A program made the translations under genes and the position numbers. The notes under the pieces are model-generated. The model searched no databases. It was not told the origin of the DNA and saw only the letters and a list, made by a program, of their open reading frames with translations. From Octopus vulgaris (taxonomy: Eukaryota), in contig OX597816.1 in NCBI GenBank assembly GCA_951406725.2, positions 162,564,001-162,628,000 of the forward strand: a DNA stretch of 64,000 bases, in the 5' to 3' direction. Shown in pieces: positions 1 to 64,000 of the stretch (position 1 is its first letter; every line of letters begins with the position of its first letter).

Positions 1-42
1 GTTTGCCTGCGTGTCCGATTGACTGTCTGTCAGTCTATTCAC

Positions 43-87
<45 letters not shown>

Positions 88-616
88 TCTCCCTCTCTCT
101 CTCTATCTCTCTCTCCCTCGATTTCTCTTTCTCTCTCTCGCTCTGTTTTCCTAAGTACTTTTCAACTACGTTCTACTTACAATTTTGCAGTCCGTCTTCC
201 TAAAATACCATCGGTTATCGAGAAGGTCTCTGAGTCTGAAGAACACGATTACAAGTACAAGACTATTTTGGTAATGGTGGGGGGTGGAGGAAGACTTATC
301 GTACTTGATTAATTCCGATTCCACTTGATATTATACGGATATTTGGTCTCGGAAACATCAACCGTCGAACAAAATACGCAAATCCTCAGGTGTCTGTTGT
401 CCACACGCACTGCTCTGCTCCGCTTCGCTTCTATCCTGTCCTCTCCACCAACACTGACGATACTGCGACCTCAATATATACCAATATATACGGAATGCGG
501 TGCTCCAGCATGGCCGCAGTCAAATGACTTAAACACGTAAAAGCGTACATGTATATATATATATATAGGCGGTGCTCCAGTATGGCCGCAGTCAAATGAC
601 TTAAACACGTAAAAGC

Positions 617-661
<45 letters not shown>

Positions 662-664
<3 letters not shown>

Positions 665-875
665 GCTTTTATGAGTTTAAGTCATTTGACTGCGGCCATG
701 CTGGAGCACCGCCTTTAGTCGAGCAAATCGACCCCAGAGCTTGTTCTTTGTATGGCTAATACTTACTCTATCGTTCTGTTTTGCCGAACTGCTAAGTAAC
801 GGGAACGTTAATACACCAGCATAGGTTGTCAAGTGATGTTGTGGTGGGGGGCACTCAAACACATACACATACATA
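662..875 (-). mobile_element. SINE family A, 3' half
   Basis: Reverse complement of the family A tail (gtcatttgactgcggccatgctggagcaccgcctttagtcgagcaaatcgacccc...). Two more tail fragments lie on + at about 497-550 and 568-620. Confidence 0.85.
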
Positions 876-904
876 ACATAAATATACATATATATATACA
901 TATA

Positions 905-1006
<102 letters not shown>

Positions 1007-1179
1007 CATATACGACGCTTCTTCCAGACAGACATATTTATATATATATATTAATATATATATATATTTATACATATAGGTATGTGGTTAAGAAGCGAGC
1101 TCTACAATCGAGTGGTTTCGGGTTCAACTCCACGGCGCGTCAAATATAGCGCCGTGCCGACCGTTGTATATATATATAT

Positions 1180-1228
<49 letters not shown>

Positions 1229-1289
1229 GTTTCGACCAAAGATTGCTCCAGGTCATGTCTAATTTAATAGCACCATCTGATAAGATTAT

Positions 1290-1715
1290 TTAAGTCAAAT
1301 TTTGTTGTATCATGGTCCATTCGAGTAGGCAGTTCTTGTTGAGTGAGTTGTATCCAGGTATAGGTGGCTTATCTGGTATTCCTTGAAGAAATTTGTCCAG
1401 ATTCCGTTTAAAGGTGATGGGATCCTTTTCCTTTTTGATCTGTTTCGGGGAAATGTTAAACGGAGCAGGACCTGTTGGGGAAGAGAAATTGTGTTGCTGT
1501 GGGTTTATGTGTTGTGATCCTGAATTGGGTAGGAGGCGTGTGGACCGTGGTCCTAGCCTTGGAGGAATTTTGAAAATAATGCTGAGGTCATTTGAGCAAT
1601 GCTGGTGGCATATTCTCCACATCGAGCAATTGATGCATCGCTCACGATGGCGCTGGAGAGAATAGAGTTTCAATGCTTTAAGGTGGTCCCAATAATCAAG
1701 ATCAGTCATGCCCTT
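1290..1715 (-). mobile_element. CR1-clade LINE, 3' fragment (ORF2 C-terminus)
   Basis: Translation DYWDHLKALKLYSLQRHRER...FKRNLDKFLQGIPDKP resembles the C-terminus of the CR1-like ORF at 49185-50411 (SYWERLKRLKLYSLERRRER...FKMKLDLFLSGIPDEP). Confidence 0.85.
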
Positions 1716-1897
1716 AATTCATTTTGGGGTTAATTTGATAGGTAAGATTGTGGGCCCAATCGGATGCGCAAGGAGCCATGTTAGCGTTCTGTGGGTTTGA
1801 TTTTGGCCTGGGTTAGCTCATTATTTTTCAGTCAATTATTTAGATAAATGTCGCTTTAAATCAGAGTATATATAATATATGATATATTATCATATAG

Positions 1898-1956
<59 letters not shown>

Positions 1957-1978
1957 TATCTCTCAATTTATATGTTTA

Positions 1979-2041
<63 letters not shown>

Positions 2042-2046
2042 ATATA

Positions 2047-2114
<68 letters not shown>

Positions 2115-2295
2115 AACTGCATATGCATAGTACTATACATCGATAGTAATGCATTAAGAATGACGAGTATAATGAACTCACAAACCATGTTGAGTATTCT
2201 TAATATTTTCTTTACAATTTGCAATCAATAACTTCCATGCACGTATATATGTAATACTTATGTTTGTGTGTGTAATGTATTTGTATGAATACACA

Positions 2296-2340
<45 letters not shown>

Positions 2341-2344
<4 letters not shown>

Positions 2345-2630
2345 TGGTGTACGTATATATATATGTATTAATGCATTTCAATTTATATATGTGCATATAT
2401 ATTTTTATATTTATAGTCACCTACATAGATATATCTATATACACACCAACACACTACCACACACACACACACATACACACGCACGCACACACATATAGAT
2501 ATTGGTGTACGTATATATATATGTATTAATGCATTTCAATTTATATATGTGCATATATATTTTTATATTTATAGTCACCTACATAGATATATCTATATAC
2601 ACACCAACTCACTACCACACACACACACAT
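2341..2630. repeat. Local tandem duplication, period about 158 bp
   Basis: atattggtgtacgtatatatatatgtattaatgcatttcaattt...cacaccaac(a/t)cactaccac occurs near 2341 and near 2499. Confidence 0.9.
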
Positions 2631-3224
2631 ACACACGCACACACACACACACATACACACGCACACACACACAAACACACACACACACGGTTATTGATCG
2701 ATTAATTGTTTGATTGATAGATAGATGGATAGTTTGTGACAGACGGTCGGAATAGCACCACATAGGTAGGCATTAGTGTCTGGCTGGAATTCTGCGAGGA
2801 ACTCCTCAAAAAGAAACATACATGCATTCAAACATACCTACGCTCATACATGCATACGCGTGTGCATACTTATATACATGCACACACGCGCGCGCGCATA
2901 CAGAGACATATATACAAACAGGCACATGTACATATATAAAAATTGACGAATACTATCACAGACATACATACATTTATACACATACACATACACACACATA
3001 TGTATATGTTTATATATATATATATGTGCGTACTGGTATACATTGATATATATTTTCACGAACATACACATATTGATGAATACATACATTTATAAATACA
3101 CAGACTCACACAGACACTCAGACACACACATATGTGAGTGCGTGCGTGTGTGTATTGATGCAGACTTTCCCGGTGACATACGTACATATATCCATGCGCA
3201 CATTTATGTGTGTATGTATGTGTG

Positions 3225-3256
<32 letters not shown>

Positions 3257-3338
3257 TTTACACACATATTAAGACATGCATACAAACCGTCAAACATGCT
3301 TATATATCTACATATATAAAATAGCTATGTATACATAC

Positions 3339-3383
<45 letters not shown>

Positions 3384-3929
3384 TATATATATATATACTA
3401 TATATATATATATGGTCAACAATTTATACATACACACAAGCAATCCTAAACACACACACAAACATATATATATATGCAATTATGTACGACGGTATATTTA
3501 TATATATATCGTCATACATAATTGTATAAATACGTTCTTGCATGTACACGTCCTTATAGACATGTATACATTCATATATACATACATACTTACATACATA
3601 GATGCATGCATTCAATTACGCGTACACATGATGCTGTCTGCATATGTCATCTCGATAATATGAGATGACATCACATGATGTCGTACCCAAAACATTAAAC
3701 AACGTAATGTAGAGAAAGGATAATTCTTTCAATAAAAAAAGGGACATTAGATGTTACGACGATGTGGTTAGCATATTCAGATACAATATACATGAGTATT
3801 GGTGGAGTATTCCTGTCAAAACTTCAGTCAAATATAGATGTAATAGACCAGATATAGTGGTTTAAGAAGGGGGAAGGAAATGAGATCTTCAGAGATGTGA
3901 AAATCTTTTGCTCAGCAGTTTTTTTCTTT

Positions 3930-4135
3930 TTATTTGTTAGGTCACGACCCTGCCGCCATGCTGGATCAATGCCTTGAAGATTTTTTAGTCGAACGAATCG
4001 ACCCTAGTACTTGTTTTTATTTTAAAGTGTAGTACTTATTTTATCGTTTTCTTTTGCCGAACTGCTATTTACCGGGACCTAAACACAACAAAGCCGGTTG
4101 CCAAGCGGTGGTCGGAGAACAAACACTGACACACA
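3930..4135 (-). mobile_element. SINE family A, diverged 3' half
   Basis: gccatgctgg...ttagtcgaacgaatcgaccctagtact...cttttgccgaactgct matches the family A tail. Confidence 0.7.
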
Positions 4136-4516
4136 CTCATACACACACACGCATACGCACGCACATACTCATATACATAAGGTAAAAAATTATTAACAAT
4201 CAAAGGTGCTTCAAGTGGCACCAGTACGATAAAAATAACAGCCAGAAGACGACTACAGCAACGAATTTTCCCTGATGCACATTAATTGAAATCGGGGGGA
4301 ATGAGAAGAAATTCTAAGCCCCGTACCAATAACGAAAAGAATCCCTTGATGACTATGTAACCTTTCATTTCTTCGTGTGTTGAAGCATATTCTGTTGTGT
4401 CTGGGGAGAGTCATTTTCTTTTTGTGCCCTATAATTTAATACACTCACCGGTAAAATTTCCACTTATTCCTTATTTTTAAATAAGGAATAAGCAGAAATT
4501 TTACCGGTGAGTATTT

Positions 4517-4909
4517 TGTTTCGCTTGTTTCAGTTATTTGACTGCGGCCATGCTGGAGCACCGCCTTTAGTCGAGCAAATCGACCCCGGGACTTATTCTT
4601 TGTAAGCCCAGTACTTATTCTATCGGTCTCTTTTGCCGAACCGCTAAGTGACGGGGACGTAAACACACCAGCATCGGTTGTCAAGCAATGCTAGGGGGAC
4701 AAACACAGACACACAAACACACACACATATATATATACATATATACGACAGGCTTCTTTCAGTTTCCGTCTACCAAATCCACTCACAAGGCACTGGTCGG
4801 CCCGGGGCTATAGCAGAAGACACTTGCCCAAGATGCCACGCAGTGGGACTGAACCCAGAACCATGTGGTTGGTTAGCAAGCTACTTACCACACAGCCACT
4901 CCTGCGCCT
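4517..4909 (-). mobile_element. SINE family A, full length (tRNA-derived head)
   Basis: Near-identical to the copies at 10202, 21031 and 34647. Head has A-box-like tggctgtgtgg and B-box-like ggttcagtccc. Inserted into the right arm of a palindrome. Confidence 0.92.
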
Positions 4910-5324
4910 GTGTTAATTTATAAGGCAAAAAAAAAGAAAATGACTCTCCCCAGACACAACAGAATGTGCAGAATATCTTTTATACCAAGACACAGATTAA
5001 ACTGTTGGAAAAGATGAAATACAAACAAAGAGTTTAGTCGAACAAATCGTACTTAATACTTATTCTATAGAGGTCGGTAAGCTGGCAGAACCGTCAGCAC
5101 GCCGGACGAACTTCTTACCTGTATTTCGTCTTTTTCACGTAACTTTAGATGCCAAGAACCTCCCTAAGTATCCTAGCAGTTTCCAAATAACACTGTTTTC
5201 TGGAGTTGTACTAAATTAGGATTTATGCTTATTTCCTCTATCCATCTGTTCAAATCTTTAGAAATATTTCCTAATGCACCTATAACTACAAGGAAACTTT
5301 TTACTCGTACTTTCTATAGCCTCT

Positions 5325-5359
5325 GTTATTATTATTACTGTTATTATTATTATTATTAA

Positions 5360-5398
<39 letters not shown>

Positions 5399-5413
5399 CA
5401 TTATTATTATTAC

Positions 5414-5477
<64 letters not shown>
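5325..5477. repeat. (ATT)n microsatellite
   Basis: Direct inspection. Confidence 0.95.
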
Positions 5478-5478
<1 letters not shown>

Positions 5479-5575
5479 GTAAGTTTGTAATATATAATAA
5501 AATGCTAGCAAGAAGGATTGAAAAATGAATTTGAGAATGAAGAGGAAAACATGAAAGATAAAATAGAGAGAAAGG

Positions 5576-5610
<35 letters not shown>

Positions 5611-6261
5611 GGCAGAGAAAGAGAGGACAGAGAAAGACAGAGAGAGGTGTAGAATGTGGATTAGAAATAGTGAGAAGCAGACGAAGAGCAATAATGTTTA
5701 TATCGACATGCAATATCTTACAGGCTACAATTTTCAATAGCATTTTATGTTTCATAATATGTCACAAGTTGCTATTAAAGATCATGTTTAGATTACGCAA
5801 TATCACACATGTTTTATACGACGATATTTACAATTCACATTATGATACAGGTTGTAATATGCAATATTACATTTCATAATATGATAGAAATTGTTGTATT
5901 TTAGCGCGTTATTTTACATCATTTCATAATTCGGTAGAGTTTCGTTTTACAGCAATATATTCAGTTTACACAGTTTTATAGAACACAATTTACAGCAATA
6001 GTTTACATTGCTTCATCGCATAGTACACAATACTGTAGTTTACAATAATATTTACCGCACATTACACGGTAGAAGTTTGTACAATAGTAAACGATATAAC
6101 GGTGCAATTATGAGAAATAGAGCATTGTACGACATAGAACAAAACAGTGTAGTTCTTTTATTGTTTGTCTTTTACTTGTTTCAATCATTGGATTGCAGCC
6201 ATGCGGGAGCATCTCTTTGTAGAGTTTAGTCGAACAAATCGTACTTAATACTTATTCTATC

Positions 6262-6910
6262 GAGGGCGGTGAGCTGGCAGAACCGTCATCACGCCGGGCA
6301 AACTTCTTACCGGTATTTCGTCTTTCTTCATGTTCTGAGTTCAAATTCCACCGAGGTCGACTTTGCTTTTCATCCTTTCGGGGTGGATTAAATAAGTACA
6401 AGTTACGCACGGGGGTCGATGTAATCGACTTAATCCCATTGTCTGTCCTTGTTTATCCCCTCTGTGTTTAGCCCCTTGTGGGTTGTAAAGAAATAGGTAT
6501 TTCGTCTGTCTTCATGTTCTGAGTTCAAATTCCACCGAGGTCGAATTTGCCTTTTATCATTTCGGGGTCGATATATTAAGTAGCAGTTACGCACTGGAGT
6601 CGATCTAATCGACTGGCCCTCCCTCCCAAAATTTTCGGACCATGAATCTAGAGTAAAAAAATACTTATTCTTATTTCTTTTTTATTTCTTATTTCTTTAT
6701 TGCCCACAAGGGGCTAAACATAGAGGGGACAAAGGGATTAAGTCGATTACATCAACCCCAGTACATAACTGCTACTTAATTTATCGACCCTGAGAGGATG
6801 AAAAGCAAAGTCGACTTCGGCGGAATTTGAACTCAGAAGGTAACGGCAGACGAAATACTGTTAAGCATTTCGCCCGGCGTGCTAACGTTTCTGGCAGCCC
6901 ACCGCCTTCA
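6262..6910. mobile_element. Cluster of SINE family B copies (two on +, one on -) nested in a family A remnant
   Basis: Repeated gttctgagttcaaattccaccgaggtcgactttgc(c/t)tttcatcctttcgggg core, resembling the Deu/Nin SINE domain. Flanked by a tattctatcg duplication at 6253-6262 and 6911-6920. Confidence 0.8.
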
Positions 6911-7030
6911 TATTCTATCGGCCGCTTCTATCGAACTTGGGAATTTAAACAAACGAACACCGGATGTCAAGCGGCGGGGAGAAAGACAAAGATACACATG
7001 CATCTCAAGCCCAAACACGCGTGCTCGGAC

Positions 7031-7088
<58 letters not shown>

Positions 7089-7260
7089 ACACACACACAC
7101 ACACGCCTGTACAAAAAGATACCGAAATACGCACAAGTTTGCAGATAGACAGCGAAGGAGAGAGGAAAGAAAGAGTGGGTAACCAGATATGTCATAGCAC
7201 TCAGGGACTCAGTAATACGTTCTGAGTTCAAATTTGCCTTTCCTCCTCTGTGTGTGTGGG

Positions 7261-7299
<39 letters not shown>

Positions 7300-7340
7300 C
7301 AATAAATGGTGGGGTTGTGTTGATCGCACGTGGAGAAATG

Positions 7341-7600
7341 ATAGGCAAGGAAAAATTATAAAAAGGCAGAATGCTAAATTGAAGGTAAATTTTAATGAAA
7401 ATGGGTGTATGGAAAATTTTGAAAAATTTTTTAAAATATTTCTTTTCACCTTACCATTCTTGAAAAGTCGCAGTGCAACGAAAACCGATTTGAATTAACA
7501 TATATATATTTTTTTTATTCTTTAAAATTTTCCATACACCCATTTTCATTAAAATTTACCTTCAATTCATTCTGCCTTTTTATAATTTTTCCTTGCCTAT
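7341..7600. mobile_element. Inverted-repeat element (MITE-like), arms about 80 bp
   Basis: 7341-7420 (ataggcaaggaaaaattataaaaaggcagaatg...gtatggaaaatttt) is the reverse complement of 7524-7600. Confidence 0.75.
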
Positions 7601-7632
7601 ATATATATATTAGATATTAGCCGGTGTTTTTC

Positions 7633-7669
7633 AAGCGATGAATAGCTTTGCGTAAACCATGGTTCGCTT
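7633..7669 (+). ncRNA. Minimal type-I hammerhead-like motif with variant core AUGAAUA
   Basis: aagcg-ATGAATA-gc-ttt-gc-G(t)AAA-ccatgg-TT-cgctt: 5-bp stem I, 2-bp stem II, palindromic stem III. One extra T interrupts GAAA. Confidence 0.55.
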
Positions 7670-7883
7670 TGTTCTCTTACTTTATTATCATTTTATAATC
7701 ATCTCCTAATAATGACTTTTATGACTCTTATTACTACCTCAGTCAATCTAAATGTATACATTTGTCGTTACCTGTCATAATCTTTTTTTTATTTGCAATG
7801 TGCATTTTCGTTGATTTTTCATATTTTACCCTAACATTTCCCCGTGTATTTTATATTTTCTTGTAACATATTTCTACTATATA

Positions 7884-7949
<66 letters not shown>

Positions 7950-8405
7950 GAAAGCTGCGGGTGAGAATGTGTACGTTTCAAGTGAGGGTAGATGAGTGTA
8001 CGTGGGCGTGCGGGCTCGCATGTATTGGTATAGACATGTGCGCTTACGCGAATACTATGAACTTCTTTACATCCTTACTTTTACTCCCTCCCCCCACTTA
8101 GCGGTCATCCAGATAGCTCTTTTGTCTTAATATCGGTCAATCGCACAGTAATTTCCCTTTGTATAACGGTCATTTTCATAACATTTTTTCCGATGCGCAG
8201 ATAACTGAAGAGATGGTGGACTGTGGTAAGAAGTTTGTTTCCGAACACATTGATTTCAGGTTCAGTTCCACTACGTGGAACCTTTGGCACGTTTCAAAAC
8301 GAAGGAATAAAGTTAGGCTGGCAGTAGAGACGATGAAGGTGTTGATAATGGCGGTTGTGGTCATGACAATGGTGACGACGACAGCTATTTAGGGAAATAA
8401 TAAGC

Positions 8406-8444
<39 letters not shown>

Positions 8445-8858
8445 ATACATTTAAATTGTTGCCGGATTTACGGTATTTTGCAGTTGGTGCCTCACAGGAG
8501 GAAGTTAAAACATCAGGTCACACTGAACTTTGGAACCTTAAGGGTTATTTTATCGCTTGACATGAAATTAATGCAATTCTAATCTTAACTAGTTTGATAG
8601 AGCGCACATTTTTGATGCTTAAATAGCTGATAGTCTGTTTTTCTCTCTTTTAGCCTTATTCGCGTTTTATTACTGCCAATAGGAATAATTTAATTTGTTT
8701 TCTTCTTCTTCTTCTTCTTCTTCTTCTTCTTCTCATCCTCCTCCTCCTCCTCTTCTCCCCCTCTTCCTCCTCCTCTCTGAACTTTGGTAATTTCTTTTAG
8801 TCTTTGAAGATTCCGGAGAAAAATTTTTTTTAAAGAAATTCGTTACTTTCTTTATAAA

Positions 8859-8919
<61 letters not shown>

Positions 8920-9090
8920 GATTATCCGGAATGACATTCTATATTAAAGATTAATTGCTAATCTCACTGAATAGTTTTTCAATGTAAATTACACATCATG
9001 TGTAAGAGTGTGTGTGTGTGTGTGTGTGTGTGCGTGTGTTGTGTGTATATATATATATATATACGTGTGTGGGGGTGTACACTTACATTC

Positions 9091-9139
<49 letters not shown>

Positions 9140-9425
9140 GTAAATATATGTATACACAAATACATACATGTATGCATACATCCATATATATATATACATA
9201 CATAATGCTGTGTGTTGAAATCGTGCTTGCAAATATACAAGTGTGAATTTAAAATACAACAAAATTCTAAATTCGATGTTTGATGAGTGGGTGAGACTTT
9301 TCTCGTGTTAAATTCACCATGTTCTTTTTCTCATTACTTTCGTTTGAAATTTGTGAATGTTTCTATTTTTACTTCTCTTTCTCCCACCTCTCTCTGTCTT
9401 TCTGTATATGTATCTATTTCTCAAG

Positions 9426-9475
<50 letters not shown>

Positions 9476-9589
9476 ATCTCTTTCACCGCCTCAGTATCTA
9501 TCTCTCATGTCGCTATTTCTTCCACTATCTCTCAGAATGTGCTTCATTACTGCTTCTTATTTATATCATGTATGTATGTATGCCTCTAT

Positions 9590-10147
9590 TCAGCTTATTT
9601 CAAGATTTCTTGCCAATAGAGAAAGAGCCGGTTTCTAACCTAAATCCAAGCCTTCATCATTGTATGTATGCATGTGTGTATGTGTGTGTATGTTTGCATG
9701 TATGTATGTATGTATGTATGTGCAGATTTGTACGTTTTGTTTTATGCATGTATTCTCATGCATATAGTTGCATATCTAGACATGCTCATATATATTTAAA
9801 TGATAAACTTCTGGAAAATTTTACTGATTTTTACAGTTCCAATAATAGATTGGATCTGTAGTCTTCGAATCAATTTTCGCCTTTCTGATGTTAAGAATCC
9901 TAATTTCTAAAGATTGGTATTTAGGCAATGTGTCACACATCCCATGGCCCCAATAATTACAGGTATAAACATGAACTTGTAAACTAGATCGAGTAACTGT
10001 AAATTTCTCAAATGTTCAGCGTAGGTATTCCCTTTTTCACTGATCTTCAACTTTATGTTAACATCTGCTGGGCAGCTAATTTCCACAACTGTACATAGTT
10101 TCTCTTCTCTATCTCAAATCATTTTATCAGGTCCATTGTGCTTACGT
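9590..10147 (-). mobile_element. R4/Dong-like non-LTR element, 3' fragment with restriction-like endonuclease domain
   Basis: Manual translation of 10147-9796: KHNGPDKMI*DREEKLCTVVEISCPAD...EKGNTYAE...FIPVIIGAMG...IIGTVKI, with PD..E, K..Y and PVIIGA.G motifs and in-frame stops. Confidence 0.8.
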
Positions 10148-10201
10148 TTTATTGAAGTATGTATTATGTATGCATGTATGTGTGTATATACGTACATATA
10201 T

Positions 10202-10620
10202 AGGCGCAGGAGTGGCTGTGTGGTAAGTAGCTTGCTAACCAACCACATGGTTCCGGGTTCAGTCCCACTGCGTGGCATCTTGGACAAGTGTCTTCTGCTA
10301 TAGCCCCGGGCCGACCAATGCCTTGTGAGTGGATTTGGTAGGCGGAAACTGAAAGAAGCCTGTCGTATATATGTATATATATATATGTGTGTGTGTATGT
10401 GTTTGTGTGTCTGTGTTTGTCCCCCTAGCATTGCTTGACAACCGATGCTGGTGTGTTTATGTCTCCGTTACTTAGCGGTTCGGCAAAAGAGACCGATAGA
10501 ATAAGTACTCGGCTTACAAAAAGAATAAGTCCCGGGGTCGAGTTGCTCGACTAAAGGCGGTGCTCCAGCATGGCCGCAGTCAAATGACTGAAATAAGTAA
10601 AAGAGTAAAAGAGTAAAAAG
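10202..10620 (+). mobile_element. SINE family A, full length
   Basis: aggcgcaggagtggctgtgtggtaag head, central (TA)/(TG) tract, ggcggtgctccagcatggccgcagtcaaatgactgaaa tail and (gtaaaaga)n end. Confidence 0.93.
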
Positions 10621-10769
10621 ATATATATATATAACGTCAATCGTCACATCAAAGTGACTGTTCTGCGGTTCTGCTAGTTTAACCCCAGGCAGATCTTCCG
10701 CTAGCTGGTTATCGGCGTAACTCTTCACCCTTTATATACAATATATATTTCTAGCAGTGTGAACGAACA

Positions 10770-11615
10770 CCTACCATCCTCTAGCAGACAACAGGATCGC
10801 GAGACAGTTTCATGCTGACTGCCACATCTTTAGTCACGAGCATCTGTTCACCCGAACGATAGTCAGAGTCTGCTCCAGCCAGCAATATATTGTAAACAAA
10901 GCGATCATCGGTTACTGATTTGCAACAAGCAAAATAGCTAGTTGTAAAATCTCAAGAACACACTTTTGCCATACAGGAGCTCTTTTGGGATCCTTCTGTT
11001 CGGTGTGCGATGTGTATGACCAAGCCAGCACAGACGATTCTGCTGGGGCAGGGTGACTGTTCTGGGTATCTTGTCTCGGTAGAGGACTTCGCAGTTGGTG
11101 ATGTGGTCGATCCACTTGATATCCAAGATGCGTCTCAAATTACGAAGGTGAAAGATGTTGAGACACTGCTCTGTCTGGAGTAGAGGCTCCATGTCTCACT
11201 GCTGTAAGGTAGCGTACTAAAGACACACGCCTTATACAAGGCGTACTAAGGACACACGCCTTTGCAGCCATTTTTTTTTTGTTTGTTTTCCCAGACTGGC
11301 AAGTGCGGAAGTTTGCCTGTTGATCTCAGGGTCCGGGAGAGGTCATCAGCAATGTCAGAGCTGGAGCAGGTGAATTCGTGGACTACCTGCAGCTTATAGT
11401 TGTTGATAATAATGGTGGGGGGAGTGCTTGGCAGCTTGGCCCATTGCTTTGGTCTTGTTCAGACTGATAGACTCAATTCCTGATAGACTTTGAAAGTTTG
11501 TCGACGAAGTGCTGCATTTGCTCTTCAGCGTGCACTATCAGTGCTGCGTCATCCGCGAACAGCATTTTTCTGACGAGTACCTGGCGCACCCTAGATTTTA
11601 GCCTCAATAGACTAA
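10770..11615 (-). mobile_element. RTE-clade LINE fragment (RT C-terminal part), degenerate
   Basis: Frameshifted motifs LFADDAAL, YKACVFSTL.YSSETW, FHLRNLRRILDIKW.DHITNCEVL, RLCWLGH and RIPKELLYG. Confidence 0.85.
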
Positions 11616-11618
11616 ACA

Positions 11619-11674
<56 letters not shown>

Positions 11675-12764
11675 CGGGTTTCTTTTACCTTCCATCTACT
11701 AAATCCATTTACAATGCTTTGGTAGACTCCAGGCTGTTGTAGAAGACACTTGCCTCAGGTGCCACATAGCGGGTGGGAACCCGGAACGATGTGGTTGGGA
11801 AGCAAACTTCTTACCACACAACCACGCGAGACGATTAAAATGTCTATTTTTTTCTCTGTGAGACAGAAAATACATTAACATCGCTAGACGAATCTATATA
11901 AAATACAAATACACCATATAAGTTACAAATTGACTGAACGGTTCGAGTTTCGGATTGTATCCGTCATGCTATTTGTTCAAACTCTCCGTTGTTTGAGTTC
12001 AAATAACGCCGAGGTCAGTTTTGCCTTTCATCCTTTCGGCAGTTAGTAACAAAGCATCAAACCAAGTAAGTGGTTTGGCAGAGCTGTAAGAACGAGAGAG
12101 CAGGTAACCTGTGGTAATTGTTTCAAGTGAATGTTCAAATTACTATTCGTTCTAAAGGCTGTTTCTGTTGCTTATAGCTAAATTAATACATAACCCACCA
12201 GCTTCTGACGACATCATTGACTATTTCGTCAGAATTAAAATATGTAGGTTTGACGGATTTTCGATCTCGTATTTGGGGTTTGGGTATCTGTTGCTGAAGA
12301 TTTGCAATTTATGCTGAAATCATGTGAAACCTAGCCCCATTTACCGGTGCTGACGAATATTTGTCTGCCGATATAATTTTTGCTGTTTAGCGCTCAACGT
12401 CTATACGAAGTGATTTTTTTTCCCGACCATTACCGCAGTTCACGGCGTTTCTGACAACACATCCAAGTAAGGTTGGATGCGCAAATTCATATTTGTTATA
12501 AAGGCTTCTCCTGTCACTAACGGCTAATTCAAATGATTGAGCTTTTAGTTCAAATCTCGCCCTGGCCTCCTAGTGTGGTAGACTTAATTCATCGCCCAAT
12601 TTAACACGACAGCCTGTTACTTAGCTTGGATGTCACCCTGCTGCTAAGATTCAGGTCAGGTCTTTAATTTTGAAGATACCGTCTAACCCACCACCTACCA
12701 GTCTTGGAGGTACTGTAAAAGGTCATGAGTACCGCTTACCCTTCTGTGAATAAGATAATGAATA

Positions 12765-12827
<63 letters not shown>

Positions 12828-13319
12828 ACACACACACAAGTATATAGTTTCGCATGTATCTAATTTTATATCTTACCTCTTAAGGATTTGAGCACAAAAT
12901 CATTTTACGGTAAGACTAACCGTAGCCATGTTACAATTGATATACTGTGACGACGCCAGCAGAAATTACTTAGATTAATAAATGGAAGCCGCTAAATTGG
13001 TAAAAGCCAGATGGTAGAGAGAGAGAAGGGGAGAGAGAGAGATGACCGTGAAAGAAAAAATAGACAAAACAGTGAGAGAAATGGTTAAAGCAATAGAGAT
13101 GATATGACATAGTAAAGGGGTAGAAAAGAATAGGGAGAAACTGGGTGGGTAAAGGGTGCTATAAAAACAGCAAAATTATATACATGACTACAAATCTAAA
13201 ATCATGAGTTCAATCTTAACGCAGTCTTTCGATATTATTTTTCTGTGCAGAATTTTTAATCTAAAATTAATTCTGTATATCTCTCGAGTAGACATAATGT
13301 TTCAAATTTTGGCACAAGT

Positions 13320-13863
13320 AGTTTTGATAGGAAGAAGCAAGTCGATGATATTGACCCCAATACTCAGCTGGTACTTATTTCATCGTCTCTTTAAAAACGA
13401 GAAGCAAAATCGACCTCGGCGGAATTTGAACTCGGAACGTAAACAGTGGCGCAGGAGTGGCTGTGTGTTAAGTAGCTTACTTACCAACCACATGGTTTCG
13501 GGTTCATTTCTACTGCGTGGCACCTTGGGCAAGTGTGTTCTACTATAGCCTCGGGTCGACCAAAGCCTTGTGAGTGGATTTAGTAGACAGAAACTGAAAG
13601 AAGCCCGTCGTATATATGTATATATATATATATATATCTGTTGCAAACATCGCTTGACAAGCGATGCTGGTGTGTTTACGTCACCGTAACCTAGCAGTTC
13701 GGCAAAAGTAACCGATAGAATAAGTACTAGGCTTACAAAGAATAAGTCCTGGGATTCAGTATTACTGCGTGGCACTGTTGGCAGATACCTTCTACTATAG
13801 CCTCCAGCTGACCAAAGCCTTGTGAGTGGATTTGGTAGACGAATACAAAAGGAAGCCCGTCGT
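13320..13863. mobile_element. SINE B fragment (-) followed by partial SINE A copies (+)
   Basis: tcgacctcggcggaatttgaactc near 13410, family A head near 13447, and a second partial family A body at about 13755-13863. Confidence 0.8.
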
Positions 13864-13983
13864 TCTAACGACCCTCAATATTTGTTTTCGTTCGGTTTCC
13901 TATTGTGTCCCCACTCTTCTGTTTTTGTTCCCAACTTTAACCCTCCATAAATCCCAAATTTTACCTTGGTATTTATAGTAGCA

Positions 13984-14035
13984 ACTGTCTCCGAAGTTCC
14001 ATATTGTCGCTCTATGATCGAAATGAGTAGACAGT
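13984..14035 (+). ncRNA. Degenerate hammerhead-like motif
   Basis: actgtc-t-CCGAAGT-tccata...tatgatc-GAAA-tga-GTA-gacagt: 6-bp stem I, core with two substitutions. Confidence 0.35.
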
Positions 14036-14246
14036 CGACAATCGATGAAGGGTCGTTCCTTGTGCTACTTGTCCTGTTTTCCATTTTTTTCTCTTATTGT
14101 TTGCGCATTGAACTCATTTCTTTCCGTATTTCATGTTGTTTGCTGTTGGTGACTTCCTGTACCCATATATGCAAATAAATAAATAAATAAATATATATAT
14201 ATATATATATATGTATATGTATATGTGTGTATATATATATATATAG

Positions 14247-14332
14247 TTACGGGGACGTAAACACACCACCATCGGTTGTCAAGTGATGTTGGTGGGACAA
14301 ACACAGACACACAAACATATACACACATGTAC

Positions 14333-14398
<66 letters not shown>

Positions 14399-14612
14399 GC
14401 ATGTACATATATACAACGGGCTTCCTTCAGTTAATGTCTACCAAAACCACTCACAAGTCTTTGGTCGACCCGAGGCTATAGTAGAAGACACTTGGCCAAG
14501 GTGCCACGCAGTGGGACTGAACCCGGAACCATGTGGTTCGTAAACAAGCTACTTACCACAAAGCCTCTCCTACGCCTATGATATGTATTACCACACAGCC
14601 ACTCCTACGCCT
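14247..14612 (-). mobile_element. SINE family A, partial, with a 35-bp tandem duplication of its 5' end
   Basis: Family A body and head. ttaccaca(a/c)agcc(t/a)ctcctacgcctatgatat occurs twice at about 14552-14620. Confidence 0.85.
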
Positions 14613-14655
14613 ATGATATATATTAACATCTATTCACAAGTGTAGGCAAATAAAT

Positions 14656-14717
<62 letters not shown>

Positions 14718-14984
14718 GTACGTGTGTGTGTATGTGTGTGGCTGTACAAAGAAACTCTGAAATCTTTGCGTGGACTTGTTCGGCTATTTTATAGTGTTGC
14801 AAATAGGAGAATTAAAGAGACAGGCAACCTAAGAATTAAAGGAAGAGTGTCCAGGGAATGGAAGAGATGAGAAAGAACAATTTTGTGGGAGAAGGGGATG
14901 GTTACAGGAAGATGAAATGTGAGTGGTGGGAAGAAGCAGAGAGTGTTGTTGTGGAGGGAGGAGTTTGAAGTGTAAGTGGAGAAG

Positions 14985-15199
14985 AAGGAAAGAGGAGGAC
15001 GAGGAGAAGAAGGAGGAGGAGGAGGAGGAGAAGAAGAAGAAGAAGAAGAAGAAGAAGAAGAAGAAGAAGAAGAAGAAGGAGAAGAAGAAGAAATAGAAAG
15101 AAGAAAAAAGAAAAGAAGAAAAGAAGAAGAGGAGGGGAAGAAAGAGAAGACGAACAAGAAGAAGTAGAGGAACAAGAAGACGAAAGAGAAGAAGTAGAA

Positions 15200-15232
<33 letters not shown>

Positions 15233-15660
15233 AATGAAGAAGAAGAAGACGATGATGATGATGATGGAGAAGAAGATAATGATGATGATGATGATGAAGA
15301 AAAAGAAGAAAGAGAAGAAGAGGAAGAAGATGATGAAGAAGAAATTGATGATGATGATGAAGAAAAAGAAGAAATAGAAGAAGTAGAAGAAGTAGATGAT
15401 GATGATGATGATGATGATGATGTTGATGAAGATGATGATGATGATGATGATGAAGAAGATGATGATGATGAGATGATGAAGTAGAAGTGCTGTTGATGTC
15501 ATTTCTGCAGCTGCTGCTGGTGATGATGATGAAGCTGGAGAATGAGTAGAGGAAGAGGAGGGGGAGGAGAGTGAAGAAGGAGATTATGATAATGATAATG
15601 ATGATGATGATCATAATCATTATGCTAAGATTGACGACGACAGCGACGAAGACGATGATA

Positions 15661-15705
<45 letters not shown>

Positions 15706-15720
15706 GTGATAGTGATGAAC
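14985..15720. repeat. Compound (GAA)/(GGA)/(GAT) trinucleotide tract
   Basis: Direct inspection; source of the poly-H/I/F/S/E ORFs. Confidence 0.95.
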
Positions 15721-15834
15721 CAGAAAAAGGGGGGAATCGAAGTAAAAAAAAAGTGAGGCAAACAAAGTTGAAGAAGAACAACAACAAAAAAATGAATAAA
15801 GAAATTATAAGAACGACGTCGATGACAACCACCA

Positions 15835-15868
<34 letters not shown>

Positions 15869-16185
15869 CAACAACATGATAATCAGTGCCACTACCATTG
15901 CTACAAGGAAGAAGAGTAAAACGGCACAAAACAATAAAGATAACAAGCAAAAAAATTCTACAAACAATATAAAATAAAAGCGGAGGGAAAAGAGAATTCA
16001 TAACACATAAATCAAAGATGGCGATTGATCTTTTTTTTTTTGAAATGACCGAAGACAAACAGAATTGGAATCAGTGACGTTTAAGATGGAATTGTTTACC
16101 AAACTAATGGAATTATGAGGGAAACCAAAAAGGATAATATTTTTGGTGGCAAAATGAGATTCTACTCAAAGAATATCTTTGTGTG

Positions 16186-16251
16186 GATGTATGTATGTAG
16201 GTATGTATGTATGTATGCATGCATGCATGAATTATGTATGTATGTATGTAC

Positions 16252-16282
<31 letters not shown>

Positions 16283-16612
16283 TGTATTAATGCATGTATG
16301 TATGTATGTATGTATTATGTATGTATGTAGGTATGTATGTATGTATGCATGCATGCATGAATTATGTATGTATGTATGTACATATGTATGTATGTATGTA
16401 TGTGTGCATGTATGTATTAATGCATGTATGTATGTATGTATGTATTATGTATGTATGTAGGTATGTATGTATGTATGCATGCATGCATGAATTATGTATG
16501 TATGTATGTATATATGTATGTATGTATGTATGCATTTATGTATGAATGCATGTATGTATGTATGTATTAATGCATGTATGCATGAATGTATGACTGTCTG
16601 TATGTGTGTATG

Positions 16613-16670
<58 letters not shown>

Positions 16671-16800
16671 CATGCATGCATGAATTATGTATGTATGTAT
16701 GTATGTATGTATGTATGTATGTATGTATTAATGCATGCATGTATGTATGTATGTATTATGTATGTAAGCATGAATGTATGACTGTCTGTATGTGTGTATG

Positions 16801-16847
<47 letters not shown>

Positions 16848-16900
16848 GTATGCATGCATGCATGAATTATGTATGTATGTATGTATGTATGTATGTATAT
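16186..16900. repeat. (TATG)n tract with higher-order repeats of about 130 bp
   Basis: The marker taggtatgtatgtatgtatgcatgcatgcatgaattatg recurs near 16198, 16328 and 16458. Confidence 0.85.
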
Positions 16901-18350
16901 ATATAAGTATATGTGAGTGTATACACACCCACATATATATATATGGGTGTGTGTGTATGTATTTATGTATGCATGTATGCATGTATGCATGTACGAATGT
17001 ATGTATGTGTATATGCACACATAAATACACAGACACACGCACGCACACACACGCAAGCACACACACGCACGCACACACACGCACGCACACACACGCACGC
17101 ACACACACGCACGCACACACACGCACACGCACACACACGCACACATGTATATATGCGCACTTATACATACATATATCATTGAGTATGTGAATGCACGTGT
17201 ATGTATGACAGCGTGAACAAAATGTGTATATTTGCGAGAGAATAAAATAGGCAATAGAGAGGAGGAGCCGGATATGAGGAGGAGGAGGAGGAGGAGAGGA
17301 TGAAGAAGAGGAAAAAGAAGAAGAAGAGGAAGAAGAAGAAGAAATGGAAGAAGAGGAAGAACAATAGCAACAACAAGAAGGCGAAGCAAAAACAACGAGA
17401 ACGCAACTGTGATGAGGTGAAAATTAGTGTGTGTGCGTGTGTGTGTTTGTGTATGTGTGTAAGTGAGTAAGTGCGAATGTGTACGTATGTGTGAGTGTGC
17501 ACATGTATATGTGTTTGTGTGAGTGTGTGTGTGTGTGTGTGTAAGTGAGTGAGTGCGAATGTATACGTATGTGTGAGTGTGCACATGTATATGTGTTGTG
17601 TGTGTGTGTGTGTGTGTGTGTGTGATATTTGTGTGTCTGATCTGTGTGTGTTTCTGATAAGGAAAGAGTAAAGCAGAGAAACATTTCTTCTAAAAAATCT
17701 GAAAAAAATAAAATGAAAATTAAAGAAAAAAAAACTACATTCAACGATTATAAAATAAAATAAAAATATAGCACAAAAGGAAACAACGCGCATAATACAA
17801 CAAATAACAAAACGAAAATCTAAAAAAAAAAAATGATAAAAATAGCAAACCTAGAAAACACACACAAAAGCAATTCTCAAACAGCATGTGTTATATATAA
17901 AGTTTAACGAATTCTTGCAAAATGTAATTATCTAACAACGAATTTGCTTCATTAAATTTAGCAAGTTTCGATTTTAATCCTATGAAAAATAAAATAATTC
18001 AAAAATAAATTTAATGTAGTTCTCATTTAAGAAAAATGGCGGCGAGAATTGCACAAAGATGGCGTGTGAGGAAAGGAGAGGGAGTGGGAGGGAGGGAGAG
18101 TGAAAGAGGTGATAGAGAGATAAATAGGTAGATGGATAGATGAAGAGAGAAAGCGAAGATAGGAGGAGGAGGAGGAGGTAAGCGACAAAGTAGGTGGAGA
18201 GAATACAAAGGGAGAGAAGAAGAAGAGGAAGAAAACATGAAGCCGATGGTTATTGTGAAAATGTTACGTGTTAAATATGTTATACGAGTTCACATGAAAT
18301 TTTCAGGAACATGATGGCAGTCCGTGACACACTTACATGTGTATCACATC

Positions 18351-18417
<67 letters not shown>

Positions 18418-18451
18418 TATATATATATATATATGTACATATATATATATA

Positions 18452-18487
<36 letters not shown>

Positions 18488-19056
18488 CATGTATACACAC
18501 ATACACACACACACACATATATATATATATGTATATGTATATATTTATGTATCTATGTATGTATTCATGTACACACACAGACACACGTATTTATATGCAT
18601 ACATACACTCATATACATACCTATGTACACACACATGCATATGTGTGTATGTATATATCTATCTATATATATATATATATGAGCATAGACATTCGGCGCA
18701 GGCTTCACAAGAGTTAATAAAGCTTGCTCTGTAACGAAGTGGATGCGGTTTCAACTCCTGCTGGCATCTGCGGTGAGTGTCTTTTATTCTAACGGCGCTC
18801 CGACCAATGCCTTGGGAAATAAGTGAACTCATTTGTTGGAAACTATGTGCAAGTCTAGCCACTGGTTTCTCTGGAATTGGTTAAATCGATGTTGATAGTA
18901 ATTCTTGCTTACGAATGATAAATTTGTACTTTACAAAAGTATAGAGTAACCCATCATATGGTTTCAAACAGATTGCTCTTATTCTAACTGAACATAAAAA
19001 CAAACCATATACACACATACATACACAAATACATACATAATTACATACATAAAAAA

Positions 19057-19380
19057 GGAGCACTCCGTCGTTTACGACGACGAGGGTCCCAACTGATACG
19101 ATAAAGGAACACTTTGCTCGTGAAATTAACGTGCAAGTGACAGACAAATCCACAGACACGCGTACCCCTAACGTAGTTCTCAGGGAGATTCAGCGTAACA
19201 CAAAGTGTGACGAAGCCGGCCCTTTGAAATATAGGTACAACTCATTTTCGCCAGCTGAGTGGACTGGAGTAACGTGAAATAAAGTGTCTTGCTCAAGGAG
19301 ACAACGCGTCGCCGGCAATCGAACTCACGACCTTACAATCGTGAGCCGAATGCCCTAACCACTAAGCCACGCGCCTTCAC
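19057..19380 (-). mobile_element. SINE family D (tRNA head, CORE-like domain, tail shared with the 31850 element)
   Basis: Minus strand reads gtgaaggcgcgtggcttagtggttagggc...gagttcgatt...ccttgagcaagacacttt...ccagtccactcagctg, ending cctcgtcgtcgtaaacgacggagtgc. Confidence 0.85.
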
Positions 19381-19696
19381 ATACATAAATACATACATAC
19401 ATACATACAGACAGACAGACAGACAGACATACAAACATACATACATACATGCATACATACGTACGTACATACATACATACATGGATGCATGCATATTCTT
19501 TTATTCTTTTAATCTTTTATTTGTTTCAGGCATTTGATTGCGGCTTTGCTGCAGCACCGCCTTCAGTCGAACAAATCTATCGCGGGACTTATTCTAGCGG
19601 TGTATTTTGCCGAACAGATGAGTTACGGGGACGTAAACACATCGACGTCGGCTGTCTAGCAATGGAAGGGGTCAAACAGAGACTGACATAAATATT

Positions 19697-19805
<109 letters not shown>

Positions 19806-19841
19806 ATATATGTATACATACATACATATATATATACATAC

Positions 19842-19870
<29 letters not shown>

Positions 19871-19877
<7 letters not shown>

Positions 19878-20870
19878 CAAAATAAGCAACAAGGGTATCC
19901 AAAGGTAATGCAGTACGATCGTTTCATGTGACTCCATTTAATTGAACAGTGCAAACATTACATCAATTTAAAATAAAAGCAATATCCTTAGACTAAAATT
20001 GTTAATATTTGATATATAAATTTTAAAATATCCCTTTACCTTAATTTTCCTTTATTACCAACAATTATAAATATATGTTAAATTAGTATTTTAAATAAAC
20101 AAATATGGAACTATTTCTATATTATCTGTCCGTCTATTGTGTAAAATTTTTGATATATACTGAAAGTATTCAAAAATATTCTTCTTAGTACCCTTTAGAT
20201 TAACTCTAAAATGTATCTGTGTATATAGAAATAACTTTGTTTTATAGTAGATAAATGTACTGCTACTATATGAAAAGAGTTTCCCTGTCCCATAAGCATT
20301 GGTCTACATAATAACAGCTAACATCTTGTCTGAAGTATATTCTTACTGAACCAAATGGTTTTGCTTCAAAGAAATCTTGATTTATGATTATGCCACTTAA
20401 ATTGTCTATCTATTTTGCCCTATCCTAAAATACTACTACACTCTGTCTTCTCTCAGATTTGATAAACTAACCTATAAATTAAAACTGAACCCCCTCCCCA
20501 TAACTAAATCTAAATAACAGAAATAAGCAGTAATAAGCAGTGTCTTTTTTGAAAAATCTCAGTTACAACTGTGATGTTGGTAAAACGTTCTTTGTCTATT
20601 TCCTTATCCTTTTGGTGATTTTGGATAAAATTACACAAATGAGTCCTTCGAATTTAACTAAATTCTATATGTTTATGCAGTTGAAGATTGCTCTACATTG
20701 TAAATTGATGTAATGTTTGCATTGTTCAATTAAATGGAGTCGCATGAAACGATCGTACTGCATTTCCTCTGGATATCCTTGTTGCTTGTTTTGATTATAA
20801 TCACTTTATTTTATATTATATGGATAATACCATACTAAATTCTGGTGCCTTCAACTTAAGTACCATATTC
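19871..20870 (+). mobile_element. Non-coding Penelope-like/retrozyme-like unit with an inverted repeat of about 100 bp and a hammerhead-like motif
   Basis: 19871-19974 is the reverse complement of about 20697-20800. The right copy overlaps the hammerhead-like motif. Confidence 0.65.
20675..20763 (+). ncRNA. Type-I hammerhead-like motif with long stem II region
   Basis: atgcag-TTGAAGA-[58 nt]-GAAA-cgatcg-TA-ctgcat: perfect 6-bp stem I, palindromic stem III acgatcgt, GUA site, U instead of C at core position 3. Confidence 0.7.
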
Positions 20871-20969
20871 ATCTGAATCTAAATTAGTCTCCTGGCAACC
20901 AATAATTTAAAATCCTGTTCGTCACTGTATGTATGTATGTATGTATGTATGTATGTATGTATGTATGTA

Positions 20970-21030
<61 letters not shown>

Positions 21031-21033
<3 letters not shown>

Positions 21034-21193
21034 CGCAGGAGTGGCTGTGTGGTAAGTAGCTTGCTAACCAACCACATGGTTCCGGGTTCAGTCCCACTGC
21101 GTGGCATCTTGGGCAAGTGTCTTCTGCTATAGCCCCGGGCCGACCAATGCCTGTGAGTGGATTTGGTAGACGGAAACTGAAAGAAGCCAGTCG

Positions 21194-21257
<64 letters not shown>

Positions 21258-21460
21258 TGTGTTTGTCCCTCTAGCATTGCTTGACAACCGATGCTGATGT
21301 GTTTACGTCCCCGTCACTTAGTGGTTCGGAAAAAGAGACCGATAGAATAAGTACTGGGCTTACAAAGAATAAGTCCCGGGGTCGATTTGCTCGACTAAAA
21401 GGTGGTGCTCCAGCATGGCCACAGTCAAATGACTGAAACAAGTAAAAGAGTAAAGAGAAA
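21031..21460 (+). mobile_element. SINE family A, full length
   Basis: Near-identical to 10202-10620. Confidence 0.93.
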
Positions 21461-21721
21461 GAGAGAGATATATATACATACTATGGGTTTCGTTGAAGAA
21501 AGTGCCACGCAGTGGGGACTGAACCTGGAACTATGTGGTTGGGAAACAAGTTTCTTATCACAAATCCTCGCCAGTACCTGTCTATATAAGTACATTGACA
21601 TATATAGGTTTCTTCGAATATGGCAGTATTTGTTTGTGCCAAGAACTTCGTGTATAGCAATTATCTTACTCAGACAAAAAATGGGTGTGCGTGTGTGTGT
21701 GTATCTGTGTATGTGTGTGTG

Positions 21722-21945
21722 TTAGTTAGTTAGTTTTTGGCTCAAAAGCAAATAGCAAGGCCATGTAGGGGGACATGGAGTTAAGTACAGGGTGGTGTTC
21801 ATGTAAAGAGTTCAGGCCACTTGAGGTCAAGGGAGACTTTGAACAAAGCGGTCGTCGGCATCTTCACCATCTCGTCTGGCAGCTTGTTCCACGGATCCGC
21901 AACCCGGACGGAGAAAGCTCCTCTCCTTCAATTGAGATGAAATTG
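21722..21945 (-). mobile_element. CR1-clade LINE, extreme 3' fragment
   Basis: Translation FSVRVADPWNKLPDEMVKMPTTALFKVSLDLKW, followed by a (taac)n tail. Confidence 0.75.
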
Positions 21946-21974
21946 TGTGTGTGCGCGTGTGTGTTACAGGTAAA

Positions 21975-22320
21975 ATCAAAACCAAGGCGGGTAAAGTGAA
22001 TTTGAAGCTTTACAGCTGTTTCTAGGATAAACCTGTACCTTCATGGACGTACCGACCAACATCCATATCCTCTGGAAAAAGATGAGTTTTGAACATTGTT
22101 CTCCTGTCCATATTCTCCAAACTACTTTTACTCATTATTCTTCTATTTATTTCCGTATAAACAGTTTACTCCTAGTAAACTATAGTTTCCCCGTCTAAAA
22201 TATTCATTACTTATCTCTGATGGCAGAATACACAGTGCATGGATATGCTCACGAACCACTTGGGTTACCGAGAAACAGCTGTAAGACTTCAAAAGCACCT
22301 TACCCAAGTAAAATTATTCT
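21975..22320 (+). mobile_element. Short Penelope-like/retrozyme-like unit with inverted partial 3' end and hammerhead-like motif (22214-22286)
   Basis: 21989-22033 is an imperfect reverse complement of 22262-22305. Motif: tct-CTGATGG-[48 nt]-GAAA-cagctg-TA-aga. Confidence 0.55.
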
Positions 22321-22584
22321 AAATGACTTCAGACACTCGTTCCGTATTGACTTTGATTTTCCCCAAAAATATAGTATATAAATGAAATAACGAAATCCTA
22401 ACACGGATCCCTAGATCCAGCTTCAGCTGTGAACTTATGGGTGACCAACTATAGAACTTACCATCAAGTGATGGTGGACGGACAAACACACACACACATA
22501 TACACAAATATATATATGAGGAAACTGAAAGAATGCCGTAGTACATCACAAGTGAACTAAGCCCTTCATAATTTTTATACATAC

Positions 22585-22653
<69 letters not shown>

Positions 22654-22687
22654 CATACATATACATATACATATATATGTATATCTT

Positions 22688-23125
22688 TCTTTTTAATTGC
22701 TTCAGTCATTTGGCTGCGGCCATGCTGGAGCACCGCCTTTAGTCGAACAGATCGACCCCAGGATTTATTCTTTGTAAGCCTTGTATTTATTCTATCGGTT
22801 TCTTTGCCGTACCGCTAAATTTCGAGGACGTAAGCACACTGACATCGGTTGTCAAGTGATGGTGGACGGACAAACACACACACACACATACACAAATATA
22901 TATATGAGGAAACTGAAAGAATCCCGTAGTATATATATATATATATACTACGGGCTTCTTTCGGTTTGTGTCTACCAAATCCACTCACAAGTCTTTGTTC
23001 ATCAAGTTGTCTTTGTTCGACGTGAAGCCATAGTAGAAGATACTCAAGGTGCCATGCGGTGAAACTGAACCCGGAACCATGTGGTTGGGAAGCAAGCTTC
23101 TTACTACACAGCCACTCCTGCGCCT
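22688..23125 (-). mobile_element. SINE family A, diverged full length
   Basis: Tail near 22700 and head ending cagccactcctgcgcct near 23125. Its middle segment is duplicated at about 22464-22540. Confidence 0.85.
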
Positions 23126-23129
23126 ATGT

Positions 23130-23185
<56 letters not shown>

Positions 23186-23238
23186 GTGGATTTGTATGTG
23201 TGTATGTGTGTCTGTTTGAAAATATATTATATGTATGT

Positions 23239-23276
<38 letters not shown>

Positions 23277-23544
23277 TTGAATGTTTGTGGTATGCATTGA
23301 TCATGGAAGTATGTATGCATGCATGTAATTAGATTACATGCACGAACATGCATGTTGTCTATATACTCACATCTATATATTGCAAAAAGAAAAAAAATAT
23401 GGCTGTCAATAATTCACACACACGAACACACGCCCAAACATATAAACACATACACGTATGTTGGATAAGAGTAACAAGATGTATGCATATACATGCATGA
23501 ATATTTATTTAATATGTTTGTATTAGCTATACAATCTATAAAAT

Positions 23545-23582
<38 letters not shown>

Positions 23583-24058
23583 CATATATATATATGTTTA
23601 TATTTATACACACACATAATTGTATATTTTTATAGATTACATATGCAATGGATATGTATATCAAATAATATTTATGTATCGATATACATCCATTCACACA
23701 CATTTACACATACACACTATATGAGTGTGTACGTGAGTATTTTTGTATTGATGTTCAAATAATATATATGAAGAAGATGTCATCAAGTTGTCTCTCTTCT
23801 CTTCGGTAGAGACCTGTTGGGAAAATAATTATATTCTAACAAAGTCTCACGAACAATTTCTACTTCATATTGGTGCCGCCAATTCTTACCGTCCATTAGC
23901 ATAAGAGAACAGAACACGCACATACACACATAAACAGTCGCAGATACAGACAAGTAAATATGCGCGTCAAAACCACACCCCCTCACACTATCACACACGT
24001 ACGTACACACGCACGCATACATGGGATTGAGTACGTACAAGTTTTATATTTACATATA

Positions 24059-24095
<37 letters not shown>

Positions 24096-24213
24096 GTGCG
24101 TGTGTGTGTTCAAGTTATATATATATAATGAATATATGTGTATATATGATATATGTATAAGTATTTGTGTATAAATATGTATGTATACATATTTGTATAT
24201 ATATATGTAAATC

Positions 24214-24264
<51 letters not shown>

Positions 24265-24837
24265 GTATGTATGTATATCGCAGATATATACTTATGTACC
24301 CTTATTTATACTTATGTATAAACATATTTATGTATGTATGTATGTACATATATACACATATACATACCCAAAAGCGTATTTTCTCGTATATTTGCTTACA
24401 TTCGTTGGTGTGTTTGCAAATATATATATATATGTGTGTGTGTGTGTGGTTTTGTGTGTATGTTCATATATATATATTACATAAATATAATATATTCGTC
24501 TATATATGTGTGCGAGTGTATTTGCTTGTCTGTGTTTGCGTGTGAGTGCGTAAGTGCGCACAAAAAAAGGTAGATACATATATTGATGGATTATTTTGAG
24601 TCAGATGAAGGTTAATTATAACATAGAAAAAAATGGAGGAAAGACAGACACACAATATATATGTGTGCGTGGGTGTATGTGCTTGTGAATATCTAAGTAA
24701 TTGCGTGCGTAATAGTGAGTGAATATATACCTGTTTTCTGTTATTTGATATCTCGTATATAATTGGCAATGTGATGTGTGCATGCATATATTTTGGTTTT
24801 TAAAGGTAATGAACATGCGTACATAACGATTCTTATA

Positions 24838-25056
24838 CAGTAAACCTTCGCTATATCGCGGTTCGCCTATCGCGGTTTATTATTAAAGCTTACGTCGAGT
24901 CTTCTGTGGTGTTTTGCATTTATAATAAAATAAATATATACAAATTATAATAATTTAAAAATATGTATACAGTACAGTATTGTTTCTACATCGCGGATTT
25001 TCACCTATCACGGCGGGGTTTGGAACGTAACATCCGCGATAGTCGAGGGGTTATTA
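24838..25056. mobile_element. Tigger/pogo-like MITE
   Basis: ta|cagtaaaccttcgctatatcgcgg ... ccgcgatagtcgaggggttatta|ta imperfect TIRs with TA flanks and internal ctatcgcgg-like repeats. Confidence 0.65.
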
Positions 25057-25099
25057 TATATATATATATTATTTTCTTTCCCTGTTTATTTCTGTGTTC

Positions 25100-25135
25100 C
25101 TTTCTGTCGAAGAGCGTAGGCTCGAATCGTAAAAG
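25100..25135 (+). ncRNA. Degenerate minimal hammerhead-like motif
   Basis: cttt-CTGTCGA-a-gagc-gtag-gctc-GAAT-c-GTA-aaag: stems I and II intact, two core substitutions. Confidence 0.5.
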
Positions 25136-25218
25136 TGTTTCTCACTTCCCGAGCGTTAAACTAATACATCTGCTTGTTGTTTACACACCTGGCTTGGTTT
25201 TTTTTTTTTGTAAATTCT

Positions 25219-25257
<39 letters not shown>

Positions 25258-25259
<2 letters not shown>

Positions 25260-26818
25260 AAATTAAAGATGGAAAATAGACACACTTTACATAGGTTTAA
25301 TATAATTCTTAATATATTGACCGGTTTCGCTTTCGCTATTCATGATATTAAGGTTTACTTATTTGAATATGTATTTTCTTAAGAAGAAATTTTTGTCCAT
25401 ATTGTGTGTAATGAGATTTACGAGTGAATGACTTCACAAGTAGAAAAATAAGGGGCGGTAATTGGTTATCATTATTATTGTTATTGTTGTGGGCGAGGGA
25501 GATAACTGTTCAGCTTTCGATAAGGGGAGGGGAATATATACATACACACAAAATGAAGTTACGAAAAACTTGTTTAATGAGGGGATTTATGTACAGTGAT
25601 GTAATCGTGAACTGAAATATGTAAAAGGATAAAAGTTGGTTATGCGTGCATATTAAGACGTGTTCTGTATTTTTCCATGAAAATAGTTTCTTTCTTTAAA
25701 CGTTCTTGTGGAGAGATTGTGTCTTTGCACTTGTAGAAGAGGAAGACTGTGAAATTTGGTTATATGTTCACTGAGAGGAATTTGCCTGTATTGCGGGAAA
25801 CGGATTTGCTCTTTATGTCGAGTAGTTCTCCGTCTCAAGGTCATACTCGTCTATCCAATATAGTTGTGTTCGGAAACTGAGCAAGTTATTACATAAATTA
25901 GGTTCTCAGAGGCACAAGTGAAACTAGTTTTAATTGTGAACCTCTGTCTTTGCTTGAAAAGGAAATTCGAGCCTTCAAGTAAATTGGGCAGGTTCCACAG
26001 TTTGGGCGTCCATATTTTTTAACCGTTGGTTTCGTGGTTGTTTGTAAAGCTTCGCATTTGTTAGCATTCTCTTTAGCGATTTTTGTTGCTTTTTGCATTT
26101 GATGAGTTTGTGAGTTTTCAGGATGTCGTTCATTTTTGGATCTCTAGTTAGTAAAGGAAGATTTTGCACAATAGTTTTGAATGCCTCACTGTTACTGGGG
26201 TTGTGTGTTGATATAAATAATAGTGTTTTGAGATGAGGTGTGGTGTTATGTTTTGTTGTTCTTAGTGTTTTCATGTCTAATTTTTTTCGCACGTTTAATT
26301 CCCTCGTCTTTAATTGAGGGTGGATATTGTCTTTCAGTAAGCGTTGTTTGGAGGTCTTGAAGACGAAGGTCCCGAGTAGTTCTTTCAGACACGATTGTGC
26401 AAATACTTTTTGCCAAATTAAAAGGGATATTTATTTTGATGTGTTTCTAGTGGCATGAGCTAAAGACGAGATACTGTTTTGAGTCAGTTGGTTTATAATA
26501 GATGTCAGTTATAATTTCATTGTTGACGTTTTATGTATCATGATGTCTAAAAATGGGAGCTGTTCTTCGTTATATTCCATTGTGAATTGAATGTTACTAT
26601 TTATGTCATTTCGTGTTGATTTGAAATCCAAAAGTTTGTCGATGTTCTCTTTCAAAATGATAAAACTGTCATCCAGGTATCTTTTCCAATTTTCTCTTAT
26701 GTAAAGGCAAAATGGGTAACCATATTTGTGAAGTATCACTTCATATAAGGTGAATTCAAAATAACTCATTATTAGTTTCGCAAGAACAGGGCCTGCTTTC
26801 GTTCCCATTTGCAATTCC
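25258..26818 (-). mobile_element. Penelope-like retroelement, 5'-truncated (RT, Cys linker, GIY-YIG endonuclease, 3' UTR)
   Basis: Frameshifted motifs MGTKAGPVLA, WKRYLDDSF, IQFTME..EEQLPFLDI, CGTCP, YVITCS..EHNYIG.TS.TLRRR...HKEQIR. Confidence 0.9.
25314..25348 (-). ncRNA. Minimal type-I hammerhead-like motif in the 3' UTR of the Penelope-like element, variant core AUGAAUA
   Basis: Minus strand atatc-ATGAATA-gc-gaaa-gc-GAAA-ccg-GTC-aatat: GNRA-capped 2-bp stem II, palindromic stem III accggt, GUC site; same strand as the ORF. Confidence 0.7.
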
Positions 26819-27015
26819 GCGGCCGGCTGGTTGATGTTCATTTCAATGCTGAACCACTAGCTCTGAAGTTGGTAACCCATAATAAAATCGTGTTTCGAGC
26901 AAGTACAGAATCATATCTACCAAGCCTAAAGTGCACATGGAACGCTCTTTGAGTTGCAGTTACCGATTCGTTGTTCTTGATAGAAAGCGCGATGCTCGTC
27001 TGTTCATTCAATATG
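26819..27015 (-). pseudogene. Tc1/mariner (rosa-type) transposase N-terminal HTH fragment
   Basis: Manual translation EHRAF/IKNNESVTATQRAFHVHFRLGRYDSVLARNTILLWVTNFRASGSALK*TSTSRPR, ending in a GRPR-like linker. Confidence 0.75.
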
Positions 27016-27214
27016 GGTAATCTGAAACAAAATGAAAGAAAATGGCATTATATTTACATTTGGAAAATAAAAATACTTTTATTATTATTTATTTTATTTC
27101 ACTTTTATTAAACCTACAAATGTACCAGATCCTTTTGCCCCACCCTGTGTTATGTATACATGGGTGTATCTCTGTACATGCACATACACACATATATAAC
27201 ATTTATATATATGT

Positions 27215-27255
<41 letters not shown>

Positions 27256-27272
27256 TATATATGTATATACAT

Positions 27273-27303
<31 letters not shown>

Positions 27304-27898
27304 CTTACATCAATTTTACATGTATGCAAAATACATTTATGTATAATTAAATATACGGATATATTTCCGTATGAATCTATCACATGTTTGCAGAAGCGTG
27401 CGTGAGTCTTTGTCTATATGCATGCATGCATGCATGTATGTATGTATGTATGTATGTATGTATGTATGTATGTATGTATGTATGTATGTATGTATGCATG
27501 CATGTATGCATGCGTCAGAACGTGTGTCTTTGTATATGTATACGTGTCTGATTGTGCGCCAGTGTACGCGCGTGTTTTAATTTATGCATGCCTGCGTGGG
27601 CGCACACATGTGTGTTTGTAGTTTTGGATGAATTAACGAGAACTAATTTGTATGTTCCACTTCTCTATCTCCACCAAAGATGTTCTTTGATAAAACATCG
27701 CCCGGGGCCAAACGAAGGCAGCAGAGAAAGAAGAAAAGGAAGAAGATGCGTTTGTTTGATGCCGTTGGATTCATGCTGTAGACTTCTGCAAACGCCAGGG
27801 TTTCCATGCTTTCTTGAAGGCTGTGCGAAAGATGTCGCTAGTAGCAACTTTACTGCGATGTTTACCTGGTGTGAATGGCGGCGTTTCGTGATGGTACT

Positions 27899-27918
27899 TC
27901 ACGTCACGCGTGACGTGG
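27899..27918. promoter_or_regulatory. Perfect 18-bp palindrome with two TGACGTG bZIP-type sites
   Basis: cacgtcacgcgtgacgtg at 27900-27917, in a locally CpG-rich non-repetitive patch. Confidence 0.35.
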
Positions 27919-28351
27919 TGGCGTAGAGACACAGGTTAGCCGTGATATTCTCAAATGACATCCCTAGGTTAAAGTCAATGAAACGCACGTATGATATTAC
28001 AAGCTCAGCATCGTTAGTCGTTCATATGTTGTAATCTACAAGCGAAATCTAACATACATACATACATACATATACATACATACATACATACATACATACA
28101 TACACGTATTCAGGGACAACAACACATGCACACATATATACATACATACATATTTGTGTATAGACAGAAAGAGGAAGTAACATAGATAGACAGAAATAAG
28201 TTTTACAGACAGAAATACAGACACAGGCACACACACACTCACACACCTTCACACACACACACACACAAACACACAAGCACACAAATACACACACACACAT
28301 ACACGGTGAGACAAACAGACACACGCACTCATATATATGCAAACGTATACA

Positions 28352-28427
<76 letters not shown>

Positions 28428-28671
28428 CATACATATATATATGTGTATATATAGATACATACGTGGAGCGTCAAAAATACAGAATTAAAATACAGAAGAA
28501 AGTACAAAAACACATACACACATATGTGTGTGTGTATATGCATATACACACATATTTATACATGCAACCACATTTGTACTCATATATACACTCATATGCA
28601 TACCTCCACGACATACACTGAAATATCCAAGCATAAACATGCATTCATACACGCGTGCATATATGCATCTA

Positions 28672-28802
<131 letters not shown>

Positions 28803-28869
28803 ATATACATATATATATGTACATATAATATATATATTATATATTATATTATATTATATTATATTATGT

Positions 28870-28934
<65 letters not shown>

Positions 28935-29526
28935 TTTTCACCCATTTGACTGCAGCTATGCTGGAACACCGCCTTTAGTTGAACAAGTCGGCCCCAGGAC
29001 TTATTCTTTTTAAGCCTAGTACTTATTCTATCGGTCTCTTTTTGCCAAACCGGTTGGTTACGGGGACTTTACCATACCGACATCGGTTAACAAACAATGC
29101 TGGTGTAACAGAGACACACACGCACGCACGCTCATGTATATATACATATATACATGCTTATGTTATATATACAATTCTTATATATACATACACACCGACA
29201 AGTACACACATACATACACATTTAGACACACACACATATATACATATATTTACGCAGCAGTGTATATATGTAATTTGTGATTCCATTTTCAAATGCGTCG
29301 GCAAGCCCTGCTATATATACAATTACACTGTAGTCTGCTTCCAAGTGTATGTGTATATATGTTTATGTACACACACATGCACATATATATGCAGTTATAT
29401 ATATAAACGTATATGTATGTATTTGTTCATGCATATTTATTTTGTTTAAGCAGATCTATCCAATATATGTCTCTGTAAATATATAAACACATCTGTCTGT
29501 GAGTATGATAAATATATATATATATA

Positions 29527-29918
29527 TCTTTATATATAAAAGTAAGGTTGTGTGTCTGTCTACTCCGATTTAGATTCCTAACTACTCCCACATTTTGCGG
29601 TGCAGTTTAACCAAAACCGGGTATCTTATAGTCGTGATTCATATCGAGCCCTTCTGGGTATTAGCGCGCAACTACGATGAGTCTACGATTTTAAAAATAA
29701 TTTACCATCATTTTTTTCCATTTTAATGCATATTTTTAAAATATAAGTGAAGTAACTCTCTAAAAATGTCTACGATGAGTCAACGATTCAAAAAAAATTA
29801 CCATCATATTTTTTCCATTTTTAATGCATTTTTTTGTTATTTTTTGGCTATAACTCTCTAAAAATGCTTTATAGTTATTTCCCTTACAAACCCGAGCAAC
29901 GCCGGGCGATACTGCTAG
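29527..29918 (+). mobile_element. Non-autonomous Helitron
   Basis: A|TC 5' end, 3' hairpin cccgagcaacgccggg followed by CTAG|T. Relatives at 33030 and 42826. Confidence 0.85.
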
Positions 29919-30712
29919 TAATATATATAAATATTTATATAGACACATATATATGTGTATGTGCGTGTGTCCGTGTGCGTGCGTCCGTGTGCATGGGTGG
30001 TTGGGCGTGAATGACTCATTCTGCGTCCGGTTAGTATTTGCGAGGGGAGGTCATCGCTCCCATTTCTAGCTTTATGTGATACACACGAACTCGAGTTTCT
30101 GAGTGGTGCCCCGTCCTCAATGTGTGTTAATCACCAGCTAGTGATGGAAGTTCATTACTCTCGCAAATTACTATATATTTTTCTAGCGATTCACCGTCGC
30201 TGATCTCGTAGAAAAGAGAGAATGTTATATTAAATCTCTGAGCGAGATATAAACAGCAGCAGTACAGATAATACATATATGGAAATCTCCATTCGCCGAC
30301 ATATGCAGCATATGCGCAGGTAGTCTGGAAACAATTGGAGTCTTTTCATCCCTTATTATTTAGACGACACCATTTACTCCGACAACTTCATTGGAACTAC
30401 TCTACAAATATGTTTACCTTATAAAATCTATGCTCTGTGAGGTGATACGCTTTGCTTTTCGTTCTTTCTTTCTAATGTATACATGTTTTAAGGCTACGGA
30501 CACCGCCCGCTTTAATGCCCAGGTGTCGAAACCATAGCGATATCAGCTTGGGCAGCTGACGATGAGAACACACCTATATTATACTCGATTGTGAATTTCA
30601 TATATCTTAGTCTCATTACTCTGGGCTGTCCTTCATTATCCTAAAATGGAAATTGTTTGTAGATTCATAAGTTTGAGGGGATCGTTTACTTTGGTATTGG
30701 TTGTGTTTCTTC

Positions 30713-30821
30713 ATAAATTGTTTAATTCTTGCTTAACTGACCGAATTACTTATATTCCATGACGAAATTCTGTGGTGTTCACATATTATCACAGATATCA
30801 AACTTTTGATAGGCCATATAA
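30713..30821. repeat. Dispersed direct repeat of about 110 bp (second copy at about 32810-32918)
   Basis: taaattgttta(a/g)ttcttgcttaa(c/t)tgaccgaattacttatattcca...aaacttttgatagg is present at both loci. Confidence 0.85.
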
Positions 30822-30888
30822 GATTAAGCTTGGACGACGCTTAGATATTTGTGTCTATATTTAGCATGTTCTGCGACATATATATATA

Positions 30889-30941
<53 letters not shown>

Positions 30942-30982
30942 GTGTGTGTGTATGAATTACATTTTTATATATATATATATAT

Positions 30983-31273
30983 AGGCGCCGGAGTGGCTGT
31001 GTGGTAAGTAGCTTGCTTACCAACCACATGGTTCTGGGTTCAGTCCCACTGCGTGGCACCTTGGGCAAGTGTGTCTGTGTTTGCCCCCTAGCATTGCTTG
31101 ACAACCGATGCTGGTGTGTTTACGTCCCCGTCACTTAGCGGTTCGGCAAAAAGGGACAGATAGAATAAGTACTGGGCTTACAAAGAATAAGTCCTGGGGT
31201 CGATTTGCTCGACTAAAGGCGGTGTTCCAGCATGGCCGCAGTCAAATGACTGAAACAAGTAAAAGAGTAAAAG

Positions 31274-31275
<2 letters not shown>
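30983..31275 (+). mobile_element. SINE family A with internal deletion
   Basis: Head joined directly to the 3' half (ttgggcaagtgtgtctgtgtttgcccc); the central segment is absent. Confidence 0.88.
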
Positions 31276-31323
<48 letters not shown>

Positions 31324-31849
31324 TATATACAACGGGCTTCTTTCAGTTTCTGTCTATTATACAGGTATAGATATGTGTGTCTTTGTGCTTGTGTTTGCCC
31401 CCCCCCCCCCCGACCCGTATCACTTAACTTAATCCCCGTAACTTAACGGTTCGGCAAAATGCCCGATATAATAAGTATCAGGCTTAAAAAATGTATAATT
31501 ACTGGGATTAGTTCATTCAACTAAAATTCTTTCAATGCGGTGCCCCAGCATGGCCGCAGTGTAGCGAGGGAAACAAATGAAAGTTAAGAGTTATATATAA
31601 GGTAGTCATCTGGCGACTGAGCACCTAATTAGAGCCCTTTTTAAGGTACTGCTTTATGTTTTGGAGAACTCGGAATTCATTTTGTGTCTGAAAATAACGA
31701 AGACATTACGTATTATATTTTATCTCCTATCATTTACTTGTTTGAGCCATTGGAGAGGGGCCAAGCTGTGATACTGCTTCTATTTTAAACGAACAAATTA
31801 TCCCCGATAATTATTTTCAAACCCTTTAACTTATTCTATCCTTACTTCT

Positions 31850-32125
31850 GCTCTCCACGAGGCTCCCACAGGGGATGGTGGTGATCCCTGCTGTACTCTT
31901 TCACCACAACTTTCTCTCACTCTTACTTCCTGTTTCTGTTGTACCTGTATTTCAAAGGGCCGGCCTTGTCACTCTCTGTGTCACGCTGAATATCCCCGAG
32001 AACTACGTTAAGGGTACACGTGTCTGTGGAGTGCTCAGCCACTTACACGTTAATTTCACGAGCAGGCTGTTCCGTTGATTCGGATCAACCGGAACCCTCG
32101 TCGTCGTAACCGACGGAGTGCTTCC
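31850..32125 (+). mobile_element. 5'-truncated SINE (family C body with family D tail)
   Basis: ctccacgaggctcc...gtactctttcaccacaactttctctcactc is shared with the 48778 and 61825 copies; tail shared with 19057-19250. Confidence 0.8.
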
Positions 32126-32339
32126 TCCCCCTTACTTCTGCTGAACCGACAAATTAACGTGACGTAGAAATACCAACACTTGTTGTCAAATAGTGGTGGC
32201 AGTGGAGTGGGTGGGTCAAACATTAATACACACTCAAAATCACACATACATGAACGATGGGCTTCCTGACAGTTTCCTTTCACTGAATTTACCCACAAGG
32301 CATTGATCTCCATGAGGCTCTAGTAAAAGATACTTACCT

Positions 32340-32570
32340 ATTTCTTTACTACCTACAAGGGGCTAAACACAGAAGAAACAAACAAGGACAGACAAATGGA
32401 TTAAGTTGATACACCGACCCCAGTGCGTAACTGGTACTTATTTAATCGACCCCGAAAGGATGAAAGGCAAAGTCGACCTCGGCGAAATTTGAACTCAGAA
32501 CGTAACGGCAGACGAAATACCGCTAAGCATTTCGCCCGGTGTGCTAACGCTTCTGCCAGCTCGCCGCCTT
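32340..32570 (-). mobile_element. SINE family B, full length
   Basis: Matches 6690-6910. Flanked by an agtaaaagatacttacc duplication near 32322 and 32572. Confidence 0.88.
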
Positions 32571-33029
32571 AAGTAAAAGATACTTACCGAACGTACCACA
32601 CTGGAACTGAACCCGAAACCACATGGCTGGAAAACGAGTTTCTTGACTCCCGCGCAGCCATGGCTCCTCCTATATTTACTAATTGCACATTACTGGTACA
32701 AGAACAACAAACTAATATCTAGAAGTGGAAAATACTTAAGGATAATAAAGCTACTTTTTGTAAACCTGCGACGGCCATTACCAAACAATTTCAATGCAAG
32801 TTATGTTATATAAATTGTTTAGTTCTTGCTTAATTGACCGAATTACTTATATTCCATAACGAAATACTGTTATGTTCGCATATTATCACAGATATTAAAC
32901 TTTTGATAGGCAATATAAAAGGGTTTAAAATGTGCTTATTTAGTCTCGCCACTTATACGCAGGCAAATCTCGAATATTGCCTTTGAACTTATTGTGGAGA
33001 ACAAGCCTTACATTGAAGAGTTGTAGAAA

Positions 33030-33414
33030 TCTCTCTCTGTATAAACGGCAGTTTGTCTGTGCGTGTTTCTGTGTGTCTGTTTGCTTGTACCCTCACCCTG
33101 ACCACGGCTTTCAACCGATTCTGATGAAACTTGACACACACATAGCCCAATGTCATAATTCAAAACTAACGCAGCGAAAATTTTGAAAAGTTCCCCCAGT
33201 TCTGAAAAAAATCGATAAATTCGACATGGGGTCGAGAATCAGAAACACGAACCACAAACTGTCTAGGGGACGCAACTCCACCTTTTTTAAATTTCAAAAA
33301 AAAATTTACCATCATTTTTTTCCATTCTTTTGCTATTTTTTGGTTATAACTCTCTAAAAATGCTTTATAGTTATTTCCCTTACAAACCCGAGCAACGCCG
33401 GGCGATACTGCTAG
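33030..33414 (+). mobile_element. Non-autonomous Helitron with the same 3' end as 29527 but a different 5' part
   Basis: A|TC start; identical ttatttcccttacaaacccgagcaacgccgggcgatactgCTAG|T terminus. Confidence 0.85.
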
Positions 33415-33614
33415 TCATTTTATAAAGCGAAATAATCGCAGGATTGTTTTCTGTCCCTCAATTTGCAAAGTTATTCATGGCTAATAATTTACGGTGGAAA
33501 CTTCGGTGATATTGATTTTCTCGACTGAATTTATTGAAATACGCAGTCTCTTATTTAGAAACTATACTTTTGAGATGTTCATACATAAAAACAAATATGC
33601 AAGTTATATAGATT

Positions 33615-33980
33615 TCAAATTTTGGCTAAAGGCCGGCAATTGTGAGGGAGGGTGCATGTCGATTATGTCGATCCCCAGTATTCAACTGGTACTTATTTTA
33701 TCGACCTCAGAAAAGATGAAAGGCAAAGTCGGCCACGGCGGAATTTTAACTGATGAAATACTGCAGCTCATTTTGCCTGGTTAACGATTCTTATTTCTTT
33801 ACTGCCCACAATGGGCTATACACAGAGGGAACAAACAAGGACAGACAAACGGATTAAGTCGATTATATGGAATCCAGTGCGTAACTTGTACTTATTTAAT
33901 CGACCCCGAAAGTATGAAAGGCAAAGTCGACCTCGGCGGAATTTGAACTCAGAACGTAGCAGCAGACGAAATACCTATTC
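33615..33980 (-). mobile_element. Two SINE family B copies
   Basis: atgaaaggcaaagtcg(a/g)cc(t/a)cggcggaattt core near 33716 and 33913. Confidence 0.8.
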
Positions 33981-34646
33981 AATCACCGCAAGCTCCAGCG
34001 TTTGTTGTGATACGTAGGCTTGTATGCCTCAATCACCCTGGGAGCTAAACCAGCGGAGCGCCTGGGTAGGGTTTCCTATGCTGGACAAGTCAAAGGATAG
34101 AGGTTAGACTAACATAGATCACCTCTTCGCAGCGGTAAAAGTGGACTTGCGTAGGGACAACAACGTTACCTATTGTAAAGAAGCAGAGTAACAAAAACAT
34201 CGATGACAATTCAAAACCAACAAGAGGAGACCCAACTGGAAGACAGTCTAGAGTTGAGAACTGTAGAGCAAGGTCGTAAAAAGCGAAGGGTTTAGATTAA
34301 AAAAGTTAGATGTTTGGCTTAAGCTAGTTGAAAATTGCGAAGGATGAATAATAGCGTGACGCGAATATAATCAACATTTGCTTTGTCACGTGGGAGGCAG
34401 TTGCCGACTTAAAGTCTTTGTTGAACAACGCGTACCATAGGGATTAAAGATGCAAGGAATAAAACCTTAATTAAAAACCAGCCTGGATAAAGCTTGGAGG
34501 AAGAATTTATGATCTATCACAGAAAATCCACATGCAACATTCACACAAAAGTCACTGGTTTTATATACGAAATCTGCAGATTCAAGTCAAGGATTGGGTT
34601 TTGCATCCAATTAAGAAAACGACCTTCATCCTCCTTCTCCAACTCC

Positions 34647-35060
34647 TTTACTCTTTACTCTTTTACTCTTTTACTTGTTTCAGTCATTTGACTGTGGCCA
34701 TGCTGGAGAACCGCCTTTAGTCGAGCAAATCGACCCCAGGACTTATTCTTTGTAAGCCCAGTACTTATTCTATCGGTCTCTTTTGCCAAACCGCTAAGTG
34801 ACGGGGACGTAAACACACCAGCATCGGTTGTCAAGCAATGCTAGGGGGACAAACACAGACGCTCAAACATACATATATATATATATATACATATATACGA
34901 CAGGCTTCTTTCAGTTTCCGTCTCCCAAATCCACTCACAAGGCAGTGGTCGGCCCGGGGCTATAGCAGAAGACACTTGCCCAAGGTGCCACGCAGTGGGA
35001 TTGAACCCGGAACCACGTTGTTGGTTAGCAAGCTACTTACCACACAGCCACTCCCGCGCC
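34647..35060 (-). mobile_element. SINE family A, full length
   Basis: Near-identical to 4517-4909, with a (tactcttt)n tail. Confidence 0.93.
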
Positions 35061-35173
35061 TTTACATATTTCTCTCTATAATCTCCCAAACTTACAAATG
35101 CCACCATCTTTGTATGTATGTATTTCTATATCCATAGATATCTCTCTGTCTCTACCCGTCTTTTTCTCACTCT

Positions 35174-35785
35174 CATACCGTGCAAAAGTTTTCGGCCACT
35201 TTAAACTGTTGTAAATTTCTACTAACTGCCAACATATAAGGTGATGTTTCGCATTGCGTTTTTTAGAGATGAAACATTGACTCTGTTGGAGTCATTTCCA
35301 CATCTAAACTTTATATTTTGTAGTAGGGTTTCTTAATGAGCGGGGAAGCTGCGAGACGATCACCAAAAATGGCCGCTCAAAAGTTTTCGGAGACCTCACA
35401 TAAACCAGTGTTTTAAAACAGAAAAATGTCTATAATAAAAATTCATTAAATAATATTCATTTCATGAAGTTACTGCACATTGTGAATATTTCTTGGGGCT
35501 TCCCTTAGCTTGAATAATTGCTTCAATGCGCCTGGGAAGAGATGCGTACAAATCCTTCACCATCTTCATAGGTATGAGATGCCATTCACTGTGGCTGAGC
35601 TCCCACAACTCTTCAAGATTGCGTGGATTCTTTCGACGAACTCTTCTCTTTCGGAATGGATATGACTCCGACGGGGCCAATGTTTCATCTGGGAAAAAAT
35701 GCAATGCAAAACATCCACTTATAAATTGACTATTAGTAGAAATTTACAATAGTTTAAAGTGGCCGAATACATTTGCACGATACTG
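35174..35785 (-). mobile_element. Internally deleted Tc1-family DNA transposon
   Basis: TIRs of about 55 bp (cgtgcaaaagttttcggccactttaaactgttgtaaatttctactaa / ttagtagaaatttacaatagtttaaagtggccgaatacatttgcacg). Transposase C-terminus PRNLEELW...EW..IP...LYASLPRRIEAIIQAKG at 35462-35650. Confidence 0.88.
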
Positions 35786-35803
35786 TACACACACACACAC
35801 ACA

Positions 35804-35839
<36 letters not shown>

Positions 35840-35890
35840 GTTTGTGTGTGTATCTATCATTTCTATCTGTCTACGTATCTCACTCACTCA

Positions 35891-35940
<50 letters not shown>

Positions 35941-35941
35941 G

Positions 35942-36107
35942 CGACGCGCTTCTTTCGGTTTCCATCAACCAAAATTAATCACAAGGCTTTGGTCGGCCCG
36001 AGGCTATAATAGAAGATACTTGCCCAAGGTCCCACGCATTGGGACTACTGAACCCGGAACCATGTGGTTGGTAAGCAAGCTCCTTACCACACAGCCACTC
36101 TTACGCC
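35942..36107 (-). mobile_element. SINE family A, 5' half
   Basis: Family A head and body. Confidence 0.85.
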
Positions 36108-36998
36108 CACACACATATATATATATATATATGCATGCATGTATGTATGTATGTATGTATGTATGTATGTATGTATGTATGTATGTATGTATGTATGCAT
36201 ACGTATTGAAAATGAGAAAAGCAGCGAAGACAAAATGAAAAAAGACAACAGAGAAAGGAAAAGTTGTAACAAATGTTTTAGTTTAACGCTTGAAAAGAAG
36301 TGAAAAAGTATTGAGTGTGTTTGTGTTCCCAGTAAACAAATATCATAAATAAACATGAATATGTGTGTGTATGTGTGTGTGTGTGTATGTGTGAGTGTGT
36401 GTGTATGTGTGTGTGTTTGTGTATAAATCTGTTCAGCTATGAATGCAAAATTACGGGTGCGTACACACTCGCGCATTTTTAATTGTGAGTGTTGAAGGCG
36501 CATATGTGGTTATGTACATTAGGTGGGAAGAGGAGACATAAAACGAAAGCTAAACAAAAGCAAACATTCATTGAATATAAAGAAATATGATTAAGAAATG
36601 CCGTAGATATGGTAAGTTAAAGAGAATGTTTCCAAACTGAAACGGAAAAACAAGAGAGAAAATGGCGTCGAACTGAAGAGAGACTTAAGTGGGACGAATT
36701 GGGAGGAGATTTCGACATTATTTACTTCTCGGCTTTGAAAATCTACTTGATTATAATTGTACTTTGAATTAAGACGGGACTTAGAAAGCGAGCAAGCGCG
36801 CAAGTGGGAGACGAGAGAGAGAGAGAGATAAATAGAGGGTGAGAGAAGAGGGAAAGAGGGAGAGGGGTGTTGAGGGAATAAGGGATGTGATAACAATTCG
36901 GTTTTTAAAATTAATTAGTATGTGTACATGGACGTGTGTACAATGAAAGTTGGCGTAAGAATTTTCATAATTATACATGTCTACGATGTTGGCGCATA

Positions 36999-37043
<45 letters not shown>

Positions 37044-37279
37044 TGCCACACACACACACACACACACAAGCACATGTATATATACACGCTATCCCACACG
37101 CATACACACGCTATAACACACACACACACAAACACACACATACTGACCATTTTCATTCTCCTGTCCAGCAAAGCACTTTCTCCTCATTCCTTCTACTTCT
37201 GGTCACTTCAAAAATGTAACCGCGCGTGATTGTAGGCGATTTTTTCCCTCCTTCGTCTTGAACTTCCCTGCTTTTTCCT

Positions 37280-37314
37280 GGTTCCGAAGAAGAGCCATGC
37301 ACGAAACATTAAAC
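37280..37314 (+). ncRNA. Degenerate minimal hammerhead-like motif, same layout as 25100
   Basis: ggtt-CCGAAGA-a-gagc-cat-gcac-GAAA-ca-tt-aaac. Confidence 0.4.
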
Positions 37315-37584
37315 TACTACTCTTGTGCTACTCTGAGCCTCGTATTCATACATTGCTGGTACTACGTTCATACATTCCCTTGTCTTTTCTTTTTCATTTT
37401 CTCTGCGTTTTTTTTTAATTGACTATATATATAGTTATATAAAGTTTAATTTTTCGTTAGGAGGCTCATGTTAACGCACGAAGTATTGAATCAGACTGCT
37501 AAATCAGTTGTATTCTCAGATACTTTAAAATGACTCCGCGTGTTAACATGGGTCATCTAACGACACTGCAAACGTTCATTTAAT

Positions 37585-37845
37585 CAAGATACACTTGGCC
37601 TGAAGAGTAGCTTGCGGTATGCACCACCTTGGATATTTACCGCTTCCAAATTTCTACTCTGTATGAAACATATATGTAGCTCGGATTTTATAGTCATTTG
37701 CTTTCCTGATTCCAAGAAAGCTTTTTTTATGGCTGCTACAAATGACAGCCATGCTGCCCTTTCCTTGTCATTAATCTTACCGACAAATTCTTGCTCACGT
37801 ACAAATGTACAAATCTGAGATCCGTCAAACACACCTGCTTTGATT
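37585..37845 (-). pseudogene. Chapaev3-like DNA transposase fragment
   Basis: AGVFDGSQIC...NDKERAAWLSFVAAIK/FLGIRKANDY resembles the GxFxGPQIR...EKAAWxSFxxVVxxFLGNxKxxNY pattern that I recall for Chapaev3 transposases. Confidence 0.6.
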
Positions 37846-37849
37846 AGGC

Positions 37850-38744
37850 ATCTAGCATCTGGAATATCGTCAGGTACTCACTCCAGTCGGACAATACAGT
37901 AACATTGTAAAGAAATTTGGTTAAGAACGATGATGTTATCGGGAAAACTCTTGGGGTCGACGAGGATAAACAAGCCGGTTTATTTCGGAGGACACTCGGG
38001 ACCGATAATACCATGGATAACCTCCAGAAATCCCTGGCCTGGCAATGCTGTCGACGAGCACTGCCAGTTCATGATAAACTCAACAGGATCGGAAGCGGTG
38101 TCAGGCTCAGAGCGACGAAACCGTTCTGCATGCAACCGTGAAGAGTGCCATTATTGCTGGCTTGTGGAGGTGTATCGAACAGCTGTTACCACGTGTGGGA
38201 CGAATCTAACAACCGACCAAATCCATCATGAGGATCGCCCCAACACCCGCCTTTAACAAGGCAGGCAGGCGTTGTTCCTCAATCTGGAGAAAGTTTGAGT
38301 GATTAATGAGGACGAAATGATTAAGGAAAGACACCTTCCCTATCGGTCAAACTCTCATCAACTTTATTACGTTCCACTTGGAAAGAGAAGTGAACGTAGA
38401 GAGGAAAGTGCTACTTCCAAGGGAATTTGTGAAAAGATGGGTGACTGGCAGTAATGGCTAACAAAAATAGCTCCTAAATCTATGTATGCACCCATAGATT
38501 GGAGAGTAGAAGATAAGGTTCAAGAGGAAGCTCTAGAGTAATCCTAGATCTGTGGAGTCCCTTGATTGACTCTAGTTAGGGTTTATCCTGAATCAGGAGT
38601 TTACCCTGCATCATTCATGTAACAACATATTTTGTATACAACGTATACTTTCATCGCATTTCACTGTCTTTTTCATATCATTCTATCCATGTATATCCCC
38701 ACACAAAATGTGTGTCGTTTATGTCCTTGTGGCTAATAAAAAAT

Positions 38745-38745
<1 letters not shown>
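37850..38745 (+). mobile_element. Tx1/L1-clade LINE, 3' fragment
   Basis: QKSLAWQCCRRALPVHDKL, DETVLHA....IAGLWRCIEQLL (decayed CCHC region) and EFVKRW. Ends in aataaa followed by (tac)n/(tat)n. Confidence 0.75.
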
Positions 38746-38827
<82 letters not shown>

Positions 38828-39142
38828 GCTTGTTAGTTATTGATTTGTGTTTGTAGTCGGTAATGTGAAGAGATTAAGGTTTTGATTGTGAGAGTGATGA
38901 ATGTAGTGATAAAAATGATGACGACGACGAGATTTAGGTGGCGGACACGGAAGGAGTGGACGCGGGAAGAGGAAAGAGAGGATATCAGTAGCGATGATGA
39001 TGGTTTTAGATAATTTAAATTTTGAATTGGCATGCACAGAGTAGTCTATAATTTCAATGACGATAATATACATACATAGACACAGACACGCACAAACACA
39101 CATACAAACAGGCACACACACACACTCACACAAACACACACA

Positions 39143-39191
<49 letters not shown>

Positions 39192-39381
39192 GTTTATATA
39201 TAGGCATGTATGTATGCATACGCATTAATAGACATACATATATAAGCATATATATATATATGCGTATATGTATATTTATGTGTGTGGCTGTATATATGCA
39301 AACATGCACACATACAAATATACATATATATTCATTCATAAAAGCATCCGTCCAACCACCATCCATCCATCCATCCATCCA

Positions 39382-39415
<34 letters not shown>

Positions 39416-39606
39416 GGTATGTACGTACACGTAATATTCCGTAAGGAAATTAATATAAAACAACAAATTGAAAAATTGAAAATGGTGTCCCGTGCAAGAA
39501 GCCTGACACATTAACATATGTATGCATGAAAGTGTATTCCAGGATGGCTATGTGGAAGCGGTGAAAACTGAGAGATAAATTGACAAAATTAATAATATAT
39601 AGATGC

Positions 39607-39730
<124 letters not shown>

Positions 39731-39766
39731 ATTTACCTACCTATCTCTCTTTCTATCTCTCCCTTT

Positions 39767-39815
<49 letters not shown>

Positions 39816-40061
39816 ATGCACATACATATACATACACACACATATCAATAACAGATTGATATAGATATCGATGTGTGTGAGTAAACATATTTATACAAAA
39901 ATATGCGTTGAATGTGTGTTTGTTTGTGTATGTGTGTGTGTGTGTGTGAGTGTGTATGTGTGTGTGTGTGTGTGTGTGTGCATGTGATGTAAGAAGATTG
40001 ACTGTATCTGAGGGAAAGATATATATATATAGTCTATATTAAATCTCTGAGCGACATTTGA

Positions 40062-40135
<74 letters not shown>

Positions 40136-40309
40136 ATGTATGTATGTATGTATGTATGTATGTGCGTGTGTTTGTGTGTGCATGTGTATATGTGTTGAAA
40201 TAGATAGATAGATGGATGGATATATCGATAGATAGACGGTTAGATAGATAAATAGACAGATAGATAAACATATAGATACACAGACATACATACATACCGG
40301 CAGACAGAC

Positions 40310-40394
<85 letters not shown>

Positions 40395-40852
40395 TAAGTC
40401 ATTTTCCGAACGAAAATTGCCACAAATCAACGATAGCAAAATATAAATATAATGAAATCGGGTTTTTAATGTTTCTCGTGAGAAAGTCTCATCTGGCAAT
40501 ATCATTGAAAATGGGCGGGAAAAAAATTAAGGAATCCTTTCATTTGAAGATCATACGGTAATTCCCTACAGCCATTTTGTGATTTTAATCAGAAATAGTT
40601 TCCACGTTCCCTTTGTTTTCTATAAAATATGTTTTAACTGAATGTTCTAAATTAGTATATTTTGAATGTATTTAGATACAAACATGGCGCATGATTGTAT
40701 GATGAATATATATATATATATCTTTCTGCGTTTCAAGATGCAGTATGTATGCGTGTCTCTACGTATGGTGTTTGCGATAGTGTGCATATATGTATTAAAA
40801 AATAAGTATATATTTGTATATGTGTATGCATGTGTGCGCGTGTGTATGTATG

Positions 40853-40895
<43 letters not shown>

Positions 40896-41061
40896 CATGT
40901 GTGTATGTATATAAATGCACATCTCCATATATTTGTGCCAATATGTGTGCATATATATACCTATATGTATATATATATGTGTGTGTGTGTGTAATGTGGT
41001 GCTCCAACATGGCCGTAGTCAATTGAGCGAAACAAAAGAAAATAAAAATATCGATATATAC

Positions 41062-41123
<62 letters not shown>

Positions 41124-41242
41124 ATCGTTAAATGGAAGAGTTACTGAATGCTTTTTTTGTTGTAAAGTACATATTAAATTTTAGATGGAAATGTTCAAAA
41201 ATGACTTAAATTTCGTATATACATATATACATATATATAAAT

Positions 41243-41295
<53 letters not shown>

Positions 41296-41499
41296 CATAG
41301 TAGTAGTATTAATAATAATAATCATAATGCAAAAAGCGCAGCTTGGGGGTGGGGAAGAAGTCGATTACATCAGTCCCAATGCATAACTGGTACTTATTTA
41401 ATCGACCTCGGCGGAATTTGAACTCAGAACGTAGTGGCAGACGAAATAACGTTAAACATTTCGCCCGGCGCGCTATCGATCCTGCCAGCTTATCAGCTT

Positions 41500-41503
41500 A
41501 ATA

Positions 41504-41565
<62 letters not shown>

Positions 41566-41622
41566 CATAATAATATTAATAATAATAATAATAATAATGA
41601 TGATGATAATAATAATGATAAT

Positions 41623-41691
<69 letters not shown>

Positions 41692-41722
41692 AATAATGAT
41701 GATAATAATAATAATAATGATG

Positions 41723-41774
<52 letters not shown>

Positions 41775-42132
41775 CTGTTGTCATAGGTGCCCTGGGAATG
41801 ATAACAAAAGGGGCTGATAGCTACCTAACTCAGATACCAGGAAACCCCAAAATGGCAGAAGTTCAAAAGATAGTGCTCATGGGAACTGCTCATATCCTAC
41901 GCAAAATACTCTCCATGTAATCTCAAGGTTTAAAACAAACATAATTTTCGGTTTAAAAAAAAAAAAAAAAACCCTTTTTTTTTAGACATTCATTAGTACA
42001 ACATCCCCACCCCACAAATATATGGCACACTAGGCATAACAACAACATGAACTTCCAACCCTGTTGTCTCTTGAGGTCTCTGGGTGAGACTTGGGGCCAA
42101 CTTGTACAAATATAAAGCAAAAGTCAAACATA

Positions 42133-42163
<31 letters not shown>

Positions 42164-42187
42164 CATAATAATAATAATAATAAAAAT

Positions 42188-42267
<80 letters not shown>

Positions 42268-42269
42268 GA

Positions 42270-42366
<97 letters not shown>

Positions 42367-42377
42367 TAATAATAATA
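41500..42377. repeat. (AAT)n microsatellite interrupted by a retroelement
   Basis: (AAT)n at 41500-41772 and 42134-42377. Confidence 0.95.
41771..42133 (+). mobile_element. R4/Dong-like non-LTR element, 5'-truncated, inside (AAT)n
   Basis: IPVVIGALGMITKG...VQKIVLMGTAHILRKILSM* followed by a 3' UTR; flanked on both sides by (AAT)n. Confidence 0.85.
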
Positions 42378-42654
42378 CCTGGATGAAGTTTATAAATATT
42401 TTAATGCACCTGAAGAAATGAACGCGTAAATATGATTCACGTCATATCCACGGACTACTACACGCCGTACTGTAATCATACCAGGAATGTAGACTATAAT
42501 CGTAAGAAATATGATTTGTGGAAACGCGCGTAAATTCCACTACTACTACTACTACTACTACTACTGCACACTTCTGTACGTCCCCAAAATATTGCTATTG
42601 TTACATGGTATCATTAGGTTGCAGCTGGCATAATAAAATAGGAGCTTTTATATA

Positions 42655-42812
42655 TAGGTGTGGCTAAGTGGTAAGTGGCTTACTTGCTAACCACATGGTC
42701 CTGCGTTAAGTCCCACTGCTTGGAACCTTGGGCAAGTGTCCTCTACAATAGCCTCGAGCCGACCAAAGCCTTGCGAGTAGAGTTGGTAGACAGAAACTGA
42801 AAGAAGCCCGTC
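42655..42812 (+). mobile_element. SINE family A, 5' half (tail remnant at about 43256-43312)
   Basis: Family A head and body, followed by a TA tract and a Helitron. Confidence 0.8.
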
Positions 42813-42825
42813 CAATATATATATA

Positions 42826-43213
42826 CTAGCAGTATCGCCCGGCGTTGCTCGGGTTTGTAAGGGAAATAACTATATAAGCATTTTTAGAGAGTTATAGCCA
42901 AAAAATAGCAAAAGAAATGCATTAAAAATGGGAAAAAATGATGGTAAATGTTTTTTAAAATCGTTGACTCATCGTAGATATTTTTAGAGAGTTACTTCCC
43001 TCAGCGAAAAAAATGCATTAAAATGGAAAAAATGATGGTAAATTATTTAAAAAATCGTAGACTCATCGTAGACGCGCGCTAATACCCAGAAGGGCTCGAT
43101 ATGAATCACGACTATAAGGTACCCGCTTTTGGTTACACTGCACCGCAAAATGTGGGAGTAGTTAGGAATCTAAATAGTAGGAGACAGACACACAACGTCT
43201 CTTTTATATATAA

Positions 43214-43216
<3 letters not shown>
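42826..43216 (-). mobile_element. Non-autonomous Helitron, same family as 29527
   Basis: Reverse complement of 29527-29918, including the TC start and hairpin-CTAG end. Confidence 0.87.
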
Positions 43217-43254
<38 letters not shown>

Positions 43255-43309
43255 TGGCGGTGTCTCAGCATGGCCGCAGACTGTAGGCTGAAACATATAA
43301 AAGAGTAAA

Positions 43310-43370
<61 letters not shown>

Positions 43371-43488
43371 TATATATATGTATATATATACATTTTTACA
43401 TATCTATAGAAAGATACCAGAAACCAATGACGCGGTGGTGCAAATGTCAAAAAAATCTGTCCATATATGTATACGTATGTGTATGTAA

Positions 43489-43540
<52 letters not shown>

Positions 43541-43971
43541 GCTTGTATGTATATATAAATTCATATATATACATATATCATTTGACATAAAAATCGATAA
43601 CTTTTATTTATATAGTACATATCTATTATCTTCACTCACACACACAGACACACACATACACACATACACACACACAAACACGCATACAACAGACGCACAC
43701 ACTCACACACGCGCGCGCGTTGCCATAACGCACCCTTAACTTTTCTGGAGGTTTCATGACCCACTGAAAAAATATCTTTCAACTTTAGTGTAAATCTTTC
43801 AACTTTATTCTAAATTTAGAGTTTTACATACAATTAATGTTAGAAATATTTCAATAACTAATTTCTCTTCTCTATGAATGACTACTTTCCCGCTCTCAAG
43901 TTTTGTTTTCCATTTTTTTTTTTTCATATCTGTGTGCTTATGTGCTTGTATGAATGCGTCATATTTTATTT

Positions 43972-45094
<1,123 letters not shown>

Positions 45095-46087
45095 TATATA
45101 TGTACACATATATATGTACATAAATATATGTATATATATATTGTATACATCTATATAATATATTTGTAATATACATTGTTACATATTATGTTATCAGTAT
45201 ATGTGGATATGTTATGTGTGTGTTGTCGTTGTTGTGTGTGTCTATGTATATATGTATATATGTTTGAATATAAATGTATATATGTATGAATATGTGTATA
45301 TACATACATATATATATAAACACACTAATATGTGTTTATACATATATAAACGTATTGGCTTAAATATTTCGTTATATATGTGTGAATGCGAGAGTATTTA
45401 TGATTGTCTTTGCGTGTACGTTTATGCATATATGTGTGTGTGAGTGTGTTTTTGAATGTGTTTGTGTGTGCATGTATTCTATATCAGTTTGCAAACGAAA
45501 ATAAATTATGCCTCATTTGGTGTAAGACGACAGAAATGAGAAGGAGGGGAGAGGAGGAATGAGGTAGGGAGAGCTAGAAAGAGGAAGAAAAACAGAAAGA
45601 GAAAAGTGAAAGAGAAAGAGAGGGAGAAGAGGAAAAAGTGAGAAGGGAGAGAAAGAGAGGACAAAGGAACTCTATCACCTTTAACATTTCTTCACATCCA
45701 ATTTATGGTGTATTTTTGTTTTATATTTGTCTCAGCTATCACCGCCATCGTCATCTTTTCCGTATTTGTAATAACTCCACCACAATCAACACCTCACTAA
45801 CACAACCACCAGCGCCACCACAAGAACAAATCCAACAACAACAGCAACAGCAACAATGCCATCTCTGCCTCCACCGTATCACCAGTAACACCACCGATAC
45901 CAACAACAACGACATAATTCTAGTCACTATGATGACTACAAGCAGCTGAAGAGACACCTCCGTCATTGCATCATCATCATCATCATCATCGTCATCGTCG
46001 TCGGCGTCGTCAACATCAATATCGTCATCGTTATCATCATTGCTGTCGTCGTCATTATAATCACAGTCAACATTTTCACCTTCATCC

Positions 46088-46120
<33 letters not shown>

Positions 46121-46256
46121 CCTTCGTCGTCATCACCGTCGGCGTCGCCGTCATCGTCCGCATGAGAAGGGCATCGTTTCCCCTCTCTATTGTCATATTC
46201 GTCATCGTAATATCAATAGAACTCCTATGTAATGGGGGCGGGAGTGTATAGAGTTC

Positions 46257-46292
<36 letters not shown>

Positions 46293-46368
46293 GATAAAAC
46301 AAAATAACTTCATAGAGATAGATTAGAAGAGTGATGAGTAAATCGACAGACGTGAAGACATTATGTAA

Positions 46369-46414
<46 letters not shown>

Positions 46415-46944
46415 CAACGATCATTGGTAGTTCTTATTTATCTATGAGAAGGTGCTTTCGTCCCCGAGGGGCGGCATTACTCATTAGGTGGAAAATTTGA
46501 AGGATCCATGACTATCTCTTGAACATAAGTGATGTATGTTCCCAGGGTGAGCGACATCGGATGAAAATTATAGCTTTTAAGGGGGATCAAGGAAAAGGCT
46601 TGTATTCACACACACACACACACACATACACACACACACACATAAATACATACATACATCTTCCGTTTCATTATATATTTATATGTCTGTACGAAACGAT
46701 CGGCTGCAAGAATTAAACTTCTCATAAATTCGAACAACTTGTCTCCTCTATTTTTAACAAAATTGATGGAATTTATTGGACTTCATTCCATAAATTCAGC
46801 ATATATTATATATAAGTACTACTTTCATATCATCGCATATTTACGACTGTAAACTCCCAGCAAACTATGAAGAATCAACATTAGAAATTTTTTTTTTGGA
46901 AACCTCCAATTTAAAGGACGAATCCACATTCAACCTTTAAATAA

Positions 46945-47003
<59 letters not shown>

Positions 47004-47252
47004 TGTGCGCGCATATGGACGTGCGCATGAACACAAATGTTCTGTATGCGTTTGCTATATGTGTGAGAGCGAATGCGTATAAATGATCTTCGTCAGTAAT
47101 TGAGTTGATTTTTTACAGAAACGGAACTGGCTTAGATAATGTTAATGAAGTATTAGGTCCGTAACACAGCGCTTCGACAAATACAATGCCATACAATTTA
47201 TATAAGATTGCAACAATTCCAGGGGACGATCCATCCGACTCAATTGTTGACG

Positions 47253-47314
47253 GCGTGGCCTCAGCGTGGCCCCAGCGTGGCCCCAGCGTGGCCCCAGCGT
47301 GGCCCCAGCGTGGC
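47253..47314. repeat. 11-bp tandem repeat (gcgtggcccca), about 5.6 copies
   Basis: Direct inspection; lies within a decayed SINE A tail. Confidence 0.9.
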
Positions 47315-47445
47315 TGCACTCTATATACTTGAAATCATAAAAGAATATATGAATAGATACAAGTATTTAAGAATATTTACTCTCACTCACACAAATATGT
47401 GTGTGTGTGTAGATATGTACATATATACATACATGTATCTGCACA

Positions 47446-47487
<42 letters not shown>

Positions 47488-47531
47488 TATATATAAAAAT
47501 ATATATATATATATATATACATATATATATG

Positions 47532-47589
<58 letters not shown>

Positions 47590-47693
47590 CATATTTGTGT
47601 ATATATACACAAAAGATTAAGGTTTCTATTGTTATATATATATAGTTATTTATGTATTCATATATAGAGAGAGACAGAGATAGAGAGACAGAC

Positions 47694-47756
<63 letters not shown>

Positions 47757-48114
47757 GACAGGGCATCGGAGTTGAATCTTGAATGTAAATGGCAGAGAGA
47801 CTGAAAGAGACAGAGAGAATAAAAATAGAGAAGGAACAAGAGAGGGATAGAAGGAGTCAGTATGCGTGAGATAGAGAGAGGAGAAACATGTTGACAATCG
47901 AAGCATGACAGAAAGAGAAAGCCATGCAGAAATTGTAATTAGGCATGTATAATGCAAATAATCAGTGAAGCGTGAAACTATATTAAACTAAAGCATGACA
48001 TCACAAAATCGCGCAACAAGTCAAGCGTAGCAAGTAGAGAATTGGATAACTCGTGTGAAGGGAGAGTCTGTCTAGGGAGTTTGTCTAAAATTGGGATGTT
48101 TCTGAGCCTATATG

Positions 48115-48192
<78 letters not shown>

Positions 48193-48777
48193 TACACATA
48201 CATATATATGTGTATATCGTATATACATTTATGTATATAAATATATATATATTTGTATATATATGTGTGTGTGTGTCTGCATATATATATATATTCACTA
48301 GATCAAGGTGTTTATATATCTATCATCTATCTATCGTGTTTCGAAATGCATAAATAAATACAAATATATTTAATACATACATACATATATACATATACAT
48401 TTATATACACACATGCATATATGTATAAACATCATATGGAACTGATGCATATGCATATATATATATTTGTACATTAATATGTATGTATGTATGTATGTAT
48501 GTATGCATGTATGTATGTATGTATGTATGTATGTATGTATGTATGTATGTATGTATATGACTGAAAATCTACGAAAAATTTGTATATATTAGTAACATGA
48601 CTTGTATGCTACACACGAATTCATGTATTTTATATATTTCTGCATTTCTGCCTTTATAAACATTTTAGTGTGAATATGTGTACAAAAGTGCGTTTCTATA
48701 TTGTCTATCGAAATTCTAGTTGATTATATTTTTATTTCTGAGCATGCATGGATTTTGTGTGAATATATATTTATTCG

Positions 48778-49097
48778 TGGAGGCGCAATGGGCCAGTCGC
48801 TAGGGTAGCGGACTCGCGGTCGTAGGATCGCGGTTTCGATTCCCTGACCGGGCGTTGTATGTGTTTATTGAGCGAAAACACCTAAAAGCTCCACCAGGCT
48901 CCAGCAGGGGGTGGTGGCGACCCTTGTAGTACTCTTTCGCCTCAACTTTCTCTCACTCTCTCTCTTCCTGTTTCTTGAGTAACGCTGCGATGGACTGGCG
49001 TCCCGGCCATGTGGGGGGAACACTTACGCCACAGAAACCGAGAAACCGGGTCCATGAGCCTGGCTAGGCTTGAAAAGGGCGACGTTTATCGTTTATA
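48778..49097 (+). mobile_element. SINE family C (tRNA head, V-domain-like 3' part)
   Basis: gtggaggcgcaatgggccagtcgctagggtagcggac...ggtttcgattccc head; gctgcgatggactggcgtccc...acagaaaccg resembles the V-SINE domain. Head and body match 61825-62015. Confidence 0.8.
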
Positions 49098-49098
49098 T

Positions 49099-50467
49099 AT
49101 TGATTATTGATTGATTGTAGTTTCAGCTCATGAGCTGTGGCCATGCTGGGGCACCGCCATTTGGTGTTGCTACATGGTTTTACTTCACGAATGCTTTTTA
49201 GCAACTGCCATTTGGTGCATGAGAGAGTTCGATGCAGCTGCCCTCATCTGCACCTCCTGCTGTGAAGTTGGTTCATCTGGGATACCTGACAAGAAGAGAT
49301 CCAGTTTCATTTTAAAGACATCTGCATCCACCCCATGCAGGTCTCTTAGGTTCTTCGGGAGGATATTGAAGAGCTGTGGGCCTCGGAAGTCCAGGCTATC
49401 ACAGTATCTTGTCCTACATCTTGATGGCAAATTTGGAGTTCTAGGCACCACGCAGTGGCGCCCAGTTCTGGCATTTGTGTAACTCTCGATGCCAAAGTTT
49501 GAGACAAGTCCCTCCAGGATCTTCCAGATGTATATTATGGCACATCTTTCTCGCCTACGCTCCAAGGAATAGAGTTTTAATCTCTTGAGTCTTTCCCAGT
49601 AGCTTATATTCTGCATAGAGGCTATCTTCTTCGTGTAGCTACGTTGGATCGCCTCAAGTTCTGTGATCAACTTGACACTGGATGGGGACCATAGCTGAGA
49701 GCAATAGTCAAAGTGGCTTAGGACAAGTGTCCTCCAGAGGACCATCATGGTTTCTTGTTCTCTTGTTCTAAAGGTTCTGAGAATCCATCCGGCCAGTCGT
49801 CTACATTTCATTGCCAATTTAGCAACATGTACACGAAAGGTTGCGTCATCACTCATGTAAATACCCAGGTCACGCACTGATTGTGCCTCTGGGATTGCAA
49901 TTCCTCCGGGTCCAGTGTATTCATTGGGTATTGCATTTAGTTTTGCATGCTGATAGTATAAAGCTTGAAACTTTTCAGCATTGAACTGCATGCTATTCTT
50001 TTCAGCCCACTTGTATATTTTGTCCAGCTCACATTGCAGGCGTTTAGTGTCCTCAGGGTTCTGTATTGCCTGTGAAACTTTTGTATAATCTGCATAACTT
50101 GTGATCGTGCCTCTCTGCGTGGCTGAGGGCATGTCTGAGAGGGCCATTATGAACAGTAGTGGTCCCAAAACAGTGCCCTGCGGAACACCGCTCACTATTT
50201 GCGTGTTAATGGAAGTTCTCATGGCCCCATTGGCTACTACCACCTGACTTCTATCTTTCAGAAAGTCATGAAGCCATTCTCCCAGTTTTCCAACTATGCT
50301 AAGATCACGCAGTTTGTGACATATCATTCCATGATCGACTTTATCAAAGGCCTTTGCAAAGTCGAGATATATCACTTCCACATTTGAGTGGTTGAGCAGT
50401 CGTTTCAGCACCCAGTCATAGTGTTGTAGGAGCTGAGTTAAGCAGCTTCATCCTGGTCGGAAACCAT
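49099..50467 (-). mobile_element. CR1-clade LINE, 5'-truncated, with complete 3' end
   Basis: Begins at HGFRPG*SCLTQLL; RT ORF at 49185-50411; short 3' UTR with a stem-loop and (caat)n tail. Confidence 0.93.
49185..50411 (-). pseudogene. LINE ORF2 reverse transcriptase fragment (408-aa open frame, catalytic YADD changed to YADY)
   Basis: YLDFAKAFDKVDH, SGVPQGTVLGPLLF, SYADYTK, MQFNAEK, VRDLGI and DYCSQLWSP motifs. Confidence 0.93.
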
Positions 50468-51017
50468 GTATATATATATATATATTGTGTGTGTGCGTGT
50501 GAAAGAGAGTGAGAGCGAGAGAGAGAGAGAGAGAGAGATGGGGAGAAAGAGAGAGTCTGGGAGAGAGAGTGAGAGGCTTATTCTGTGTGTACGTATGAGT
50601 GCGTGCGCGTGTATACTGGTGTTGAGTTACGGGTGGGATAACAACTGTTTCTTAAATTGTAAGTATAGAAAATCTGTGCATCAGTACTTATGTGTGTGTG
50701 TGTGTGTGCATATAAATATGTGTGTGTGTGTTCGTATCTACATATGTATCTATATATGTATATTCATATGTGTCTATATATGTGTATGCATATTTATGTG
50801 CAGGAGCAACTGTTTTATCGAAAGAGTATATTGTTGTTAAATGCTCGAAATACGAGACTAGGGACCCGCCAACAGCTGGTGAAGAGTCGTTCTTTACGTT
50901 GTTCATTTTGTTTTCCATTTGTGTCTTTCGTTGCTCGAAAGAATAGTTCATGTTCTATGTACTAATGCTTCGTATTTTTTGTTGTACACGTTTCATGACG
51001 TCCGGTGCCCACGTATG

Positions 51018-51082
<65 letters not shown>

Positions 51083-51258
51083 GTATATAGGTATGCACAT
51101 ATACGTATGTATATATGCATATATATATATTACGTAGATGTACTTGCATTGCAAGTGACTTGATCTGAGATCGTATGCTGTTTAAATGTTGAAGTGAATC
51201 TAACGGTTTTGTGTGTTTCTTAAATGGCTTATAAACACCTTCCACGCTGCAATTGTTA

Positions 51259-51320
<62 letters not shown>

Positions 51321-51325
<5 letters not shown>

Positions 51326-51500
51326 TAAGAAATGGAGTTAAACGCAGCTTTTATTCAAATATTTATACTTCCTACATGTGTTTCGAAGAAACCTATGTCA
51401 TTGTATTCCCTCAGGAATAATAACAATGTTTTCTTCGAAACATATGTCGGAAGTATACAGATTTGAATAACAACTGCGTTTAACTCCATTTCTTAATTTA
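51321..51500. repeat. Imperfect palindrome of about 180 bp with hammerhead 3'-half motifs on both strands
   Basis: taaattaagaaatggagttaaacgcag...tttcgaagaaa / tttcttcgaaa...ctgcgtttaactccatttcttaattta, centred on tattccctcaggaata. Confidence 0.85.
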
Positions 51501-51661
51501 TCTATGTCAAATAAAAAAATTTCACTAAACTCTGAAACTTCTAACTTTATAAGTAGGCTGTAACATCCTTGGCACTTATGAGAACTTTTGCTACACTGGT
51601 AAATATTTTTTTTCTGTGTAATTTTTACACATTGAAAAAATACACATACGTTTATATATAT

Positions 51662-51699
<38 letters not shown>

Positions 51700-52404
51700 A
51701 ATTAATAAAAAGGTCACAGTGTACTTGTAGTGAGGTGTAGAAAAACCCAACGTTTAGGAGAGAGTTCATTTTCAGAGAAGCGTTGGAAAGAGAGAAATTA
51801 ACGAGTAGCAGCAAAGTTTTAAATGCTCTAAGTTTAAAAACCTGGCATTAATTTGCTGTCTATGTACATTTGATGTACAGACAATGTCGATAGCCCAGCT
51901 TGTTCAGTGTTTACCTCGAGGTAATATTGCTTTTTGGATCTGCTGTGTTAAAAACGCAATAAATATCAGAGAGACCGAAAAAATTCGTCCCACCAGCTGC
52001 TAGCAAGTACGTCAGATTCATCACGGTTCTTTTGGTTTTTTGGCGGCTTTTTCAGTGGCGCTTGGTCACAGACAGCCCCATTCTCGGACGAGGATTCGTC
52101 ATCCCCGATATAGGATAAAGTGAATAAAATATTTATTGATTTTGCGAATTGTTACCCAGCTGATTAAAAATCCGGTATGAGGAATTGATGCATCCTTAAA
52201 TTGAAATAGCCATCGTGTGTACCGTTGGCGATTTTTTCCCTCTGTCTTCCCTTCTCTGGATCTTTCCTTCTCCTATGGAAAATGTGAGACAATAGATGTC
52301 TTAGATGAAGGAGGCATGAAGTATGAGATGACTAGGTGAAAGGATAACTAGAAGAGACAGAGAGGAATAGAAACCGAATATGGAGCTGTTCGTAAAGGGT
52401 CCCA

Positions 52405-52815
52405 GGTGTAACTGTGTGGTAAGTAGCTAGCTTACCAACCACATGGTTCTGGGATTAGTCCTACTGCGTGGCACCTTATGCAGGTGTCTTCTAGTACAGA
52501 CTCGGGCCGATCAAAACCTTTTGAGTGCATTTGGTAGACGGAAACTGAAAGAAGCTCGTTGTATATATATACATATATATATATATGTATATGTATATGT
52601 ATATGTGTGTGTATGTTTGTGTGTCTGTGTTTGCCCCCCAACCATCGCTTGACAACCGATGCTGGTGTGTTTACGTCCCCGTAACCTAACGGTTCGGCAA
52701 AACAGAAGGAAAGAATAAGTGACAGGCTTACAAAGAATAAGTCCTGGGGTCGATTTGTTCGACTGAAGGCGGTGCACCAGCATGGCCACAGTCAAATAAA
52801 ACAAATAAAAGAATA
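52405..52815 (+). mobile_element. SINE family A, diverged full length
   Basis: Head, central microsatellite and tail are all present. Confidence 0.88.
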
Positions 52816-53504
52816 ACAGAAGGAGGAGAAAAAAGAAGGGATTTATGGGGCACGTGATCAACGATCGAATGCCAGCTTATCAACATATTTGAAGAGTCTT
52901 AAAGAATTTCTCTAAAACATATTTGTAAATTTATGCAGACGATATATATGCCGGTTCATTGATTTAAAACTACTTAAAATATTATTAAAAAATGAAACTA
53001 ATTTAGAGTTATTAAAGATAATTTAAATAATTAATATGCTTAAATTTTCAACATAAAGTTTAAAATGTAATTTAATGCTATTTAAAATTATTAAAATGTC
53101 TTAGGGAAAAAAAAAACATTATTTATTTTCGACTGTGTAAATTGATTGATCAACAACGCTATTAGATAATATGGAAGCCTTTAAAGATATGATGAAAATT
53201 ACTTATGAGAGAAACATTTATAGTTTAATGGTATAAGGAAAATTTTAAAAAAGCAGAACGGGTGAAGGGCAAATAATTGAAATTAAACTGCATCTAGAAA
53301 TAAAATTGAAGTTGCTAGGTAACATAATGTGAATGTGAAAGATATAGAAGTAGGATAAAAATAGATTAGGGTGGTGGTAGTGGTGATGACGATGGAGAAT
53401 ATGATGGTGCTGATGGTGGTGTTGGTTAAAATGGCAGCCGATTTTCCGAATGAAACCAAGAAAACTATTTTTCTGTCGTTTTTTTTTTTAAATTACTGAG
53501 ACAC

Positions 53505-53933
53505 TTTTACTCTTTTACTCTTTTACTTGTTTCAGTCATGTGCCTACAGCCATGCTGGAGCACCGCCTTTACTCGATCGAGCAAATCAACCCCAGGACTT
53601 ATTCTTTGTGAGCCCAGTACTTATTCCATCGGTCTCTTTTGCCGAACTGCTAAGTTACGGGGACGTAAACACACCAACATTGGTTGTCAAGTGATGTTGG
53701 GCGGGGTTGGGGTTGCAAACACTGACACACAAACATATACACATGCATAATTATATATATACATATATACGATGGTCTTCTTTCAGTTTCCGCCTACCAA
53801 ATCCACTCACAAGTCTTTGGCCGGCCCGAGGCTATAGTAGAAGACACTTGCCCAAGGTGCCACGCAGTGGGACTGAATCAGGAACCATGTGGCTGGTAAG
53901 CAAGCTACTTACCACACAGCCACTCCTACGCCT
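53505..53933 (-). mobile_element. SINE family A, full length
   Basis: (tactcttt)n tail through to the cagccactcctacgcct head; abuts (AAT)n at 53935-54132. Confidence 0.9.
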
Positions 53934-54000
53934 ATTAATGATGATGATAATAATAATAATAATAATAATAACAATAATAATAATAATAATAATAATAATG

Positions 54001-54125
<125 letters not shown>

Positions 54126-54396
54126 AATAATAGTAAAGGTTTCAAATTTTGGGCTCAAGACCCACAATTTTGGGGAGGGGACTACGTTGATCCCCATTGC
54201 TCGACTGATGCCTATTTTATCGATCCTGAAATGAGGAAACTTAAAGTCAACCTCGGTGGAATAATGATAATAATATTAATAATAATTTCAAACTTTTCCA
54301 ACAAAGCCATTTAGGGTGGGGGCGTATAAATCGATCGCATCAAAACCCAGTGTTTCACTGGTACTTAATTTATCGACCCCGAAAAGTAAAAGCTTG

Positions 54397-54715
54397 CTAA
54401 GAGGTCGCACAACAAGTTTGGCATGTAAGCGTAAAGCACGTAAAGATGACCATGCAAACCAGGCGATTAACAGCTCCTGCAGCTAGCCATTGCTTCCGTA
54501 TTCGAAAGGCTGTTATCGGCCTTTTGCAGAGTTCCGCCTCTGACGCCGAAAGCCGCAGCAGCCCGTCGAAGTAAGACCTGAAATCCACCCTGCGACCCGG
54601 CTCACTGCTGCTCCCGAACGGTTGAGTGAATCGCCGCTAAAATGCCGCACACATCTATTTCGATCAGTTATCATTTGCCCTTCGTGGTCCGACAGCTTCT
54701 TGACTGGCTCTGTCT
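54397..54715 (-). mobile_element. Tx1/L1-clade LINE fragment (region upstream of RT)
   Basis: LLRLSASEAELCKRPITA/IRKQ.../SPGLHGHLYVLYAYMPNLLCDLL resembles the L..EAE.C..PIT..EI...KSPG.DG motif. Confidence 0.6.
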
Positions 54716-54721
54716 TTACTC

Positions 54722-55800
54722 TAATAATAGGTGTTGTTAGGTGGACAAAGAACGAGTTTGAGGAATTGGATAGGAAAACTTGAAAAATGATGATAATTAA
54801 CAAGGAACTACACCCCAAAAGTGATGCTGACAGACTGTATGTGCCTAGAAACAGGGGCAGAAGAGGTCTTATAGGATGCAAGATCTGTGTTCTTAATGAG
54901 AAGAACAGTCTGGGATGGTACATCAAACAGCAGAGTGAATCCTTGCTTGCCGCTGTTAGAATTAATATAATACCTACCGAAAATGTGATGCACCCACAAA
55001 CATTTAAGAAAAAAGATGAAGAAGAAAGAGTAAACATCTGAAAAATGAAACTACTGCATGGGTAATAACTCAGAGAAATCAAAGGAAAAGACAAGATCAA
55101 CACTTGGAGATGGCTAAGAAGACGTGATCTGATATACAGCGCCCAGGAACAAGCTCTGAGAACTACTAACACCAAATTACAAATAGATAAAAAATAGCGA
55201 TTCGCCCCTTTGTAGAATGTATGGTAGCAGAAACGAAACAATCGCACATGTTGTGAGTACGTGTTGCATGCTGGTCCAAAAGTATTGCAAAAGAAGGAAC
55301 GACAACGTGGCTAAGTTCGTCTACTGGAGGCTATGTGAAATGTACGGCCTGAACAGAGCACGGAAATGGTACGAACATAAACCAGAAGGTGTCACTAAGA
55401 ACAAAGAACATAAGATACTGTGGGATTTAACAATTCAATGTGAATCCTTAATTGAGGCTCGGAGACCAGATATTGTTGTGGCAGATAAAGGGAAAAAAAG
55501 GAAACCAGGATCATGTGACAAAACACTAGAAAAGATAACTAAAATTGCAAGAATGTGGGCTGAGGAAAGTGTCTGTCATTCCAGTAGTTGTAGGGACACT
55601 CGGAACACTGGCAACCAAGTTCGAGAAATATGTCTAAGGAATCGAAATTGGCATGAGAGCAGAGCAAGCGCCAAAAACTGTTCTGCTGGGGACAGCTAGG
55701 ATTTTGAGATTGGTAATTGGATGTTGAATGTCTCCCACGATAAATAGCAACCAAATATCAAAGCTTATAATGTGCAGAAAGAGACACTGTGAGACCTCTG
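54722..55800 (+). mobile_element. R4/Dong-like non-LTR element, 3' fragment (post-RT region, decayed CCHC, RLE)
   Basis: LHPKSDADRLYVPRNRGRRGL, AQEQALRT, ETIAHVVSTC, RRNDNVAK, ILWD..IQC...IEARRPDIV, VIPVVVGTLG and LLGTARILR, with stops and frameshifts. Confidence 0.88.
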
Positions 55801-56600
55801 ACAGCAGGCTGTTGTCTGCTCTCACAGAATCTACCAGAACAAACAAGATCGAACGTTCTGAAAAGTAAAACAGTGATAATAAAAATCTTTTCTTGTCTTT
55901 CAATTTCTCCTCTCCCTCTATGTCACTCCTTCGTGTTCCCTCTTTTACGGTACGTCGCCAAATCCACGGTTGCTGGTAATATTGATGTTGCAAGCATTCT
56001 TGTCCCTTTTGCAAATATCCTTTTTAAAGGAAAGTAAAAGGTCACTAAATACTTGCCATTACTCCGAAAGAGTAATATCTGGGGAATAGGGAGGGTGGGG
56101 CTAGGGTTAGCTGCAGCAATTTTTGTCTGGTTCCCAAATCATCAAGTACCGAAAATGAACTTTCTCATCTTTTATTTTAAAGGGTTACAGAATTAACACA
56201 GGTTATAGGAACATAAACCTTCTTCCACGAAAAGATAGCTTAAAGTGTGCTCTAAATGGAAGTGTAGTCAAATCCTATTTTATGGACTCGAACATATTCT
56301 AAAATAAGTCGAAAGATAAGCTACTATAAATCGGCACGAACTTTCCGGACAACCCAATATTTCTAAATTTTTATCATGAAACAATTAATATAAATATGTG
56401 GATATTCGTATGGAATAATACCTCTTGTGCTACATCTGAATTTTCTTGTCTTAATGTTTTAAGACAAATATCCGAAATTTTTATCGTATACCACATTTTA
56501 TTAATACTTAGCTCATGTACGGAGAGAAAAATGTTGTACTATATACTGCAGGTTATCTCCATTTAAATTCTCGTATTATATACATTATATATAATATACA

Positions 56601-57145
56601 CACTGGCGAAAATAAATTTAAGACATGATAAAAGTTTTTTTTCTTACAAAATATTCTGTTACTAGTCCTTTGCCGATCTTTATATTGACCAGTCTCCGAT
56701 TATAACTTGCACGCAAGCCGGTTTACTGCACTTTAGTTGCTTGCTGATGTTCGAAAAGGAAATTTTTTGCTGTAATATACGATTTTTGCTCTCGTGACTG
56801 GACTAAGGCTACGTTGTTTTCCCATTATTAATAAATTGTATAATAACATTGAATTATAACTTTATATGGAGCATTTAGGCTCGTTGTGTGACCACCCATT
56901 TTGGCCAAAAAAATTGCATATATATTACATGCTCTTAAACTAATTTTGCCGGTAAATTTGAAACGTTTATATTTAGCATTAGAATCCTTCAAGTTGTATA
57001 AAAATAGTTATTGTCTGCATCATTCGAAAGAAATAAATTTTGCATAAGGTGTAAAAGATAAAAATAATTTGTATGGTATTGGTAACAAAATATTTTGTAA
57101 GAAATAGAACTTTTATCGTCGGTCTAAAATATATTTTTGCCAGTG
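56601..57145. mobile_element. Tc1-like MITE
   Basis: TIRs cactggcgaaaataaatttaagac-atgataaaagtt / aacttttatcgtcggtctaaaatatatttttgccagtg; TA-rich flanks; no ORF. Confidence 0.75.
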
Positions 57146-57228
57146 TATATATCTCGGGTCATCCCATAAGTTCTGTCAGAATTTTGGATAAAGAATACAA
57201 GTGATCAAATGTTATATTTAATTGAAAT

Positions 57229-58226
57229 TTAATCATCAATGTACTTTCCCTGATTATCTGACTTACTTCCATCTATTTTCAAACTTTTTAATCCCATCAA
57301 TGTAAACTCTTTTGGTTTCAAAGCGAAGAACTCTGAAATGTCAGGTTCGACCTCCTCCTGGCTTGCGAAAGTTGTGTCCCCTTATAATTCTGTAAACTAT
57401 GAAACAAATGGTATCCTGAAGGAGTAAGGTCGGGATGAAGAAGTTGGATGAAGAAATTTTTCCAAACCGACCTCTTCGATCTTCTGTGATATGATCTTTG
57501 CAGTGTGGGGTTGCGCATTGTTCTGATGAAACATCACTTGTTTTCGACTCACTAAAGCGGCTCTTTTTTCCTTCAAAGCTTGGTTCAAACGCTCTAAGTG
57601 CTGGCAGTAGACTTGAGAATTGATTGTTGCATTAGGTGGTAACACTATAAAGTGAATTACGCCTTTGCAATCGCACCAGATAGAGAGTAGAATCTTTTAC
57701 CCATGAAGTTCCCTTCTCGGTTGTGGTTGAGCATTTTCCCTTTTACCAATCCACTGTTTACGACGTTTAACATTTCGATAGAAAATCCATTTTTCGTCAC
57801 AATTCTATCGAAAAAGGGGGAAATGAGTTTGCGAGAATGGAGAGAAGAGCAGATGTCAACTCGGGATTTGCGGTTGCTTTCGGACAATACATGAGGCACC
57901 TATTTTCCAAGTTTAGTAATCTTTCCACGTTGTTGAAGATGACGATGAACTGTTGTATTGTTTGAAGTAAGCTTTATTGCCAATTCTTCAACTGATAATG
58001 ACGGATGTTCTTCAAGTAATGCCTCAAGGAGCTTATCATCAAACTCAACTGGATGTCCTATTCGATATTCATCTTCAATTGTGCAAACGATCTCCTGGAA
58101 GTTCTTTCATTGAAGCACTTTCCCCATAAACTGAGTGTATGTTTCGAGTCACTTCGGCTGCAGAGTTACCTTTATTGTAATCATAAAGAATTATATGTGC
58201 CTTAAATGCTCCTTGGATACTACCAT
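57229..58226 (-). pseudogene. Mariner transposase pseudogene
   Basis: MVVSKEHLRHI, PHVLSE, FFDRIVT, TINSQVYCQHLERL, HQNNAQPHTA, PDLTPSGYHLF and GKYIDD*, with several frameshifts. Confidence 0.9.
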
Positions 58227-58255
58227 GTTGAAAGGGTTTTAATCAAAGCAATTTT

Positions 58256-59585
58256 AGGGTGTCCACGAAGTCTGGGTACATGGAATCAAATCATAACATA
58301 AACTAATATAAGAAATAATAATTTTCCTTTTTTACTTTTGTTTAAATTAAATTTAAAAAATACTTTACTTTTCTAAATTTATTTGTTATTTTTTCTACAG
58401 ATGATCGAATGATGGCTCCGTCTAAAGAAGAAAGAATACCAGATCGAATGATGGATCTGTCTAAAGAAGAAAGAATCGAGTTAGTATTATTAAGTGGACG
58501 AGAGGGATGGTCTTATCGCAAAATTGCAGAAGAATTTAATCTTCGACACCCTTATAGGCAACCTATTTTTTTTACTGCCGTCGGGAAATTGATCAAGAAA
58601 TTTAAAGAAACAAGCAGTGTTTTGGATAAACCCCGTTCCGGGCGACCAAAGACTTCAGATGAAACGAAAAGGGCTGCCATGGCTAAAGTTTCTGCTAGCC
58701 CAAAGAAATCACTTCGTCGGACATCCACGGTATTAGGTGTTCCAAAACAACCCATCCACAAAATGTTGGTTGAGAAAAAGCTTCATCGATAGAACCTACA
58801 GATATTGCGTCACTTAAATGAAGACGACCCTGATAGACGAATCTAGACGTGCGAATGGTTTTCAGATAAATTGGATGAAAGTATCAATTTTACGAAAAAC
58901 TTTGTTGTTCAATGACAAAGCTACGTTTTATGTACATGGTGAGGTCAACAGATAGAATCTTCTATACTGGTCTCAAGGTAATCCACGTTGGATGGATCCA
59001 CCCAAACAGCAAGGCAGCAAAAAGGTGATGGTATGGTGTGGTTTGTGGAAAGCTCGTGTTCTAGGACCCTTCTTCATTGATCATGTAACGGATGAAACTT
59101 ATATAAACACATTGAGAGACAAATTAATATCTCAAATTGAGCGCCTAGGCGAGGGCCTTCCGAATTAGTTTCAGTAGGATGGGGCCCCTACCCATTTTGC
59201 CACAACTGTTAGAGATTGGTTTAATGATACTTTTCCTCACTGGATTGGAAGGAGGGGTCAATGTGGAAAGGTCCCCTCGCTCACCAGACCTTTCTCCCCT
59301 TGATTTCTTTTTCTGGGGTATGTTGAAAGAGAAAGTTTATTCAATATAGATTACAGATTTAAAACAAATGAGAGAACGCATTACCAGCCAGTGTGCTGAA
59401 ATTGATGGCAATGTAGACTTATTTAATCAAGTTCGTCTGAATTTTGCAAGGCGCATCAAGTTAAGCATTGAAAATGATGGAAATCACCTTGAAAATATTA
59501 TTTATTAACATTATAATTAAATAAAATTGTTTTGTTTTAAAAGTATGTGTTAATCCCCATGTATGCAGACTTTGTAGACCCCCTC
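58256..59585 (+). mobile_element. rosa-type (DD40/41D) Tc1/mariner transposon, full length, nested in the mariner 5' UTR
   Basis: TIRs agggtgtccacgaagtctgggtacatgg / ccatgtatgcagactttgtagaccccct. Pseudogene at about 58409-59508: SGRPKT, FNDKATF, VMVWCG, FQ*DGAPTH, WIGRRG and SPDLSPLDFFFWG. Confidence 0.9.
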
Positions 59586-60379
59586 TATTATTTTTTAAAA
59601 CAATATTGAATTAGTTTAATCGTACACAAATGCATAAAAATAAGTTTTAATTGAATTAGACATTTGAAAATACTATTAAATTCCATTGAAATCTAAAATA
59701 AGGTAAAATTGGACAGAACTGGTTGGATGACTTGATATTTATAATCTATGATATTCTAGTAGGTTTCAAGTTTATAACACCTTGATATTTCATGTTATCT
59801 CATTTTATATGCCTAAGACGTTTATTTTCTATTCTGGTTTTTATATATTTCTATACATTATATTTGTATCTATAATTCATTTTAAGCCAAAACATAATAC
59901 GATCCTTGTACGAACGAAAGAATAAGAATGTTCTCTGGAACTTTTATCTTCCACCGGTGTTTGTAATCGCTGGTGACATGTACGATGATTTTGCGACTAT
60001 CTTATATTTTACAGAGAAATTGGAAGCTCGGAATGTAAGCCATCTCTTTATGCATAATATAATATTTATAGTCTCTATTTCTAACTGAAATTCTGTCCTC
60101 AATAATTATTGATCTCTATTTCTGAATGTAATTCTTTTTCTTCTCGTTCAGCTTACAACTATATAAGACGCATTTTTCTCCAGCGTTCACCACTTCACCT
60201 CGTTAGGGTTAAACAGCCCTTACCGAATGTTTTCACTGTCCTATATTTGTTAGCAGCTTTGACGTTCCATGTATCTCAAATTTTATTTAATTTGCTTTGG
60301 GGGAGCAATTGCTTTGACGAAGACGCATCATGTTGCAATGCGGAGTAGGTAAATCTGCATTATAGTTCTCTATTTATAA

Positions 60380-60730
60380 TGGAAATTAACCCGACCCAAC
60401 CCGACCCGGCCGGACCCTGTACAGTCGCCCCAATGGCACCCAGAGCTTTGCCCATGACACTCCATGGACCCTAAGTAAGGCATATGTAAAATTTGAATGA
60501 AATTGGTTGTGTAGTTCTCACGTTTTAGGGATTCACACAGACAGACAGGCACTTGTTCTAAGTTTTATTTATATAGATATTTGTATGTTTATATAAATGC
60601 ACATACATACATGCATATAAAAATATACATATATGTATACAAGTATACATCTGCGTGTTCAGTTATGTGCATGAATGCAAATATATAAGGTAACATAAGG
60701 TACTAGCTGAGTTACCCGGCGTTGCCCGAG
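60380..60730 (-). mobile_element. Helitron-like termini (a 5' end near 60578 and a separate 3' hairpin-CTAG end at 60703-60730)
   Basis: Minus strand a|tctatataaataaaac...ctgtctgtctgtg, and ctcgggcaacgccgggtaactcagCTAG|T. Confidence 0.6.
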
Positions 60731-61824
60731 TTACATACAATTGAAGAATTCGACTTTTCTGTTATATTTTCTGTAATGAACTGAAATATCTGTTTCGAAT
60801 TTCATCAAAATTGCAGATGAGGGTTATTTACCCTCTTTACACACCCTAAAAAAATTGTAGCCGTGCCACATTTATCCCATACTACTGATTTTTATGCGCA
60901 TATTGCAAAATTCCAGTCTTATTGAACCTGTTAAAAAGATTTTGCACCTGAAAAATGAAGGTCATGGAGCTCTAAAATGTGAGAGTGAAGGGTCCTGTTA
61001 GAGGTAAGCATCCTAATGTCAACCAGAGAAGTTGAATTGTTGAAAATCTTTTTTACTTGGGTCTTATATCTATTGTTTGAATTTCTTTGAAATAGGAAAT
61101 ATATGTTCGCTGGGTTTGTAAAAGAGAGCAAAGCTACAGGAAACCAAAAGACAAATTATCACAATAAGCAGTCATCTACAGCACCCTAGACGTTACCACT
61201 CCCTAGGTAGTATTCTTCACCATGCAGGTGACATGCACAGCCGTAAGATGCATTACGAGTCTATAGCAATTGGAAGGGCGTGACCCAACTGAAATAAACA
61301 ATAACAACAGTGTGACGTGAGGGCTAAGGAGAAATGAAAGTTGGAGTGGGGGGAAACATTAATTGCTGGCAAGATGCCGAAAAGTGTAACTTCGTTTGGC
61401 GAAGAATCGTCAACCAACAGGGAGGCAAAAAAAGATCGGAGGTTTAATATTTAGCGATATTTCGGATTCTTCTGAAAATGAATTTCCCCAATATGTACTT
61501 CTGAAAAGAGGAACATTGACGTGAAAAGCCTTCAAACAGAAGAAATTAAACAAAAAAGAATTTTTGCGTCAGCGGCTGGAGGTGGAACCCGCCAGCTGTC
61601 GACAAACAAAAATGACCTGATAAAGTACAAAGATATGATAATTGAAGATATAATTGCACGGGCGCGAAAGCTACGTTGTTATGCTCATTCCGTAAACGGT
61701 GGCTTTTTAACGGGTGGAGAGCTGAACCATCCTGAAGTACAGAGGATTCGCAATCTAGACTAGGGTCTGAAAGTTTACCACATCATAGTGAGTTACACCA
61801 TGGTTCCTCTGCTTTATGGCAGAA

Positions 61825-62015
61825 ATAGGAAAAAAGAGTGAGAGAAAGTTGTGGTGAAAGAGTACAGCGGGGTTCACCCCCACCATCCGCCAGAGCCTCG
61901 TGGAGCTTAGGTGTTTTTGCTCAATAAACACTTACAATGCCCGGTCTGGGAATCGAAACCGCGTTCTTACGACAGCAAGTCCGCTGCCCTAACCACTAGA
62001 CCATTGCACCTCCAC
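61825..62015 (-). mobile_element. SINE family C, 5' part
   Basis: Reverse complement matches the head and body of the 48778 copy. Confidence 0.8.
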
Positions 62016-63145
62016 TCTGTTCAAATGTTTGCTTGTTGCAAATACAATATTCCCATGAAAATCACTGCAGTGATCACCAACCGTTACCGTGTAGTATATA
62101 AAATCTTAAAAGTTAATGACCAATGTATAAAGCGCAAAGGAATCATATGCAAGCACACACATACGCCCACTCACACATACATACACAGACACACACATAC
62201 AAATACATACACGCACACACTTCATTAAGACGTTGACATCGCAGATAAGTATACATAATTTCCAATTCCCTCAAGTATAGGGGGAGAAAAACTTAGGAAA
62301 GCGATGAAACTAAGAGCAAAAATAAAATTTTGAAAACATCCCTGCCATCGAAATAAAAAAAAATAAGGAAAGAATAAAATAAAATTAAGAAAAACGAGTG
62401 AAAAGAATATTTATTATTATTTTTATTTCTATTTATTTGTTTTTTAAAAAATAGTATCATTTTCAGTTTAGAAAGAGAAAAAATTGTAAGTGGCGCAAAA
62501 AAATGGAATTTAAGAAAATCAGAAAAAAATTTAACTGAAAAAAAAATATCAAATTAAAACAAAAGTGCAGATCTTGAAAAGAATAGGTTAGCAGAAAGAA
62601 AACTTATGTTGTAGAATTCCAAAATAAGGAATATATTTAATAAAGACAGAGTGAAAGCGAAGATGGTATTGAGAGTTTTAAAAGTAAAGAACTACAAATA
62701 TTCATGAGGTGAATTAAAAAGGAAAAAAAAAAAGAGAGAAAAAAAATATCATAAAAATTCACGGAAACATTGCAGGGTTGACGAATACGTAAATACGAAT
62801 TTCGGCGCCATTTTCTTCCCTGATGTATAAATGAGTTTGTATGTATTGAGAATATGTTCTTGTGTACGAGCATGCATGCATACGTAATGTGCAAGTGTAT
62901 ATATTTAAATAATAAATAAAATATAAATCAGGAAAAGCACAATAAGATATAGCCTGTAATCTTTCAAATGAATTGGTGAAAATGCAGGAAAAAAAATTGG
63001 TTTTTTAAAAAGGGGGGAATTAAAGAATTGAAATGGGAATAAAATTTTGAATACGAAATATGAACCAGAATTTCAATTCTAACCAATATCTTTATTACCT
63101 TTCAATTCGACATCTTTATCAAGGAACCAAGTTCTTATACGCACG

Positions 63146-63181
<36 letters not shown>

Positions 63182-63544
63182 CTTTATTTTAAAGGCTTGT
63201 ATTGCAAATTTCTCTTGCGTTTCTCCTTCGGGTAATATATAATAATAACCTAAAGCTATTTTACTACTCTTGTAAGAAGCTATATATCCACAACTTCTGT
63301 TGCTCTCTGTCTTTGCGCTCTTAACTCATTATACATCGTCCTGCCTTCCTCTTTTTTCTCTCCCTCTTTCTTCCTTTCTCCCGCGCTCGTCTAGAATAAT
63401 ACATACTGTATATCTCATTCTTATTAGACAGTTGGACTAGGATGTTGTATCACCTAGCGACTACAGACTTCTCTGTATCCTATTAATTATAAAAACGTAC
63501 ACTTATATGGAAACCAGGAAAAGGAATGCGTGCGACTGTGTATA

Positions 63545-63935
63545 ATAACCTAGCGGTTATGGTGTTGCACTCACGATCACAAGGTTGTAGTTTCGATTCC
63601 TAGATCGAGCGGTTCGTTATGTTCTTGAGCAAGACACTTTCTTTCACGTTTTTCCAATTCCTTAACCTATAAATAGGGGCAAGTGATGTAGTCCAATCCT
63701 AATATTCTAAGTTCGATCTGCGACTACTTCGACATCTGACGTGGGGTTCATCGTGCTCCTCTACAAGCAAGGTCGATTTGAGGGAGGGAGTGAGCTAACA
63801 CAAAGCGCGTGCACAGACAGACTGACTGACTGACTGACACACGCACACGCACTGTTGACAACTAAAGACATCGCTTGTGCAAGCTGATCACCAATAAGTT
63901 GCAGAACCCTCATCTATCGTTTACGACAGGAGACG
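63545..63935 (+). mobile_element. Diverged CORE-like SINE related to family D
   Basis: tagcggttatggtgttgcactcacgatc...gtttcgattcc...cttgagcaagacactttctttcacg head; tail gaaccctcatctatcgtttacgacaggag. Confidence 0.65.
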
Positions 63936-63939
63936 CCAA

Positions 63940-64000
<61 letters not shown>

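Follow-up and report, generated by a model that had tools for sequence, protein, structure and literature searches.

A hammerhead-like motif with an A3-U8 pair and a family-wide GUAAA core in the pseudo-LTR of a Penelope-like element of Octopus vulgaris

The window analysed here is a 64,000-nt stretch of the Octopus vulgaris genome (assembly GCA_951406725.2, 2.8 Gb and microsatellite-rich; contig OX597816.1, positions 162,564,001 to 162,628,000, forward strand). At 7633-7669 it holds a hammerhead-like motif whose core reads A3-U8 in place of C3-G8 and G-U-AAA in place of GAAA, and which raises three questions: what it is part of, whether its core is peculiar to one copy or belongs to a family, and whether it cleaves. 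The role of hammerheads in Penelope-like elements is itself an open question (PMC8557442; PMC7761336; PMC11167929). The features of the locus are as follows.

7615-7878, + strand: solo pseudo-LTR (5'-truncated 3' end) of an EN+ Penelope-like element, about 264 bp, assigned from its copies and their ORF linkage
7633-7637, + strand: 5' strand of stem I, AAGCG, pairing with CGCUU at 7665-7669
7638-7644, + strand: core AUGAAUA, read as A3 U4 G5 A6 A7 U8 A9; the A3-U8 pair replaces C3-G8, in the family columns too
7645-7651, + strand: stem II, GC-UUU-GC, 2 bp (G10.1-C11.1 and C-G); loop UUU here, UUC, CUUC and CUAC in subfamilies
7652-7656, + strand: G-U-A-A-A replacing GAAA (G 7652, U 7653, AAA 7654-7656)
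7655-7664, + strand: palindrome AACCAUGGUU, read from the sequence
7656-7663, + strand: self-complementary helix III region ACCAUGGU, predicted to pair between two RNA copies
7664-7665, + strand: cleavage site 7664/7665, 3' of U17 (7664), predicted from the motif only
7665-7669, + strand: 3' strand of stem I, CGCUU, partner of 7633-7637
7878-7946, no strand: (TA)n target microsatellite at the 3' end of the pseudo-LTR, read from the sequence

The sequence and pairing of the motif proved to be as the initial annotation had written them. A full hammerhead descriptor matched once in the window and never in 100 Markov-simulated windows; a search of 7600-7880 against Rfam returned no hammerhead family at E ≤ 10, and the output of the whole-window Rfam scan was dominated by microsatellite matches. 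U4 G5 A6, A9, A15.1-U16.1, and H17 are present as in type I hammerheads (some of these columns were preset by the collecting pattern), as are a Watson-Crick 3-8 pair (A-U here, not the consensus C3-G8), covarying stems I and II with G10.1-C11.1, and, as in minimal type I motifs, a palindromic helix III that permits a dimer. The contiguous G12 A13 A14 is absent from the window motif, with its G-U-AAA, and present in older subfamilies. An alternative register pairing A14 with U17 was ruled out, as the 26 copies with C17 cannot form that pair. The minimum-energy fold of the 7633-7669 monomer is not the hammerhead fold (z = 0.29); computed energies are −17.8 kcal/mol for a swapped dimer formed through the palindrome versus −0.4 kcal/mol for the monomer hammerhead fold, and the unconstrained dimer minimum, at −27.0 kcal/mol, is a different fold. 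On the reverse strand, the same interval forms a long hairpin that outscores 199 of 200 shuffled sequences (z = −2.9).

The unit that carries the motif is one of several hundred pseudo-LTR copies left by a Penelope-like element. Its last 17 bases occur exactly 709 times in the genome (control, 0), and of the 40 scored among 1599 candidates, 39 were other matches to 7615-7878 at 91-94%. The initial annotation had described a unit of about 240 bp, bounded by (TA)n and free of any ORF, and had allowed for a non-autonomous family. The (TA)n flanks hold, with a shorter tract at 7599-7610 on the 5' side; the length is instead about 264 bp, and the absence of an ORF is true of the unit itself, which is nonetheless the pseudo-LTR of an ORF-bearing element. 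Many copies run on upstream into a frame with reverse transcriptase (RT) motifs, a C-x4-C-x2-C linker, and a GIY-YIG domain; an ORF lies upstream of the pseudo-LTR in L009/L061, L021/L062, and other loci, and a start codon lies downstream of the unit in six of eight copies examined. In full-length copies the pseudo-LTR lies about 120 nt past the ORF stop and, at the 5' end, about 27 nt before the ORF start. Same-direction repeats stand at both ends of L286 and L289, the latter also carrying an inverted copy, and inverted pairs occur in L061, L063, L079, and L080. The 510-aa frame of L061 scores 25.7 bits against Pfam GIY-YIG, above the cut-off of 22.6; RVT_1 scores are 22.9 bits in L061 and 28.1 in L062 (E 8e-5 and 2e-6), both under the cut-off of 29.6, and a search of solved structures gave no match. 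An RT followed by a C-terminal GIY-YIG in a single ORF, the CX2-5CxxC linker, the partial tandem of pseudo-LTR, ORF, and pseudo-LTR with inverted copies, and the (TA)n insertion bias seen in the flanks of the nearest loci (L001-L030) all agree with the EN+ Penelope-like elements. Since the sequence is linked to an ORF and repeated at both ends, we take 7615-7878, with near certainty on these sequence features, as a solo pseudo-LTR of an autonomous element and not as a separate non-autonomous family; the Neptune/Nematis type is assigned by features in place of a reference tree.

That reading leaves very little room for a non-autonomous retrozyme- or SINE-like family, an idea suggested by the fact that most copies are ORF-less units of about 250 bp with clustered 5' ends. 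The same sequence serves as the pseudo-LTR of ORF-bearing copies in the same subfamilies, 11 of 89 aligned copies reach at least 480 nt upstream of the predicted cut and into the ORF, and the window contains no tandem array of the unit. Head-to-tail tandem units lacking a coding partner in cis, as in non-LTR retrozymes, were not what we found: copies are dispersed, and either solo or ORF-linked. The proposal is largely refuted, and we consider it barely credible.

Several neighbouring observations concern other repeats. Some copies share flanks (L003, L004, L008, L015, and L027 on contig C29; L247 and L249-L251 on contig C10), and these clusters are likely segmental duplications; the C29 group has a common broken palindrome (CAUA). 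Directly upstream of the unit, 7340-7599 is a fold-back with an inverted repeat of 78% over 260 bp. Its centre (7460-7495) contains a hammerhead-like motif with U3-A8, now decayed, which is probably a remnant of another Penelope family. At 565-717 a perfect-looking inverted repeat surrounds a (TA)n core and is built from a common short repeat present twice; several microRNA models match it at scores under their thresholds. Frames at 49188-50447 (− strand) and 55187-55696 (+ strand) resemble, by eye, RT regions of non-LTR retrotransposons.

The extra U had been noted as an interruption of GAAA in this one copy. As a copy-level defect it is refuted: GUAAA is the derived state of the family and a more unusual feature than A3-U8. 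The GUAAA core pattern occurs exactly 298 times genome-wide versus once for a reversed control, and of the 30 nearest loci, a sample biased towards the query, 29 carry this U. Sampling by the 3' end instead, at 90 of the first 100 places listed among the 709, gave 56 copies that reach the core; 42 of these have U, 11 G (two of them read by eye), 2 A, and 1 a deletion. In contigs from three runs, filed under three organism codes, no letter other than U reaches 10% at this position, where depth is low. By descent along the endonuclease tree, U 7653 occupies the place of the ancestral G12; G 7652 could act as G12, with the U as an insertion. A search for GUAAA in families with a CG loop gave 21 matches against 14 in the control and revealed no second GUAAA family, only a small family with an extra G. 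A separate U3-A8 family (L462-L465, L468) combines a stem II of 4 bp with an additional G between stem II and GAAA, a base that is present in 5 of 10 loci. In a metagenome scan, one of the 80 matches listed (at least 119 exist) had three flanking pairs, which we take as chance.

Trees built on the endonuclease coding region, with the motif excluded, trace the history of this core. The first tree used 73 rows of 112; the second used 84 rows of 146, with GUAAA copies thinned to one in four and rows lacking a scored motif dropped. The lineage forms a ladder, at the base of which are G3-C8 copies (13 rows, and 2 more with one side mutated); A3-U8 arises after this base (node 99/91), and the 3' core then runs in the order GAC-GAAA, GCA-GAAA, GCG-GAAA, and GCG-UAAA. 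The endonuclease tree thus shows a change from G3-C8 to A3-U8 and, later, from GAAA through GGAAA to GUAAA. Along the ladder stem II passes from a bulged form to 3-4 bp and back to 2 bp, loop III runs through CG, CGCG, CAUG, CAUUG, and CAAUUG, palindromic or nearly so throughout, and stem I is rewritten several times with its pairing kept, as are stems I to III repeatedly. Position 17 is A in older subfamilies. A few young copies (L133, L143, L153, L184) carry GCC-GAAA; on the short pseudo-LTR tree they may be either side branches or reversions.

The initial annotation had also proposed A3-U8 as a feature at the level of the lineage, present in several Penelope-like families, and here the genome agrees: A3-U8 cores with CGAAAC number 2092 against 289 in the control, and 30 such loci include several distinct flank types. 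C3-G8 cores with CGAAAC number 906 (control, 184), and U3-A8 cores 2651 (control, 0; the pattern was longer than for the other states). The genome count for G3-C8, 345, is not above its control of 571, so only flank- and tree-verified copies were used for this state, and it occurs in the 13 endonuclease-linked copies at the base of the window motif's lineage. All four Watson-Crick pairs therefore occur at 3-8 in this genome, and cores with a pair other than C-G are more numerous than C-G cores, as counted with search patterns that were not identical. The segment likewise proved to be multi-copy, its core conserved and its stems covarying, and not the single-copy or unconserved stretch that would have told against the annotation. 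The commonest C3-G8 cores (L201-L230) come from an abundant repeat in which stem I is hardly apparent. A second A3-U8 motif lies in the window itself:

25225-26892, − strand: 5'-truncated RT-EN remnant of a related, separate Penelope-like family, with another A3-U8 motif in its 3' pseudo-LTR, from protein and motif comparison

Its core is at 25343-25337 (− strand), with GAAA intact. The motif at 7633-7669 had been called independent of this one, which holds in the phylogenetic sense. Even so, the elements are related and their ribozymes homologous, the proteins being 52-61% identical; a blastn comparison found nothing significant in common between the two pseudo-LTRs. In a sister family the pair is U3-A8, and in the 25314 family it is A3-U8. 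A single clade of all A3-U8 rows (66 versus 17 rows) was rejected (p-AU 0.0014), in a test for which one long-branch row was dropped and the constrained group was chosen after the tree had been seen; the rejection of this forced clade, together with the G3-C8 ancestors, indicates that A3-U8 was gained on the GUAAA lineage separately from the 25314 family, by what the sequences suggest was either convergence or reversion to an older A-U state. The 25314 motif itself (25312-25343, − strand) has A at 1.1 where 26 of 30 loci have G, and its first stem I pair is broken; adjoining that element, at 25105-25190, is a degenerate copy of the L201-L230 repeat.

Whether the motif still mattered once the U was fixed can be judged from substitutions within the GUAAA copies. 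Five motif substitutions are each common to at least 12 of 98 such copies: the two-sided change in stem I, a single loop II change, alternation of U and C at position 17, and a C-to-U change at 7658 after which a wobble pair remains. All five fit the hammerhead model (chance 0.02 if transitions alone are considered, 0.002 for all changes). In 89 copies, the stem I positions 7635/7667 read G-C 17 times, A-U 70 times, and mixed twice, a 2x2 table that represents one inherited change. Of the 98 copies, 71 have U at position 17, 26 have C, 1 has A, and none has G, in keeping with the NUH rule; common indels fall only in loops, which are prone to slippage; and core and stems are intact in 63 of 98 copies, at a median divergence of 3.7% from the majority. 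These are few events in one lineage, and the collecting regex preset some core columns; as moderate evidence, they suggest that the fold of the GUAAA motif was likely kept under selection after fixation of the U. The presence of all four Watson-Crick pairs at 3-8 in the genome, and of stems I to III rewritten time and again without loss of pairing, likewise speaks for selection on the fold. The converse account, in which the ribozyme died when the U was fixed and has since drifted, its compatible changes being luck and its spread possible since cleavage was dispensable, draws on the stepwise erosion of the motif (stem II from 3-4 bp to 2 bp, an extra base, then G to U), the little time since fixation that the 3.7% divergence implies, the small subfamily with the broken CAUA palindrome, and the success of Naiad elements, which thrive without canonical hammerheads (PMC8557442). 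We think it rather improbable, given that five of five common substitutions, the two-sided stem I change among them, fit the fold (p about 0.02), and that CAUUG was followed by a perfect palindrome, CAAUUG.

The 5' ends of copies bear on which RNA is inserted. Of the 89 copies aligned, 37 have their 5' end 21-60 nt upstream of the predicted cut; the end rate in this interval is 0.025 per base at risk, 18 times the downstream rate of 0.0014 (p 2e-23), and beyond the interval on the upstream side it is 0.0004. The window copy begins at about −50 and belongs to this class, and roughly 10 of the 37 hotspot ends coincide with TATTA microhomology to the target. There is no peak at the cut, with 3 of 89 ends within 5 nt of it, and 60 of 89 copies extend upstream past it. 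In the 25314 family, ends measured at 70 of 442 places spread over −60 to −170, with no hotspot and only 4 of 70 at −60 to −21; a further 4 of 70 lie at +1 to +3, on TA-like sequence. Since ends lie upstream of the cut and do not peak there, uncleaved RNA is the likely template, and uncleaved transcripts starting just upstream of the motif probably filled that role. For an Anolis element studied in vitro, uncleaved RNA is described as the main template, with internal initiation of reverse transcription and a requirement for protein in cleavage (PMC11167929). Contigs from runs only guessed to be RNA span some of the stretch; they contain neither a splice joint nor a pile-up of ends and speak neither for nor against this. 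Use of the new GU as a splice donor is unsupported, those contigs containing no such joint. An efficient ribozyme that cuts the transcript and so sets the RNA end used for insertion would explain the NUH rule at position 17, the 3 of 89 ends near the cut, and the 4 of 70 at +1 to +3 in the GAAA-bearing 25314 family. We judge it very improbable, however: most copies run past the cut, near-cut ends are few and in the 25314 family fall on TA microhomology, and published mutants predict low activity (PMC2553840; PMC9901934).

That expectation of low activity rests on the core itself. The general base is G12, and the G12A mutant cleaves some 1e5- to 1e6-fold more slowly (PMC2553840); with U in the place of G12 by descent, this weighs against activity of GUAAA. 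In a full double-mutant scan the 3-8 pair was rescued only by a G3-C8 swap (PMC9901934), so A3-U8 is expected to be slow. The 2-bp stem II and the failure of the monomer to fold as a hammerhead point the same way. On the other side, variants with U3-A8 or U13a that occur in nature are reported to be neutral or active (PMC3088659), although the insertion tolerated there is U13a and not 12a; minimal Penelope hammerhead motifs are reported as slow in any case (PMC4209133); and an extra base beside G12 arose separately in the U3-A8 family and in one row of Fig. S3 of Cervera and de la Peña. From these sequence comparisons, measurable cleavage by the GUAAA form seems possible, though we lean slightly against it.

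Alternatively, GUAAA may be catalytically dead and its fold kept for another job, such as RNA dimerisation or binding of the element's protein. The U in the ancestral G12 position, stems and palindrome that covaried after it, copies that contain the uncut motif, and ribozyme mutants that still insert in vitro (PMC11167929) are all consistent with this. It sits less easily with the lack of any subfamily-level change in other catalytic-core bases and of any G at 17, a constraint that a purely structural role would not require, and with an upstream G that allows a register shift and extra bases that recur beside G12. We hold it unlikely, while giving it real weight.

The reading we somewhat favour, on the sequence record, is a solo pseudo-LTR of an autonomous element that retains a fold-selected minimal type I hammerhead, slow-cutting if it cuts at all and working as a protein-helped dimer. 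Transcripts would begin 20-60 nt upstream of the cut site; the RT-EN protein would nick (TA)n and prime reverse transcription at a pseudo-LTR end within uncleaved RNA; and priming at the 5' pseudo-LTR, with run-off at the RNA 5' end, would yield solo copies of about 250 bp like that in the window. Two RNAs could pair via the palindrome, completing helix III, with the upstream G assuming the role of G12 and the U bulging out, to give an attenuated hammerhead aided by the element's protein, whose cleavage would be dispensable during insertion. More broadly, we put at even chances that either a hammerhead works with A3-U8 and a U between G12 and A13, or catalysis was lost while the fold was selected non-catalytically, in either case leaving a fossil ladder of intermediates.

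The lineage is a natural series in which the position of the general base is disturbed and the family nevertheless made several hundred copies. If this reading is true, the ladder from G3-C8 through A3-U8 and GGAAA to GUAAA would record the stepwise rewiring of a ribozyme active site in a spreading retrotransposon lineage, and four or five of its natural motifs could tell whether cleavage, the fold, or neither is needed. Should GUAAA cleave, the core consensus and the CUGANGA and GAAA descriptors would be too narrow, and elements elsewhere that pass as "hammerhead-less" may carry variants that were overlooked. Through the clustered 5' ends, the internal-initiation model can be tested on genomic data.

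The present analysis adds GUAAA, the history of this core, and the hotspot of copy ends, which may be new in print as well: neither A3-U8 nor the GUAAA core was found in a comparison that excludes Lunse 2017 (the largest variant survey), Przybilski and Hammann 2007, Nelson and Uhlenbeck 2008, and supplementary file 1 of Cervera. A literature search for the C3A+G8U hammerhead double mutant found nothing relevant, and the supplements of Perreault et al., whose figures may be images, gave no text match to either core state. The element is by its sequence a Penelope-like member, and the motif is a variant that, with its broken GAAA, may or may not belong among the active hammerheads.

The closest described relatives are the minimal type I hammerheads of metazoan Penelope-like pseudo-LTRs (Cervera & de la Peña, 2014; PMC4209133), which share the pseudo-LTR location, the short stem I, G10.1-C11.1, a palindromic helix III predicted to need a dimer, mostly solitary copies, and natural covariation at 3-8, reported there as U3-A8. 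The window family differs in its A3-U8 with G3-C8 ancestors, G-U-AAA, 2-bp stem II, and lack of an extra base between A9 and G10.1; the rows compared in Fig. S3 of that study show only C3-G8 or U3-A8, and GAAA (AGAAA in one). Natural core variants (Perreault et al., 2011; PMC3088659) include the same 3-8 covariation, a tolerated U insertion in the GAAA region, and a 2-bp stem II; there the insertion is named U13a and the pair is U3-A8, whereas here the U follows G, accompanies A3-U8, and is found in several hundred copies. The EN+ Neptune/Nematis elements (Craig et al., 2021; PMC8557442) are described with the same RT, CX2-5CxxC linker, C-terminal GIY-YIG, partial tandem and inverted pseudo-LTRs, and (TA)n targeting, the clade here being assigned by features only; the window core would escape the CUGANGA and GAAA descriptors given in that work. 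The Anolis Poseidon element PAc (Frangieh et al., 2024; PMC11167929) likewise has a hammerhead near the junction of pseudo-LTR and ORF and AT-rich targets, and it is reported to use an uncleaved-RNA template, an internal RT start, and protein-assisted cleavage, all of which would apply to the window family by inference. In PAc, as described, the 3-8 pair is C3-G8 and the motif overlaps the start codon, whereas in the window family the cut site lies about 245 nt upstream of the start codon and the 5' ends of copies cluster just upstream of the motif.
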